Program-made: the position numbers and the translations under genes | Shown: one piece after another, positions 1 through 64,000 of the stretch | Layout: each line of letters opens with the position of its first letter | Position numbering within the stretch: the first letter of the stretch is position 1 | Notes under the pieces: generated by a model | Seen by the model: the letters and a program-made list of their open reading frames with translations, nothing else | Databases searched by the model: none | Told to the model about the DNA's origin: nothing | Assembly: GCA_016187225.1 (NCBI GenBank) | Contig: JACPKC010000007.1 | Coordinates: 7,654-71,653 of the forward strand | Origin: Candidatus Berkelbacteria bacterium | GTDB taxonomy: Bacteria > Patescibacteriota > UBA1384 > JACPKC01 | Length of the DNA stretch: 64,000 nt | Direction: 5' to 3'

Positions 1-792
1 TGGCGTTTGAAGAGCGAGAAAAAAAATCACCCAATCGATGATGGTGTTGAAGAGACCTACCAAAGCGAACTTAACAAACTCGCGCCAAGCGCGACGCTGA
101 CTTGCAAGCTTTAGGATGGTTCGCGCCGAGCGGCCGAGTTCGCCCGAAATTTTACTCTCGCCAACCCGTCGATCGACAAAAGTGATTGGAATCTCAACGA
201 GTCGAAAACCTTTTTCGTGCCCCTGTAAAAGCATCTCGACCTGAAAAGCATAACCGGTTGCAATCAGTGTCGTTAAATCGAGCGACTCCAAAAATCCCCG
301 CGGATAAAGTTTAAAACCGGCCGTGGAATCGCGCACCGGTAAACCAAGTAGAATTTTCGTCACGATGTTGGCGCCGTATGAATTAACATATCTTTGCCAA
401 TCCCAGCCGACAATTTTACCGCCCGGAATATAGCGCGAGCCAATGACAATCGTTTTCGCTTGAAACTTCTCTATAAGTTGCGGCACGTCAGCGGGATTGT
501 GTGAAAAATCGGCATCCAGCGTAATGATGCCGTCGGCATTAGATTCAAGCGCCCAGGCGAAACCGGCGGCATACGCCGCGCCAAGGCCGGCTTTTTGCTT
601 GCGATGAAGAACATGAAGACGCGCTTCTTTTTGACTCAGCATAGAGGCCAGCTGACCCGTGCCATCAGGAGAATTATCATCGACGATTAAAACTTCTAGC
701 TCTTGGACGGGAAGCGCCATGAGCGCATCGAGGAGTTTTGTTAAATTTTCTCTTTCATTGTAAGTTGGAACGATCACGAGAAATTTAGGCAT
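1..792 (-). CDS. Polyprenol-phosphate mannose synthase-like GT2 fused to a C-terminal GtrA-like domain (partial, runs off window start)
   Basis: Manual translation from ATG 792: MPKFLVIVPTYNERENL...VDDNSPDGTG...EIPITFVDRRVGESK, continuing in frame into REFVKFALVGLFNTIIDWVIFF (typical GtrA N-terminus). Not in the ORF track because no stop lies in the window. Confidence 0.85.
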   Translation of the reverse strand, partial: MPKFLVIVPTYNERENLTKLLDALMALPVQELEVLIVDDNSPDGTGQLASMLSQKEARLHVLHRKQKAGLGAAYAAGFAWALESNADGIITLDADFSHNPADVPQLIEKFQAKTIVIGSRYIPGGKIVGWDWQRYVNSYGANIVTKILLGLPVRDSTAGFKLYPRGFLESLDLTTLIATGYAFQVEMLLQGHEKGFRLVEIPITFVDRRVGESKISGELGRSARTILKLASQRRAWREFVKFALVGLFNTIIDWVIFFLALQTP

Positions 793-1516
793 AAAGTCCT
801 TTTTGACGATTCCGACGAATGCGATTTAGCTCGCGCAAGGTTATCCAGGCATCGCGCCCGGCACGGAGCTTGGAACCGGCGGCATCATACCAAGAAACTG
901 GCACTTCCAGAATGCGATAGCCGTGAACGCTGGCAATCGTCAGAATTTCAATATCAAATCCCCACCGATCAATTGTAGCTCGCTTAAAAATATCATGGGC
1001 CGCCTGACGCTCAAAGAGTTTGAAGCCATTTTGAGTATCGCTCAACTTGAGCCCAGTGGCCGCCCGAATTAGTAAATTGCCGATGCGACTTAAAATCCGC
1101 CTCGGCCAAGGTTGTTTGCGCTTGATTCGTGAAGCCATGAGATAGCGCGAGCCCACGATGATTTCAGCAGTCTGACGGTGGGGCCATAAGCGGCCGAGTT
1201 CCTCAATTGGCGTGGCGTTATCAGCATCAGTCAGAAGCAAAAAATCTCCCTTGACCGCAAGTATCCCTCGGCGCACCGCCGCGCCCTTGCCCTGGTTATC
1301 GGATAGGGTTAAAAGTCGGAGTGGAAGCGGATAATCAGCAATAAGTTGCGCAACAATTTGCGGCGTCTCATCTTGACTGCCGTCTTCCACCACTAAAACT
1401 TCTGTTTGCCAAGATTGCTTGCCGATATAATCAGCAATTTTTTTAAGCGTGTCCGGGAGACGGAGCGCCTCGTTATACGCTGGAATAACAATCGAAAGCT
1501 CCGGTGTGGTTTTCAT
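785..1516 (-). CDS. Dolichyl/polyprenyl-phosphate beta-glucosyltransferase-like GT2
   Basis: SIVIPAYNE, VEDGSQD, NQGKGAAVR, DAD, DTQNGFKLF, WGFDIE motifs; ATG at 1516 overlaps the upstream stop (ATGA). Confidence 0.85.
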   Translation of the reverse strand: MKTTPELSIVIPAYNEALRLPDTLKKIADYIGKQSWQTEVLVVEDGSQDETPQIVAQLIADYPLPLRLLTLSDNQGKGAAVRRGILAVKGDFLLLTDADNATPIEELGRLWPHRQTAEIIVGSRYLMASRIKRKQPWPRRILSRIGNLLIRAATGLKLSDTQNGFKLFERQAAHDIFKRATIDRWGFDIEILTIASVHGYRILEVPVSWYDAAGSKLRAGRDAWITLRELNRIRRNRQKGLYA

Positions 1517-2994
1517 CGCCGCTCCCAAACTTCGGCCAAAATTGCGCCTCGAACAGCAACAGTATAAATTGGCTGGTAACGATCCTGCTCTGGATATTCG
1601 GCGATCAATTCTTGGCGCGCCCGATTGATAACGATATAATCCCCATTCGCCGGCTCAATTCGTTTGAAATCCGTTCGGAGCAAGCGCGCCGAACGATCAG
1701 GAATCGCGGCAAAAGTCACGGTTCGATCGGCTAAACCATTCTTATTCAACCAAAGCACAGCTTCTTCTACGCCCTCATTCCACCAACCAATTTGAAAGAG
1801 TTTTTGGGCCGCCATCTGACCTGCGCCGCCCGTAAATTCGTTGTAATAATCAAGCTGATACGGCTGATACCACCCCGCTTGAAGCGCCAGATAACTGACA
1901 AAAATAGCAGGGAGAAGCCAAGCCAGCCGCTGATTTTTAAGCCCATCCATAAGTCTGCCGACTACGCTCGCGACCGCGATTGAGACGGCCGGAAAGAGTT
2001 GTAGGAGATAGCGAATCCCGCCCTGACGCAGGGCATAAAACGAAAAAAGAAAAACCGCCACAATCCAGACAAACAAGATCCAATCCGAGCGGCGACCGCG
2101 CAGTAGCGTTCGAGCGAAAAAATAAAGACTCAAAATAACAACCAAGGCGGGTAAGGTAACAAGATAATAAATCAGATAGTAACTTGCTCCAGGCAGTTGG
2201 CGAACGCCCAAAAAAATCGTCTCAACTGCCGACCAATGCCCAAAGGTGATATTCAAATGAGCGCGAAAATCTTCCCAAAGCCACGGCCAGCTTGCCCAGA
2301 CGATGAGCGGCGGGAATAAGATCAAAGGCGCCAACCACCCAAGCTCTGGGAGCCGCCGACCACGCTTCCAGTCTGACCTAAGCACGATGATCGCCAGCAT
2401 GGCTAGAAGCGGATAAAGTAAGAGATTGGAAAGGCGCGTGCCCAGCGCCAAACCAAGCGCAAGCGTAGCCGCCGCGTACCAACGGCTATTTTGTTGTGGA
2501 CGGAAAAGCGCTTCCAAAAAGCAATACACGGTCAACGTGAAGAAAAGAGTGGTGGGCGTATCAAGCCCAAGCACACGATTCAACGCGATAAAAAGCGGCG
2601 AACAAGCCAAAATAATACCCGCTAAAACACCAACTTTTGGACTGTAAAGACGCCAACCGATCAAGATCGTTAACAAAATCGTCGCGCTTCCCATTAAGGC
2701 CGAAAGTAAGCGCCCAGGCTTAAAATCAACCTCATTTGCTTGAAAAGACCGCAAAGACACGAGTCCATAGAGCCATTTGGCGACTGGCGGATGTTCACGG
2801 TTGGCGTTCCACGCATCGGCCTCCCAAATCCCGTTGACGACGTTCGCGGAGTAATGCTTGGCCGCGTCGTAATAGGCGATCTCGTCCCAAGTTTCACCAG
2901 CCGCATTCAGGCCCCACAAACGCAAAGCGAGCGCCAAGAGAGGCACAAGAATAAGCGCTAATCGCCACGGCTGGGTTCTTTTCATAGAACTCAT
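1513..2994 (-). CDS. GT39/PMT-ArnT family polytopic glycosyltransferase
   Basis: WDE and EHPP motifs in the first loop, many TM helices, RY motif before a soluble C-terminal domain. Confidence 0.8.
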   Translation of the reverse strand: MSSMKRTQPWRLALILVPLLALALRLWGLNAAGETWDEIAYYDAAKHYSANVVNGIWEADAWNANREHPPVAKWLYGLVSLRSFQANEVDFKPGRLLSALMGSATILLTILIGWRLYSPKVGVLAGIILACSPLFIALNRVLGLDTPTTLFFTLTVYCFLEALFRPQQNSRWYAAATLALGLALGTRLSNLLLYPLLAMLAIIVLRSDWKRGRRLPELGWLAPLILFPPLIVWASWPWLWEDFRAHLNITFGHWSAVETIFLGVRQLPGASYYLIYYLVTLPALVVILSLYFFARTLLRGRRSDWILFVWIVAVFLFSFYALRQGGIRYLLQLFPAVSIAVASVVGRLMDGLKNQRLAWLLPAIFVSYLALQAGWYQPYQLDYYNEFTGGAGQMAAQKLFQIGWWNEGVEEAVLWLNKNGLADRTVTFAAIPDRSARLLRTDFKRIEPANGDYIVINRARQELIAEYPEQDRYQPIYTVAVRGAILAEVWERR

Positions 2995-3065
2995 TGTAAG
3001 CCTTGAAGGCTGAATACTGTATACTGGTTTCAGACATTCACCATAAAAAATTTAGGAGGAACTTT

Positions 3066-4121
3066 ATGCGCTGGTTTGCAATTATTCTTTTACTGATCGG
3101 GCTGGGTTTTGCCGCCTTTACCTGGACAAAAAATAGCTCAAACGCAAGTCTTTCAAAAAACATGAGTCCGGTTTGGGGAGTACTCGTTCGCCCCTTTGCG
3201 CTCGATGTCGTGGGTAAGCCGACAACATGGGAAGTTGGCATCCCCGCTCAACTTAACTATACCCAAGAACTCGGAGCAAAACTAATTCGAGCAAATATTG
3301 AATCGAATGATCCCGCGATGGAGCTGATGATCAATGGCGCCCGGAGCCGCGATCTTGATGTTCTGCTTGTTCTTGAAGTCGACGGCAAGAATCCGGTGCT
3401 CGATGCGAGCATCCCCACAGCTGCGCTTTACGATCAGGGCTATGCCTTTGCAACCCAGTACGCTTCTAAATATGCCGGTCGTGTTCAGTATTACCAGCTT
3501 GCCAATGAGGTTAGCGGCACTGCCGCTCATCAAGCCAGCGACACTGGCCCGACTCTGAAGAACAGTTACGACCTTACTTATGATAAAAACCGCTACGAGC
3601 GGGTGCGCGAATACACGCGCGGTCTGGCTGATGGCGTCAAGGCCGCCGATCCGGGCGCCAAACGCATGGTCACTGGCCACTGGGTTCTGGTCGACATTAT
3701 GAAGTATCTTATTGACGACAAAGTCGACTTTGAGATTATCGGCTGGGATTGGTATTCGGATATGGGCATCGATCCGGCTAAAAAGTTGATCGACAACTTC
3801 CCCGCGCTCGATCTTCCAGGCTTGGCCAACAAATGGGGCAAGGAATTTTGGTTGGCAGAAGTTAATCGCGAATCTGGCTCATTCGACAATCAAGATCAGG
3901 CTCAAGCTAGTTATCTTGCCGCGGTTGCCAAGGTTGTTCAAGCAGACAAACGCATCAAAGGCATGACGATTCACATGCTACCCGACATGGCCGCCGAACA
4001 GAGTAAAACCACTGGCGCCCTTGGTCTGGTAACAGTCAAAGAAAATTCCGACGGAACTTGGAAATTCGACGAAAGAAAACCCGCCTTCGCCACCCTCCGA
4101 TCGATCTTTTTGAGGCAATAA
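3066..4121 (+). CDS. Exported clan GH-A-like glycoside hydrolase (family uncertain)
   Basis: AGGAGG RBS before ATG 3066; signal/anchor MRWFAIILLLIGLGF; YYQLANE acid/base-like and FWLAEVN nucleophile-like motifs. Confidence 0.65.
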   Translation: MRWFAIILLLIGLGFAAFTWTKNSSNASLSKNMSPVWGVLVRPFALDVVGKPTTWEVGIPAQLNYTQELGAKLIRANIESNDPAMELMINGARSRDLDVLLVLEVDGKNPVLDASIPTAALYDQGYAFATQYASKYAGRVQYYQLANEVSGTAAHQASDTGPTLKNSYDLTYDKNRYERVREYTRGLADGVKAADPGAKRMVTGHWVLVDIMKYLIDDKVDFEIIGWDWYSDMGIDPAKKLIDNFPALDLPGLANKWGKEFWLAEVNRESGSFDNQDQAQASYLAAVAKVVQADKRIKGMTIHMLPDMAAEQSKTTGALGLVTVKENSDGTWKFDERKPAFATLRSIFLRQ

Positions 4122-4185
4122 TAGGAGAGTTGTTAATCCACAAGCGTTCTCAAAGCGTAGCCCTTTTAAGTGTATACTGTGACTG

Positions 4186-4566
4186 ATGATACAGGCTGAA
4201 ACAACTTCTGAAGATACTCGACTCCGACGCTTGCTTTTTGTGCTGGAACTGTGGCTGGTGCCAATGTTGCTCTTTTTGGGCGCGGCCATCCTGGGTTTTG
4301 TGCTAGCTGGCGGCAAGCTTCACGCCCTGGACGTAAAATTTTCCTTCTACGCCACAGCTGGAGCGATCGGCTGTTCAATGTTTGCGCTTTTCTGCTGGCT
4401 GATTCGTTTGCGAATCGCTTCGTGGCGATTGCATGTGATCGCGCTCTTTTTAGCGCTTCTCGCTATTCCAACTCTTTTCCCCTTAAACCTCTTTTTCATT
4501 CCGCCACTTGCGCTCGCGTTCAGCTTTTTCCGCCCTGTTTTGCTCCTGGGCGAGCATCAAATCTGA
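4186..4566 (+). CDS. Small hypothetical membrane protein
   Basis: 126 aa, about 4 hydrophobic segments, TATACT just upstream. Confidence 0.55.
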   Translation: MIQAETTSEDTRLRRLLFVLELWLVPMLLFLGAAILGFVLAGGKLHALDVKFSFYATAGAIGCSMFALFCWLIRLRIASWRLHVIALFLALLAIPTLFPLNLFFIPPLALAFSFFRPVLLLGEHQI

Positions 4567-5752
4567 TCATCAAAGAGCTGGCAATAATTAGCCAAAAAAC
4601 GATCAAATTATCGTTTTTCCAGATCGGCATATCAACGAGACCGATCGCCAAAAAGACGCTCCAGCTTCCAAGCAAACCAGCCGCTACAAGCCTGGTATCT
4701 GTGTGCCGAACGGCTCTAAATAAATTTCTAAGCGCCAAGACCAATGCCAGCAACAACGCCGCCAAGCCGAGTAAGCCGGTTTCGAGCCAAATCCCAACAA
4801 ATAAATTATGCGGTGTGCGAGCATGCGGAGCGATATATTCAAGATAGTTCACGCGCGCGCGGGTTAAGGCCGTAAAGTCAGCTTGAAAATCGCCCAGACC
4901 TAAACCTAAAATCGGCGCTTGCCTAACGAGTTCGCCGGTCGCGCTCCAGAGTTGCCAGCGAACGTTATTGCTGGATGTAACCCGGCCGCCTTCATCAGTC
5001 GAACGCGAGAATTCCGGACGCACCAGCCACCAACTTAAAATCAAACTCAAAGTTATTACTCCTACGAACGTGCGTTGAATAAAAAGCGATCGCCAAAACT
5101 GTTTTGAGCTCAAGACAACGCCAATCGCGAAACCGAGGAGAGCGCCAACAATTCCGGCGCGTGAGGCGCTGATGAAAAGTCCCATTAAAATAATTATGCC
5201 TATACCGATGCGAACGAGTGGTCGAATCTTTTTGAGAGTGAAGACAAGCGGGAGAGCTGGCGCCAGGGCGAAAGCAAGATAGTTTGCTGAAGCATTTGCA
5301 TCGAGCGCATAAGGCCCAAGAGCGCGATCTGCTTGATTCCAGAGAATCAAAGCTAGCAAAGCAACGCAAGTACTCGAGACTACCAGAGCCATGGCTAGGC
5401 GCTCGAGATCGTTCTTGTTTCTCAAGGTCAACAAAGCAATAAGATAAACAAGGATTGGACCAAAAATAAAACCCTTAAAAAGCCCAAGGGCACGCCGCAG
5501 ATCATCGCTTAAAATAAGGCCGACGAAGGCGCCTAGTAAGAATAAAATTGGCGGCGCTAACCAGGATCGGCGCGAGCGCCACAACTGTCGAATTGAATCA
5601 TCGCTGATCGAGCGCAAAATCACCCAAACGAAAACGCCCCAAATTACTAATTCCAGCAACGTCGTCGGAATTCCACCGAGCGTAAAACGAATAAGATAGG
5701 CTGGCGTCAAAAACGCCACGAACGTGAGAAGTGTAAGCTTAGTTGGTTGCAT
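4520..5752 (-). CDS. O-antigen ligase / Wzy_C family membrane protein
   Basis: Polytopic; SASRAG, R-x-x-LW, GLGLG, PHN...ETGLLG motifs; ATG 5752 overlaps the upstream gene end. Confidence 0.85.
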   Translation of the reverse strand: MQPTKLTLLTFVAFLTPAYLIRFTLGGIPTTLLELVIWGVFVWVILRSISDDSIRQLWRSRRSWLAPPILFLLGAFVGLILSDDLRRALGLFKGFIFGPILVYLIALLTLRNKNDLERLAMALVVSSTCVALLALILWNQADRALGPYALDANASANYLAFALAPALPLVFTLKKIRPLVRIGIGIIILMGLFISASRAGIVGALLGFAIGVVLSSKQFWRSLFIQRTFVGVITLSLILSWWLVRPEFSRSTDEGGRVTSSNNVRWQLWSATGELVRQAPILGLGLGDFQADFTALTRARVNYLEYIAPHARTPHNLFVGIWLETGLLGLAALLLALVLALRNLFRAVRHTDTRLVAAGLLGSWSVFLAIGLVDMPIWKNDNLIVFWLIIASSLMIRFDARPGAKQGGKS

Positions 5753-7136
5753 GAGATTTGAGAATAAGATTTGAGATTGCGACCAGAAAACCGATAAAAA
5801 CCCAAACATGGATAATATATAAAGTTGAGAAAAAGTTATACTGAACCAAGAGGCCAACGACCGCAGCGGTGGCGCCCAGAAGCACTGCCTGCAATAACGG
5901 CTCTTTCACAGCGCGGTAGGCAACTATTGCTCGCGCAAGCAGAAGGAGAATGAAAGCAAGAAAAGCGCCCAGACCAATCAACCCGGTTTCGGCTAAGATC
6001 TCAAGATATTGGTTATTAACAATATCGAAACTCTCGAGAGAGCGCGGATCCGGATAACCTTTCACGTAGAAACCAAAATTGCCGAGACCGATCCCAAGCC
6101 AGGGATGCTCTTCCCAGGCTTGCTTTGCCTGAATAAACGCGACTAGCCGACCCTGGGTTGATTCGCCGACCGCAAAATCCTGAATTTGAACATGTTCTGC
6201 GAATTGCTCGAGCGCATCTTCTCGCCCCTGACCAAGAAAAAAATAGACGCCCAATGTAGTAAGTATGAACAAGCCTAAACCAGCTAATAAGAATCGAGGC
6301 GCCAAAACAAAGCGTGGCAGAGTTAAGAAAATAACGCCTGCGGCGGCAAGGCCGCCAAGATAGGCGCCGCGCGAAACGGTCAACACAAAAACAATCAACA
6401 TCAAACTGAATAGAAGCCAATGCCAGAGTGTTTGGTAGCTCTTGACTCGGAGCAAAAGCAAACTTGCAAGAAGACTAATCGGAAGAAGGAGAAAGTTGCC
6501 CAAATACAAAGGCTCAATCGAAAAAGCCTGGATGCGCGGAAAACCAAGCACTTCTTTCGTATAGCCTTGATTGAGGCCTGTTAGCGAGCTGGGCAAGCCA
6601 ATTGCGTCACCCAAAAACTGGTAAAGACCAAAAGCAACGACCACGCCGGCGCTTATTAACAAGACTCTGATCACGCGCTTAAAATCTTCTTGTGAGCGGA
6701 TAAATTGGCTCACCAACCAACCAAAACTCGCGGTAAAAAGAATGAAGCCAAATACGAAAAGCGAGCGCGTGGACTCGCGCGCGCCGAAGACGCTTAATCC
6801 AGTCGCGATCAGAAAGATCAAGAGCGGCCAGCTTGGAATAAACGGCTGGGCGCGTCGGCGGCGAGTGAGTAATTGAAAGCCCAATGCCAGGAGTGTCAGA
6901 GCGCCGAGAAGAAAATTAATCCGTAAGGTCAGGCCGCCAACCTCTAAACTAGGAATGCGCTCAAAGGGCAGGAAAAAAATAATTGCGAGCCAGCCTTGCG
7001 TTGGGTTTTTGAAGATTGCGCGCGCGAGCCAAAGCGCGAAGCCAAGACCGAGGAGCAAGATCAACCCTTTAAAGTTTAAGATGAGCGCCATACCGATTGT
7101 CAAGATTGCGCCGAAGAGACTTGAAAACCAGATCAT
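5739..7136 (-). CDS. O-antigen ligase / Wzy_C family membrane protein
   Basis: EP-x-x-LG, TVSRGAY, GIGLGNF, NNQYLEILAETGLIG motifs. Confidence 0.85.
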   Translation of the reverse strand: MIWFSSLFGAILTIGMALILNFKGLILLLGLGFALWLARAIFKNPTQGWLAIIFFLPFERIPSLEVGGLTLRINFLLGALTLLALGFQLLTRRRRAQPFIPSWPLLIFLIATGLSVFGARESTRSLFVFGFILFTASFGWLVSQFIRSQEDFKRVIRVLLISAGVVVAFGLYQFLGDAIGLPSSLTGLNQGYTKEVLGFPRIQAFSIEPLYLGNFLLLPISLLASLLLLRVKSYQTLWHWLLFSLMLIVFVLTVSRGAYLGGLAAAGVIFLTLPRFVLAPRFLLAGLGLFILTTLGVYFFLGQGREDALEQFAEHVQIQDFAVGESTQGRLVAFIQAKQAWEEHPWLGIGLGNFGFYVKGYPDPRSLESFDIVNNQYLEILAETGLIGLGAFLAFILLLLARAIVAYRAVKEPLLQAVLLGATAAVVGLLVQYNFFSTLYIIHVWVFIGFLVAISNLILKSHATN

Positions 7137-8251
7137 TTAAGCCCCTCGTGATCGGCTTTTCTAAGCAATGACAAGACGTATTCTTCGTCACGTTCAACGT
7201 TTTTCTTGACCTCATATTCTTTAACAACGTGCCGACGTCCGCGCTGACCTGCAAGAACGCGGCGTTTCGCGTCCGCCAGAAATTGGCAAACAGCTCGCGT
7301 AATTGTCTCGGGAGCATGTTCCGGAACTAAAATTGCGCCGTGATTCTCGCCGACATATTCTGGAATAGCGCCTGAATTAGTCGTGACGACAGGAGTGGCG
7401 CAGGCTAAACTTTGCAAATTAATCATACCGACCTGCTCCTCCCAAGTCTTAGTCGTGACCGATGGCGCGACCGTCACCCACGCTTCTTGAAAGTATCGAG
7501 GCAGTTCGGCATTCTTGATCGGCCCTAAAAAGGTAGTGGCCGGACTATCTTTAATTTGAGCATTGAGCGGACTCTGGGGATCAATCGGACCGCCGATAAC
7601 GAGTTTGGCTTTCGGATAGAGTTCCAAGATCTTCGGCCAGGCGCTAAGCAGATCGGGCACGCCCTTAGCTTCTGAAACGCGACCAACAAAAAAAACGAGC
7701 GGGTAAGTAGAACGGCGTTTCGGATCCGAATCAAATTCAGCCACATCAATGCCCCAAGTGCCCCAATTCAGACGAGTGATTTTGTGTTCGGGCACACCGG
7801 CGGCAATTAGGTTGGCACGCGCACCCAGATTAAGATTGATCACACCGGCGGCGGCGCGTCCGTAGACTCCGAGAATGGTCTGCATAAAAAGTCCAACTGG
7901 CCAACCAAATTTTTCTAAAACTGGCCTATTTTCGAAAACCGGGAAAAAATACGGGGTGCGAGTGCGCCGAGCGTATTGAGCGACTATCCAGGCATTCTTT
8001 AAGGCCAAACGCGAGGCATACGGCTCTGGGCCCTGGATTATATCGGGCTTCGCCTCTTCAAGTAATCGAGCAAGTTGCGCTGAATCCCGATATCGAATCG
8101 GTGTCGAGGCAAAATCTTCTTCACGCATATCGCCATACGAAGCATCGGTGTAAAAATGCAAAATTTTGAGCTTCTTAAAATACTTGAGCGGATCTTCCAA
8201 GTCGCGGCGTAAAGTTTGGCTGACGAGCGCCAAAGTTGCGAACTTTTTCAT
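7133..8251 (-). CDS. GT4 family glycosyltransferase
   Basis: FVGRVSEAKG, EEQVGMINLQSLACATPVV (variant of the EX7E motif), SGAIPE. Confidence 0.85.
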   Translation of the reverse strand: MKKFATLALVSQTLRRDLEDPLKYFKKLKILHFYTDASYGDMREEDFASTPIRYRDSAQLARLLEEAKPDIIQGPEPYASRLALKNAWIVAQYARRTRTPYFFPVFENRPVLEKFGWPVGLFMQTILGVYGRAAAGVINLNLGARANLIAAGVPEHKITRLNWGTWGIDVAEFDSDPKRRSTYPLVFFVGRVSEAKGVPDLLSAWPKILELYPKAKLVIGGPIDPQSPLNAQIKDSPATTFLGPIKNAELPRYFQEAWVTVAPSVTTKTWEEQVGMINLQSLACATPVVTTNSGAIPEYVGENHGAILVPEHAPETITRAVCQFLADAKRRVLAGQRGRRHVVKEYEVKKNVERDEEYVLSLLRKADHEGLK

Positions 8252-9543
8252 CTTGTCTCCCTGCTCGCAAGTGCCTGCTCAACGACTTTGCGATCAGAAA
8301 ATGGAATATGACCGCTTTTGACTGCCATGACCTCTTCGTCGCCCTTGCCAGTAATTAAAACCACATCGTCTACTCGGGCAAGATTTAAAGCTTTACGAAT
8401 CGCTTCATCGCGCCGCAGAATGGTAAAAAAGTTCCGATCGTGCTCAAAATACTTGGCGCGGCCAGCGCCTTTTTGAACACCCGAAACAACGGCTTGAATA
8501 ATTGCGGCTGGATCCTCACTGCCCGGATCCTCGTCGGTCACAATTACGATATCGGCATATCTACCCGCCAAGGCGCCAAGCAATGGCCGTTTTTCTTTAT
8601 ATCGATCGCCTGTGGCGCCACCCACATGAATTAAGCGACCTTTTATATCCGACCGAACGGTCTCAAAAACTTTTTTCAATCCGTCAGGCGTGTGCGCATA
8701 ATCAAGTATAATCTGATAACTCTGGCCGTGATTAAGAAATTCCATCCGCCCGGGCGAGGTTTGCAAGCGTTCCAAACCCTGTTTGATCGTTTCGAGATCG
8801 ATATTGGCGCCGAGCGCGGCGGCGGCGGCGGCCAAAGCATTTTCAACGTTAAATCGACCGAGAAGATTCAAATTGATTGAGAGCGCTTCATTGCCAGCAT
8901 GTAGAACGAAATGAGTTTTCAGCTGGCGATCACGAATATCACTTGCCCAGACATCGGTTGAGTTCTTAAGGGAATAAGTTAAGCGTCGGACGGCTGGATA
9001 CTTCAGAAACTCTGCCGCCGCTGGATCATCGCCATTAACAACGCTGACCCGATGCGGCCGAGCGAAGAGACGCTCTTTGGCGCCGCGATAACTGGCTTTA
9101 GTTGGATGATAGTCTAGGTGATCGACTGTGAGATTGGTAAAAATAACGGTATCGAATGGAATTCCCCAAACTCGTTCTTGAACCAAACCATGCGAAGTGA
9201 CCTCAATAATTGCCTCCGTGGCGCCGCGACCGATCATCTTTCGAAGCAAGAATTGGAGTTTGAATGAATCCAGAGTTCCCATTTTAAGATCGTTGCGCCA
9301 CATCTTGATCCCATCAGAAAAACGAACGGTGCTCATGAGGCCAGTTTTTAGACGGCGTTCTGTGAGAATACTGTGTAAAAACAAAGCAGTGGTTGTTTTA
9401 CCGTTCGTGCCTGTCACGCCGAAGATTCTTAACTTCCGCCCCGGAAAACCTGCGAGACTAGCCGCCAACACCGCCCGGCAAAGGTGGTAAACATTGAGCA
9501 CGCTTTTTGGGATTATCGAGCGAATTAGCGATTTGAGTTGCAT
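8248..9543 (-). CDS. murE: MurE-type UDP-MurNAc-tripeptide ligase
   Basis: GVTGTNGKTTT, EVTSH, FTNLTVDHLDYH, PGRME, DYAHTPD, GKGD motifs. Confidence 0.9.
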   Translation of the reverse strand: MQLKSLIRSIIPKSVLNVYHLCRAVLAASLAGFPGRKLRIFGVTGTNGKTTTALFLHSILTERRLKTGLMSTVRFSDGIKMWRNDLKMGTLDSFKLQFLLRKMIGRGATEAIIEVTSHGLVQERVWGIPFDTVIFTNLTVDHLDYHPTKASYRGAKERLFARPHRVSVVNGDDPAAAEFLKYPAVRRLTYSLKNSTDVWASDIRDRQLKTHFVLHAGNEALSINLNLLGRFNVENALAAAAAALGANIDLETIKQGLERLQTSPGRMEFLNHGQSYQIILDYAHTPDGLKKVFETVRSDIKGRLIHVGGATGDRYKEKRPLLGALAGRYADIVIVTDEDPGSEDPAAIIQAVVSGVQKGAGRAKYFEHDRNFFTILRRDEAIRKALNLARVDDVVLITGKGDEEVMAVKSGHIPFSDRKVVEQALASRETR

Positions 9544-9563
9544 AGAGTGATCCTCGTCAGAAC

Positions 9564-10661
9564 TTATCTTACACTTGCGCGGCGAGAGCGTGCATACGTT
9601 GCTTCATAAATCCGGATTGTTTCTTTGGCAGTGCGCTCCCAACTAAACCGGCGCGCCTGTTTTCGCCCCTTGCCAGCCAACTCACGCCGCAGAGACGCGT
9701 CGGCAATCAAACTGGTTAAAGCGCGCGCCCACGCCGAGAGATTGGTCGGCGAAAGTAAGATCCCGCCTTCACCCACCATCTCGGGCAAGGAAGAAGTGTT
9801 TGAACTCACAACCGGTGTACCACAACTCATTGCCTCCAACGGCGGCAAGCCAGCGCCCTCATAGAGAGAGGGAAAGGCAAAAATCGAGGCCGCGTTGTAA
9901 AGCAGTGGCTTATCGTGATCGTTAATATAGCCGGTAAAAACCACTGCGGACTGCAAACCAAGTTTTTCAACTAATTTAAAGAGGCCTTCGTAGTACCAGC
10001 CTTTCTGACCGGTAATCACAAGTTTCCAGCGATGCCCGACTCGTTTGCGCACCTCGGCAAAAACTTTCACCAAAAATTCCAAATTTTTACGCGGGTTAAG
10101 AGTGCCAACGTGGAGAATGAACTTATCGCCTGTTTGGTATTTAGCGCGAATACTGGTGAGGCTTTCTCGATCGCGGATCGGTTGAAAAACGCTATCGGCC
10201 GCCTCATAAATAACTGTGATTTTTGCCTCATCCAAGCCAAGAAGCTTAATCGCATCTCGTTTAGTATGTTCAGAAATGGCAATAATATGATCTGCGTAAC
10301 GGTAGGAAAACGGCATCCATTTGCCGAAATAAAGCCGCGAGCCGAGCGGGATATCGGCGCCATAGTGAATCGCGATCAGATCATGGAGCGTGACGACGAT
10401 TGGCCCCGGAAAAAGAATCGGCGCGGAAAAAGCCGGCTGATGCAAAAGATCGATTTTGAACCGACGAGCAAGTTGCGGAATTCGAACTTGATCCCACCAC
10501 CAGCGTTCGAGCGAGCGATAGTCGGCGCGTGAAATTGGAATAAGCTTTTTATACTCATTGATGCGATCAATGCGCTCAAGATTATTGACCAAATTTTCAA
10601 CGTAAAAACCAAAACCCGTCTTCTGCCCAACCGTGGTCTGCATGTCAATACCAATTTTCAT
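9564..10661 (-). CDS. GT4 family glycosyltransferase (mannosyltransferase-like)
   Basis: TLHDL, VGTLNPRKN, FPSLYEGAGLPPLEAMSCGTPVVSSN. Confidence 0.9.
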   Translation of the reverse strand: MKIGIDMQTTVGQKTGFGFYVENLVNNLERIDRINEYKKLIPISRADYRSLERWWWDQVRIPQLARRFKIDLLHQPAFSAPILFPGPIVVTLHDLIAIHYGADIPLGSRLYFGKWMPFSYRYADHIIAISEHTKRDAIKLLGLDEAKITVIYEAADSVFQPIRDRESLTSIRAKYQTGDKFILHVGTLNPRKNLEFLVKVFAEVRKRVGHRWKLVITGQKGWYYEGLFKLVEKLGLQSAVVFTGYINDHDKPLLYNAASIFAFPSLYEGAGLPPLEAMSCGTPVVSSNTSSLPEMVGEGGILLSPTNLSAWARALTSLIADASLRRELAGKGRKQARRFSWERTAKETIRIYEATYARSRRASVR

Positions 10662-10662
10662 T

Positions 10663-12123
10663 TCACACTTCTTTCTTCTTCAGGATCAAAGAAAGCATAT
10701 TTTGCGGCAGGGCGCCAGTCAGAATGCTCAAATAACCGTAAGTAATGATCGAGGCGCTTAAATTCAGAGCGAGTGGCGCCTCGCGAAGCCACCATGTGAC
10801 AACCCCCATCCCCAAGGTAGAAAGGACGATCTTGCCGAGTGAGCAGAACGCCGGCCGGAGCTTGGCGGCGCGCCAAACGATCCAACCTAACAATAACGCC
10901 ACCGCTAATTCGGTCGCAACGGTAGTGAGCGAAGCGCCGATATAAGACAAAATCGGAATCATCCCAAAATTTAGCCCGACATTCAAAATCACAAAAATCA
11001 GATTCGGCAAGATCAGGCTTCGCTGGCGCCCCATCGCAATCAGCAGATAGTTAAAAAACTGGGAGAAAAACGAGATGCCAACGGCAATGATGAGAATTTG
11101 CAATGCCGTGGCACCAGTGGCTGGCAGGGAGAGCCAGGTAATGGTGCTCGTGGTAACGTATTCAGCGCCGGCAACAAATTCAAGAATCGGTTGAGCTAAA
11201 ATCACAGTGCCGAGAATAAGCGGGAAAGCAATTAAAGCGAGGACGTCAAAAGCCTGCTGATAAAGGCGTGGCAAACGTTCATCCTGCGAAGCAAGATATT
11301 GAGTCAAAGTTGGAAAAACATTGCCGAGAAACATCGCTGGAATCGTTAGAAGAACCTCTAAAATTTTATAGGGCGCGCCGTAGATGCCAACATCAACACT
11401 TGACTGCATTAAAGACAGCATGACTGTATCGATTTTGAAATATACAACATGAAGAATCAGCACAATCCCCATTGGCCAGGCTTCGCGGATAATCTGCGAC
11501 CAAAAAGCAAGATCGAATTTCGGCTGAACGCGAACAAAATTTCGCCCTAAAACGAGGCTGGCTAAAAAATTTAGACCGTTGCCGAAAACGTACATCCAGA
11601 GAATGTCGATTAAGTCACCTTGATTGGCGATCACCCACAAAACGCCGAGCAGAATCACAACGCGACCGAGCAAATCTGTTAAAACGGCTTGATCCATGCG
11701 CAGATGGCGTTGGAAAACCCCAACAAAGGTCGAGTTGAGCGCGAGCCAGAGCCAGGCGAAAGCGATAACGCCAATGCCGAGTTTGATCGTTTCAGTGTAT
11801 TGCGGAATCAAGAGAGCGATCAGGAAACCAATCAAAAAAACAAGGATGCCGAAGATGGTTCTTAAAGTAAGAACATTCGAGATAATTTTGGCCTCATTAG
11901 CTTTTTCTTTGCTAATCTCCCGCAACATAATCCAGAAGAAGCCAAAATCTGCCAAGACGCCAAAAAACGAGACATAGGCAAAAATCGTTGTGTAGTCGCC
12001 ATAAGCGCTAACACCCAGATAGCGAGTTAATGAGGCGACAACAACAAGAGCGGTAACTGTCGAAACCACTCGGCCGATAAATTGGATCAGGGTATTAGCC
12101 GCTACTCGTTGAGCAAGAGACAT
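10663..12123 (-). CDS. Wzx-type polysaccharide flippase
   Basis: MSLAQRVAANT..., RYLG...YG, ADFG, KIDTVML, VGIYG; polytopic; ATG 12123. Confidence 0.88.
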   Translation of the reverse strand: MSLAQRVAANTLIQFIGRVVSTVTALVVVASLTRYLGVSAYGDYTTIFAYVSFFGVLADFGFFWIMLREISKEKANEAKIISNVLTLRTIFGILVFLIGFLIALLIPQYTETIKLGIGVIAFAWLWLALNSTFVGVFQRHLRMDQAVLTDLLGRVVILLGVLWVIANQGDLIDILWMYVFGNGLNFLASLVLGRNFVRVQPKFDLAFWSQIIREAWPMGIVLILHVVYFKIDTVMLSLMQSSVDVGIYGAPYKILEVLLTIPAMFLGNVFPTLTQYLASQDERLPRLYQQAFDVLALIAFPLILGTVILAQPILEFVAGAEYVTTSTITWLSLPATGATALQILIIAVGISFFSQFFNYLLIAMGRQRSLILPNLIFVILNVGLNFGMIPILSYIGASLTTVATELAVALLLGWIVWRAAKLRPAFCSLGKIVLSTLGMGVVTWWLREAPLALNLSASIITYGYLSILTGALPQNMLSLILKKKEV

Positions 12124-12147
12124 CTTGTAGTTAGTATACAGCGTTTC

Positions 12148-12168
12148 TGGCGTTCCCGGCGGGATTCG
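12148..12168 (-). repeat. Degenerate copy of the tRNA-Arg(CCG) 3' end (att-like scar)
   Basis: TGGCGTTCCCGGCGGGATTCG matches 13099-13119 TGGTGTTCCCGGCGGGAGTCG at 19/21, same orientation. Confidence 0.7.
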
Positions 12169-12513
12169 CCCTGTCGGATGACAGGGCGCCATATCGATAG
12201 TTCAAGCACATTTCGCCGCCTTCGGCGGCGCAGAACCTCCCAAAATCCCAAACCGAAATGGCGAACTTTGTCAATTTCAAGTTTTTCTTTGGCGGCAAAT
12301 TCTTAAAAAAAGAGATCCCATATACAAAGACGGGATTTCAGAAAGGCAAATTTCACTATGATACAACTAATCTTCTTTCCTAACCTTATTTTCCAGGTCC
12401 CGCATTTCTTTTTCAATTTCACGCATTCGGTCGGCGTTTTCAGATCTCTCCTCCGAACTTTGGTTAGGTGCCCAAGCACAACCGAGCCATTCGTTGCGCA
12501 ACTGAATCCATTG

Positions 12514-12723
12514 CTATTTATCTCCTTCATTAGCGACGGTTACATCATACCAATGGCGGTTTGATTCGAAGTCTTGAGGATCACGACCACTAAATTCTTC
12601 AGAAGAGAGAACTTCATCAACAGAAGTTTCAAGACCATGTTCCGCGACATGAAATGTGACCGGCTTACCCTCCCCCTCTTTACGCTCTTGTGACGGCGTA
12701 CCACCTTCAAATTTTCCTGGCAT
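12514..12723 (-). CDS. Small hypothetical protein, possibly the 5' part of a frameshifted gene
   Basis: AAAGGAG RBS before ATG; 69 aa; an open frame continues downstream in another phase (12303-12530). Confidence 0.4.
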   Translation of the reverse strand: MPGKFEGGTPSQERKEGEGKPVTFHVAEHGLETSVDEVLSSEEFSGRDPQDFESNRHWYDVTVANEGDK

Positions 12724-12982
12724 AATTTCTCCTTTAATTAATATTTATGAATAAACTTCGACCTTGAACTCATTTCGTAATTCTCCCGAGACACAGGATA
12801 ATACAGCCGAAAATGTTCAGGGCTACGAAGCTGGAGATGGTTCGTTCGTAGCGTCGAGCGAGTTTCCTCATGTCGTTCCAAGGAATACCACTCGTAGAGA
12901 ATTATCCGACAACGGAAGGATTCATGCAATGAGTTCCTTGTATGATTATAATTGATTTAATTCAGAAATGCAGACAGCAATT

Positions 12983-13100
12983 ATGAAAAAATTTTCTTTC
13001 CCCACAGAAATCGCCAATTGATTTTTGAGCCTAAAATTCCTTACAATTTGGCCGCTGCTTGCGGCGGCTGTGCACAAAATGGCTTGCAATTTCTTCACTG
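12983..13100 (+). pseudogene. Possible C-terminal remnant of a tRNA-targeting serine recombinase
   Basis: RQLIFEPKIPYNLAAACGGCAQNGLQFLHWCSRRES reads antisense into the tRNA-Arg(CCG) 3' end, the same geometry as the intact recombinase at tRNA-Ser; family resemblance is from recall only. Confidence 0.4.
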
Positions 13101-13174
13101 GTGTTCCCGGCGGGAGTCGAACCCACAGTCTTCGGCTTCGGAGGCCGACGCTTTATCCATTAAGCTACGGGAAC
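13099..13174 (-). tRNA. tRNA-Arg(CCG)
   Basis: Cloverleaf GTTCCCG...TCGGC-CTCCGAA-GCCGA...GGTTCGACTCC...CGGGAAC-A-CCA. Confidence 0.97.
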
Positions 13175-13275
13175 AAAAGCCGCTTCGCGCCAATAATCAA
13201 TTCCCCAATATCAATGACCAATGAGATTGGAATTTGTGATTTGGTTTTTGAATGTTCCCTGCTATCGATAAGACT

Positions 13276-13351
13276 TGGCGCGCCCGACAGGACTTGAACC
13301 TGTGACCTCCAGCTCCGCAAGCTGGCGCTCTATCCACTGAGCTACGGGCGC
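13276..13351 (-). tRNA. tRNA-Arg(GCG)
   Basis: Cloverleaf GCGCCCG...CCAGC-TTGCGGA-GCTGG...GGTTCAAGTCC...CGGGCGC-G-CCA. Confidence 0.95.
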
Positions 13352-13395
13352 AAATTTATCTTAATAATTGATCGGCAAGTTTTCGTAGTGCCAGT

Positions 13396-13616
13396 TTACT
13401 TTACTAGAATTGACCATAAAGCCCTTGCCCGCGGCCGGATTGATCGCGAATTAACAATTACTTTTGTATCAGGCGTCGATCATAATGATTTAGCACCCAG
13501 CGCGCCTCTTGGTCGCGGCCAAGATCCGCTACTCATTCAATAGTGTATTGGGCATGCTTTTGAGGGTCGACGGTTTTTGGATCGGTATCCCAAAACAACG
13601 TCGGCCGAAATTTCAT
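13396..13616 (-). pseudogene. DUF6922-like small protein pseudogene
   Basis: MKFRPTLFWDTDPKTVDPQKHAQYTIE*VADLGRDQEARW...; one in-frame TGA plus a frameshift before KVIVNSRSIRPRARALWSILVK*. Confidence 0.65.
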
Positions 13617-13694
13617 ACTTTCATTTTAACCTGATTAAGATCAATTTTCAACTTTAGCCACAATGTGTTCAAAAGAAATTGAATTTCGTTTTAA

Positions 13695-13766
13695 TCATCG
13701 CCATGACAATTTATTGGCAACTTTATTATCAAAGATTTCTCTTTGGAGTCTTTTGAGATCTATCAT
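13695..13766 (-). pseudogene. Short gene fragment resembling a MazG-like pyrophosphatase N-terminus
   Basis: MIDLKRLQREIFDNKVANK then an early stop; resemblance by recall only. Confidence 0.3.
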
Positions 13767-13814
13767 AAGTTTTGAACAAGTTGGTTGAGTAAATAATTTC
13801 GCTGAATGTAAAAC

Positions 13815-13869
13815 TTGGCGGTGAGATTTTACACTTTGCGCGAACCTTTTTTGAACGAAACGGCAACTG
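13815..13869. repeat. Inverted repeat arm A (55 bp), partner 16074-16128
   Basis: TTGGCGGTGAGATTTTACACTTTGCGCGAACCTTTTTTGAACGAAACGGCAACTG is the exact reverse complement of 16074-16128. Confidence 0.97.
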
Positions 13870-13954
13870 ATTCGCTCCGCCGCCGCTCGCTGACGCTCGC
13901 CAGCCAGCAAAAAAGTTTTCTCTGCTTTTCTTTTGCGCGCGCCGGATTTTTTCT

Positions 13955-14058
13955 TCCTAACAGAGCAGGCGGCGGGGCTCAAACGCTCGGGCGCGGCGGA
14001 ATTCCCCCACCCCCCCTTCCGCCGCGCCCTCGCTGAGGCGGCGAAAAATTTTTGCGAT
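13955..14058. repeat. Inverted repeat arm B (104 bp), partner 15933-16036
   Basis: Exact reverse complement by manual alignment, including homopolymer lengths (C5-A-C7, A5-T5). Confidence 0.97.
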
Positions 14059-14063
14059 AAATC

Positions 14064-15047
14064 TTAGGTAGAAAGATATTTCTTTTTAAGCGAAATGGAC
14101 ATATAGCCAACGCCAATCATGGCAAGTCCCGCTATAACAAGAGCGAGAGGCCAACCTAATCCGCTTGAGAAATATTCAGAAGTGATTTTGAGAATATAGG
14201 CCATAAGAAAGAGTGTACCAAATGTAAGAAAGGCCTTACTCTTAATTTGAACGCTAAGAAATAACGCACCAAAAACGAGGCCGGGATAAATTAACTCCCA
14301 AAATACATTTTGGTTCGGCTTCCAACTTCCGAGCGTAAAAGCCGCCCCCAAAAAGCCGAGAATACCAAAGCCATAGAGAAAACCGGAAAGTGAAACACGC
14401 TCGTTTTTTGAAAAGGCATACCCTAACAACATATAAGTAATACCAGCGACTAATACACGGTATTCGTAGAATTTCCAATTGTCAAAATACGCACCGCCGC
14501 CAATCATAAAACTTGTGAAGCTGAAGAAAAGCCATGTTCCAAATAAAATACTAAACAAGGTAAAAATGTTTTTTCGGAACACAAGAAGCGACAATAAATA
14601 AGTTCCCAACATTATTCCTGAAATTAAACTTTGCGTTCCATAACTGCTGGCGTCAAAACCAGCGTTATCAAACACAACCCAAAGACCCATCGGCGTTACG
14701 AGGGCAGAAATAAGATAGAAGGCAGAGCCAACAGTTTCAGTACCTTTATTTTTGCTAAATAGTAATCCGACAAAATAGGCCGCTATGCCAGAGCCGAGCG
14801 TAGCCAAAACTTTTGTTCCAAATCCAAGTGTATGCCAATTTTGCCAAAGTAAAATTGAAATACCTAAAAAAACAATCGCGCTACCAATGTAGTATAAAAT
14901 TTCAGCGACACCGAGCTTTTTTGTCAAAACAACATCTGTTTTGATTCCGCTACCTGAATCGTAAGCCAAGTCTAATTCTTCTTTCGAAATTACTTTTTGC
15001 TCGGCGAGCGACTTTATGTATTGTAAAACTTCTTCTTTGGTTGTCAT
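14064..15047 (-). CDS. DUF2157-like polytopic membrane protein (element cargo)
   Basis: Short soluble N-terminus, then YYIGSAIVFLGI...QNW and about 9 TM helices; AT-rich. Confidence 0.7.
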   Translation of the reverse strand: MTTKEEVLQYIKSLAEQKVISKEELDLAYDSGSGIKTDVVLTKKLGVAEILYYIGSAIVFLGISILLWQNWHTLGFGTKVLATLGSGIAAYFVGLLFSKNKGTETVGSAFYLISALVTPMGLWVVFDNAGFDASSYGTQSLISGIMLGTYLLSLLVFRKNIFTLFSILFGTWLFFSFTSFMIGGGAYFDNWKFYEYRVLVAGITYMLLGYAFSKNERVSLSGFLYGFGILGFLGAAFTLGSWKPNQNVFWELIYPGLVFGALFLSVQIKSKAFLTFGTLFLMAYILKITSEYFSSGLGWPLALVIAGLAMIGVGYMSISLKKKYLST

Positions 15048-15053
15048 ATATTT

Positions 15054-15584
15054 TTATTTTATCCAGCCAATAAAACGGAAATTATTATAATACGAGCTTC
15101 CGTTTAGCTGGAGATTTAATTTTTTACTTACATTATGACCTGATAAATATCGGGCATTGTAATCTGTTCCTCCCCAGAAAAACGGAAAGAAGCCACTATC
15201 CCGACTTCCATAAACCACCTCAAAATCATCGGACGATTTTACACTCGAATCAAGATTCAAGTTTTGAGCCTCTGTGAAAGAAATTTCTTTAGCCTCATTT
15301 TTGGCAACATCATAAATATACAATTTTGATTCCACTCGTGGCGGGTTGTAATTTTGATTTTCTGGTTGCTTAATCTCATTTTTTACCAACTTATCATTTT
15401 GAACAGAATACTGATGACCGCTGTTGTAGTAATAGTAGGAATCATCACCACTTACATATAAAAAATTAAAATGTGGTTTTATAAAAAGTCCGGGCAGATA
15501 AATGCTACCAGCCACGAACAAAATCATCAATATTGGAATAGAGATACCTAAAATTAAAGTTATATTTTTTTTGATTATTTCCAT
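15054..15584 (-). CDS. Membrane-anchored hypothetical protein (element cargo)
   Basis: N-terminal TM helix, Tyr/Asn-rich, ends FIGWIK; 6 nt from the next gene. Confidence 0.8.
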   Translation of the reverse strand: MEIIKKNITLILGISIPILMILFVAGSIYLPGLFIKPHFNFLYVSGDDSYYYYNSGHQYSVQNDKLVKNEIKQPENQNYNPPRVESKLYIYDVAKNEAKEISFTEAQNLNLDSSVKSSDDFEVVYGSRDSGFFPFFWGGTDYNARYLSGHNVSKKLNLQLNGSSYYNNFRFIGWIK

Positions 15585-15643
15585 ATGTTTATATTTTACA
15601 TTATTATTTATAAAATTAAAATGCCGACAATGATAGTATATCC

Positions 15644-15841
15644 CTATTTTAATAAATCCTCCATAGGAACACCTAATGACTTGGCGATTTTTTGAATTGT
15701 TTGAACACTTGGTTTTGTAACAACGCCACCCTCAATTTTCGTAAGGGTAGAATATTTGATGTCCGCTTTCTTCGCCAAGTCGTCTTGCGTCAATCCTTGT
15801 TTTGTTCGTATTCGTTTTATGTTTTGTGATATTGTTGCCAT
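15644..15841 (-). CDS. XRE/Cro-family HTH transcriptional regulator (element cargo)
   Basis: MATISQNIKRIRTKQGLTQDDLAKKADIKYSTLTKIEGG...PSVQTIQKIAKSLGV. Confidence 0.9.
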   Translation of the reverse strand: MATISQNIKRIRTKQGLTQDDLAKKADIKYSTLTKIEGGVVTKPSVQTIQKIAKSLGVPMEDLLK

Positions 15842-15932
15842 AATATCCAAAGTTTGATAGTATAGAGTTATGAGGTTATTTGTCCTTTGCTCACAAACTA
15901 ATGATAGCAAACTTTGTGGATTTTTACCAGTA

Positions 15933-16036
15933 ATCGCAAAAATTTTTCGCCGCCTCAGCGAGGGCGCGGCGGAAGGGGGGGTGGGGGAATTCCGCCGCGC
16001 CCGAGCGTTTGAGCCCCGCCGCCTGCTCTGTTAGGA
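15933..16036. repeat. Inverted repeat arm B' (104 bp)
   Basis: Reverse complement of 13955-14058. Confidence 0.97.
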
Positions 16037-16073
16037 GCAGAAGCCAGCAAAAAAGTTTTCTTTTCCTTTTAGA

Positions 16074-16241
16074 CAGTTGCCGTTTCGTTCAAAAAAGGTT
16101 CGCGCAAAGTGTAAAATCTCACCGCCAATAGAAACTTCGCGATTTGAAAGGGTTGCTCCGCGCGGCCGCGCTCCGCAAAATGGTTTGCCGCTTCGCGGCA
16201 AAAAGGCTCACTGGGCAAAAATCAAAGACGGCGGATTTGTT
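16074..16241. repeat. Internal inverted attP-like copy (arm A' 16074-16128 overlapping arm C 16122-16241)
   Basis: 16074-16128 is the reverse complement of 13815-13869; 16122-16241 is the reverse complement of 17655-17785 apart from an 11-bp indel. Confidence 0.95.
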
Positions 16242-16262
16242 TGTTTCGTATCTAAAAACAAT

Positions 16263-17834
16263 ATGAATATCAAACCAAAATATTTTCTCTACGCTCGTAA
16301 ATCAACGGAAGATGACGACCGCCAAGTAATGAGCATTGAGGCACAACTTTTTGAATTGCGAGAATATGCGCGTAGAGAAAATTTTGAAATTCTGGAAGAA
16401 TTTCAAGAGGCGAAAAGCGCAAAGACACCGGGTAGAGAAATTTTCGGCGAAATGATGGCGAAGGTAGAAAAATCTGACGGCGTAGGAATTTTGGCGTGGC
16501 ATCCTGACCGTTTGGCTCGCAATTCCATTGACGGCGGACGCATCATTTACGCCGTAGACACGCACAAAATTATTTCTTTGCGCTTTTCGACATTTTGGTT
16601 TGAACCAACCCCGCAAGGTCTCTTTATGTTGCAAGTGGCGTTCGGACAATCTAAATATTACTCGGACAATTTGGCTGAAAATATCAAGCGAGGAATCCGC
16701 CAAAAATTGCGTCGGAAAGAGTGGCTCGGTCTCGCGCTTTTCGGTTATCAAAACAATCCGCTAAAACGCAATATTGAGCCGCACCCGACCGAAGCGCGGA
16801 TTGTGAAGTTGGCATTTGAGGAATATGCGAAAGGTGGCCACTCTTTCGTTTCTCTTGCGCAATTTTTGGCGGATCTCGGCGTTGTTTCCAAAAACCGAAC
16901 GCCACTTGCCAAAGTTTCCATCAAACGACTTCTAACAAACAAAGCATATCTTGGTTTTCTGAAACACAAGGGCGAATGGTTGGATGGAAACTTTGAACCA
17001 ATTCTTTCTCCCGCATTGTTTGAAGCCGTGCAGAAAATTTTGAAAACGAAAGAGCGGCCGCGCCATCGCCGCGCAAAACACGATTTTCCATTCACCGGAT
17101 TATTTCGTTGCGCGGAGTGCGGCAGTATGATTTCAGCACAATGGGCGGTCAATCGCTGGGGCACTAAATATCGCTATTACAGATGTTCCAAAAAACGCGG
17201 CCGCTGTTCGCAACCATATATCCAAGAATCGGAGCTGGCGCGGCAAATCAAGGCACGGCTTCAAACAATCTCGCCTTGCGACAATCTCACTGATTGGATG
17301 TTGGATAAAGTGAAAGAATGGAAACGCGAGGAAACTTCCGCATCGCAAAGCGAGTTTCAAAATCTTTCCGAAAATATCAAAATGGCAGAAGCGAAAATGG
17401 AAAAATTAGTTTCCACATATTTAGATGGCGACATTCCCAAACAAACTTATCTCAAAAAGAAAGACGAGATTTTGCTCGCTTCTGCCGTTTTGGAACAAAG
17501 GAAGAAAGATTTTGAAAACGGGAGAAAAAATTGGGTCGAACCCCTGCGGGAATGGATTTTAGATACGAAACAAGCCGATTTTTTGAGCAAATCGGAAAAT
17601 TATCACGAAATCAAAACATTTGTTCAAAAAATCGGAACGAACCCTCGGGTTCGTAACAAATCCGCCGTCTTTGATTTTTGCCCAGTGAGCCTTTTTGCCG
17701 CGAAGCGGCAAACCATTTTGCGGAGCGCGGCCGCCTCGCGGCCGCGCGGAGCAACCCTTTCAAATCGCGAAGTTTCTATTGGCGGAGACGGGAGGATTCG
17801 AACCTCCGAGAGGATTGCTCCCCTAACGCATTAG
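16263..17834 (+). CDS. Large serine recombinase (resolvase, recombinase, Zn-ribbon and coiled-coil domains)
   Basis: YARKSTE catalytic Ser motif, QVMSIEAQ, SAK-x-PGR, DRLARN, CAECG...YYRC...C Zn ribbon; ATG 16263; stop lies antisense inside tRNA-Ser. Confidence 0.95.
   Translation: MNIKPKYFLYARKSTEDDDRQVMSIEAQLFELREYARRENFEILEEFQEAKSAKTPGREIFGEMMAKVEKSDGVGILAWHPDRLARNSIDGGRIIYAVDTHKIISLRFSTFWFEPTPQGLFMLQVAFGQSKYYSDNLAENIKRGIRQKLRRKEWLGLALFGYQNNPLKRNIEPHPTEARIVKLAFEEYAKGGHSFVSLAQFLADLGVVSKNRTPLAKVSIKRLLTNKAYLGFLKHKGEWLDGNFEPILSPALFEAVQKILKTKERPRHRRAKHDFPFTGLFRCAECGSMISAQWAVNRWGTKYRYYRCSKKRGRCSQPYIQESELARQIKARLQTISPCDNLTDWMLDKVKEWKREETSASQSEFQNLSENIKMAEAKMEKLVSTYLDGDIPKQTYLKKKDEILLASAVLEQRKKDFENGRKNWVEPLREWILDTKQADFLSKSENYHEIKTFVQKIGTNPRVRNKSAVFDFCPVSLFAAKRQTILRSAAASRPRGATLSNREVSIGGDGRIRTSERIAPLTH
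17655..17785. repeat. Inverted repeat arm C' (131 bp) inside the recombinase 3' end
   Basis: Reverse complement of 16122-16241 plus an extra CTCGCGGCCGC; ends on the TTGGCGG core. Confidence 0.95.
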
Positions 17835-17869
17835 CAGTGCGTTGCCTTCAGCCACTCGGCCACGTCTCC
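17780..17869 (-). tRNA. tRNA-Ser(GCT)
   Basis: GGAGACG...ACGCA-CTGCTAA-TGCGT, long variable arm, GGTTCGAATCC, ends CGTCTCC-G-CCA; 90 nt. Confidence 0.97.
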
Positions 17870-18012
17870 TGATCCACAAGTACTATATTGTACGCACACA
17901 CTCTCGAGGCGGCAAGGTTAAACAAAAGCATTGAAGGCGACCCGGCGCAAGGCCGGAATAAAGTGAATGAAGAAAATGACCGACTCCTCTTCACTGCGCG
18001 GAGAGTTTAGAA

Positions 18013-20343
18013 TTATTGACCTGTCGCGAGTGGCGTTCGATTAAGTTGCCGCTCAACTGAAGCAACCAGTTCGCGGGTCTTCCAAATTACGTCGGGATTA
18101 ACGGAGATGCTATTGATCCCGCGACGAACTAAAAATTCGGTAAATTCCGGATAGTTGCTTGGGGCTTGGCCACAAATAGAAACCGTGACCTTCTTTTTCC
18201 GGCACGCCTGAATAACATGCTCGATCGAGCGCAAAACTGCCGGATCGCGCTCATTAAAAGTGGCCGCTAAAGTTTCATTATCCCGATCCACTCCAAGTGT
18301 GAGTTGCGTCAAATCGTTTGAGCCAATCGAGACACCCTGCAGACCGATATCGAGGAACTCTTCGATCATAATCACGTTGCTCGGCACCTCGCACATCATA
18401 TACAGACGAAAAGTACGATCATAGGTCAGGCCAGATTTATCGACCATCGCCTTAACCTGTTTCATCTCATCGACCGTTCGCACAAATGGAATCATCAGAT
18501 AAAGATTTTCATAACCGCCCCGACCGCGCACCTCCTGAAGCGCCTCGAGTTCAGCGGCAAAAAGATCTGGGTCGGCGACATAACGCGCCGCGCCGCGATA
18601 ACCAATCATCGGATTTTCTTCATGCGGCTCAAACTCCGCACCGCCCTTCAAGCTCCGATACTCGTTGGTTTTAAAATCGGAAGCGCGATAAATCACTGGA
18701 TGCGGGTGAAAGGCGCGCGCAAATGTTGTCATGCCGGCGGCGAGTTTTTGCACATATTCAGCCCGCCGTCCAGTTTGAACCATTGCTTTAGGATGTTCGC
18801 CTAAAGTCGCGATCATAAATTCCGCCCGCAAAAGTCCAACGCCATCGACTGGCTCTTTGGCAATTTCCGCCGCTTTTTCCGGTGTTGCCAGATTCACCAT
18901 CAGTTTAGTAGCGGTTTTTGGCGCTGTCCTGGGATCGCGCGGATGCTTTTTAGAATCAACTTTTGAAGCCTCCTCGTGAGTCAGCCCGATCGCACCTTGA
19001 TAAATCTTGCCGTTGGCGCCATCAACTGTGATTGTTTGGCCCTCATGCAAAATATGCGTGGCGGTGCCCGTGCCAACAATTGCCGGAATCCCAAGTTCGC
19101 GCGAGACGATCGCGGCATGACTTGTCCGGCCACCCGCATCAGTTACAATCGCCGTCGCTCGCCGCATTGCCGGCACATAATCCGGACTCGTCATTTCGGC
19201 TACTAAAATATCGCCTTCTTTGACACGATCGATTTCCTCGGAAGATTTCAACACTCTCACCGTTCCCACGGCGATTCCGATACTCGCTCCGGTGCCAGTT
19301 AAGAGCGGCGGAGTTTTAATCTCCGCAACCGGCAATGGTTCAACGCCGGAACGAACGGGAATTTTCTTTTTTATAGTTGTCACGGGCCGAGACTGGACAA
19401 AAAAGATTTGATTCTTGGCAATCGCCCACTCGGTGTCCTGCGGAAACTGATAGTGAGCCTCAATTTGCTTGCCCAATTCTGACAGGGCAAGAATCTGCGT
19501 ATCGGTCAATTTTTGTTGAGTTTGCGCCTCGGCCGGAACTGCAAAATGCGCATTTTCCCCCTTCCCCTCGGTCTTGCTGATTTTCCAAGTTTGAGTGGCC
19601 ACTTCGCGTTCGAGAATTTCGAGGGGTTCTTTTTGAACTGTGTAGCGATCAGGCGTGAGCGAACCCGACACAACGGCTTCACCTAATCCCCAAGCAGCAT
19701 CAATCGTAATAACCGACTTATCACTTGTGAGTGGGTCGAGTGTAAAAAGAATGCCGGCAACTTCGGATTGAACCATCGCTTGAATCGGCACCGCGATCGC
19801 GACCTTGAGATGATCATATTTTTGAACCGATCGATAGTAAATTGCTCGGGCGCCAAACAAACTCGCCCAGGCCGCCCGAACCGCTTGCGCCACATTCGCG
19901 CCGCCCGAAACATTTAAGAAAGTCGCCTGCTGACCGGCAAAGCTGGCATCTGGTAAATCTTCGGCCGTTGCCGAGGATCTGACTGCCACATAGGCTGATC
20001 CGCCCGGGCGCAAGCGAAGTTCAGTATAGCGCTCGGTAATGATTGATTCTAAATCGCGATCAAACGGCGTATTCAAAATTTTCGCTTGGATTTCTTGAGC
20101 TTTTGCCTGAAGGGTTTTCGAATCCTCTGGGTCGAGAGAAGTTAAAGCTTGCTGGATATAACGATCGAGCTTATTGACTTGAATAAACTTGCGATAGGCC
20201 TCGGCCGTCACGATAAATCCAGGCGGCACCGGAATACCGGCCTGAACGAGCTCGCCAAGATTAGCGCCTTTGCCGCCCACTAAATCAACGTCAGTTTTGT
20301 CAACTTCCTCGAACCAGACAACCTTGGGTACTGGATTTGCCAT
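18013..20343 (-). CDS. ppsA: Phosphoenolpyruvate synthase
   Basis: VGGKGANLGE, VAVRSSATAEDLPDASFAGQQ, GGRTSHAAIVSRE (phospho-His), SIGSNDLTQ, ICGQAPS. Confidence 0.97.
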   Translation of the reverse strand: MANPVPKVVWFEEVDKTDVDLVGGKGANLGELVQAGIPVPPGFIVTAEAYRKFIQVNKLDRYIQQALTSLDPEDSKTLQAKAQEIQAKILNTPFDRDLESIITERYTELRLRPGGSAYVAVRSSATAEDLPDASFAGQQATFLNVSGGANVAQAVRAAWASLFGARAIYYRSVQKYDHLKVAIAVPIQAMVQSEVAGILFTLDPLTSDKSVITIDAAWGLGEAVVSGSLTPDRYTVQKEPLEILEREVATQTWKISKTEGKGENAHFAVPAEAQTQQKLTDTQILALSELGKQIEAHYQFPQDTEWAIAKNQIFFVQSRPVTTIKKKIPVRSGVEPLPVAEIKTPPLLTGTGASIGIAVGTVRVLKSSEEIDRVKEGDILVAEMTSPDYVPAMRRATAIVTDAGGRTSHAAIVSRELGIPAIVGTGTATHILHEGQTITVDGANGKIYQGAIGLTHEEASKVDSKKHPRDPRTAPKTATKLMVNLATPEKAAEIAKEPVDGVGLLRAEFMIATLGEHPKAMVQTGRRAEYVQKLAAGMTTFARAFHPHPVIYRASDFKTNEYRSLKGGAEFEPHEENPMIGYRGAARYVADPDLFAAELEALQEVRGRGGYENLYLMIPFVRTVDEMKQVKAMVDKSGLTYDRTFRLYMMCEVPSNVIMIEEFLDIGLQGVSIGSNDLTQLTLGVDRDNETLAATFNERDPAVLRSIEHVIQACRKKKVTVSICGQAPSNYPEFTEFLVRRGINSISVNPDVIWKTRELVASVERQLNRTPLATGQ

Positions 20344-20366
20344 ACCCCTCCTCGCACGAGCTATGC

Positions 20367-21434
20367 CTATTTTATCACAGAGTCAGTCTCTTCCTTGGGA
20401 GCAGCCGAAAGAGCTGATTGATTATGGACTTTTTCAATAATCAAGGCGCGCACCTTGGTCATGGCAGGCGGCTGATTTTCAAAGTAAGCGCGAGCGGCGT
20501 CTCGACCCTGGCCAAGCTTAATTTCACCCCACTGAAACCACGAGCCGGCTTTTTCCAAAATGCCATGTTCAACGCCAAGATCGAGAATATCGCCGGCGGC
20601 GCTGATGCCGCGCGGAAAAATTATCTCAAATTCGGCTTTAGTAAAGGGCGGGGCAACTTTATTTTTGACAACTTTGGCTCGCACGCGGTTGCCGATCACG
20701 CGATCGCCCTGCTTAAGCTGTTCCGTGCGACGAATTTCAATCCGAACCGATGAGTAAAACTTGAGCGCCATGCCGCCGGTTGTTGTTTCCGGATTGCCAA
20801 ACATCACACCGATTTTCATGCGGAGTTGATTGATAAATATAAGACAGGTTTTCGATTTTGAAACTGCCGCGGTGAGTTTGCGCAAAGCCTGACTCATTAA
20901 CCGTGCCTGAACACCCATCTGTGAATCACCCATCTCGCCTTCGATTTCTGAACGCGGCACCAAGGCCGCAACTGAATCAACGACAATCACGTCAATTGCA
21001 TTTGAGCGAATCAAGGTTTCGGCAATCTCAAGCGCTTGCTCGCCCGAATCAGGTTGGCTGACCAATAAATCTTCAAGTTTCAAACCAATGTTGCGCGCGT
21101 ATTCAGGGTTAAAGGCGTGCTCGGCATCGATAAAAGCCGCAAGTCCGCCCAGCTTTTGAGCTTCAGCCGTAATGTGCATCGCGAGTGTAGTTTTGCCCGA
21201 ACTCTCCGGCCCATAAATTTCGATAATGCGGCCCCGAGGCACGCCGCCAACGCCTAAAGCTAAATCCAGGCTTAGCGAACCAGTCGGGATAACCTGAACA
21301 TCGAGCTTGCGATTATCGCTTAAGGTTGTAATTGAACCCTTGCCAAACTGCTTTTCGATCGTTGCCAAAGCAACTTCAAGAGCTTGCCTCCGCGCTTGCG
21401 ATTCCGTTGCATCCGGAATCGAACTTTTGGTCAT
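20367..21434 (-). CDS. recA: Recombinase RecA
   Basis: [50 protein letters not shown]. Confidence 0.99.
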
Positions 21435-21504
21435 CTAAACTCCTTTTCTCATTAGAATTAATCACTCGCAGATACTACCCAAATGAATCTATATATGAGC
21501 GTGG

Positions 21505-22353
21505 CTATTCCACAACGATTACCTTAATCCTCGCCTTCTCGCCCGGACTATGCAGGCCCAATCGATATTTCTTTATGTTATTAGGAATCTCGACTGTTCC
21601 CGACTCTAACCACTGTTCTTTATAATAACGTAGCTTTCCTATACTCTCTAGCAGTTCTTGCCCTGACTCAAGTACAGGTATTATTTTCCCTCCGAGTCTC
21701 AAGTATTGAAGATCCCTAATTGTCAACAGTACCAAAACAAGCATTGCCGATAACATGACAATAAGTAGCTGAAAGAACAACTGATTCGTGCTTATGTAAA
21801 AAAGGCAGAATAAAATAATAGCCACAAGACTTATAAGCACGATCCATTGACCATTTGTTAGTTTTTCTTTCGCAATCGTGGAATTTTTATTTCGTACTTC
21901 TTCAATCGATTGCAGTGTTGCAAACATGTTTGCATAAGTAGAACTCACGCTGTGTGCCTTAAGACCATAGATGACGTCATAGATATTATTGAATTGTAGC
22001 ATTGTACCTTTGTAGGCATAATCGTAGTTATTAAGATCTCCCTCGAAGGAAGCAATATAATAGTCATCAATTGCATCACTAATTTTATTAGCGAATGGTT
22101 CACCAAATACCTTGGCCATTTTAAACAACGAAAAAAAGTAAGCGTCCTCATCAGACACTAAACTTCGCATCGTACTATATCGATCATTAAGCCTAGAGAT
22201 GAAAAAGCCAGAGAAAATTGCGAATAGAAAAGAAGAGATCGTAAGAATAGTCTCAACAATCGATGTTGAACCCACCCCATGAATGTAGATTGCTAGGACA
22301 CCGAAAAACAATGCCGAAATGATACTGCCCGTGACCGCGTCTATGTATTTCAT
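21505..22353 (-). CDS. Hypothetical membrane protein (2+2 TM topology), AT-rich
   Basis: 282 aa ORF, two N-terminal and two C-terminal TM helices around a helical loop. Confidence 0.75.
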   Translation of the reverse strand: MKYIDAVTGSIISALFFGVLAIYIHGVGSTSIVETILTISSFLFAIFSGFFISRLNDRYSTMRSLVSDEDAYFFSLFKMAKVFGEPFANKISDAIDDYYIASFEGDLNNYDYAYKGTMLQFNNIYDVIYGLKAHSVSSTYANMFATLQSIEEVRNKNSTIAKEKLTNGQWIVLISLVAIILFCLFYISTNQLFFQLLIVMLSAMLVLVLLTIRDLQYLRLGGKIIPVLESGQELLESIGKLRYYKEQWLESGTVEIPNNIKKYRLGLHSPGEKARIKVIVVE

Positions 22354-22571
22354 ACATAAAGTATATCATCAGAGACTACTGGAAAACACACTCCGTACTG
22401 GTTCTGCATAGCACCCTGTCACTGCTGGGTAACGGCCACCTGGTAGCGATATCTGTTTTGCTTTTTGGCCCGGACAGGTATTGCCCGAACCTTTTTTATA
22501 ACAAGAAACTTTCCCACTTTCATCATTACGAGCCGAAGAAATTATCTCCCTCCGAGTCCGAGAATGCTAAT

Positions 22572-23804
22572 ATGGGAGGGATTGGAGGGAGAGTGTTGCT
22601 ATTTCTTCAGAATAGACCCGGGTTTGCCCGAATACTTTTCATCGGGGTGGTAAGTGTTGCTGTTGTACTCGGTCTCTTACTTATCACCGGACATGCCAAG
22701 GCAGCGGTGTTGATACAGAAGGGTGATACGCTGATGAACCAAGGTCAGTATCAGGCAGCTAAAGTTGCATACGAGGAAGCCGAGCGCTACTGGTCATTTC
22801 AGAAAGCCGAGCTCAGACCAAAAATTGAGCAGGTGAAGACGCTCATTGCCCAAGACGTCGCGTTTGCCGAGGGTGACGCCCAGCGGGCAACAGGCGAGTG
22901 GCAAGCGTGCGTGAATGCGTTTTCCCAGGTCACTGAAGCGCATGCCAACTACAACGCGGCTTCGGCCGCTGTAACCGAGTTCACCAGCAATCTCACTCCT
23001 GTCCCAGCCGCAAATACTAAATCAGCATCGAATACACCAGCCAAGAAAATGACGACGAAGACGACAACCGTACCAGCGGCGTCCGAATCAGCGCCGACAC
23101 CAGTGCCAGAGACTCCTTCCTCGACGGAGTCGTCGAATAACTCAACCCCGGAACAGACTGTCAGCGAGGCGTCTGAACCAGTAGAAGAGCAACAGCAATC
23201 ATCGACGCCGTCCTGTACTTCCAATACCAACCCAAGCTTTACCCACCACATTACTGATTTAGGCTTGGTTGCCAAGGTGGTCAGTCCGCCCACGAAGGCC
23301 GGAACAGATCTCAAACCCCATGGCTACGTCGATACACAGTTAACCAGTGCGCCGGTCTACGCGCCGATCGCGGCCACACTCGAGAGTGGCGCCTTCTATC
23401 AAGAGGGGAACCCCGACGGCGAATATCTCCTCGTCTTCAAGGCGAGTTGCGAGGTCACATTCCGGTTCGACCACATAACAAACCCAATCCAAGTCGTCAA
23501 AGACGCTTTTCCGACGAAGCAATCCCACACCCGGACAAATGCACCGGCGAGCGCCGTCTCGTTCATGGCCGGCGAACAGATCGGCACGACTACCGGCACC
23601 ATTGACGGCATCTGGGACTTTGGCGTCTACAATTCAAGTACGTCCAATCGCTACGCCGACGATCCAATCTACAACTGGAGCAGTAACGCAACGACAGCGG
23701 TCTGCCCATGGAGCTACTATTCGACAAGTATGTACGCCCAATACAGCGCACTCTTTGGGAGCCTCGGCGGCAACCCACCCGACGGTGAGCCGTTCTGTTC
23801 GTAA
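22572..23804 (+). CDS. Membrane-anchored surface protein: TPR-like helices, Ser/Thr/Pro linker, Cys-containing C-terminal domain weakly resembling an M23-like fold
   Basis: Long ORF with N-terminal TM helix; PVYAP and AGEQIG resemble barrel-sandwich signatures; start uncertain (22572 or GTG 22593). Confidence 0.7.
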   Translation: MGGIGGRVLLFLQNRPGFARILFIGVVSVAVVLGLLLITGHAKAAVLIQKGDTLMNQGQYQAAKVAYEEAERYWSFQKAELRPKIEQVKTLIAQDVAFAEGDAQRATGEWQACVNAFSQVTEAHANYNAASAAVTEFTSNLTPVPAANTKSASNTPAKKMTTKTTTVPAASESAPTPVPETPSSTESSNNSTPEQTVSEASEPVEEQQQSSTPSCTSNTNPSFTHHITDLGLVAKVVSPPTKAGTDLKPHGYVDTQLTSAPVYAPIAATLESGAFYQEGNPDGEYLLVFKASCEVTFRFDHITNPIQVVKDAFPTKQSHTRTNAPASAVSFMAGEQIGTTTGTIDGIWDFGVYNSSTSNRYADDPIYNWSSNATTAVCPWSYYSTSMYAQYSALFGSLGGNPPDGEPFCS

Positions 23805-23849
23805 CGGCGCGACGAGCATGACAATGATCCTATTCGGGATCTAGAGTAA

Positions 23850-23880
23850 TAAAAAAAGAGACCTAATTTTAGGTCTCTCT
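23850..23880. terminator. Intrinsic terminator between convergent genes
   Basis: A-tract followed by the AGAGACCTAA-TT-TTAGGTCTCT stem. Confidence 0.75.
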
Positions 23881-23890
23881 ACGAGGGGCG

Positions 23891-24736
23891 CTAATGCCAA
23901 AAAATGACATCCTCGCCCCAAAAATTCTCGACGAAATCTTTTAAAATGGTCGGCTTTCCGACCTTGCCCTCGCGGAGCGCGCGCAGAGCCTTTGCCTCGA
24001 TCTGGCGCACGCGCTCTTTGCGAATTCCGAGCTCGGTCGCAACCTCGAGATAAGTTCTCGACTGGCTCCCCCGAAGCCCGCGGCTGGCTTGCCAGGGCTC
24101 AAGACCGACCCGCCAAGCAAGCACCTTGTACTCGCGCTCGGTCAAGAGCGCGCGCAGGGCGCTGACCATCGCCTCGCCCCGCCCCGCGACGATTGGAACG
24201 AGAAGTCGCCTATGCTGTTCGACGACGAACTCTCGCTTCTGTTCATGGAATTGGTGCACAGAGGCAGGCAATTCTCCGTCAGTCAACATTTGCTTGATCC
24301 AGGCAAGGTGGATCTGATGGTACTCACCACCATAGCTGGCGGCCGACACGATCCGATAGATCGCGCTAAGCGGATAAGGCAACGCCTTGACAAGCGCCTC
24401 CCACCATAGGTCCATATCCATGCACCAGGTGAAAATGACCACGTCGTGCCGGCATGAATCTAGATCGATATCGATCTCTTTGAAGAGCATATTGGCCAAC
24501 TTGTAATTCCTACTTTGCCCATACTCTGCCTGGAGCCAGGCGCCGAACATTCGTCGCCATCGGTCCTTTTCCGACACTTTGGGCAGTTCCGACACGCCCA
24601 GCTCCTGGCGCACGATCTTGGCGATGGTGACAGGGGACTTGGGCGCCTCAATGTTCCCCTCTTGCATGACGCTCGGTATCTGGGCAATCGGAATGCCCGC
24701 CGTGAAAAGATTCGCCATCATTTTGTGATTTTCCAT
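23891..24736 (-). CDS. Orphan protein with a C-terminal sigma-70 region 4 HTH
   Basis: LTEREYKVLAWRVGL...RTYLEVATELGIRKERVRQIEAKALRALR; AGGAGG RBS; no region 2 visible. Confidence 0.8.
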   Translation of the reverse strand: MENHKMMANLFTAGIPIAQIPSVMQEGNIEAPKSPVTIAKIVRQELGVSELPKVSEKDRWRRMFGAWLQAEYGQSRNYKLANMLFKEIDIDLDSCRHDVVIFTWCMDMDLWWEALVKALPYPLSAIYRIVSAASYGGEYHQIHLAWIKQMLTDGELPASVHQFHEQKREFVVEQHRRLLVPIVAGRGEAMVSALRALLTEREYKVLAWRVGLEPWQASRGLRGSQSRTYLEVATELGIRKERVRQIEAKALRALREGKVGKPTILKDFVENFWGEDVIFWH

Positions 24737-24762
24737 TTTTTTAATTCCTCCTAATCAAATTA

Positions 24763-24816
24763 TCCCTAGAATCTAGGGAACTAAAACTTCTACCACCAAA
24801 GAGGGTGGCCTGTCAA
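24763..24816 (-). promoter_or_regulatory. Putative promoter and palindromic operator of the sigma-R4 gene
   Basis: Minus-strand TTGACA (24816-24811)-N18-TAGAAG; perfect palindrome TCCCTAGA-A-TCTAGGGA at 24763-24779. Confidence 0.45.
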
Positions 24817-24842
24817 GCGCGTAGCTTCGGCCAAGCGCTTGT

Positions 24843-25559
24843 TTAGCGTGGAATATCCGCTAGAAGCTGAAGGGTTTTGATAGTTTCTTTTTCAGCCTTA
24901 TTTTTCGCCGCAATTTCAATTGTATTGACGCCGTCGATTAAACTTACAGCCTCGCGAAAGTGACCGTCTTGATTAACTGTAACGGGTTGATCGTTAATAC
25001 GTAACTCCGCGCCTGGATCGGTAATACCGGCAACTTCAACCTCTTGCACTGAAACTGAAAGGGCTGAACCAGGCGTGACGATCTCAAGCGGCGGGGCGGC
25101 AGCAAAACTGGCAACCTGAAACCACATATAACCCAAAACACCCAACACGAATAGACTCAAAGCGCTTCCCCAAATAATTTCGGGAGTGATATGCCATTGG
25201 CGACGCCGTTCGATCAACTCATCGGCGCTGTGTGGACGCAGAAGGGTTGCCTGCGTTTTAGCCGAAACGCGAACGCTTTGAGTTTGGACATAGCTTGCGA
25301 GCTCGACCTCGTAGGCAGTCAGCGCGCTCTCGGGTTTCAACCCAAGATAGACGGCGTAGCGCGTCAAAAAACCGCGCACATAAACGCGGGCTGGCAATTT
25401 ATGATAGTGCCCCAGTTCAAGCGCTTCCAAGTGACGCATTGGTACTTTTGTCTCGGTCTCGGCAGTGCGTAATTCAATATGCCTACGCTTCCGCGCCTTC
25501 AAAAGTTTGGCTCCCAAAGTTTGAGAGCTTGCAATCCGTTTTTTGCGAAAAGGAGTCAT
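24843..25559 (-). CDS. RodZ-like HTH-TM protein with a C-terminal Ig-like domain
   Basis: LGAKLLKAR...LEALELG...LPARVYVRGFL..YAVYLGL, TM helix, GVNTIEI; downstream of ftsK. Confidence 0.85.
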   Translation of the reverse strand: MTPFRKKRIASSQTLGAKLLKARKRRHIELRTAETETKVPMRHLEALELGHYHKLPARVYVRGFLTRYAVYLGLKPESALTAYEVELASYVQTQSVRVSAKTQATLLRPHSADELIERRRQWHITPEIIWGSALSLFVLGVLGYMWFQVASFAAAPPLEIVTPGSALSVSVQEVEVAGITDPGAELRINDQPVTVNQDGHFREAVSLIDGVNTIEIAAKNKAEKETIKTLQLLADIPR

Positions 25560-25658
25560 CTTCGGGTTTTTGAGCGTTAAAATAAATAGAGTTAAAAGCT
25601 AACTTCAGAATTATTGTAACGCAGATTGTTTAATCAATATCTGTTGATAAGTAAAAGT

Positions 25659-25967
25659 CTACCTTTGTTTTCGGGTATGTGAAACAAGACGGTCGTGAAT
25701 ATCGAGCATGCTCTGTTGAGCTTCTTGTCGTCGTTTAATTACAGACACATCATCTTGAAGATTGGAAACATCTTGCTTGAGATCGGAGACATCGGCTTTC
25801 AAGACAGAAACATCTTGCTTAACTGCTGACATATCTTCTTGAAGACAGATAAGTTTTTCTCCGTGCTCTACGAGTACCTCATTGATTGCGGCAAAGAACG
25901 GCTCAAGCGCCACGATGATTTGTTGAAGCTGTTCCTGGCTGAAGGCTGATTCATGTGGTTTTGGCAT
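25659..25967 (-). CDS. Small coiled-coil protein with heptad repeats
   Basis: EDMSAVK-QDVSVLK-ADVSDLK-QDVSNLQ-DDVSVIK. Confidence 0.75.
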   Translation of the reverse strand: MPKPHESAFSQEQLQQIIVALEPFFAAINEVLVEHGEKLICLQEDMSAVKQDVSVLKADVSDLKQDVSNLQDDVSVIKRRQEAQQSMLDIHDRLVSHTRKQR

Positions 25968-25989
25968 AAAACTACTCTATCACTAATTT

Positions 25990-28110
25990 TCAAAAAGTAT
26001 CGGGTGGTGGAGTGCGAACTGGTGGTGATTGATGAGTGGTTGGGAAGTTGCCGCCGCCAAGCGTTTCTAGACCAATAAGAACATCACGTGGCTTGGCGCC
26101 ATCGGGCGGACCGATGGCGCCTTGTTGCTCGAGTAAATCCAAAAGGCGCGCCGCGCGGGCATAACCAATCCGTAAACGCCTCTGCAAGAGCGAGGCGCTC
26201 GCTTTGCCAGCTTGCACGACCACGGTTTTTGCCTCGCCAAATAAATCGTCGTCGATGGCGCTCTGGCCACCCGCGCCAGCGCCCACTGCCCGAGGCGCAA
26301 AATTTTCGATCTCTTCATCGTATTGAGGCGGCGCCAGTTGTTTAAGAAATTCCGTCACGCCGTCGATCTCTTTTTCAGTGACAAAACAACCCTGAACACG
26401 ACGCGGTTTGCCAACATATTCATTCGAGAGAAAAAGCATGTCTCCGTTGCCAAGGAGTTTTTCGGCGCCGGCAATATCAATAATGGTGCGCGAATCAATT
26501 TGACTTGCGACCGCAAAAGCCATGCGCGTGGTGATATTCGCCTTGATGAGACCAGTGATAACATCCACGCTTGGCCGTTGCGTTGCCACTACTAGATGAA
26601 TGCCGACCGCGCGCGCCATTTGCGCGAGGCGCACAATCGCACCCTCCACTTCCTTGGCAGACTGTTGCATGAGGTCGGCTAATTCATCGATGATAATAAC
26701 GATATACGGCAGAGGCGAGTCTTTGTGTTTGGCGTTGTAGCTTGCAATATCGCGACTGCCAACCTCTTGAAGCTGATGATAGCGCCGTTCCATCTCAACA
26801 ATTGACCATTTGAGCGTGTTGACAGTTTTATCCGGCTCGGTGACAACTGGAGCGAGAAGATGTGGCACGGCATTATATTGAGTGAACTCAACTCGCTTCG
26901 GATCAATCAGTAAGAGGCGCAAGTCGCGCGGCGTATTTTGATATAAAAGTGTTGTGATAATAGTGTTGATGGCAATGGACTTACCCGAACCAGTTGCGCC
27001 GGCAATTAAGAGATGAGGCATCCTTTTAAGATCAACCGCCACCGGCGCGCCAGCGGCGTCTCGCCCGAGCGCCAAGGTCAAATTCGATTTCACACTCTTA
27101 AAATGATCCGTTTCGAGCACCTCGCGCAAGGTGACGATCGCAGGCACTTTATTCGGCACTTCGATGCCAACCAGTGATTTACCAGAAATCGGCGCCTCGA
27201 TGCGAATCGAGGGCGCCGCGAGCGAAAGCGCCAAATCATTAGCCCGGGCCGTAATTTGATTGAGTTTAATTCCTTCGGTTGGCTTGAGTGTGTATTGCGT
27301 GACCGTTGGGCCGATATTGACATCGCCCATTGCTACCTCAATTCCAAAATCCTTGAGCGCTTTTTCAATGATCTCAACATTTTTGACCACATTCCCGGCA
27401 GTGGCTTTGCCGGTTGGCAAATTTAAAAGCTCAAAAGGCGGAAACTCCCAATCGCCAACCGGAGTCGCGATGACTGGCTTAGCAGTCGCGCTCGCTGAAT
27501 TCGGCATCTGTGAAACTTGCATGCTACCTCGCGCGCCGGCCAAGCGATCGCGCACTGCTTGAAAAACTGAAACGCGCGCATTGCCGGCGGCCGATGTATC
27601 GTGGATTTGCGGCTCCTCGCCTTTACTCGTAAAAACAAGTTCAAAGAGAGATTTCAACGAGGTGTTAAAAATAAGCAACAGACTCGCAAGCACGAGAAAT
27701 GCGAGCGCCAGCGCACCTGCGATTTCACCAAAAAATTGAGTGAACAACGCTGAAATTTCAGTCCCGATCAAACCGCCAAACGGACTCAAGAGCCCAGGTA
27801 AAAAAGTAAAGAGAAAGATCACGCCGAGCAATAAACCCCAGCGAATTGCAAAACGACTTGGGTTCCAAAGAACTAGACCGATTCCCAAAAAGACAACTGG
27901 GATTAAGTAGCTCACCGGCCCAAAAAGTTTACTGAAAAAACTTGTCAGATTAGCGCCAATTGCGCCGGCGCCGCCAAAAAGAGCCAGTAAACCGATCAAG
28001 CCAACAACTATAAAAAGCGTCGCCACGACCTCACGGAGTGTATCGGGATTCACCGACCAATCAAAGTAGGCAAAAACTGATTGTTTGCGCCGACGGCGAC
28101 GACGAGCCAT
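25990..28110 (-). CDS. ftsK: DNA translocase FtsK/SpoIIIE
   Basis: 4TM N-terminus, PHLLIAGATGSGKS, IDELADLM, ATQRPS, gamma domain LQRRLRIGYARAARL. Confidence 0.97.
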   Translation of the reverse strand: MARRRRRRKQSVFAYFDWSVNPDTLREVVATLFIVVGLIGLLALFGGAGAIGANLTSFFSKLFGPVSYLIPVVFLGIGLVLWNPSRFAIRWGLLLGVIFLFTFLPGLLSPFGGLIGTEISALFTQFFGEIAGALALAFLVLASLLLIFNTSLKSLFELVFTSKGEEPQIHDTSAAGNARVSVFQAVRDRLAGARGSMQVSQMPNSASATAKPVIATPVGDWEFPPFELLNLPTGKATAGNVVKNVEIIEKALKDFGIEVAMGDVNIGPTVTQYTLKPTEGIKLNQITARANDLALSLAAPSIRIEAPISGKSLVGIEVPNKVPAIVTLREVLETDHFKSVKSNLTLALGRDAAGAPVAVDLKRMPHLLIAGATGSGKSIAINTIITTLLYQNTPRDLRLLLIDPKRVEFTQYNAVPHLLAPVVTEPDKTVNTLKWSIVEMERRYHQLQEVGSRDIASYNAKHKDSPLPYIVIIIDELADLMQQSAKEVEGAIVRLAQMARAVGIHLVVATQRPSVDVITGLIKANITTRMAFAVASQIDSRTIIDIAGAEKLLGNGDMLFLSNEYVGKPRRVQGCFVTEKEIDGVTEFLKQLAPPQYDEEIENFAPRAVGAGAGGQSAIDDDLFGEAKTVVVQAGKASASLLQRRLRIGYARAARLLDLLEQQGAIGPPDGAKPRDVLIGLETLGGGNFPTTHQSPPVRTPPPDTF

Positions 28111-28161
28111 AACCCTCCAGGTTTATTTATCTTAAAGCGTAAAGTGGAAAGCGTAAAGTGA

Positions 28162-30054
28162 TCAAACTTCAATCACAACTGGAATAATCATCGGCTGACG
28201 TTGGGTGTATTCATATAAAAACTTGACAAGATCATCGCGGAGCGCGCGTTTGACGTACTCCCAATCCAACGGTGAGTTTTTACTATGCCGATCAAATAAT
28301 TGCTTGATTTCATGGCGCGCTTTAATGATTAAACCTTTGGCATCGCGCATATACACAAAGCCGCGCGAAATAATATCCGGGCTTGAGATAAGTGTGCCTT
28401 TGCGTTTATCAACCGTTAAAATAACCATAAAAATCCCTTCCTGCGCCATTGCCTGTCGATCGCGAAGCACGATGTTGCCCACATCTCCGATCCCCAGACC
28501 ATCAATCATGACATAGTTGGCCTGAATTTTTTCCGCCCAGCGCGCTTGGCCTTTTTCCACTTCGAACACCGAACCGTTCTCGCCAACAAAGATGTTCGCC
28601 CCCGGCACACCCATTTGAAGTGCAATCTTGGCGTGCGCCTTGAGCATTCGGTATTCGCCGTGAATCGGAATAAAATACTTCGGCTTGAGCATCGCGATCA
28701 TCATCTTAAGCTCTTCCTGCTTAGCATGCCCCGAAGTATGAATGTCCAGCTCGCCGCCATAAACAACCTCGGCGCCCTGGCGAAAAAGATTGTCGATCGT
28801 TTCGTGAATCGCATGCTCATTCCCAGGAATTCTTGAAGCCGAAATAATCACCGTGTCGCCCTTAGTCAACTTGACTTGTCGGTGCTCGCCCGAAGCCATT
28901 CGCACAAGCGCGGAATACTCTTCGCCCTGCGAACCAGTTGAAATAATAGTTAACTGGCTAGGCGGAATATTGGCGATACTCCGAATATCGACAAAGATAT
29001 CTTTAGGCGCATTTACATAGCCGAGTTTCAAACAAACATTGACGTTGCGCTCCATCGAGCGGCCGGAAACCGCGACCTTGCGGCCATATTTAGCTGAAAG
29101 ATTAATTGCAATTTGAATGCGATTGATATTCGAGGCAAACGAACTCATGATAATCCGTCCGGCCGCTTTTTCACGAAATATTTTCTCAATATCCATACTC
29201 ACTACACGTTCGGAGATTGTATAGCCGGGGATTTCGGCGTTGGTTGAGTCGTTCATGTGCAAAAGCACGCCCTGCTCACTCATCGAAATCAACTTGGCGT
29301 AATCTGAAGGCTCGCCCCAAATTGGCGTATGATCAAATTTCCAATCGGTCGTGTAGGCGATTAACCCCTCGGGCGTGTCGATCGCCAGTCCGACGTTGTC
29401 GGGAATGGTGTGGGTGAGCGTAAAGAGATCGATTTTAAAGACTCCAAATATGAGACGACTTCGCGCTTTCACAACGCTAACGCTGGCTTTGATATCGTGT
29501 TCCTTAAATTTCGCCTCAATGAGCGCCGCTGTCAGCGGCAAACCGTAAAGCGGAATGCCTTGCAGGCGAGGATAGATGTAGGGAATGGCCGAAACATGAT
29601 CCTCGTGGCCGTGCGTGAAGATAATCGCCCGGACTTTATGTCGATTTTCGAGAAGATAGGTAATGTCGGGAATAACAAGATCGATGCCTGGCATTTGATC
29701 GGACGGGAAGAGCCCGCCAGCATCAACAACAATAATATCGTTGCCATATTCAAAGGCCGTCATATTCATTCCCACTTCCGAGAGACCGCCGAGGGGGATC
29801 ACGCGGAGTTTAGTTTGCGGCGCCGCATACACGCGGCGCGCCAAGGCAGTTTGAGCACGCAGGGCAATGCCAGGCGTTTCCGGTTTTTGTTGCATGCGCT
29901 GTTTAGGCGGTCGGATCCTGATTTGACGCCCCGGTCGCCGTTCCGGCGCTGTTTTAGGTTGAGGCTTCGGACGCATCGGTCGGCCAGCGCTTAGCTGGCT
30001 TGCGCGCGGCGCGCGCGCTGGTTGTTTAGAAGCGTGATATGCAGTTAATGCCAT
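28162..30054 (-). CDS. rnj: Ribonuclease J
   Basis: PLGGLSEVGMN, THGHEDH, DSTNA, TGSQGE, HTSGHA, PIHGE; basic N-terminal extension. Confidence 0.96.
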   Translation of the reverse strand: MALTAYHASKQPARAPRASQLSAGRPMRPKPQPKTAPERRPGRQIRIRPPKQRMQQKPETPGIALRAQTALARRVYAAPQTKLRVIPLGGLSEVGMNMTAFEYGNDIIVVDAGGLFPSDQMPGIDLVIPDITYLLENRHKVRAIIFTHGHEDHVSAIPYIYPRLQGIPLYGLPLTAALIEAKFKEHDIKASVSVVKARSRLIFGVFKIDLFTLTHTIPDNVGLAIDTPEGLIAYTTDWKFDHTPIWGEPSDYAKLISMSEQGVLLHMNDSTNAEIPGYTISERVVSMDIEKIFREKAAGRIIMSSFASNINRIQIAINLSAKYGRKVAVSGRSMERNVNVCLKLGYVNAPKDIFVDIRSIANIPPSQLTIISTGSQGEEYSALVRMASGEHRQVKLTKGDTVIISASRIPGNEHAIHETIDNLFRQGAEVVYGGELDIHTSGHAKQEELKMMIAMLKPKYFIPIHGEYRMLKAHAKIALQMGVPGANIFVGENGSVFEVEKGQARWAEKIQANYVMIDGLGIGDVGNIVLRDRQAMAQEGIFMVILTVDKRKGTLISSPDIISRGFVYMRDAKGLIIKARHEIKQLFDRHSKNSPLDWEYVKRALRDDLVKFLYEYTQRQPMIIPVVIEV

Positions 30055-30090
30055 ATAATTTTAGTTTCCTTTCAATATTAGGATTCATCT

Positions 30091-30684
30091 TTATAAACTG
30101 GCCTGCGTGACAGCCAAAACTTTATAAATGACTTGAAAATCCTGTCGAATTTGTTCTTTTAATTCCTCTTTGTGTAAACCGGCGGCGGGATGAAAAAGCG
30201 CGACATACCATTGATGAGGCGCGTCAGTTGCCGGATTTGGACGATCAAAAGCTTGACCATGAACGATTGAAATTGGCCCGACGTCGGGTAAAAACTTACT
30301 TTTTGAGTGGCGACCCAAGGTAACAATGACCTTCGGCTGAAGAAGCTGAATTTGAGCGGCAAGATACGGCCAACACGCATCGAGTTCTTCTGGCAAGGGA
30401 TCCCGATTGCCTGGTGGCCGAGCGTGTACCATGTTGGTAATAAAGACATCTTTTCGTTCTAAATTAACCGAAGCAAGCATCTCTTCCAAAAATTCGCCAG
30501 CGGCGCCGACAAATGGTCGTCCAAGTTGATCCTCGTGAAAACCTGGCGCCTCACCGATAAACATAACCTTTGCTCGCGCATTCCCTTCTCCCGGGACAAC
30601 TCTAGTTTGGTCTGTGCATAAGCCGCACGATCGACACTGGCGCATCGCGGCCGCTACATCTTCGAGCGACTGATAAGCAATCAT
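30091..30684 (-). CDS. Uracil-DNA glycosylase family 4
   Basis: CRSCGL, GEAPG, GRPFVG, RPPGNRDP, HPAA. Confidence 0.93.
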   Translation of the reverse strand: MIAYQSLEDVAAAMRQCRSCGLCTDQTRVVPGEGNARAKVMFIGEAPGFHEDQLGRPFVGAAGEFLEEMLASVNLERKDVFITNMVHARPPGNRDPLPEELDACWPYLAAQIQLLQPKVIVTLGRHSKSKFLPDVGPISIVHGQAFDRPNPATDAPHQWYVALFHPAAGLHKEELKEQIRQDFQVIYKVLAVTQASL

Positions 30685-30807
30685 TTAGAGAACTCTTCAA
30701 GAAGAAGGTAAGTTTAGCACCGATGACTGTAATTGTCAAATTTCTGTGGGTTCGTCATAGAAATTTTCCCGTTTTTTTAGATTGAAGTAATTAGAAGTCT
30801 TTTTACT

Positions 30808-30891
30808 TCATTTTGATAGAAATAATTCACCTTTATCATTAAAAATCATTGCTCCTACCGAAACCCCAATATAATTGAGCCCCTTTTTCAT
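30808..30891 (-). pseudogene. NUDIX hydrolase N-terminal fragment
   Basis: MKKGLNYIGVSVGAMIFNDKGELFLSK then a stop; no Nudix box follows. Confidence 0.55.
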
Positions 30892-30932
30892 TGCTTCATT
30901 CCACAAAACCAATATTCCTTTCTCACAAGCGG

Positions 30933-32960
30933 CTAGTCTCCTGGGTGAAAAGTAGGATCGTTGTAGCGTTCTCGACCTCGAATGACATCTCGTCGATATC
31001 GATCTCCGATAGGAGTTACAGCAGAATGCAATTCTTGATCCAAAGCCATTAATTCGTGCGTCAGATTTCCCGACCATAAAATGCCGGGATCGAGGTTCGT
31101 CGTGGCTCGGTAGTGACGTGTTAGCTCGACAACTTGTTGAGTAATGCGCTGTGTCAATAATTGAGCGGCAGTTCGATTATCCTGATTGGCAAGTTGGTCA
31201 AGAAACGAATCAACCTCATTTTTGTCGTAGTGGTTAGGCGCCGCAGTTAATTCGTGAAATCGAATCAGCGCCTGGACCAGGGAATCACTTGGAAAATTCG
31301 CTTGTCGTTCATATGACATGTTCTGGAGCTGTTTGAAACCCTTATGGTCTAGCCAGCAGAGGAGCTGAACCAATGTAGGCGACATTCCAGTTGTGCCACT
31401 TTTATTCGCATAGGTCAATTTCGTATTCACATCCTCAATCAGATGGGCCAGCGCGCCATTGTTTGTTTTTGCATCACTGATGAGCCGATCGAACGCTTTG
31501 TCGCCAAATACTGGTGGTTCGTAGGGAGTCGGTTCGGTATTCTGCACGAGTCGTCGGAGCACATCGATGGCGGGTATTTTAGTAGTGGACGCAGAATCAT
31601 CGCTATTCCATTCATGAACATCTTGATCGACGAGAAGGTCATAGCTTGCTCGGTCAAGAAGTAAATCCTTCTTTTTATTATCGTATTCGGAACTATTCCC
31701 GCTAAAGTAGGAGGTTTTTGGAACGATCTCCTCTATCTTAGAACTGTCTCCACTCTCGTAGTAGTAAACCATGGCGGCCAGCATATCGTGGACGTATGGA
31801 CGTTGATCATGGATGAAATCTCGTAGAATACCGAAAAGCGGCATAATACTTAGAGCATCCAGTCGATTTTGCTCAAAGCGACTTTTGTCCAGCGTCGGAA
31901 TCGTTCGAGCAATGACCATGCGCTCATTCACATGGAGCGGATCGGCTTTTGTGACTTGCGTCTGCACTAAAAAGTCTCCAATCCCAAAATCGCCGCGACG
32001 CATACCCCATTGATTCCTCGCTTCCTGCAATAACGCAACATCTGGATGTCTCGCAATCATTTTGGGAAACAATTGCTCGCGGAATCCCTGAATAATCTCG
32101 GCGGTCATCGGGTGGTTCCTTGTATACATCCGAATTACGTCAAGCATGGATTTGCATAACTCTTCTTCGGTAGTGAGAGAAACGGCCTCGGCGGCAAGTT
32201 CTGTTACTGACTGTAATAGCGAGGCGTCGCCAATGCACCAAACTGTCTCGAGGAGATGTGGAGCGAAGTTCGTGAATGATTTACTTGCAAGTACCTCGGG
32301 TGGTTGCTCGTTAAGCTGTTCTTGCCATACAATCCCAGCTACCAGGAATTCAGAGAATCGTTGCGGAGAATATTGGGTTGAAATTTTGCTCGGAAGATTC
32401 AGTAAACCCAATGCCTGATTCAGGCGTTCTCTTCGAGTCTCCAAGTCTAAAGTCGCCGATAAGAAACGCTCGGCATACTGATCAACGAATTTGAGAATTG
32501 AGTGTTTTGTCTCCGGATTCTTTAATAGTCGGGTAGCGGCTTCGACGTCGAAAGAATTTGCAGGCGCATCACGCCAAGTTTCCTTTTTCCAATCATAACG
32601 AGGCGAACGAAGTTTCGACGTAACAGTCATCACGTCGATAAAATCTCCCTCGCTCATCCCAGTAGCTGCTTCTGCAATTTTCCGACGCTCATTCTCATCT
32701 GTCCCAACATTAGGAAACCGATCCTTCATGAGCTGTTCAAACGGAGAGAATAGTCGTGTTTCAATCTTTGGGATCTCGGTTTGAGCCTCGCCCCATGTGC
32801 TGAATTCGGAAAAATTAATAGCCTTTTCAGGGTGAGTTTGAACATAATCGAGCCCTACCCAGTCATCATCTTCATCCAAACGATCATTTTTAATCGTTTT
32901 AGGAGTATGTGAATCTTTTGCTTTATCTGAAAAATTAAATTCCTCATTTATCTGCATCAT
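30933..32960 (-). CDS. Large hypothetical alpha-helical protein
   Basis: About 675 aa uninterrupted ORF, AGGTGAG RBS before the MMQ start; no recognisable motif. Confidence 0.8.
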   Translation of the reverse strand: MMQINEEFNFSDKAKDSHTPKTIKNDRLDEDDDWVGLDYVQTHPEKAINFSEFSTWGEAQTEIPKIETRLFSPFEQLMKDRFPNVGTDENERRKIAEAATGMSEGDFIDVMTVTSKLRSPRYDWKKETWRDAPANSFDVEAATRLLKNPETKHSILKFVDQYAERFLSATLDLETRRERLNQALGLLNLPSKISTQYSPQRFSEFLVAGIVWQEQLNEQPPEVLASKSFTNFAPHLLETVWCIGDASLLQSVTELAAEAVSLTTEEELCKSMLDVIRMYTRNHPMTAEIIQGFREQLFPKMIARHPDVALLQEARNQWGMRRGDFGIGDFLVQTQVTKADPLHVNERMVIARTIPTLDKSRFEQNRLDALSIMPLFGILRDFIHDQRPYVHDMLAAMVYYYESGDSSKIEEIVPKTSYFSGNSSEYDNKKKDLLLDRASYDLLVDQDVHEWNSDDSASTTKIPAIDVLRRLVQNTEPTPYEPPVFGDKAFDRLISDAKTNNGALAHLIEDVNTKLTYANKSGTTGMSPTLVQLLCWLDHKGFKQLQNMSYERQANFPSDSLVQALIRFHELTAAPNHYDKNEVDSFLDQLANQDNRTAAQLLTQRITQQVVELTRHYRATTNLDPGILWSGNLTHELMALDQELHSAVTPIGDRYRRDVIRGRERYNDPTFHPGD

Positions 32961-33106
32961 CTCACCTATTATAAGCATAAGCACGGGGAAGTTTATGTTA
33001 CGTAGGATTCAAATTATTGCAATAATTTTAGCCGCTCCTTTGAGACTGCTAGAGGAAATCGGATTGTTGCGGTCAATCCAACACTAAATGTCGGCATTCT
33101 ACAAAG

Positions 33107-33191
33107 ACTTTCTCACTTTCATCATTACGAGGAACCAAGGGCGACGAAGCAATCTAGTAGAATAGGATCACCACGCTTCGCTCGCAATGAC
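33107..33191. repeat. Palindromic dispersed repeat (GTCATTGCGAG...CTCGCAATGAC type)
   Basis: 33123-33191 aligns with 60074-60141; 33107-33131 matches 22508-22532 at 24/25. Confidence 0.8.
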
Positions 33192-33235
33192 ATCAAATTT
33201 TACTCGAGACCATTAAAAATCCTCTTTCAATGGTC

Positions 33236-35368
33236 TTATTCTGCTTGTTTGATCGACAAACCGATTCGGCCACGTTCGGAGTCAAGTTCGAGCACTTTGA
33301 CACGAACCTTATCGCCAACCTTCAATCGACTTGAGACGTCGGGAATCCGCTCGTTAGCCACTTCTGAAATATGTACCATCCCGACTTTGCCGGGCAAAAT
33401 TTCAACCAGAGCTCCAATCTCCTGACCGCTCATTCTGTTTTTTTGAATCGAGGTGACTGTGCCAGTGTATGTTTTACCAACTTCGGCCTCAACGACTTGC
33501 GCCTCAATGAGCTCAACAGCCTTGCGGCCAAATTCGGCGTTCGTCGAGGTTACCATGACCGTGCCATCTTCTTCAATATCAATTTGAGTAATAACTTTGC
33601 CGCCCGAAAGCTCGATAATTTTGTTGATATTTTTGCCGCCCGGACCAATGAGATCGCCAATTTTATCTTGAGGAATCTTAACTGTCAAAATACGCGGCGC
33701 ATATTCGGAAAGTTCAGAGCGCGGAGCGGGTAGGACCGAAAGCATGTGTTCGAGCACTTTGAGACGAGCGGTTTGGGCGCGCGCGAGCGCTTCTTGAATA
33801 ATCAGCAAGGTTAAACCCTTAACTTTCATATCAAGTTGAATGGCGGTGACGCCGTTCTTTGTGCCGGTTACCTTGAAATCCATATCGCCGCCAAAATCTT
33901 CGATACCTTGAATATCAGTCAGAAGCTGATAGCGCACAGAGGAATCTTCATTGAAACCTTCTTCGGTCACAAGACCGATCGCGATGCCTGCCACCGGCTC
34001 TTTAATCGGCACGCCGGCATCCATGAGCGCCAGAATCGTTCCGCAGGTGGCCGCCATCGACGATGAACCATTTGACGAGAGCACTTCCGAAACAACGCGA
34101 ATTGTATAAGGGAAACCTTCTCGATCAGGAATAATCGGCTCAACAGCGCGTTCAGCGAGCGCGCCATGACCAATTTCCCGTCGGCCAGCGCCGCGCATCG
34201 GCCGCACCTCGCCAACCGAATAGGGAGGGAAATTATAGTGGTGCATAAAACGCTTTTCGCCCTCAAGCTCCATCGTATCGATGAGCTGTTCGGCCCCTGG
34301 CCCAGCCAGCGTTGCAATCGAAAGCACTTGGGTGTCACCGCGAGTAAAAAGCGCCGAACCATGTGTGCGCGGCAAAAAATGCGGCTCCGAAGAAAGCGGC
34401 CTGATTTCGTCGAGCTGGCGGCCATCTGGGCGCACGCCGTCTGCCAAAATCACTTGGCGAAATTCTTTTTCAAGAAGTTGTGTGAAGGCGCCTTTAATAT
34501 CCATCTGTTTGTAATTGCCCTCAAAAGTTGAGAGCGCTTCAGTTTCGTATTCCTTCACCATCTGTTCTCGTTTCGCTCGATCAAGTTCGCGCACCGCTTG
34601 CGCCAAACGTTCGCCAAGATGACTCTTAAGCTCAACATGGATGTCAGTGCCTTCAAGCGTGACGTCAACACTCGCTGACTCTTCCTTGTGATAATCTTTT
34701 TTGATTTGAGCTTGAAGCGCAAAAAGCGGTTGCATTGCCTGGTGCGCGGCCGCAATCGCTTCCAGAATGCGTGTTTCAGGCACTTGGTCGGCGCCCGCTT
34801 CAAGCATCATAATCCGCTCTTCCTTGGCGCCCACAACTAAATCGAGCGGGCTTTGAGCCTGTTCCGGCATCGTCGGATTAAAAATGAACTGCCCTTCTTT
34901 TTCACCCACTCGAAAACCAACGATCGGACCCTGGAACGGTGCGCTACTCATCATGAGAGCGGTCGAGGCGCCGAACATGGCCAACATATCCGGATCCTGT
35001 TCGCCATCCATTGCAAGCACGGTCGCAATCACCTGCACATCGTTGCGATAACCCTTGGGAAAGAGCGGTCGAATTGTCCGATCGATCAAACGAGCATTCA
35101 AAACAGCGTTGTCGGTTGGTCGACCCTCGCGTTTAATAAAACGTGAGCCGCTGATCTTGCCAGCGGCGTACAGGCGTTCTTCGTAGTCAACGATCAAGGG
35201 GAAAAAGTCAACGCCTTCTCGGGGTTCATCGGCAACCACGACTGTCACCAAGACCGCGGTTCCGCCCAAACGCACCACCACGGCGGAATCAGCTCGTTCG
35301 GCAACGTGACTCGCGGTTAAAGAAATTTCTTTATCGCCAAAATCAGCGGTATATTCTTTGCGTTCCAT
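33236..35368 (-). CDS. pnp: Polyribonucleotide nucleotidyltransferase
   Basis: DFFPL, RLIDRTIRPLF, RREIGHGALAE, SNGSSSMA, DMDFKV, KH (IGPGGK) and S1 domains. Confidence 0.99.
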   Translation of the reverse strand: MERKEYTADFGDKEISLTASHVAERADSAVVVRLGGTAVLVTVVVADEPREGVDFFPLIVDYEERLYAAGKISGSRFIKREGRPTDNAVLNARLIDRTIRPLFPKGYRNDVQVIATVLAMDGEQDPDMLAMFGASTALMMSSAPFQGPIVGFRVGEKEGQFIFNPTMPEQAQSPLDLVVGAKEERIMMLEAGADQVPETRILEAIAAAHQAMQPLFALQAQIKKDYHKEESASVDVTLEGTDIHVELKSHLGERLAQAVRELDRAKREQMVKEYETEALSTFEGNYKQMDIKGAFTQLLEKEFRQVILADGVRPDGRQLDEIRPLSSEPHFLPRTHGSALFTRGDTQVLSIATLAGPGAEQLIDTMELEGEKRFMHHYNFPPYSVGEVRPMRGAGRREIGHGALAERAVEPIIPDREGFPYTIRVVSEVLSSNGSSSMAATCGTILALMDAGVPIKEPVAGIAIGLVTEEGFNEDSSVRYQLLTDIQGIEDFGGDMDFKVTGTKNGVTAIQLDMKVKGLTLLIIQEALARAQTARLKVLEHMLSVLPAPRSELSEYAPRILTVKIPQDKIGDLIGPGGKNINKIIELSGGKVITQIDIEEDGTVMVTSTNAEFGRKAVELIEAQVVEAEVGKTYTGTVTSIQKNRMSGQEIGALVEILPGKVGMVHISEVANERIPDVSSRLKVGDKVRVKVLELDSERGRIGLSIKQAE

Positions 35369-35381
35369 AATATTTAGTCAG

Positions 35382-35479
35382 TGATCAATAATTAGTTGTC
35401 TGCCGCAATCAGTGAAAGTTATTTTCGCAATGATCAATAATTAGTTGTCTGCCGCAATCAGTGAAAGTTATTTTCGCAA
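35382..35479. repeat. Perfect 49-bp tandem duplication at the rpsO 3' end
   Basis: TGATCAATAATTAGTTGTCTGCCGCAATCAGTGAAAGTTATTTTCGCAA at 35382-35430 and 35431-35479. Confidence 0.95.
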
Positions 35480-35833
35480 TTTTAGATCTACGATCATTTT
35501 TTTATAACCTGCTTCGTTAGTGCGCCCCAAATAGTTCAAGAGTCGGCGACGCTTGCCAAGCATAATTAAAAGACCGCGCCGCGAATCATTATCTTTCAGA
35601 TGTTTTTTGAGGTGCTTAGTAAGTTCGGTAATTTGCTGACTCACTCGAGCAATCTGAACTTCGGTTGAACCAGTATCATTTTCATGGCTCTGATATTTGG
35701 CGATGAGCTGATCGCTGGCGCTCACTCGAGGCGTAATTGCTTTGGCAGTTTTTGAGGTTTTAGCAAGCGCTTTTGAAGTCTTTTTAGTGGTTGTGAGCGC
35801 GGTCATTTTCTTCTCGATCTTTTGAATTGCCAT
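35468..35833 (-). CDS. rpsO: 30S ribosomal protein S15 with Lys/Thr/Ala-rich N-terminal extension
   Basis: DTGSTEVQIA, HLKDNDSRRGL, RRRLLNYL; upstream of pnp; exact start uncertain. Confidence 0.95.
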   Translation of the reverse strand: MAIQKIEKKMTALTTTKKTSKALAKTSKTAKAITPRVSASDQLIAKYQSHENDTGSTEVQIARVSQQITELTKHLKKHLKDNDSRRGLLIMLGKRRRLLNYLGRTNEAGYKKMIVDLKLRK

Positions 35834-35920
35834 AATCTTTACTCCACATGTTTAAGTTTACGAGTGTAACATGTTTCGATCACTTACACAATCAGCCTTA
35901 TTGAAAGTATCCCTTCTTCT

Positions 35921-37195
35921 TTATTCGCCCACAAGGCTTGCTTGACGCGCTTTGAGGCTGGCGAGATCGGGAATTCTAGACTCGACCGCAACATCTTTAG
36001 GCAGGCTCGCCGCGCTCGAACCAGAGCGTTGAAAAGCTCGAATTTTCTCAATCACCTCTTCTTCATTATCAACGAGCGAACCGTTCTGAACCCGGAAAGC
36101 CGCCGCCATCTCATGTCCGCCGCCGCCAAAAAGCTCCGCAATTTTTGACACTGAAACTTCTTTATTGACACCGCGCAAACTCCCATTGAGGGCAAGCTGT
36201 TTTTCTGACAAGAGCAAGGCAAAATCGATATTCGGCACGGTTTTGAGAAGCTCGTCGATCACGCCCGCGGTTTCCGATTCAGTTGCTCCAAAGGCGCTAA
36301 AATCCGAGGCGCTGGCTGTTGACCAGATAAAGCGATGCTCGCGATCCTCGCGAATGTTGGCAAGAATTTTACCCCAGAGTTTCAAAGTTGAGAGCGGTTT
36401 GGTTTTGTAGATGTGCTGAACGATCTCTTGCTGGCGGGCGCCCGCCGCCACCAATTGAGCCGCGACTGTAAAGGATTTGGGTGTTGTGTTGGTGTTCTGA
36501 AAAGAGCCGGTGTCAGTTGTAATGCCAGTTAAGAGCAAGGTCGCGATATCGGCATCGAGCAAGGAGCCACTCTTAGCGCTCGCGCTTTCTTTAAGCATTG
36601 AGGTCAACGCCTCCAAGAGTGAAACTAAAATTTCAGCGGTGCTGGTGGCGGCAAGATCAACCCAATTTACTTTTCCGAAATAATCATTGCCCGGATGGTG
36701 ATCGATATTAATGATTGGTGTTTCATAAAACAAATTCGCATGATTTTGGTAAACTGGCCCGAGTCGCTCAACATCGTTGGTGTCGAGCACGATAATTAGA
36801 TCAGCCGTTGAGCTCCCGCCACTGAATGAGAAAAGTTCAGGCGTAATCTGGCCGCGCGAAGGCTTGATAACAATATTGAGTTTTTTGGCCTCGGGGTAAT
36901 TTTTATAGCCGAGTTTATCGACGTCAACGGTGGTTGTATTGAGCGTAATTGTAAACTCATTGCCGCCATCGCTCACCTGATTGGTGATCTCCAAAACATT
37001 GGGCAAAAAGTTCATAATTGACGGCGCTTTGTCAGAGCAAATCGGTTGAACTGTTTTGCCGAGTTTGCGCAGAGCAAGTGTGAGGGCAAGCATCGAGCCA
37101 ATTCCATCGCCATCCGGATTCTGGTGCGTAAAAATGACAATTTTGTTCGCGCGGCGGATCAAGTCGATGGCAAGTTGTTTCGGAGTTGGTTCCAT
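35921..37195 (-). CDS. DHH/DHHA1 phosphoesterase (NrnA-like)
   Basis: HQNPDGDGIGS, LD, IDHH, DTGSF, GGGGH; ATG 37195. Confidence 0.92.
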   Translation of the reverse strand: MEPTPKQLAIDLIRRANKIVIFTHQNPDGDGIGSMLALTLALRKLGKTVQPICSDKAPSIMNFLPNVLEITNQVSDGGNEFTITLNTTTVDVDKLGYKNYPEAKKLNIVIKPSRGQITPELFSFSGGSSTADLIIVLDTNDVERLGPVYQNHANLFYETPIINIDHHPGNDYFGKVNWVDLAATSTAEILVSLLEALTSMLKESASAKSGSLLDADIATLLLTGITTDTGSFQNTNTTPKSFTVAAQLVAAGARQQEIVQHIYKTKPLSTLKLWGKILANIREDREHRFIWSTASASDFSAFGATESETAGVIDELLKTVPNIDFALLLSEKQLALNGSLRGVNKEVSVSKIAELFGGGGHEMAAAFRVQNGSLVDNEEEVIEKIRAFQRSGSSAASLPKDVAVESRIPDLASLKARQASLVGE

Positions 37196-37329
37196 AAAAA
37201 TGAATAATCGCCCCTCCGCTCCAACTGATATAAGCCGCTCATCGTAGAGAACTTGTCCGAAACTGTCAACGGCGACTAACATGCCAGCTCTTGCTAAAAA
37301 TGCAATCATAAGATAAGGTTTTGAGCATT

Positions 37330-37608
37330 ATGCCGAATACAGCATCAGCTAAAAAAGCCTTGGGTCAAGATCGACGGCGGGCGATTCAAAATCTAACGGC
37401 CCGCACGCAACTTAAACGCGCCCTCAAAAGCGTAAACTCCGAAAGTCTATCGCAAACAGTTTCATTCCTCGATAAAGCAGTCAAACGCAACTTGATTCAC
37501 AAAAACCGAGTGGCGCGAATCAAAGCGCGACTTTCAAAAACACTTGGCATTGCTAAGAGCAAACGCGCCGGCGCCGCTAGTAAAAAACGCCTGCGCGCAA
37601 AAGCTTGA
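37330..37608 (+). CDS. rpsT: 30S ribosomal protein S20
   Basis: MPNTASAKKAL...LDKAVKRNLIHKNRVARIKARL. Confidence 0.93.
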   Translation: MPNTASAKKALGQDRRRAIQNLTARTQLKRALKSVNSESLSQTVSFLDKAVKRNLIHKNRVARIKARLSKTLGIAKSKRAGAASKKRLRAKA

Positions 37609-37624
37609 TTGCTATAATGAACGC

Positions 37625-38251
37625 GTGCACTCTCCAAACGCGTTTCCCAATCTAAATTCTCAAGCACCAGTCGCTCTGCCGGAAACAAATTTAGGCGAGC
37701 GTATTTTAGGTTCGGAAAAACTTTACAAGCGTCTAAGTTATGGCTTTGAGCTTTTGCGAGGGGTTTTAATTCTCGTCATCCTCACAACACTCGTGCATCT
37801 CTTTGTGGCTACGGTTTTTCGCATCAGCGGCGAGAGCATGTTACCCAATTTCCAAGATGGGCAATTCATTTTAATCGATCGAATCAGCTATAATCTGCAT
37901 CCGCCAACCCGAGGCGACGTGATTGTTTTGCGCTTTCCTGGCGACGCGAACCGGCGCAAATTCATCAAGCGGATTGTCGGGATGCCCGGCGAGAAGATTG
38001 AGATCAAACAGGGCAAAGTTTTCGCCAACGATGTGCCGCTGGTGGAATATTATCTGCCCGCCGATTTCATGAGCTACCCCGATTTAGTCAAAGTTTTGCG
38101 CTCGGATGAGGTCTTTGTCATGGGCGACAATCGCCCAAATTCAAACGATTCTCGCTTCTTTGGCCCGCTCCCGATGGATCGAATCATCGGCAAATCACAG
38201 GCAATTCTTTCCGGCAAGGCCTTCGGCTGGATTGCCCAACCGGCGTTTTAG
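37625..38251 (+). CDS. lepB: Signal peptidase I
   Basis: SGESMLP, RGDVIV, FIKRIVGMPGE, MGDNRPNSNDSRFFG; probable GTG start just after TATAAT (37613-37618). Confidence 0.93.
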   Translation: MHSPNAFPNLNSQAPVALPETNLGERILGSEKLYKRLSYGFELLRGVLILVILTTLVHLFVATVFRISGESMLPNFQDGQFILIDRISYNLHPPTRGDVIVLRFPGDANRRKFIKRIVGMPGEKIEIKQGKVFANDVPLVEYYLPADFMSYPDLVKVLRSDEVFVMGDNRPNSNDSRFFGPLPMDRIIGKSQAILSGKAFGWIAQPAF

Positions 38252-38266
38252 AGAATCCTACATTTG

Positions 38267-39760
38267 CTACACAGCGTAGGGTTCGCGGGCCTTGGCAAGA
38301 TCGGTTGCCACCGAACCGATAATCGGAAAAAGATTGTTGGCAAAATCCTCTATTAAATGAATGTCGCCGGTACTGGCATACCAATCAGGTGGATTAAATT
38401 TGAACTGCGCAAAGCGTTCAGTCCACTCGACTTCGACACCCAGAATCACGGCGTAGGGCAAGTATTCTTCATAGAGGTTTGGATTTTTAGCAATCTCGAT
38501 CGGCTGCGAGCCCACCAAAAAATTGCGAAACTTAATCCATTCTTGATATTCTTTATCGCCCTGCTTAGTGCGCCGTGGCAGAAAAGGTGTCACCTGTTGC
38601 ATCACGATCCCAACAAAGAAGAGACCCGCCCAGCCAAGTAAGTAGAAGTACGGTTCAGGTCCGAAGAAAAGACTTGTGAGAAACCCAATGAGAGCGATAC
38701 TCACTACTAGTAAAGCAAGCATCCGATAACGGCGATACATTGCTTCAGGGTTGCGCACAAACCAACCCAGCTCAACCGCTTCGTCGTACATAGCAAGGTA
38801 GGTTTCGGCAACTTTTTGCGAAAAGATATGCCGGCCGAGACGCATCTGAATGTCTTCGTTTGTGCTCGATCGCACGTCGGCTAGAAAAATTTTGTCGAGC
38901 AAGGTGCGTTCGAATGGTTTCAGATCGGTTGGGGAAGAAAGAAGTGGCGCGCCTACGTGATCGATCGAGCGGCGTTTGCCAAAGGAAAAACCATCCTTGC
39001 GATGAATAACCTGAATGTAACCACGCTGGGCTAAATCCAGGAGAGTGGCGGCAAGGGAGCGTGGCGAAACCTTGCCCTGGACTAAAATGCCAACGATCGA
39101 AGGCGAAACTTTGGCTGGCAAATCGTTGCGTTCCTCGACAATTTTAGGACCGCGCCAACCTCTAACGGCTTTGCGAAGCATTGCTGAAAACAAAATCAGC
39201 GCCAAAATTGGCAAGCCGAGCGCCAAACTCAGCCAAACGCTTGGATCAAGCGTTCGCAAACTATCAACGCTCTGCCGCCAAAAATTCGGCTTCACAACCC
39301 CTTTAGGCAAAACGAGATCGAGGCGATATTGAGATTTTGGCGTAAGATTTTGCGCTTTATAGATGACGCGATTGTCGTTCACAATCGGATCGCTCAAACT
39401 GACGCCTTCGGTTGCAAAATGGCGAGCAATCACGAGTTCCGCCGACACTGGCCTGGGTAAAGTAATAGTTGTTGTCAACTCGTCGATAAAACTTTGATCG
39501 GCCTCGTAAGCCTGATAATTAAAAATATCCCGCTCTCGATTAAAGACGATTAAACCAGGTAATTTTTCGCCATTCACAGTCGTCGTGCCGCCATCTTCAA
39601 GACGAATGTCTAGGCTGGCAACTGAAGTGCTTACCAAAGCAATTCGGCGAGTGGCCGCTTCGCTCGTCTGCGAACGCACATACCCCACACCCGCGCCAGC
39701 TAAGACGCCGATCAGCAAGAAAAAAACTAAGTGCCGACTATAGAGCCCAATCGAAACCAT
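38267..39760 (-). CDS. DUF2207-like membrane protein
   Basis: ATLLDLAQRGYI, YEEYLPYAVILGV..W, PDWY motifs and TM pattern. Confidence 0.8.
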   Translation of the reverse strand: MVSIGLYSRHLVFFLLIGVLAGAGVGYVRSQTSEAATRRIALVSTSVASLDIRLEDGGTTTVNGEKLPGLIVFNRERDIFNYQAYEADQSFIDELTTTITLPRPVSAELVIARHFATEGVSLSDPIVNDNRVIYKAQNLTPKSQYRLDLVLPKGVVKPNFWRQSVDSLRTLDPSVWLSLALGLPILALILFSAMLRKAVRGWRGPKIVEERNDLPAKVSPSIVGILVQGKVSPRSLAATLLDLAQRGYIQVIHRKDGFSFGKRRSIDHVGAPLLSSPTDLKPFERTLLDKIFLADVRSSTNEDIQMRLGRHIFSQKVAETYLAMYDEAVELGWFVRNPEAMYRRYRMLALLVVSIALIGFLTSLFFGPEPYFYLLGWAGLFFVGIVMQQVTPFLPRRTKQGDKEYQEWIKFRNFLVGSQPIEIAKNPNLYEEYLPYAVILGVEVEWTERFAQFKFNPPDWYASTGDIHLIEDFANNLFPIIGSVATDLAKAREPYAV

Positions 39761-39791
39761 TCTCCTCCTAGTAAACGTGTTCCTCGATAAT

Positions 39792-40760
39792 TTATGCTTG
39801 GCAAAACCGCTGAACTACAAAAAGTTCCAGACCGGTATCTGCATCCATCATACCACGCTTAACTTTGAGATCGAGATTTGAGAGCGCTTGAAAAAATTGC
39901 GCTACGGTTTTCGAAGTGAGTTTTTTGGCGGACGCAAGATGCTTGCTAATCACGAATGGTTTCAAATTTGTGTGAGCCGCGATCGCCGTCGATGATGTCA
40001 AGCCTCGATCGAGCGCATCGCGAATCAAGGCGAGGGTGCGGATCGAGCTTGCGAGCAGGGCAATGAGGTATTGTGAATTCTCCCCCTGCTCTAGGAGGAG
40101 ACTAAGTTGCTTGAAGGTTGATGCTTGATTGCCAGAAACAAGAGCGTCGGTAAGCTGAAAAACATTGATCATCGGAGCTGATCGCACCAAGAGTTCGACG
40201 TGATCAGGGGTAATCTCGCGCTCTTCCACTGGTTCGTCGGCGAGATAAGTGGCGAGCTTCTCAAGTTCGGTCGCCAAGCGCCAACTATTGCCACCGAGTC
40301 GAATAATCAGTTCCTGCCGGGCTACCGGGCCGATCTTGACCGTGCGCAAAGTCAGAAACTCCTCGATCCAACGCTCAAGCAATAAACCCGCCAGCGGAGC
40401 AAATTCTTGAGACTTCGCCTGCTTGACTAGCGTTTTAAAAATTTGAGTCCGTCGATCTGGCAAGCCCGATTCATAGACAAGAGCGACCGTGCTTTCGGGA
40501 ATCTTTGGCATGAGATCAAGAAATTTTTCCTGAAGCGGTTTAGCGCCTTTGGAAAGTAGATTTTCAATAATCACCAGGCGCGTTTTAGCCAGAAATGGGA
40601 AAGCCAGTAAAGAATTTGCCAAGACATCGGGCTCAAGTTCGGCCGCGAGATGATGACTTAAGTTCGTATCGCCCAAACTCGCGTCAATATACCTCGTCTT
40701 GAGTTCGTGAAGTTTCTGGAAACTCCGATACCCATCCTCACCATAGAAGAAAATAATCAT
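39792..40760 (-). CDS. holA: DNA polymerase III subunit delta
   Basis: MIIFFYGED, PFLAKTRLVII, ELEKL, VFQLTDA, DLKVKRG. Confidence 0.9.
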   Translation of the reverse strand: MIIFFYGEDGYRSFQKLHELKTRYIDASLGDTNLSHHLAAELEPDVLANSLLAFPFLAKTRLVIIENLLSKGAKPLQEKFLDLMPKIPESTVALVYESGLPDRRTQIFKTLVKQAKSQEFAPLAGLLLERWIEEFLTLRTVKIGPVARQELIIRLGGNSWRLATELEKLATYLADEPVEEREITPDHVELLVRSAPMINVFQLTDALVSGNQASTFKQLSLLLEQGENSQYLIALLASSIRTLALIRDALDRGLTSSTAIAAHTNLKPFVISKHLASAKKLTSKTVAQFFQALSNLDLKVKRGMMDADTGLELFVVQRFCQA

Positions 40761-40884
40761 AATAGAACTTTCTCACTTTTCTCTTTAGATGTCATTGCGA
40801 GGAGGATACTGTCTTCGAGGATAAGTTTCGGGAATTTGCCACCCCCGCTTGCGTCAAAGATAAAGTTACAGTTATCATTATGTT

Positions 40885-41163
40885 ATGAAGCTTAAGCAAC
40901 CAATTACAATCCATCTTTCAGGGCGGCAGGTTAAAGAGATCAATCGCAGTTATAGGCGTCTTGGTTATCGCTCCCGTTCCTCATATCTGCGCGACATTTT
41001 AGATTTAACCGAAGCGACTCAAATCCACCAAAAACGTCCTTTGAACGAGATCAAGACAGAACTGGCCGCCACTTACCCCAATAACCCTAAATTAGTTAAT
41101 GAGATTGTTAGCGGTTTAAGCAAATCTTCACTCTATGCCAAGCGTCGCGCACCTGCGTCCTGA
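40885..41163 (+). CDS. Putative antitoxin with RHH/CopG-like N-terminus
   Basis: ITIHLS...GYRSRSSYLRD; overlaps the downstream RelE-like ORF. Confidence 0.65.
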   Translation: MKLKQPITIHLSGRQVKEINRSYRRLGYRSRSSYLRDILDLTEATQIHQKRPLNEIKTELAATYPNNPKLVNEIVSGLSKSSLYAKRRAPAS

Positions 41164-41389
41164 TCTTGTAAAGACACTGCGGCGTTATCAGCTCGAGAAA
41201 AAATTTGCCAAACAGCTAGCGCTCTTTATTAACAATCCTCGTCACCCATCACTTAATACCGAATTACTTGAACCGAAAAAGCGGGGGCTTTATTCATTAC
41301 GAATCGATCGAAAATTTCGGGCAATCTATATTTTTCTTAGCCGCGATTTAGCGGAAATTATCAGCATCACGCATCACTATAATGATTAA
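41135..41389 (+). CDS. RelE/ParE superfamily toxin
   Basis: NPRHPSLNTELL...LYSLRIDRKFRAIY...IISITHHY. Confidence 0.8.
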   Translation: MPSVAHLRPDLVKTLRRYQLEKKFAKQLALFINNPRHPSLNTELLEPKKRGLYSLRIDRKFRAIYIFLSRDLAEIISITHHYND

Positions 41390-42609
41390 TCTCCTCGAAT
41401 GTTTTCCATCTCTGCCCAATTCTTGCCGCATTTAGCCTCGGTCACGATTGGCACGGCTAAATCAATCACCCCTTCCATAATCTTTTGGATCCGACTAATT
41501 ACCGACGACTGGACGTTAATTGATTGCGGCGCCTCGAAAACAAGTTCGTCATGCACCTGAAGAAGCAGGGCCGCATCTTTTTCTTCAATCTTTTGATTGA
41601 TCTCGATCATTGCCAGAGCCATAATTTCAGCTTCAGCGCCCTGAATCGGATGGTTGATCGCAACGCGTTCGGCAAATGAACGCAAGGTTGAATTTGAGCT
41701 GTTGATTTCTGCCAGATAGCGACGACGACCGAGGAGAGTTTCGGCATAGCCGCGCTCCCTCGCCTCGGCCTGCGCAATTTCAACCCATTCGCCAAGTTTA
41801 GGGTAAGTCGCAAAATACTGGTCGATAAACGCCTGGGCTTCCTCGTGACTGATATGCAACGCCTCTGAAAGCCCGTAGGCGCCTTGGCCAAAAAGCACCC
41901 CAAAGTTAATTGCCTTGGCGACCCTTCGATCAACACTCATCTTGGCGGCGGTGGCAGTATGAATATCTTCGCCCTTGAGAAAGGCTTGCTTCAAGTTTTC
42001 ATCACCTGAAAGATGGGCGGCAATGCGCAGTTCAATTTGAGAATAATCGATTGAAAATAGTTTTTTGCCTCGAGGCGCGCTAAAAGCGGCCCGAATCTTA
42101 CGGCCGTCTTCGCTCCGAACGGGAATGTTCTGTAAGTTCGGGTTCCGGCTCGAAAGACGCCCGGCGGCGGTGTCAATTGAGTAGTGCGTATGCAAACGCC
42201 CTTCGGCATCGACGAGTTTTGGAAGCGGTTCTATATACGTAGAGAGAAGTTTTTTCTTTTCGCGATATTCTAGCACAAGCGGAACGATTGGATGCAGGTT
42301 GAAAAGTTTATTCAGTTGAGCGGCGGCTGTCGAGCGACCGGTTTTGGTTTTACGAATATGAATCTCGTCGCCAGAATCAAGATGCAGTTCGGCATAGAGA
42401 ATGCCCGCGAGTTGGCGTGGCGAATCAAGCGTAAACTCGTGGCCAGCCTCACGATAGATTTTTGCTCTCAACACATCCAGCTCGACCGCGTAACTTCTGG
42501 CGAGTTTGTCCAGATAGCGAGTGTCAAGCAAGATGCCGCGAGTCTCCATCGAACGGAGAATCGGCTCAAGCCGAGCCTCTAATTCTTTGATCGATAGTAG
42601 ATTTCTCAA
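41386..42609 (-). CDS. polA: DNA polymerase I, polymerase domain only
   Basis: GRLSSRNPNLQNIP, DYSQIELR, AKAINFG, LQVHDEL; TTG start overlapping the upstream TGA. Confidence 0.92.
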   Translation of the reverse strand: MRNLLSIKELEARLEPILRSMETRGILLDTRYLDKLARSYAVELDVLRAKIYREAGHEFTLDSPRQLAGILYAELHLDSGDEIHIRKTKTGRSTAAAQLNKLFNLHPIVPLVLEYREKKKLLSTYIEPLPKLVDAEGRLHTHYSIDTAAGRLSSRNPNLQNIPVRSEDGRKIRAAFSAPRGKKLFSIDYSQIELRIAAHLSGDENLKQAFLKGEDIHTATAAKMSVDRRVAKAINFGVLFGQGAYGLSEALHISHEEAQAFIDQYFATYPKLGEWVEIAQAEARERGYAETLLGRRRYLAEINSSNSTLRSFAERVAINHPIQGAEAEIMALAMIEINQKIEEKDAALLLQVHDELVFEAPQSINVQSSVISRIQKIMEGVIDLAVPIVTEAKCGKNWAEMENIRGD

Positions 42610-43532
42610 AACAATGTCTCCTGTTTGGTTGCGCTCTGGCTTTTGGGTAAACGAGTAATTAACGATCTAAAACCCAGTTCGGCAAACATTTTTTTCGCCC
42701 GGTCTTCAGCGTAATGTTTCACGCGACAAGCCGATAGATCAAGTTCAATCGGCACATCGATTCGAATTGTGGCAAGTTTTTTAGAGATAAAAGCGCTATC
42801 GGCAAACTTGCACAGCTTCTCGCGAAGTTTTGCCGACACTTGAGGTATTTCAACTGATTCAAGGTCGCACTGCAAAGACGCATAGAGTTTTTCGATCGAA
42901 CCAAAAGCGTGAATAAGCTGTTTGGCAGTTTTTTCACCCACTCCGGGCACACCCGGGATATTGTCAGACGCATCGCCCCGAAGCGCTTTGTAGTCTACAA
43001 CCGATTCAGGCCCAAAGCCATAATGTTCACGCACTTTCCCGGAATCAATAAGTTCGGCTACTCTGGCGCCACGACTCACGTTGAACACCTTGATCTTTCG
43101 ACTAACAAGTTGATAGGCGTCGTGGTCGCCGGTGACGATGAGCGTCTCGACTTGTCGATTTTCTGCTTGCCGAGCAAGCGTGCCAATCACGTCATCGGCT
43201 TCATATCCAGGCACGCTGAAACCGGGCAGATCAAAGGCCGCCACGACCTCGCGCACGATTGGAAATTGAGTCTTAAGCGCCTCGGGCGCTTCGGGGCGAT
43301 GCGCTTTATAGGCGGCAAAATCTTCGTGGCGAAAAGTTGGCCCGGGCTCATCAAAGGCAACTGCCAAGTAGAAGGGATTGAGAGTTTCGATCACATGCAG
43401 GAGGGTTGAGGCAAATCCATAGACGGCATTCAACGGTTGACCGCGGTGTGTGAGCGGCGGAATTGCATGAAAGCTCCGATGAACCAACGCGTGCGCGTCA
43501 ATCAAAACAAGCTGACGCTTATCTTGGCTCAT
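42606..43532 (-). CDS. Stand-alone 5'-3' exonuclease / flap endonuclease (PolA N-terminal domain)
   Basis: LIDAHALVHRSFHA, YKAHR, EADDVIGT, TGDHD, GDASDNIPGVPGVGEKTA; ATG 43532; ends KQETLF. Confidence 0.92.
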   Translation of the reverse strand: MSQDKRQLVLIDAHALVHRSFHAIPPLTHRGQPLNAVYGFASTLLHVIETLNPFYLAVAFDEPGPTFRHEDFAAYKAHRPEAPEALKTQFPIVREVVAAFDLPGFSVPGYEADDVIGTLARQAENRQVETLIVTGDHDAYQLVSRKIKVFNVSRGARVAELIDSGKVREHYGFGPESVVDYKALRGDASDNIPGVPGVGEKTAKQLIHAFGSIEKLYASLQCDLESVEIPQVSAKLREKLCKFADSAFISKKLATIRIDVPIELDLSACRVKHYAEDRAKKMFAELGFRSLITRLPKSQSATKQETLF

Positions 43533-45738
43533 AAATCTCTGGCCAGGATGCAATCGCAAGCAAATCTGAATCACGCTGGTGCGCAGGCAATCTCTGCCAA
43601 ATCGTTTCGGTGATAAAGGGCATAAACGGATGGAGAAGTTTAAGGGAAGTCGCGAGAACGGCGTAAAGAATTTGAGCGGTTGAGTTTCGAGTTGACTCAT
43701 CATCAAGTTGTGCCTTGCTCGCCTCAAGATACACATCGGCAAACTCATGCCAAATGAAATGGTAGATTCGCTCGGCGGCTAAGTGGAGCTGGAAAGTTTC
43801 CATGTCTTGAGTGATTTGATCGACGGCTTGGTTGAGCGCCGCTAGGATGACCCGGTCGGCCTCGGTTTTGGGACGAATGGCATTCTTCTGGCGGCTACTG
43901 TTAACGGCTAGTTGTCCACCATCCGAACTCATCAAAACAAACCGAGCGATGTTCCAAACTTTGTTGGCGAAGTGTTTGTAGGCTTTTACTTTCTCGAGAT
44001 CAAACTTGACGTCGCTACCTGGCGCCACACCGACGATTAGGCTCATTCGAAGCGCGTCTGTGCCGTACTCGTCAATCACTTCAAGCGGGTCAATGCCGTT
44101 GTCAAGTGATTTGCTAAATTTCCGCCCGTCCTTAGCGCGTACGACCCCATGGATGAGAACCGTCCGGAATGGAATCTCACCCAGGAGATAGCCGGACATC
44201 ATAATCATTCTCGACACCCACAAAGTCAGAATTTCATAACCGGGGTTAATCACGCTCGTCGGGTGAAATGTTTTGATATCTTCAGCAGTAGCCGGCCACC
44301 CGAGTGTTGAAAATGTCCAAAGCGCTGAACTAAACCAGGTATCGAGTGTGTCCGGGTCCTGTTCCCAACCCTCGCCGTCAGGCACCTCGACTCCGACGTA
44401 GAGTTCGTCGCCTCGATACCAGACCGGGATACGGTGGCCATAGAGAATTTGACGGCTAACGCACCAATCGCGAAGGTTATCAACCCAGTGAGCATAGATC
44501 TTGCGAAAATGCTCCGGAACAATTTCGATCTCGCCGCTCTGAACAACAGTTTGCATAATCTCTTGTAAGGTTGCCTCACTCCCGCTTTTGAGACCCTGCA
44601 GTTTTGAGTTTGCAAGATGGAACGGCTTGTCAACATCGACGAACCACTGAAGTTTCGGCAAAGGTTCAATTACCCCGCCGGTTCTTTCAGATTTGGCAAG
44701 GCTATGAAGAATCGATGTTTCTTTCTCAATTAGGCCTTCGGCTCGAAGTTTGGCCACTATAAGCTCTCGCGCCTCGATAATTTTCCGACCATTAAATTCA
44801 GGCGAGACGTTCTCGATTTTGGCGGACTCGTTAATCACAGCCTTGAGTGACAAATGATGACGCTCGGCCATCTCCCAGTCGATCATCGAGTGAGCCGGGG
44901 TAACGCCGACGGCGCCAGTGCCAAATTCAGGATCGACGGCTTGATCGGCAATAATCTTGATCTCAAGAGGCAAACCCACAAATCGCACTTTGTGGGTTTG
45001 CCCGACATATTCTTTGTACCGCGCATCGTCAGGATGGACGGCAACGGCAACGTCGCCCAACTTTGTTTCCGGCCGAGTTGTGGCAATGGGAATCGGAAAC
45101 TCTTTTGCATACCGAAAAATGTAAAAAGTGGTCGAGACTTCTTCATAGACAATCTCGTCGTCGGAAAGAGTCGTTTGCCCCTTCGGATCCCAATTAACAA
45201 CGCGGTTGCCGCGATAGATCAGTCCATCGTCATACATCCGCTTGAAAGCAGTCCGAACGGCCCGCTCTCGCTCCTCATCAAGCGTAAAAGCCAAACGCGA
45301 CCAATCGACCGAATCGCCCAGTCGCTTCATCTGTCCGAGAATTTGGCTCTGATTTTCAAGCGCGAATGCCTGAACTCGCTCAAAAAACTCTTCCCGAGAA
45401 AAATCATGCCGCGTTTTCTTTTCTTTTTTATAGAGGTCTTTCTCGTATCGAGCCGTGGTGGCGATCGCGGCGTGATCGGTGCCAGGCGCCCAAAGAGTGC
45501 GATCGCCGCGCAAGCGATGATAACGAACTAACGCATCTTGAAGGCTATGTTCAAAAGCATGACCAATATGGAGCGTGCCAGTCACGTTCGGCGGTGGCAG
45601 AGCAATTGAAAACGTCTTGCCCGTTCGGGATGCTTGCGGCGCAAAAACGCCCCACTCTTCCCAGAGTTTATAGATCTCGCGTTCGTGATTCTCCGCAGTG
45701 TAACGCGGAGGCAGGTGTTCTGTATCGTTCATTGCCAT
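43519..45738 (-). CDS. valS: Valine--tRNA ligase (short form)
   Basis: PPPNVTGTLHIGH, GTDHA, TTRPET, DWCVSRQ, DTWFSS, KFSKS, LLHPFMPFITE. Confidence 0.97.
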   Translation of the reverse strand: MAMNDTEHLPPRYTAENHEREIYKLWEEWGVFAPQASRTGKTFSIALPPPNVTGTLHIGHAFEHSLQDALVRYHRLRGDRTLWAPGTDHAAIATTARYEKDLYKKEKKTRHDFSREEFFERVQAFALENQSQILGQMKRLGDSVDWSRLAFTLDEERERAVRTAFKRMYDDGLIYRGNRVVNWDPKGQTTLSDDEIVYEEVSTTFYIFRYAKEFPIPIATTRPETKLGDVAVAVHPDDARYKEYVGQTHKVRFVGLPLEIKIIADQAVDPEFGTGAVGVTPAHSMIDWEMAERHHLSLKAVINESAKIENVSPEFNGRKIIEARELIVAKLRAEGLIEKETSILHSLAKSERTGGVIEPLPKLQWFVDVDKPFHLANSKLQGLKSGSEATLQEIMQTVVQSGEIEIVPEHFRKIYAHWVDNLRDWCVSRQILYGHRIPVWYRGDELYVGVEVPDGEGWEQDPDTLDTWFSSALWTFSTLGWPATAEDIKTFHPTSVINPGYEILTLWVSRMIMMSGYLLGEIPFRTVLIHGVVRAKDGRKFSKSLDNGIDPLEVIDEYGTDALRMSLIVGVAPGSDVKFDLEKVKAYKHFANKVWNIARFVLMSSDGGQLAVNSSRQKNAIRPKTEADRVILAALNQAVDQITQDMETFQLHLAAERIYHFIWHEFADVYLEASKAQLDDESTRNSTAQILYAVLATSLKLLHPFMPFITETIWQRLPAHQRDSDLLAIASWPEIYEPR

Positions 45739-45772
45739 TCCAATATACGCTTCGCATTAACAGGAGTAAATA

Positions 45773-46330
45773 CTACTCAAACGCTTTCACTTTCCGCGCC
45801 GCTTCAGCGGCCAGCTCGGTCTTGCCAAGATTCTTATAGCCAACCTCCAAGAGTTCATAGGTATAGCCATGAATCGGATCGGCTTTTTGAGCAATTTCAA
45901 GATACCTCACCGCCTCGCGGGTGTGATCGAGCGCCAAAGTATTATCTAAATTCCAAAGCTGATCCGCCCGTTTTAATTCGGCAAAACCGGCATAAACAGC
46001 CGCGTCTCGATAGTTTGGATCCTTCAAACTCATTGCCCGCAAATAAATCGAACCCAGCCGATATTCTTCTTTAGAAACTAGTTCGACTCCGCGCTTGACC
46101 AGGAGAATCGGGTCGATATTCTGGCGCGAGAGCGTTTCGAGAAGCGCGGTTTCGGCGCGAAAACCTACCGCCTCATTTTGAGCCGACTCCGCGCTGACGC
46201 TCGCCGCCTGGCTAGTGCCCCAAATAAGCAAAGAACCAGCAACAATCAGAGCGCTCCCATAAAGAAGAACGCGCCTCTGCCACGGGGCAAATTGAGAATC
46301 AAATTCCCTCATCTTCAGTATAGTAATCAT
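45773..46330 (-). CDS. Membrane-anchored TPR-like protein
   Basis: N-terminal TM helix; DPNYRDA and A..ADP helical-repeat patterns; start may be the second Met. Confidence 0.7.
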   Translation of the reverse strand: MITILKMREFDSQFAPWQRRVLLYGSALIVAGSLLIWGTSQAASVSAESAQNEAVGFRAETALLETLSRQNIDPILLVKRGVELVSKEEYRLGSIYLRAMSLKDPNYRDAAVYAGFAELKRADQLWNLDNTLALDHTREAVRYLEIAQKADPIHGYTYELLEVGYKNLGKTELAAEAARKVKAFE

Positions 46331-46351
46331 TCATGCGGAATGAGTGAAGAG

Positions 46352-47440
46352 CTAGGTCAAGCGCATCGAGGCGTCGGCGACTAAAGGCTTCGACAAATAA
46401 CGGCGCGGCGTTTCAAAGTAACGCACCAAGCCGGCGGCGCCGATCATCGCGGCATTGTCGGTTGTATATTCCAGTTCGGGCAAAAAAAGCGGCGTCGAAA
46501 GTTTTACGAGTCCATCACCCAAACGTCGACGGAGTTCGTAATTGGCGGCAACACCGCCCACAAGCGCGACGCTGGTCGGTCGATGTTCTTGAGCCGCGCG
46601 ACACGTTTTGGCAATCAGCACATCAAGAATTGCGTCTTCAATCGCGGCCGCGGCGGCATCGGTGTCGCGCGGCAAAACGATATCGCCACGATTGAGCGCG
46701 TAACGAACCGCTGTTTTTAAGCCTGAAAAACTAAAGTTGAAATCTTTACTCGCGAGCATTGGCCGCGGCAAAACGATTTTCAAGTTCGCGCCATTCTCGC
46801 GAGCGCGCGCGGCGGCTTGGGCAATTTCCGGCCCGCCTGGATACCTCAACTCGAGCAAGCGCGCCGTTTTATCGAAAGCCTCGCCAGCGGCATCGTCAAC
46901 GGTTTTGCCAAGAATCTCGTAATCGAAATGTTCGCGCATGAGAACGAGACTTGTGTGGCCGCCCGAAACTGTGAGAATCAACAGGGGAAAACGCGGCAAG
47001 GTCTGCGCGGGTTGCAGAAAAGTTGAATAGATATGCCCTTCCCAGTGATTGACCGGAATCGTTGGCTTGCCCATGATGGCGGCCAACTGACTGCCGGTGG
47101 TTGCACCGATCAAAAGCGGACCGATCAAGCCTGGCCCGACCGTGACCGCAATGGCGTCAAGCGTTTTGAGAGCGCGATAAATTTGAGAGCCGGCTTGAGT
47201 TGGCCTCTTAATCAAACCTGCCTCTTTGAGAGCGAGGGCGATGACTGGAATGATGCGGCGAGTATGTTCGCGCGCCGCGAGATCGGGAAAGACGCCGCCA
47301 TATTCGGCATGAAGCGCCGCCTGACTGGCCACGACATTCGACAAAACAGTAAAAGGCGCGTCGAGATTCCCCTCGATAATTGAAGCGGCTGTCTCATCGC
47401 AACTCGTTTCGATCGCCAGAATTCTGGGTAGCGACTGCAT
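46352..47440 (-). CDS. tsaD: tRNA N6-threonylcarbamoyltransferase TsaD
   Basis: ILAIETSCDET, GPGL, HWEGH, VSGGHT, DDAAGEAFDK, FSFSGLKT, TDNAAMI. Confidence 0.97.
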   Translation of the reverse strand: MQSLPRILAIETSCDETAASIIEGNLDAPFTVLSNVVASQAALHAEYGGVFPDLAAREHTRRIIPVIALALKEAGLIKRPTQAGSQIYRALKTLDAIAVTVGPGLIGPLLIGATTGSQLAAIMGKPTIPVNHWEGHIYSTFLQPAQTLPRFPLLILTVSGGHTSLVLMREHFDYEILGKTVDDAAGEAFDKTARLLELRYPGGPEIAQAAARARENGANLKIVLPRPMLASKDFNFSFSGLKTAVRYALNRGDIVLPRDTDAAAAAIEDAILDVLIAKTCRAAQEHRPTSVALVGGVAANYELRRRLGDGLVKLSTPLFLPELEYTTDNAAMIGAAGLVRYFETPRRYLSKPLVADASMRLT

Positions 47441-47543
47441 ATTTTGGAGTATGCTCCAACTCCCCACTTATTCAACCTCATTGCAGACCTCGACTCACCC
47501 TTGACGATTTACTCTTCGCGCATTACCCACTACTCTTATATAT

Positions 47544-48587
47544 ATGCGCGAACCAAGCTTTCTCCAATCGAGTGAGTGGGAAGAATTTCAGCGCCGCCTC
47601 GGTGTCGCGACGCAACGCATCGGGGGGGCGCTGATTGTAGAACGCGCAACGCCTCTCGGGCGTTATTGGTATCTCGCGCGCGCCCGCCTGACCGCCGAAC
47701 TCTTAACAGAAATCCATGCCCAAGCTAAAAAAAACGGCGGCCTTTTTATTCGCATCGACCCGCAGGAAAAATTATCAATCAGTAATTATCAAATCTCGAC
47801 GACTCTCCCGACCCAACCCCAAGATACTCTCGTCCTCGACCTTACGCCAAGCGTCAACGAGCTCTTCAAAAATTTTCACGAAAAAACTCGTTACAATATT
47901 CGCTTGGCCGAACGCAAAGGAATCACTGTCACCCGGGCTTCCACATCAAACTCGAAGGAGCTCTCTGCTTTTTTAGCGCTCTCAAATAAAACGAGTCAAC
48001 GCCAGAACTTTCACTATCATTCAACTCATTACTATCAGATCTTGCTCCGCGTTCTCGGATCAAACGAAACGCCTCTCAACGCGTGTCTGTCGGCTGGCAA
48101 GGCGAGGTTGACGGTTAACGCCTGGACTGCCTGGCGCTACGATCAGCCGGTTGCCGCCATCCTTACTCTTGCCGACGCTCAAACTAAACAGAGCTATTAT
48201 CTTCACGGCGCCTCTGATCACACCGCGCGCACCCTGATGGCGCCCCACTTGCTTCAGTGGGTTGCAATCCAGAAAGCCAAAGAACTCGGTTGCGCCACTT
48301 ACGATTTTTGGGGCATCGCGCCTCCGAAAAGCGTTGCCGTCATTGCGAAGAATCGAGAGCGACGAATTTCATGTCATTGCGAAGAATCGAGAGCGACGCA
48401 ACAATCTGATTCATGCGCATTTGACCCAGCTCACCCGTGGGCGGGAATCACCCGCTTCAAACTCGGCTTTGGCGGCGAAGTTGTACACTACCCAGATTCA
48501 GTCGACCTCGTGCTTTCGCCCGCGCCCTATACACTTTATAAGCTTCTGCGTCCCATCGGCCGAGCGTTAAGATACATGCTATACTAA
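47544..48587 (+). CDS. FemABX/MurM-family peptidoglycan bridge aminoacyltransferase
   Basis: FLQSSEW, KTRYNIRLAERKG, YLHGAS, LLQW, YDFWGI, GITRFKLGFGG. Confidence 0.9.
   Translation: MREPSFLQSSEWEEFQRRLGVATQRIGGALIVERATPLGRYWYLARARLTAELLTEIHAQAKKNGGLFIRIDPQEKLSISNYQISTTLPTQPQDTLVLDLTPSVNELFKNFHEKTRYNIRLAERKGITVTRASTSNSKELSAFLALSNKTSQRQNFHYHSTHYYQILLRVLGSNETPLNACLSAGKARLTVNAWTAWRYDQPVAAILTLADAQTKQSYYLHGASDHTARTLMAPHLLQWVAIQKAKELGCATYDFWGIAPPKSVAVIAKNRERRISCHCEESRATQQSDSCAFDPAHPWAGITRFKLGFGGEVVHYPDSVDLVLSPAPYTLYKLLRPIGRALRYMLY
48339..48407. repeat. Two tandem half-copies of the palindromic repeat inside the FemABX CDS
   Basis: GTCATTGCGAAGAATCGAGAGCGACG at 48339-48364 and 48373-48398. Confidence 0.85.
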
Positions 48588-48626
48588 AAGGACTTTTTCA
48601 CTAATTTTAATCTCTACCGGAGGGGT

Positions 48627-49973
48627 ATGTTTAGGTTATTGATTGATCTGCGCTCAATTTGGAGAAACTTGTCCAAAAGCTTTGTCAGAACTATCCAGGC
48701 TTTTGGGTTATTTTTGCTTATGTCCGGCATTTTCTTAAGCCAAATAGCTTTACCGACCCAATTAGTTCAGGCCGAAACTGCTATCAGCGCCGGCAGTATC
48801 GAAGAGGCTCAACGCCTTGCGACACCTCAAGGGTCTGTAGAATTTTCGAAAACGGTCGATGAAAACAAAAAAACGGTTAAAATTACAGTTAATTTTCGAA
48901 AACCCCAAGCGGGCGACGACATTTCAAAAACGCTTGATGTGACATATAACAATATCGTTGTTGCCGCTTATCATTTTTCAAGTTACAAACTCCTCCTGCA
49001 GGAAAAAAGTGGTAATAATCCTCAATTTCTGCGAGAAGGCGGGCTGGGCGAAGGTCAAATAAATGATCAGACAGCAAATGAAAGAAGTATCTCCAGTATT
49101 CATGATCTTAAATTGCCTTCATCTGGTTCGGAGACATATCGCTATAAGGTGAGCGCTACCTATGTGACTACGTCCAAGATAACTCAAGCTGCGCTTAATC
49201 AGATTACTGACCCATTCATCAGAACCGCCATCAACACGCTTCTGGGTAAAATTCCAGAAAAAATTTTCGGGGAATCGAGTGTTTCTGAAGTCACGCTCTA
49301 TTCAGATGGAACAACGAGCTTGAATGACGCAGAAGGCGACACAAAACCAGTTTTGACTGGCACTGCCAGCTTCGAAAATAACAAAAATCGATACGCCGTC
49401 ACGCTTAATTGGACAGTCGACAAACAACCAGATGACTCACCTCCCTACACTCTTTATCGACGCGTTAAAGAATCGACAGACACTGATTTCAGGAATTGGG
49501 CGTCAGTTTCTTCCCCAAGCGAAACCACCGAAACAGATACCGTTAAAGTCAATCCCGACACTTCTAAAACTGTCGAGTATTCAGTCATGGCTAACTATAC
49601 AGATTCAAGTATTCAATCGAGTCAAAAAACCAGTAATAGCGTCTCTTTTGAACTTAGCGCCGATAAAGACGGCAAACCGGTCGATAAGAACGGCAAGTCG
49701 ATAAAAGGACGGATTCCTGGGGCCAAGGGCGAAACGCCAGACATTACCAAACTCGGCAACCAAGCAAATACCACTGGCGAAAAATCGAGCGGTGTCGGTG
49801 GCGACTGCGATAAGGTGATTGAAAAGATTCAATTTGAAGGTATCAGCGGGCAATTTGCGGAATTTCTTGCTAAACCAATGGCGCAGTTTGCATGTTTACT
49901 TGCCGATCAAGTTTATCAAATGATGCTTAAAATGCCTCTCAAGATTGACGCCTGGATACGCACCACAACATGA
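48627..49973 (+). CDS. Exported Ser/Thr-rich beta-domain protein at the head of the T4SS-like cluster
   Basis: GGAGG RBS, signal-like N-terminus, Cys pair near the C-terminus; ATGA overlap with the next gene. Confidence 0.8.
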   Translation: MFRLLIDLRSIWRNLSKSFVRTIQAFGLFLLMSGIFLSQIALPTQLVQAETAISAGSIEEAQRLATPQGSVEFSKTVDENKKTVKITVNFRKPQAGDDISKTLDVTYNNIVVAAYHFSSYKLLLQEKSGNNPQFLREGGLGEGQINDQTANERSISSIHDLKLPSSGSETYRYKVSATYVTTSKITQAALNQITDPFIRTAINTLLGKIPEKIFGESSVSEVTLYSDGTTSLNDAEGDTKPVLTGTASFENNKNRYAVTLNWTVDKQPDDSPPYTLYRRVKESTDTDFRNWASVSSPSETTETDTVKVNPDTSKTVEYSVMANYTDSSIQSSQKTSNSVSFELSADKDGKPVDKNGKSIKGRIPGAKGETPDITKLGNQANTTGEKSSGVGGDCDKVIEKIQFEGISGQFAEFLAKPMAQFACLLADQVYQMMLKMPLKIDAWIRTTT

Positions 49974-52216
49974 AAAAATTGATCCTCCTCATTTTGGCAA
50001 TCACCGTCCTGACTATTTTAGAACCAAGTCCTGTCTATGCGCTTAATAGTCTTCAAGATCTTATCCGAAAAGAAGATGGCGGCTTGCGTCAGCTCTGGGA
50101 ATTTTCTCGGTCTTTGATCAATTATCTGATGGTGGCGTTCTTAATGATGGTTGCCTTCGCCAACACGCTCCGCATCAACATCGATACCTATGGCGTTAAA
50201 AAGGTTCTGCCTAATCTGATTATCGCCTTTTTGCTGGCTAATTTTAGTTTGTTTTTAGCTCAAATCGTGCTCGATCTCGCTGATTCCTTAACTTGTTCGT
50301 CATATATGATCGCTAGCAAAGAAGCTTGTGGCACGCAAAGCATGAGCCCAGCCGCTTCAGTGATGGTTGATTTTGCCAGAGGAATGGGCGGGGGCTCAAA
50401 AACAGCGGCTGGGATCATTCTTGGCGTTGGTGGGGTAGGAGGACTCGCGGCAGGCGGTCTGGCCGGGGCCTTAATTAGTTTGATTCCGGGAGTGAATTTT
50501 GCCGCCGGCGCCGCCGCTTTGATAGGCGTGGCTCTCGCTTGCGTAATCATATTCTTACTCGCCCTCGTTCCAACTATTTTGATGCTAGTTCTCTGGGCAA
50601 TGTTTATTATCCGTTTTTACTTTCTTCAATTTTTAATTGCCGCCGCGCCCGCCGCCTTTATCCTAATGGCTTTCCCATTCGGAAAAAATATTTTTAATAA
50701 GTGGCTTAATCAATTTCTAACCTGGGCATTTATGAAGCCGATCGCGTTTCTCCTGATGGCGCTCGGGAGTATTATCATCCAGAATCCGCTCGGCGATGCA
50801 ATGGGCTGGGTGGTGAGTTTTTTTGTGGCGGGCGGAGCGATCATCGCCGCAGTGACCGTGCCCTGGAAACTTGGATCAGCGGTCAATAGCATGATAAGCG
50901 GTTTATTGCGTCGGGCTGGCGCCTTTGGCTGGAATAGTACTCGTTTAGGCTTAGCCGGCGTAGGAAGTAAGCTAAAAGATCGCAAAGATTGGGCGGGTAG
51001 GCTTGGTCGAGGTATGAGTGCGACCGCGGGTGTAATGTCGGCTCCAATAGCAATCAAAGAGGTGCTTGACAAAAATCGCCACGATGCCGAACTCGAAGCC
51101 CGAGCCGAAGGCGCGAGCATGATTGGCAACAAAACTTTGCGGCGGCAAGTTGATGACACGCGCATTGCCGAAAAAGCTAAAGAAATTGAAGATAAATCTG
51201 CGCCCGAGCTGGGCGAAATGCTTGGCGAAGCCGCTAAAAGACACGATAAACATCTGGTCCAAGCAATTCTGCAAAAACTCTACAAAGATGGCAATGCAGA
51301 ATTTACTCTCTATGACATGGTTCAGAATAAGATGCTCGATGAAGAAGGCGCCCTGACCGATCTTGCCAAAGAGATTGGTTTGAGCACAGAAGAAATTACG
51401 GATCTTAAAAAGAAGGGCCCAACCGGCAAAGGTTTGAGCAAGCTCACGATGAGCATGCTTGGCGCTCAATTTGAGGATGTTGAGGTAACAGAATATAAGT
51501 TGGACAAGGATGGCAAGTCAACACAAGAAGAAGTTACAAAGACAAAGATTAAGGACAGCGGTGATTTTGTGGCTCGAATGCGTGAACGCCTTGAAGGGAT
51601 TGCGCTTGGCCAAAACCGCACGCATGAATTTGGAACGATTGAACGTGATCCCAAAAAACCCGGCGATCAATTTCTTAGAAGCGATGCCGAGATTGCTAAA
51701 ATAGGCGCAACTATCGGCAAAGATGACCCTCAAGTCATGCTCGCTAAGGCCGAGGGCGACGCGTGGTTGAAACATCGCGGCGAGGAAAAAGGTCTGCAGG
51801 ATACTGTCCTCCAGCGGATCGAGGACGGCAGTATCAACCTTGGCACTTTTGAGCATATCGATCGATTATCTGGCAAGGTGCGCGGTTTGATTAATAGTGA
51901 TCCCAAAGTAGCGGCCGGGGTTCAGAGAGATTTGACTAAAAAATCACAAGAGATGTTGGCGAAATACAATTCTGCTATGAAGACTGGAGACTTTGGAAAA
52001 GCAAAACAACATTATCTGGCTTATGCGACCGCGGAAGTCGCCAAATTAGGCCTGAAATCAGACTACTCGCGCGAAGAAGTGAACGTGGCCCGAAAAAAAT
52101 TTATCGAGAGATCAGATAAAAGATTTGGTTCTTTACTTAAAGAGACGCCTCAATCTCAAGAACCTCCTATACCACTCGGGGGACCCGCAGATCCCAATAA
52201 TATGCCTAACCCATGA
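49970..52216 (+). CDS. VirB6/TrbL-like polytopic membrane protein with long charged C-terminal tail
   Basis: LWEFSRSLIN, YGVKKVLPNLIIAFLLANFSLF, glycine-rich TM stretch, R...L...AP.AF....FP....F.KW pattern; same operon direction as prgI. Confidence 0.7.
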   Translation: MKKLILLILAITVLTILEPSPVYALNSLQDLIRKEDGGLRQLWEFSRSLINYLMVAFLMMVAFANTLRINIDTYGVKKVLPNLIIAFLLANFSLFLAQIVLDLADSLTCSSYMIASKEACGTQSMSPAASVMVDFARGMGGGSKTAAGIILGVGGVGGLAAGGLAGALISLIPGVNFAAGAAALIGVALACVIIFLLALVPTILMLVLWAMFIIRFYFLQFLIAAAPAAFILMAFPFGKNIFNKWLNQFLTWAFMKPIAFLLMALGSIIIQNPLGDAMGWVVSFFVAGGAIIAAVTVPWKLGSAVNSMISGLLRRAGAFGWNSTRLGLAGVGSKLKDRKDWAGRLGRGMSATAGVMSAPIAIKEVLDKNRHDAELEARAEGASMIGNKTLRRQVDDTRIAEKAKEIEDKSAPELGEMLGEAAKRHDKHLVQAILQKLYKDGNAEFTLYDMVQNKMLDEEGALTDLAKEIGLSTEEITDLKKKGPTGKGLSKLTMSMLGAQFEDVEVTEYKLDKDGKSTQEEVTKTKIKDSGDFVARMRERLEGIALGQNRTHEFGTIERDPKKPGDQFLRSDAEIAKIGATIGKDDPQVMLAKAEGDAWLKHRGEEKGLQDTVLQRIEDGSINLGTFEHIDRLSGKVRGLINSDPKVAAGVQRDLTKKSQEMLAKYNSAMKTGDFGKAKQHYLAYATAEVAKLGLKSDYSREEVNVARKKFIERSDKRFGSLLKETPQSQEPPIPLGGPADPNNMPNP

Positions 52217-53313
52217 CGACCGAACCTCAACCCCAAATCACTATCGCGAATTATCAAAAAACGCTTACCCAAGCAGTCGGGCAACTTCGCGAGTTTTTGA
52301 TTCCGCTCAAACGCGGGGAAATAACCTCGATTCCGCTTGATCCTCTCATCGAGCGAGTCACTAAATTTCACAAACGTTTCCAGGCGCGGCTGACAGCCGA
52401 CACAGCTCTGGGCTTGCCAAAAACAGAGATCGCCGAGCATCTCGTGCAAGAAACGGTCTCGCAAATTCATAATTTAACCGCGGTTCTGGATGAGATCCAG
52501 GCGACTCAACCCAAAACAACATCCGCAATCGACCTCCCGCGCGCGGCGCTTCGTTACAACCAACGCGCGGCCGTGTTAACTCAACTCTTAACTTCGAATC
52601 TCCAGTTGCAAAATACAACCGTTCTCAAAGAAGAACATGCCCGAATCGCCGAAGTCAATGCGGTCAGCGCCGAACATGAAACCTGGGTGCCACTGCAAGC
52701 CTTGAGCCAAAAAGGGAGCGAAGACCTTTTGCGTATTATTACTCGCGCGATCCCGGTTGATCCTTTGATCGACGAGGACATCAGCTCGCTTTTGGGAGTG
52801 TTTCTGCGAGGCGCGCATACGGAAACAGCTATCCAACGCCTCGAGACCGGGCAACAATCACTCCGAGGTGATTCTGTCGCGCTTCGCGCCCTGGCGGACT
52901 CGCAACAATTTCGCGATGTTGTGGCCGCCACTTTCGTGCCTTTGTTTTCACGCCTTTTGAAGCAAGAAAAAATCGAAGCCTATGAGGATGAGTTTCGAAA
53001 CGTCTACTTTACGGTGGTTAAGGAAGTTCAGAAGTATTACCAGTATAAGAAGCAAGCACAACCGCCGGCGCCAACTCTGCAAGTGCAGGCCGATGACCAG
53101 CCCAAGCCGACACCAGCGCCAATACCAAGTCAGACAAAGCTCGTGCCCCCGCAGTCTGCACCGCCGGCGCCGCCGAGTCTTCCAAAAACGCCTCAATCTC
53201 CACCATTCTCAATCGAACCCACGACCGCCGAGGTGGTTGGAATCAAGGTCAACCGCAAGGGCCAAGGCAATACGCCAGGCAAACGACCGATCACACCCAT
53301 CCCAACAGAATAA
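52213..53313 (+). CDS. Hypothetical helical protein with Pro-rich C-terminus
   Basis: 366 aa; ATGA overlap with the VirB6-like gene. Confidence 0.8.
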   Translation: MTTEPQPQITIANYQKTLTQAVGQLREFLIPLKRGEITSIPLDPLIERVTKFHKRFQARLTADTALGLPKTEIAEHLVQETVSQIHNLTAVLDEIQATQPKTTSAIDLPRAALRYNQRAAVLTQLLTSNLQLQNTTVLKEEHARIAEVNAVSAEHETWVPLQALSQKGSEDLLRIITRAIPVDPLIDEDISSLLGVFLRGAHTETAIQRLETGQQSLRGDSVALRALADSQQFRDVVAATFVPLFSRLLKQEKIEAYEDEFRNVYFTVVKEVQKYYQYKKQAQPPAPTLQVQADDQPKPTPAPIPSQTKLVPPQSAPPAPPSLPKTPQSPPFSIEPTTAEVVGIKVNRKGQGNTPGKRPITPIPTE

Positions 53314-53372
53314 CTGCCATACACCTACGAGGTGAAAGGAACGAGGTGTCATTTGGATAGTGATTGCGACCG

Positions 53373-53402
53373 TTGACAAATCCCTCCTGTTTATGGTATG
53401 AA
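53373..53402 (+). promoter_or_regulatory. Putative sigma-70 promoter
   Basis: TTGACA-N18-TATGAA with TG just upstream of the -10. Confidence 0.45.
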
Positions 53403-53470
53403 GTCTCGTTTCGCTTGCGATAAACGGGCGGAACAATTTTTGCCCCAAATGGGGCCGGAGGGATTTAACA

Positions 53471-54982
53471 ATGAGGTTTTTTGTTCTGGTGATTTTGGTT
53501 GCTTTTTTTTCTTTTTTGACGGCGGGCGCGGGCTTTGCCCAGGATCCGATGATCCTCTACCCAAACGCCGGGGCGCGTTTTCAGGTCGATCCTGAAAAGC
53601 CCCTAAAGATGTACTTCATGGGCACCGCGCCGGCTGGCGCCGAGTGGGTACGGGTGAAATGGGACGGGCAAAACTTGCCCGGGCTCGTCGACGTGAAGCC
53701 CGATGGAACCTGGCGAGGTTTCGTCTCGCTCGGCTCGCTTGAAAGGCAAAACGGCGCGTATCTTTCGCGCGACAAGGAATTTGTCGCGCAAGCGCTCGAT
53801 GAAAGTCGAACGCGCCAGATCGGCGATCAACGAACCGTCACGGTTGCGGTTGTGCCGGCGCCGGCGCGCATCGAGGTTGATGACCTCGAACGAGAGATGC
53901 GGATGCGCGCCGAGCGCCAACAAGTACCGGCGTGGATCTGGTGGGGTTTGGGCGCCGTGATGATTGTAATTCTCTGGTACCGCTTTTGGCCGCGGTGCCT
54001 CGTTTACGAGGATCCGACACCGCGGTACGCGGCCGGCCACGAGATTAAACTCAACCGGCCGAGCCATAAGGGGCTGTGTTGGGGAGGTTTCGCGGTTGAT
54101 GAGCGAACTCCATTACCGCCTGGCCTCTCCTTTGTGGATGGCCAACTCGGCAACGCCCCGCCCCGAACCTCGGCGTCCGGCATCCTGGCCGGAACGCCAG
54201 GAGCGCCAGCTCCGCCTGCACCAGGAGCGCCAGCAATGGCGGCCGGCACCTACGACGTGCGCATCATCGGCGGGCTTTTTGCCACCACCGGCCCCTGGAG
54301 CTATCTCGGATGGTGCCGAACAACCGTGACTATCACGGTTGAGGCTCAAACGCGGCGCGTCGTGAAATACAACGACGACATCGCCGTGGTTTGGGAGGCC
54401 GGCAAATGGGCAAGTGTCAAGCCCAAGACCGAGCCCAAGGACATGGAATGGCAGTTCGCCATTGTGACCGTTGTGCCACGGGCGCCCTGGCTCGCCGTTA
54501 ATCCAACGACGGGCGAATTGAGCGGCAGGCCACCCGCCCCACCGGTTCCACCCGTGGCAGGAGCGGCGCCCCCGCCAGACACCTGGCAAGTGGTAGTCTG
54601 GGCCACGAACGTGCGGACTCCGATCGGAGTCGTGCCGATCACGGTCACGATCCACGCCCAAGCGCCGGAGGCCCAGACGCGCCAACCGAGCCTCACCTAC
54701 GAAGTGGTGAGAATGGCTTGTCGGCCTGGCCAACTGGTCTCGCCGAACGCGCCGCGACTCGACCCGCCCGGCACGCTGGCAAATGGATACACCATTCTGC
54801 CAGACCTGCCAGGCGGCATGGTCTGCCGGCCAAGTGATGGGATCATTGCCGGCACACCAGGGGCGGAGCGAGACGGCCAGACCTACACGATCCAGGCGTG
54901 GAACGGCCCGGCCTTCGTCGCCCAGGCCGCCGTTTGGATCGAGGTCAAGGCGCCTGGAGCGCCAGCGGGCGGTGGCAAATGA
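53471..54982 (+). CDS. Signal-peptide and TM protein with three putative-Ig (He_PIG-like) repeats
   Basis: GGAGG RBS; LPPGLSF...GILAGTP, PWLAVNPTTGELSGRP, LPGGM...DGIIAGTP; GC-rich. Confidence 0.8.
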   Translation: MRFFVLVILVAFFSFLTAGAGFAQDPMILYPNAGARFQVDPEKPLKMYFMGTAPAGAEWVRVKWDGQNLPGLVDVKPDGTWRGFVSLGSLERQNGAYLSRDKEFVAQALDESRTRQIGDQRTVTVAVVPAPARIEVDDLEREMRMRAERQQVPAWIWWGLGAVMIVILWYRFWPRCLVYEDPTPRYAAGHEIKLNRPSHKGLCWGGFAVDERTPLPPGLSFVDGQLGNAPPRTSASGILAGTPGAPAPPAPGAPAMAAGTYDVRIIGGLFATTGPWSYLGWCRTTVTITVEAQTRRVVKYNDDIAVVWEAGKWASVKPKTEPKDMEWQFAIVTVVPRAPWLAVNPTTGELSGRPPAPPVPPVAGAAPPPDTWQVVVWATNVRTPIGVVPITVTIHAQAPEAQTRQPSLTYEVVRMACRPGQLVSPNAPRLDPPGTLANGYTILPDLPGGMVCRPSDGIIAGTPGAERDGQTYTIQAWNGPAFVAQAAVWIEVKAPGAPAGGGK

Positions 54983-55032
54983 GGTAATCGGTCTCCCGGC
55001 GGCGCCGGCGATGGGCCTTAAATACGACGAGT

Positions 55033-55066
55033 AATGCCCTGGGGTTTGATCCCCAGGGCATTTTTT
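55033..55066 (+). terminator. Intrinsic terminator
   Basis: AATGCCCTGGGG-TTTGAT-CCCCAGGGCATT followed by a T-tract. Confidence 0.9.
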
Positions 55067-55129
55067 ATCTCAAAGAACTTTCTCACTTACTCGAAAAAAA
55101 TACTTTTTCAACGGTCTCCTCATAGAGAC

Positions 55130-55159
55130 TTGACAAAACAGCCTGACTTGTGATTTAAT
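55130..55159 (+). promoter_or_regulatory. Putative sigma-70 promoter
   Basis: TTGACA-N18-TTTAAT with an extended -10 TG. Confidence 0.55.
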
Positions 55160-55181
55160 CTCACGTTTTAACAATTCGGAA

Positions 55182-55293
55182 TCGATGACGACGTAGCCAT
55201 TGTTGGTGAAACGTGAATAGTGAAGCGTTTGATGCTTAATCGCTGACTCTTAACGACTCGCGCTTTACCACCGGATGGGTGCGTCGTCGTCGA
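55182..55293 (+). ncRNA. Candidate structured leader RNA (long rod-like hairpin)
   Basis: 55182-55200 pairs with 55275-55293 (two G-U, one mismatch), enclosing further nested helices containing G-U pairs. Confidence 0.5.
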
Positions 55294-55358
55294 CAAGAAA
55301 TCCCGGCCGGGTTCGGTCGGCGGCGCGCTCCCAAAAAACCAGAAAGGAGGTGGCTCGC

Positions 55359-56111
55359 ATGTTGCGAACCACCGCATTGATCATCACTATTTTTTTCTTT
55401 TTCTCCTCTGCCTTTCCCGTCTGGGCGGAGACCGAGGTCGAGGCTCTGCAGAGCCTCCTCGGAACCGCCACCGCAACCTGGACGAAGGACCAGGGGTGGC
55501 GGGTTACCTTCCCGAAAGGGAAGCAATACCCGGCGGAGGCGGCTCACGCCGTCGAGGCGCTGTTGAATCGGGGAGAGGGACGGGTTGAGAAAGGAAAAAT
55601 CCGCCTCAACCCGAAGGCCGATATCGGCCAGCTCAAGCTGGCGGACGCCCGGCTGGCGTTCGTCCTGCAGGGGGTCGCTCGCGACCTCCGGCAACAAAAC
55701 CTGGAGATGGCGGGGCGGATGGCGGGCGTGGAGACCCGCGCCGACAACCTCGAGGAGTGGCAGAAAAATGTGGCGCCACTCCTCAAGGGAATCGGCCAGC
55801 CGAGCTGGGTGGCGTGGACCGCGCTCGCGGTTGCCATTCTGGCACTGATCGCGGCGCTTTGGAAGCGCCGCTCAACGGTCGAGCCGGCCGAGGAGCAAGA
55901 GGAGCCGGCTCGATCGCCGACTCGGCAACAACCGGCTCCGCCGGCGCGGCCGACTCCGCCGTCCCAGGGGGGACCCAAGCCAACGCTTCCGGCTCGGCCA
56001 GGACCGGCGCCAGCCATCCCCTCCCCAACGCCCGCCGCGCCCCCGGCTCGGCCGGCGCCTCTGCCGGTTCCTAACACGGAGCCGGAGGAGGAAAACGATT
56101 CGGCCGCTTAA
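55359..56111 (+). CDS. Signal peptide, coiled-coil, TM and Pro-rich tail protein
   Basis: AAAGGAGGT RBS before ATG 55359; GC-rich. Confidence 0.8.
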   Translation: MLRTTALIITIFFFFSSAFPVWAETEVEALQSLLGTATATWTKDQGWRVTFPKGKQYPAEAAHAVEALLNRGEGRVEKGKIRLNPKADIGQLKLADARLAFVLQGVARDLRQQNLEMAGRMAGVETRADNLEEWQKNVAPLLKGIGQPSWVAWTALAVAILALIAALWKRRSTVEPAEEQEEPARSPTRQQPAPPARPTPPSQGGPKPTLPARPGPAPAIPSPTPAAPPARPAPLPVPNTEPEEENDSAA

Positions 56112-56128
56112 AAACGGCCGGGGTACCG

Positions 56129-56161
56129 AAGAGAGGTCGTCTCACGACGCCTCTCTTTTTC
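56129..56161 (+). terminator. Intrinsic terminator
   Basis: AAGAGAGG-TCGT-CTC-ACGA-CG-CCTCTCTT followed by Ts. Confidence 0.75.
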
Positions 56162-56201
56162 TTTGCCCCTTTGTTATAATATGAACAATAAAGGAGGGAA
56201 G

Positions 56202-56567
56202 ATGGCAGATCACTTCACCACAAATCCACTTGATCCGGCGGCGTTATTTGAAGAGAATATTTTTGTTCTGCTTGGCTTAAACGATCTACCTGAAGAAAAA
56301 AAGGCGGCTCTGCGCGAACAGATGTTAAGTTCAGTTCGCGACCGCGCTTTGGTTCGCATCTACGATCTCTTGCCCAAAGAAGAACAACAAAAATTCAATG
56401 AGGCACTTGAAAAAGAAGACCAAGAAACCATTCAACAACTTTTGAGTCGCAATAAACTTGACCTGTCTAAATTAATGGTCGAGGAAGCAATTCTTTATAA
56501 ATTGCGCCTAACGCAAGCAAGCGAACAACTTGAGGATGCCGCCCATGCTGAAAAATCAGCCACCTAA
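56202..56567 (+). CDS. Small acidic helical protein (DUF5663-like by recall)
   Basis: AAGGAGG RBS, TATAAT upstream; LGLNDLPEEKK...RIYDLL..EEQ..F. Confidence 0.75.
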   Translation: MADHFTTNPLDPAALFEENIFVLLGLNDLPEEKKAALREQMLSSVRDRALVRIYDLLPKEEQQKFNEALEKEDQETIQQLLSRNKLDLSKLMVEEAILYKLRLTQASEQLEDAAHAEKSAT

Positions 56568-59500
56568 TAGCGTCAACTCACCGGATTCAGACGAAGAAGG
56601 TTCAAACGAATCTCCTGAAAATGATTCGCGCGACTCGGCTGATGAAGTTATCGAAGAAATCTCGCAAGAGCTTAATAAACGTGAAAAGGAAATTAGTGAT
56701 CTTGTCAAAGAATTTTGTCGATTAGATCGCGAACGCCGGCAAGCGCGTTTTGGCGGCGGCGACCAAGCGGTCGGCAAGTTGTGGAATCCAAAAGAAATCG
56801 CTCGCCGCTGGGGCAACCTGCGCGATTCACTCCACCGCGTGGGCGCGCGCGTTTTTAATGAGAAATCAGGCACATTCGCTTTTGACAAAAACAAGTATGA
56901 GAAACGAGTTTTAGCCGCCCTTGGAGAATCAGCGGCTGGCTTTATAGGCGCTGGCGCAATTTTATTCTCCGGTTTTGGAAGTTATGTGGCGCCCACTCTG
57001 TTTGGGCACTTCTTAAAAGAGGGCATCGACGGCCTGGCAAAAAGCACTCAATTTATACTGGGCAAAAAACAGTGGAACGCCGAGATGGTGACTCAAGTTG
57101 CGTTCGACCTAAAAATCAAAAAATTTCTTGAAAGTGGCAAGGAATATGATGAGGGGCAATTTACTCAAGCCAAAGTCGAACTTATCGATATGGATGCCGA
57201 AATTGCCAGCCTTCAAGCCAAACACCATGCCTCGGATAAAAAATGGACCTTTTGGCGCAAGCTGACTTCAGGCTTTGCAACTGGCGGGGTCGCGTATGGC
57301 GTCACGGGTGTTCCGCTTGGCGTCCACAATTTCGATCCAGGCATTGGTGATGGTTTTACCAATGTAGTCGACAATACGTCGCAACATGGAATAATTGGAT
57401 CCTTGCGCAAATTCCATCGCGTCCTCTGGGGAGCGCAAGGTGGAGAATTTGCGTATGGGCCTGGAGAGTACGAAAGTATAAAAAAAATCGTTGACGATCA
57501 TGGCGGAGTACTCGAAAAAGTAACACACTTTCTAGGAGAGACCCGCCATACACTTGGCCACGGCTTGCCGTCGGGCCTGAAAAACTCGCTTTGGATCGCC
57601 GCTGGATATTTGGGGATTCAAAGTATCTGGGATGGCGCGCAAGGCAGAAATGCGGGCACGCAAACTCGCAAAAGGATTGAAAAAATGATCCACGATGATT
57701 ACGTGTCGTCGGCGCCACCAACTGAAGCGGGGCAAGCGCCAACGCCCGAGCCTCCATTGTCTCTAGGAACGCCAGGCGACGAATCACCGCCTTCGCCTGA
57801 ACCCAAACTACCCTCTGTTCCATCTCCTCAACCACCCGAGGACGCGGTGCAACGAACAAGTAAAGAGGAGAAAAAGATTAAAGACTTTCAATTGGCTTTT
57901 AGTCAACCGTGGATTCTGCGAAAAGATGGTCTACCTCTGGATATTGTAGGCAAAAAAATTAAGGTGATTTTCGGGCGAGGAAATGTCAAGAATGTCAAGA
58001 GTGATATTTCAGCCTTCACGACAGTCCACGACCAAGACACTCGTCGCGGCCGCGTAGTAGTCTATTTGTCTAACGAGATAAAAGAGAAGCTAACAGTCCA
58101 TCTGGATAAACGCGGTGTTAGTGGAGTATTCAATGATGAAACTCGAGTTGCAGACATAGAGCTTTTCGTCGCTGGCATTCGCGAGGATCAAGGGCAGGCG
58201 CAGTTGGAAGTTAGCTTTCAACGTCCCTCAACACCATCAACCCCAACCCAATCGGAACCTCAAGTTTCTATGCCAGCGCCAATCCAGGAACAGGAAACGG
58301 AGATAAGGGAAGGGATTGAGGGGTTGGAGTGGCGAGAGAGGCTGACTTTTGAACAATTTAAGCAAATTCTTGACAACGCGACGGCGCTTTATCGGCACGA
58401 AATTGAAAACGGAAAACCGATTTTTGAGGGCGTAGAAAAGATTGACCAATTGCAACCGGTTGCAGAAATTACCCGCGACGACGCGTTGATTGTTTTCCCT
58501 AAAGATGTGCAAGTCTTCACTCTTGGCGACCTGCACGGCGATACACGCGTCCTGCATTCTTTTCTGAAAAAAACAGACCTTGTCGCAAAAATGCAACGCG
58601 GGGAAAAGGTGGCGCTTCTCGTTCTCGGCGACATGCTGGATCGCGGCGCTCAAAGTTCAGAACTCTTGGCGACCTTGCTCTCGCTCAAGCTTGCATTCCC
58701 AAAACAAGTAGTTCTCCTGCGCGGCGATCACGAGGATGTTGCAATAAATTGTGATTTTGTACAAAATGCTCGGAATTCCTACCACACAAAGACATTTGGT
58801 GCGCATGAGATACTAGGTAACACCGAGACTGAGTGGGAAAAAAAGTTTGGTGCAAAGAATACAGAGATAATTAAAAACACTCACACGCTTCTCTACGGAG
58901 GCCTCCCCTATGCCGCGGTGCTACCAAACGGATTTGTGGCAACCCATGCCGGTGTGCCTTATGAACTGAATAGATTAGAGGCATGGACGACACCCAACGA
59001 AAAACGGCAGACACAATTCATGTGGGGCGATTATACTGATAGAGAATTACTATCGGGTCTTGGTGATGCTGATAACGCTTCAGTATTGACCCGAGAAAAT
59101 CCCGGCCGCGTCTACATGTTTGGCAATCAATTAATCCGGCATTTGAAAGAAAAATTCGGCATTCAGGGTCTGGTCCGCGGCCACGAGCATGACCGACAAC
59201 CATTTCGGAATCAAGATAGCACTGTCTTTACCCTCGTCTCTTCAGGAGAGGTGGTGAGCGACACTAATAGACTCCGCTATGGCTTATTGCAAAGCGATGG
59301 TACGTTCTCCGCATACCCCTTGGAGTTTAAGCCCGAATACCCCAAGGGCGTGTTCCTTGCCGCGACTCAATCTCGGGAGCAAGGTCAGTCAAAACTTATT
59401 GATCGCTACTACGAGCTTGTCAGCACTTTGAAGAATGACTATCTCAATAAAATTGTAACGGTTGAGGTGCGCCGATCAAGGCTTGACGGGTATCTTAATT

Positions 59501-60027
59501 ACCGAATTCCTCAAATTCAAGACTCGCTAAACGATGAAAATATTGTTCTCGAGATGCCTCAAAAAGAACGCAATCGAATGCGCGCGGAGCTTGACCAGAA
59601 AAACAAAAGCGAAGCCCAACTTAAAATTTCTGAAATAAAATTTGTTCTCGGTAAAGATTCCAAGCCAAAGATTAAGATTGAACTCCAAATCCCCGAACAT
59701 GAGCCCGAACCAAGTCCTGAACAACAAAAACCTTTGCTTTCAAATTTCTCTGCTCAAGAGAATGAGATTCTCGATCAGTTGGTCGACCGAGCCAGCGATC
59801 CAGACTCGTACATATTAGTTTTAAGCGAGGCAGAGCTTGAACTTTGCAGAAAACTCGTTCTTCAAATCCCTTGGCAAGTAATCCGCAAGGGCAAGCGAAG
59901 AACTTCCAAAGAGAATGAGGCTTGCGACAAGCTTCAGGTAGCTCTTGAGTCGCCGGAGGGATGTATCCAAAACTCTCAAGAATTTGCCGAGAATATTACT
60001 TGTATGAGGTTGTTCATTGAGGATTAG
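56545..60027 (+). CDS. Large multidomain protein with a PPP-type metallophosphoesterase domain
   Basis: GDLHGD, GDMLDRG, LRGDHE, THAG, WGD, RGHE motifs; Gly/Ala-rich hydrophobic N-terminal segments; Pro-rich linkers. Confidence 0.88.
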   Translation: MLKNQPPNSVNSPDSDEEGSNESPENDSRDSADEVIEEISQELNKREKEISDLVKEFCRLDRERRQARFGGGDQAVGKLWNPKEIARRWGNLRDSLHRVGARVFNEKSGTFAFDKNKYEKRVLAALGESAAGFIGAGAILFSGFGSYVAPTLFGHFLKEGIDGLAKSTQFILGKKQWNAEMVTQVAFDLKIKKFLESGKEYDEGQFTQAKVELIDMDAEIASLQAKHHASDKKWTFWRKLTSGFATGGVAYGVTGVPLGVHNFDPGIGDGFTNVVDNTSQHGIIGSLRKFHRVLWGAQGGEFAYGPGEYESIKKIVDDHGGVLEKVTHFLGETRHTLGHGLPSGLKNSLWIAAGYLGIQSIWDGAQGRNAGTQTRKRIEKMIHDDYVSSAPPTEAGQAPTPEPPLSLGTPGDESPPSPEPKLPSVPSPQPPEDAVQRTSKEEKKIKDFQLAFSQPWILRKDGLPLDIVGKKIKVIFGRGNVKNVKSDISAFTTVHDQDTRRGRVVVYLSNEIKEKLTVHLDKRGVSGVFNDETRVADIELFVAGIREDQGQAQLEVSFQRPSTPSTPTQSEPQVSMPAPIQEQETEIREGIEGLEWRERLTFEQFKQILDNATALYRHEIENGKPIFEGVEKIDQLQPVAEITRDDALIVFPKDVQVFTLGDLHGDTRVLHSFLKKTDLVAKMQRGEKVALLVLGDMLDRGAQSSELLATLLSLKLAFPKQVVLLRGDHEDVAINCDFVQNARNSYHTKTFGAHEILGNTETEWEKKFGAKNTEIIKNTHTLLYGGLPYAAVLPNGFVATHAGVPYELNRLEAWTTPNEKRQTQFMWGDYTDRELLSGLGDADNASVLTRENPGRVYMFGNQLIRHLKEKFGIQGLVRGHEHDRQPFRNQDSTVFTLVSSGEVVSDTNRLRYGLLQSDGTFSAYPLEFKPEYPKGVFLAATQSREQGQSKLIDRYYELVSTLKNDYLNKIVTVEVRRSRLDGYLNYRIPQIQDSLNDENIVLEMPQKERNRMRAELDQKNKSEAQLKISEIKFVLGKDSKPKIKIELQIPEHEPEPSPEQQKPLLSNFSAQENEILDQLVDRASDPDSYILVLSEAELELCRKLVLQIPWQVIRKGKRRTSKENEACDKLQVALESPEGCIQNSQEFAENITCMRLFIED

Positions 60028-60071
60028 TCATTGACCCTAGAACCAGTTCCGTAAATCCTGCGTAATCTTTT

Positions 60072-60184
60072 GCCATTGCGAGGTGCCAAGGGTGATGAAG
60101 CAATCTAATAGGATAGGGTCGCCACGCTTCGCTCGCATGACAAAGTCTGTTTGCGATGACGTCTAAAGAGAAAGGTGAGAAAGT
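60072..60184. repeat. Palindromic dispersed repeat plus an inverted ACTTTCTCAC-type flank
   Basis: 60074-60141 resembles 33123-33191; the reverse complement of 60151-60184 matches 40767-40800 at 30/34. Confidence 0.8.
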
Positions 60185-60225
60185 CATAAACATTTTTGTT
60201 ATAGTAAAAATATCTAGGAGGGAGA

Positions 60226-62844
60226 GTGGAACAGCAGGGGTCGCGCAAAGAGACGCTGGCTGAATTGGTTGGTCTGGAAATCCAGTCGCTCAATCAAGCA
60301 CCAACCAAGCCATCCGCCGTAAAGCGGGTTGGGTTAGAGCAGGGTGAGATTGTTTCGCCTCGCTTGAGCGAGACTCGCAATGACAAGAGCGACAAAATTT
60401 TTCGCAATAATAGAGAAAGCGGTGTGCCTCTTTCCGTTGAACACGCCGAGCGATTGGAGCAGGTTCGAGAACAAATTCAAGACCTGAAAACGATCGCCGA
60501 ATGCGCGCGCCAACTGACCGTCCGCTTAAGCGAACTCGCGGCTCAACAAAAGCCCGACTTGCCAGCCGAGGTCGCAAAAATATGGGCAAATGCCAGCAGT
60601 CAAATCGCCAGGTATTTGAATCAGCCGGTCCAGATCGGCGCTGGCGCAACGCCGCACTCGCTCGAGGAAGCGCAAGAACAGTTTGAACACTGGATCAGCT
60701 TGTTTTGCGAAAATGCCGCTGGTCCCGACGGAACTGGCCTTCAAGATGATCCCGACCGTCTCCGAAGCTTCCAGGGAAAACTCGAAAATATCGAACCGCT
60801 TGCAAGCACACTCGCCAAAAACGGGCGCGCGCTCGTGGCGCAGAAAGAACTTACTTTAGAGTATCTCCAAGCAAGCGCCCAGGAAACTTATGCCAAGGCG
60901 CATAAAAATACCGAGCGACTCAAGGCGATCGATCAAGCGGCGCGGCCTCTTCAGGCGCATTGGCTTGAGGCTCTTCAGCAGGAAAAACGCGAACTCGAAC
61001 AGTTGAAGGCTGATCTCAAAAAAATCAGCGGGGAACACCAGCTTTCAGCAACGCTCTTGGCAAAGACAGATGAAGGCATTCAAATTCTCAACCATCTTTC
61101 CACCGAACCGCTCGAACAAGCGCAGATTTCAATTGCCGAATGGGTGGGCAAATTTCGCGAGGCTGAAGATTTTACCGCTGAAAAAGTCCGCGAGCGGATT
61201 CAAACCGACCTCAAAACTCCATTTCAAAAACTTGCCGGACGCATTGAGGAATTGAGGCGCGCGTATGATCCCGACCGCTTAAAAAAAATTTATGAGGCCG
61301 AGCTAAAAAAAGAGCGCGGGGTAGTGATTGAGGAGGCGCAGAATCTTTTAGGCGCGCTTAAAGCCCGAACGAGCGTGCTCACCAACTTGCGGCGCGAAAA
61401 ACTCGGCTCAAAGCCAGACGTGCGGTTCTTTGGCGAAATTGCCAAACAAGTCAACACCGCGATTACCGCTTTGAGCGAGGCCGAGATGAGCTTGCTCGAA
61501 GCGATCAGCGCGCTCAAAGATGCTCCGCTCGTCTCCAAAAACGCCGCGAGTTTTACCGAAAGCCAGGCGAAGGCTAAAAAATTACTCATCCAAACTCAAA
61601 ATTTTGCCGCTCGCAACAAAATTGAGGAACTTTTGGCCACGAGCTGGAAAACCAGCCTGACGCCGCTCAAGGAAGTTCTTGAAACCGCCCGCAAGCGGGA
61701 GATAAGCGCCAAAGCGCTGGCGGATAAGTACAGCCGACATCCTGGCTTCGATACCGCGCTTGCCGCTGACCTGAAAATTAAAACTCAAGCGTTAACCACT
61801 GCTTGCGCCCGAGCAACGGAATTTATCACCGATCACGAAAAGCAGTCAGGCGGGGCCAAGGAGCTGACTGCCCAGCGCGAGCGGCTTATGCAAACAATTC
61901 AAGCGGCGGCGCAAGCGCTTGAACCCTACACCGATGAGACGCGCCTGATGGCCAAGCTTGAAGCCAACAAAGAGCGAACTGAAGAACGACGAGTTGAAGA
62001 GGAACGGCAGGCGCGCGAAGAAGAGGCAAGGCGACGCTCAACACTCTTGCCGCGTCTCGTTACTCTCACGCATGAGGCAAGCCATCTAGCGAGTCAATTT
62101 CGCCGGGCGCTCGGTTATGCCACCCAACTCGAGCAGTACGACAGCTCGCGCGCGCTTGAGTTATACCAAAAGCTCACTGCGCTCGCTGAAACGAATTTCA
62201 ACTCTCAAGTCAGCGCCCTTCCACCGCTTGGCGAGATCATCTCGCAAGGCAAATTTCTCACGGAGCTAAAAACGCGTTTTGAATCTGCTGAACATTCAAC
62301 GAATGAAATTGAAATCGAGATTAGCCAGATCGAAGTCGCCTTGGGTGAAAACGGCCGCGCGAGCGAGCTTTTCCGCGAATTTAATGATTTGGAAAATAGA
62401 TATCCACTGACCGCCTATCGAACGCGCGGTCAATTAAGTCATCTGCTAACCGTCCGAGTTGATCAGTTTGAGCAAAAACTTTTTCGTAGGCGGACGCCAG
62501 AACTCGACATCTTTCGCGAAGAGGTTGTGTGGTTGCGTGAAGAGATAGAGCGTTTTCAAAACGAACCACCGCAAAAAGCGACAGAGCGAGGCGCCAAATT
62601 AGAGGCGCGCCTGAAAGCGCTTGGCGAACGCTTGGCGTCACTCGAAGAACGAACTGAAAATGAGTTTGTTGAGCGCGAGGCTGTCTCAACTCAAGAAAAC
62701 CGCGCTTTGCGGATGAAGCTTCAGGCGCTTTTGCGCGATCAATCGGACTATCAAAGTTATCCAATCAAAATCGACCAGGAAGCGAATCATCCTCAACCCC
62801 AAGTATCTCAAGACGCGAGTGAGACAATTCGGATTCATCGCTAA
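60226..62844 (+). CDS. Large coiled-coil hypothetical protein
   Basis: 872 aa, Glu/Ala/Leu/Arg-rich, GGAGGG RBS before GTG; no TM helix. Confidence 0.85.
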   Translation: MEQQGSRKETLAELVGLEIQSLNQAPTKPSAVKRVGLEQGEIVSPRLSETRNDKSDKIFRNNRESGVPLSVEHAERLEQVREQIQDLKTIAECARQLTVRLSELAAQQKPDLPAEVAKIWANASSQIARYLNQPVQIGAGATPHSLEEAQEQFEHWISLFCENAAGPDGTGLQDDPDRLRSFQGKLENIEPLASTLAKNGRALVAQKELTLEYLQASAQETYAKAHKNTERLKAIDQAARPLQAHWLEALQQEKRELEQLKADLKKISGEHQLSATLLAKTDEGIQILNHLSTEPLEQAQISIAEWVGKFREAEDFTAEKVRERIQTDLKTPFQKLAGRIEELRRAYDPDRLKKIYEAELKKERGVVIEEAQNLLGALKARTSVLTNLRREKLGSKPDVRFFGEIAKQVNTAITALSEAEMSLLEAISALKDAPLVSKNAASFTESQAKAKKLLIQTQNFAARNKIEELLATSWKTSLTPLKEVLETARKREISAKALADKYSRHPGFDTALAADLKIKTQALTTACARATEFITDHEKQSGGAKELTAQRERLMQTIQAAAQALEPYTDETRLMAKLEANKERTEERRVEEERQAREEEARRRSTLLPRLVTLTHEASHLASQFRRALGYATQLEQYDSSRALELYQKLTALAETNFNSQVSALPPLGEIISQGKFLTELKTRFESAEHSTNEIEIEISQIEVALGENGRASELFREFNDLENRYPLTAYRTRGQLSHLLTVRVDQFEQKLFRRRTPELDIFREEVVWLREEIERFQNEPPQKATERGAKLEARLKALGERLASLEERTENEFVEREAVSTQENRALRMKLQALLRDQSDYQSYPIKIDQEANHPQPQVSQDASETIRIHR

Positions 62845-62884
62845 CTGCTCATGTTATACTAGGTAGGAATACCCAGGAGGGCTG

Positions 62885-63364
62885 ATGCGGTATCGCGTTC
62901 CGCAGAATATTGATATGGAGGATCGGATTATTGGGCCGCTGACAATGGCTCAATTTGTCTATCTCATGCTCGGCGGCATGATTATTTATGTTTCCTATCT
63001 GCTTTTCATCCCACCGGTCTTTTTCGCAATCGCTTTTGGAGTCGGCATCTTAACCCTCTCAATGACTTTTCTTAAAATCCAGGACCAGCCTTTCCCAAAA
63101 TTCATCGCGGCGACCCTTTTGTATTTGGTCAAACCCAAACAACGGACTTGGCAAAAAGACCCAACGCTCCAGCACATGAAGGTGATTGAAAAAACCGCAA
63201 CCACGCCTGAACAAAAATCTGTCCCGGGGCAAACCGTGACTAAAATCGAGCTCAATGATCTATCGCAACTTTTAGATACCGGAGGCAGAATAGAGCCGCA
63301 AAAACTTCAAACCCAGCCTGCTCTGGAGGAAAAATCCAAAAAAATCGACACGAGTTGGAAATAA
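62885..63364 (+). CDS. PrgI family protein (T4SS/conjugation membrane component)
   Basis: VPQNIDMEDRIIGPLTMAQF, two TM helices, KIQDQPF, KPKQRTW. Confidence 0.9.
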   Translation: MRYRVPQNIDMEDRIIGPLTMAQFVYLMLGGMIIYVSYLLFIPPVFFAIAFGVGILTLSMTFLKIQDQPFPKFIAATLLYLVKPKQRTWQKDPTLQHMKVIEKTATTPEQKSVPGQTVTKIELNDLSQLLDTGGRIEPQKLQTQPALEEKSKKIDTSWK

Positions 63365-63369
63365 TCATT

Positions 63370-64000
63370 ATGTTCCGCACTCGCGCCAAACGCACCCAAA
63401 AAAGCACCCAAGCCTATTTAGATATCGCCGCGATTAAAGATGGGGTTGTGGTTTTGCAAAATGGCGGCTTGCGCGCCGTGTTGGCGGTGACGTCAGTTAA
63501 CTTCGCCTTAAAATCGCCCGAGGAGCAAGAGGATATCGTCTTGCGCTATCAAGGTTTTTTGAACTCTCTCCACTATCCTTTGCAAATTATGATGCAATCG
63601 CGCAAGTTAGATCTGGCCGACTACCTAACGCGCCTGCGCCAGCGAGGCGAAACAGAAGGCAACGAACAGATCAAAAATCAGATCGCGGCCTACACTGATT
63701 TTATGGAAAAACTTCTCGCGGTCGCCAACATTATGGATAAACGCTTTTATGTGGTGGTCAGTTACGATCCGGAGTCGCTCAAATCCAAGAGCTTTCTCGA
63801 CAAACTTCTCCATCCGTCCAAGCAAATTACAATTAGCATGACGGAGCAGGAATTTCAGCGTTACACAACTCAACTCAATGAACGAGTCAACTTGATTGGT
63901 TCAGGACTCGCTTCAATCGGACTCAAGGCCGCAATGCTCACCACTAAACAACTGATCGAGCTTTACTACTCAACATATAATCCCGAAGAAGCGGTTAAAG
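63370..64000 (+). CDS. Protein resembling the VirB4/TraC N-terminal-like gene that follows prgI (partial)
   Basis: Manual translation: MFRTRAKRTQKSTQAYLDIAAIKDGVVVLQNGGLRAVLAVTSVNFALKSPEEQEDIVLRYQGFLNSLHYPLQI...KRFYVVV; open to the window end. Confidence 0.8.
   Translation, partial: MFRTRAKRTQKSTQAYLDIAAIKDGVVVLQNGGLRAVLAVTSVNFALKSPEEQEDIVLRYQGFLNSLHYPLQIMMQSRKLDLADYLTRLRQRGETEGNEQIKNQIAAYTDFMEKLLAVANIMDKRFYVVVSYDPESLKSKSFLDKLLHPSKQITISMTEQEFQRYTTQLNERVNLIGSGLASIGLKAAMLTTKQLIELYYSTYNPEEAVK

Follow-up and report, generated by a model that had tools for sequence, protein, structure and literature searches.

A conserved recombinase tail encoded across the crossover core of a tRNA-targeting island in Candidatus Berkelbacteria

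The window, a stretch of 64,000 nucleotides from a Candidatus Berkelbacteria bacterium (GenBank assembly GCA_016187225.1), contains a 3.97-kb island of the large serine recombinase (LSR) type at the 3' end of tRNA-Ser(GCT). The targeted gene, tRNA-Ser(gct) at 17780..17869 on the minus strand, is intact despite the island. The recombinase ORF spans 16077..17834 on the plus strand; with the family-typical start, ATG 16263, the gene covers 16263..17834 and codes for 523 amino acids as integrated, the last 15 codons being antisense to the tRNA. The presence of an N-terminal Resolvase catalytic domain (PF00239, E 3.4e-23), a Recombinase domain (DBD1; PF07508, E 1.4e-15) and a Zn_ribbon_recom domain (DBD2; PF13408, E 2.1e-12) identifies the product as a large serine recombinase. 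The motif YARKST with S12 is invariant in 14 ORFs that carry the native tail described below and nearly so in 60 relatives. Long helices predicted at residues 337-384 and 390-440 correspond to a coiled-coil insertion, and the top Foldseek matches are full-length serine integrases (9dxh_A, E 1.5e-15). The putative function of the enzyme is integration by attP x attB recombination. The cargo comprises an XRE-type helix-turn-helix (HTH) protein and two membrane proteins, all encoded on the minus strand and divergent from the LSR gene: an 88-aa XRE/Cro-type protein (15644..15910; HTH_3, E 1.9e-16), a 176-aa protein with an N-terminal membrane segment and without a family match (15054..15584), and a 327-aa multi-pass membrane protein (14064..15047) with a weak DUF2157 match below the Pfam cut-off.

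Three sites share the core TTGGCGG. Site 1, at the left junction, is attL-like (core 13815..13821, plus strand). Site 3, at the right junction, is attR-like (core 17779..17785, plus strand), and here the core complements the end of the acceptor stem, the discriminator base and the CCA. Between them lies site 2, an intact attP in inverted orientation (15933..16241, minus strand), with the P arm at 16119-16241, the core at 16122-16128 and the P' arm at 15933-16128; it ends 22 nt upstream of the LSR start codon. The left P' arm (13815..14058) is the inverted-repeat partner of 15933-16128. According to a repeat search, 13815-13869 and 13955-14058 are 100% identical between the two P' arms, while 13870-13954 differs. 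The first of these stretches is repeat I3 (13815-13869 with 16074-16128, 55 nt, 100%), and homology picks up again in repeat I1 (13955-14058 with 15933-16036, 104 nt, 100%). The right P arm (17655..17788), which codes for recombinase residues about 465-508, has its inverted copy at 16119-16241, as given by repeats I2 (80 nt, 100%) and I4 (52 nt, 98%). Repeats I1-I4 thus define the layout B-core-P'-cargo-(P' inverted-core-P inverted)-LSR-P-core-tRNA, in which segments are flanked by recombination sites in inverted orientation, as they also are in 66/80 genome and 48/70 metagenome relatives.

The island is an insertion: two genomes of the same family lack it at the syntenic site. There ppsA, tRNA-Ser(gct) and tRNA-Arg(gcg) are adjacent, at distances of 88 and 441 nt, and no recombinase gene intervenes. 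An attempt to rebuild attB base by base from relatives failed because the intergenic flank was too diverged. Comparison with Rfam returned tRNAs as the only matches, and RNA structure prediction for the 5' leader of the recombinase gene gave a z-score of -0.68.

The core lies 15 codons short of the 3' end of the LSR gene, and the integrated form therefore ends in residues read from the antisense strand of the tRNA gene. The integrated ORF, which overlaps tRNA-Ser(gct) in antisense, closes with ...REVSIGGDGRIRTSERIAPLTH-stop, giving the C-terminus ...EVSIGG-DGRIRTSERIAPLTH-stop. Because the crossover core is located within the recombinase gene, insertion swaps the last 15 residues of the enzyme. 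The alternative end is found at the left junction, where the inner P' arm, an attP half-site (13817..13870, plus strand, with CGAAC at 13841-13845), reads GG-EILHFARTFFERNGN-stop in the LSR frame. This left copy has the codons GGT GAG ATT TTA CAC TTT GCG CGA ACC TTT TTT GAA CGA AAC GGC AAC TGA and translates to G-EILHFARTFFERNGN-stop, the TGA being at 13868-13870; the attP-form gene accordingly ends with ...EILHFARTFFERNGN-stop. The first-pass annotation had claimed an in-frame joined tail that closes at this TGA, with both tails 15 residues long, and this is confirmed in the sequence. Its claim that arm homology stops at the stop codon also holds, repeat I3 ending inside TGA 13868-13870. A copy of the tail is indeed stored at the far end of the island, as had been proposed, but this is not the only one: the intact inverted attP immediately upstream of the LSR gene contains another, and the native tail is therefore stored twice. 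At this second place, the joined reading (...REVSIGGEILHFARTFFERNGNC... on the minus strand) is present as contiguous DNA at 16031-16201, so that no hypothetical circle is needed. Here TGT replaces the TGA stop, and the frame continues for another 14 codons. The equal length of 15 residues of the two tails is a coincidence; in relatives the tRNA-read tail measures from 2 to over 170 residues. An attP core inside the ORF, with integration altering the C-terminus, could be read directly at three sites.

Relatives were collected from the genome_contigs set, in which 570 stretches were confirmed by tblastn and 80 loci were kept. The LSR ORF ends in or beside an antisense tRNA at 59 of the 80 loci, the targets being tRNA-Ser, Glu, Arg, Ala, Lys, Gly, Val or Leu. 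An inverted copy of the P arm is present just upstream of the gene at 66 of the 80 loci, with 100% identity in 44 of those. Tails reconstructed from these homologs, which had been suggested as a check on the native end, were in frame past the core and carried the motif [AGVL][RL]T[FHY][FY] at 55 of the 66 genome loci; at six of the 11 motif-negative loci the contig does not reach the core. Of the 40 loci with enough upstream DNA, 26 have the far-end copy. The far-end P' repeats are at least 200 nt long at most loci and mostly 100% identical, and the cargo amounts to 1.4 to 7.6 kb. This cargo, divergent from the LSR gene in 22/28 islands, includes restriction-modification systems, Shedu, GmrSD, AAA_15 ATPases, SocA and metabolic enzymes across the family.

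The metagenome_contigs set served as a replicate. The inverted copy was present in 48 of 70 usable loci and the in-frame tail motif in 34 of these 48, for example as QLLNEARTFFEQ and DILKLARTYFER. Identity among the metagenome relatives goes down to 44%, and tRNA-Pro, Trp, Asp and Phe appear as additional targets. The viral_contigs set contained no relative. At protein level, 7,774 clusters matched at E <= 1e-30 among 7,991 candidates scored. The native tail was found in nine of the best 120 protein clusters, most of the others having tRNA-antisense tails, and in 4/70 metagenome loci. On a quick tree the tRNA target tracks the LSR clade, with 23 changes against a shuffled mean of 38.2, and near-identical enzymes occur in differently named lineages.

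Some relatives depart from the common arrangement. At L021:9515-14310 the recombinase adjoins no tRNA but a further 4.8-kb segment with its own 234-nt inverted repeats (98%), from which it follows that islands can be chains of repeat-bracketed modules. At L087:182-2001 two copies of tRNA-Ala(tgc) in inverted orientation flank the recombinase gene, the repeats being 215 nt long and 90% identical; this looks like the outcome of recombination between the spare attP and another tRNA gene. A palindromic crossover dinucleotide was considered as a general cause of odd end combinations and discarded, the minimal cores ending in GG, GA or GC.

The genome of the window contains a second full island (L170, G000:C7:248900-254400), which is inserted at tRNA-Ala(ggc) and has the identical three-site layout. 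Its reconstructed tail, CLFKKVRTHFAENPN-stop, is aligned with that of the window and has its stop at the same codon. The occurrence of the same layout in this paralogous island and in the 66/80 and 48/70 relatives is therefore more than chance.

Several further elements of this genome were observed. The cargo of the paralogous island encodes PRPP-synthetase-like, nicotinate phosphoribosyltransferase-like and SLOG-family proteins, which together resemble an NAD salvage set. At G000:C6:63225-63407, a roughly 150-bp element consisting only of a P' arm and a P arm is enclosed by two copies of TGGCGG at the 3' end of tRNA-Ser(gga), with the tail codons EIIPFARTFFERKTD-stop. It looks like a derivative without cargo and recombinase that could be moved in trans. 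Beside tRNA-Leu(tag), a 4.6-kb module (L169, G000:C3:110300-115200) is enclosed by inverted P' arms (235 nt, 94%) at C3:110438 and C3:115059, one of them 99% identical to the left arm of the window. Its genes are for a TdeIII restriction enzyme, a DNA methylase and a LexA-like protein; a recombinase gene is lacking, and the module may be non-autonomous cargo with a symmetric attP. Two recombinase paralogs on the same contig are without inverted repeats: one (G000:C3:11258-12748, minus strand) has its stop 9 nt before tRNA-Pro(tgg), and the other (C3:28199-29752, plus strand), which also lacks the N-terminus, reads through tRNA-Gly(ccc). These are probably decayed islands.

Conservation of the tail was analyzed at the protein and the DNA level. 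In the LSR frame, 65 codon changes along a minimum spanning tree of 52 unique tail DNAs (30 nt each) were synonymous and 79 were nonsynonymous. With an expected synonymous share of 0.25 this gives a binomial p of 7e-8, in a test that takes no account of position-specific DNA constraints or sequence relatedness. The ratios for the other two frames were 26/105 and 4/115. In the metagenome replicate the LSR frame gave 45/76, versus 14/104 and 20/102. In the 120 nt ahead of the core, stops occurred in 1/66 sequences in the LSR frame and in 19 and 36 in the other frames. For the 12 codons past the core the corresponding counts were 0/56, 32 and 38; the other frames were closed in 29-68% of sequences. 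The aromatic position of the tail has F, Y or H codons only, CTN codons being found 0 times versus 7.3 expected under the assumption that the two positions vary independently. Two hydrophobic tail positions are hydrophobic in 52/52 unique sequences. A test for entropy periodicity over these 30 nt gave a non-significant result (Fisher p 0.26).

A DNA signal overlaps these codons. The Arg codon of the tail is CGA in 50/52 unique sequences, a near-invariance explained by CGAAC, which serves the attP half-site as its T-loop-like outer binding motif. In 42 of 57 P' arms CGAAC starts 19 nt past the last shared base, and in 46 of 55 tRNA arms the T-loop CGAA starts at 13 nt, the difference being +6 in 38/49. 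In attP/attB pairs of serine integrases the DBD2 motif is reported to lie further out in attP, with a shift of 4-5 bp in the solved systems (10.1101/2025.01.03.631226). The 6 bp outward shift of CGAAC in P' relative to the tRNA arm has the same direction. The P arm carries a mirror inner motif, GAAACTTC, which coincides with the EVS codons. The common core measures 3-10 nt in 27 islands, with the crossover dinucleotide inferred, and the minimal shared core in relatives is as short as 3-4 nt. Judged from motif and spacing, the 'RT' of the tail is a mimic of the T-loop. This mimicry explains why tRNA-read tails have xRT two codons earlier, and how the targets of one enzyme family have come to include at least twelve tRNA types. 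A promoter-like site pointing at the recombinase gene (TTCAAA, 18 nt, TAAAAT; 16088..16117, plus strand), recognized by its match to the consensus, is the reverse complement of tail codons. Among 49 unique relatives, a -10-like TAnnnT is present at this site in 30 and both boxes are acceptable in 21, the -35 box being weak. The reverse complement is thus a possible third constraint on the tail DNA.

Judged from these patterns, the tail is conserved at both the protein and the DNA level, and selection acting on the protein is very probable. The proposal that the P'-encoded tail is the native end agrees with its being in frame, conserved family-wide and subject to a coding-type pattern of substitution. 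The motif (A/V)RT(F/Y/H)F, put forward earlier as a protein signal, shows a frame-specific coding signal, but its (A/V)RT part is partly a DNA signal (CGAAC).

Modelling of the native-tail isoform, as had been suggested in the first-pass annotation, predicted a helix that docks on the enzyme. The modelled protein was L072, a natural LSR with the native tail. When the alignment was limited to the 14 native-tail ORFs, AlphaFold2 predicted a helix at 509-523 with a mean pLDDT of 85 over residues 511-520, preceded by a linker (483-505) with a pLDDT below 50. With a mixed alignment, which consisted mostly of sequences with tRNA-read tails, residues 481-524 had a pLDDT of about 30 and were unstructured; this is read as alignment noise, yet it remains a negative result. 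Predicted as a complex, in which one chain is split into two, the body (1-480) and residues 481-524 obtained a score of 0.67, whereas the best of 3 controls scored 0.00. This mark is reached by 116/157 solved complexes and 2/215 mismatched pairs, counts that hold only roughly here because our own alignment was used. The runs agreed in at least 47% of contacts, and the pLDDT of the partner was at least 45. Confident contacts connect tail residues 508-524 to residues 335-350, 420-432 and 471-480, which correspond to both ends of the coiled coil and to the last helix. The tail is thus predicted to be a short helix at the end of a disordered linker, which packs against the coiled coil at its base and against the final helix of the zinc-ribbon domain, and the docking prediction supports binding of the tail to the enzyme body.

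The SPbeta integrase is the best solved match both by sequence (9dxh_A, E 1.1e-15) and by fold. The profile alignment to 9dxh_A covers query residues 7-446 only; as the HMM alignment stops at residue 446, it includes no homology between the tail and SprA residues 530-545. According to the SPbeta report, these SprA residues, with F532/F534, pack where DBD2 meets the inter-hinge coiled coil, and the C-terminal element is described, from earlier work cited there, as essential for excision and largely dispensable for integration (10.1101/2025.01.03.631226). The tail found here is predicted to contact the region equivalent to that of SprA (YokA), and by this analogy we infer that it takes part in directionality control. 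The SPbeta enzyme differs in having a fixed tail and a separate recombination directionality factor (RDF), whereas here the tail is encoded across the crossover point, so that the recombination reaction itself removes or restores it. Serine integrases need an RDF for excision, and the island may encode one: its cargo includes an XRE-type HTH protein and two proteins of no assigned function.

On balance, we lean to the view that the attP form of the gene encodes a conserved tail that is replaced by tRNA-antisense residues on integration, and that the swap likely changes the directionality or activity of the enzyme. In the mechanism we propose, the native tail would be a directionality or activity element, and insertion into the tRNA gene would remove it. 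The integrated enzyme would be effectively tail-less, because its tails are so variable in length, and would probably be locked. Enzyme with the native tail would be made only from an excised circle or after inversion of the recombinase segment; inversion between the inverted repeats of roughly 125 bp would make the gene read into the spare inverted attP. Since the tail is conserved and is predicted to dock at the place that sets direction, the swap is likely a built-in lock. If the SPbeta rule is applied, the tail is missing exactly when excision needs it, which is sensible only with inversion. Inversion is the weakest step of the mechanism because the orientations are strongly biased and no inversion was seen in this organism. 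A more far-reaching version, which we regard as doubtful, is a self-editing integrase: direction would be set without a separate factor by moving the 3' end of the gene. Insertion into a tRNA gene would remove a directionality helix and so lock the island in, and inversion onto the spare attP or excision would restore the helix and unlock the island. The same 30 bases would then have three purposes, as a T-loop-mimic binding site, as the code of a toggle helix and possibly as promoter and operator of the gene.

The tail might instead have no function as protein, its 30 bases being kept as a P' half-site and perhaps as a promoter, with the ORF simply continuing to the next available stop and the two isoforms behaving alike. 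A pure DNA role would account for the invariant CGA codon, which keeps a fixed distance to the core 6 bp beyond the tRNA-arm value, for the mirror motif of the P arm and for the -10-like TAnnnT in 30/49 unique sequences. It also agrees with the non-significant periodicity and with the fact that intact genes tolerate tRNA-read tails of any length. Such a role does not explain that the synonymous excess occurs in the recombinase frame only, in two independent sets, or that this frame stays open (stops in 1/66, versus 19 and 36) across a variable linker of ~40 codons that lies outside any 50-bp att site. The hydrophobic positions are kept in 52/52 sequences, yet the equivalent of the -10 T6 is kept in only about three quarters, and the helix and docking predictions favor a structured tail. 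We consider a tail without protein function a rather improbable reading. It is hardly credible that misassembly of a metagenome bin produced the duplicated arms and the second copy of the tail. The genome is a draft of 12 contigs and the contigs of many relatives break at repeats, but two islands of this genome and more than 100 independent assemblies, some of them titled as whole chromosomes, have this layout in common, and the arms differ by a few percent in 22/66 loci.

The island could also be mainly an inversion switch of the Hin or R64 shufflon type, in which the segment with the recombinase gene, and likewise the one with the cargo, would be turned around between inverted sites by the recombinase itself or by homologous recombination. 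The far-end and spare copies would then serve to alternate the C-terminus without any excision of the island. Inverted repeats enclose each of the two segments and adjoin one another at cores whose orientation alternates. A flipped arrangement exists in L072, a locus of another genome, where tRNA-Ala is inverted upstream and the gene reads into P-core-P'; the arms of L072 are only 90% alike, which makes an assembly choice an unlikely explanation. L009 and L087 show other combinations of ends, and the occurrence of the native tail in 9/120 protein clusters (the best 120) and 4/70 metagenome loci fits alternation as well. However, the orientation is far from 50:50, with 59/80 genes reading into tRNA and 2/80 into P', and the cargo is divergent from the recombinase in 22/28 islands. 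Recombination of attP with attR is not known for large serine recombinases. The stretch is contained in 20 sequencing runs, all as Logan contigs, and in the contigs of four of these 20 runs neither an empty-site joint nor a strand-changing joint was found. The only joint leading back (17778 to 13815) cannot be told by sequence from the internal inverted site and is uninformative on circles. The short native-tail contigs L100, L118, L138 and L168 begin or end inside repeats, for which reason an excised circle and a flipped integrated copy look the same in them, so that they could equally be circles. An inversion switch as the main function is thus unlikely, and replacement of the tail on integration is still the reading we favor.

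Parts of this arrangement have counterparts in known systems. In mycobacteriophage BPs, attP reportedly lies near the 3' end of the repressor ORF and integration changes the C-terminus of the product. There a tyrosine integrase acts and the repressor is altered; here the serine recombinase itself is altered, and its tail after integration is tRNA antisense of arbitrary length. As in a BPs-type switch, the two products may differ in activity or stability. In SSV1-type partitioning attP is located inside the gene of the recombinase, a tyrosine integrase, and integration splits this gene into two non-functional parts. The position of attP within the recombinase gene is thus similar, but here the exchange is confined to the last 12-20 codons and leaves an uninterrupted ORF. 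For TnpX of Tn4451/Tn4453, also a large serine recombinase, the circular joint creates a promoter and recombinase expression differs from that of the integrated form; the joint changes transcription there and the protein C-terminus here. Inverted recombination sites around a segment that may hold the recombinase gene are known from Hin/Gin, the R64 shufflon and the yeast 2-micron circle. The shufflon swaps C-terminal ends of a protein, and the 2-micron circle has two inverted copies of its own site. These systems are not known to integrate into a chromosome via the same sites; here the orientations are strongly biased and inversion is putative. The ssrA islands of Dehalococcoides are small cargo islands at the 3' end of a small RNA gene with a serine recombinase (PMC3146451). 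A spare inverted attP and a tail that crosses the core do not appear in the abstract-level description of these islands (PMC3146451). In literature viewed mostly at abstract level we found no published description of the three-site layout. New here are the geometry of T-loop mimicry, the frame-specific substitution tests, the predictions of a tail helix and its docking, and the link to the C-terminal element of SPbeta.

Large serine integrases are leading tools for genome engineering, and how they choose direction is an active structural question. If the proposed mechanism is true, a direction-setting C-terminus that extends across the crossover site of its own gene would be a natural experiment on directionality and would offer a design idea for integrases that switch themselves off. 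With over 7,700 protein clusters (E <= 1e-30), the family is a major and apparently undescribed carrier of gene flow in Patescibacteria.

The arms have some additional features. The two P' arms of the window differ only mid-arm, with 85 nt (13870-13954) in one and 37 nt (16037-16073) in the other. A 28-nt piece in these mid-parts (13902-13929 and 16042-16069) is in direct orientation and hence inverted relative to the P' arms; the longer mid-part also contains a G+C-rich hairpin sequence. Perfect G+C-rich hairpins (e.g. TTTGCCGCGAAGCGGCAAA) occur within the coding P arm at 17694-17712 and 17725-17745, where the conserved F(A/V)AxRR segment of the disordered linker is encoded. Summed over contigs, the depth of the arms (spans 13792-13955, 15924-16087 and 17728-17891) in four groundwater runs exceeded that of the unique cargo and flanks by a factor of roughly 20 to 150, the ratio being taken where cargo or flanks were covered and one of the four runs having no flank cover. 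The arm sequences are therefore common to many genomes in those groundwater communities.
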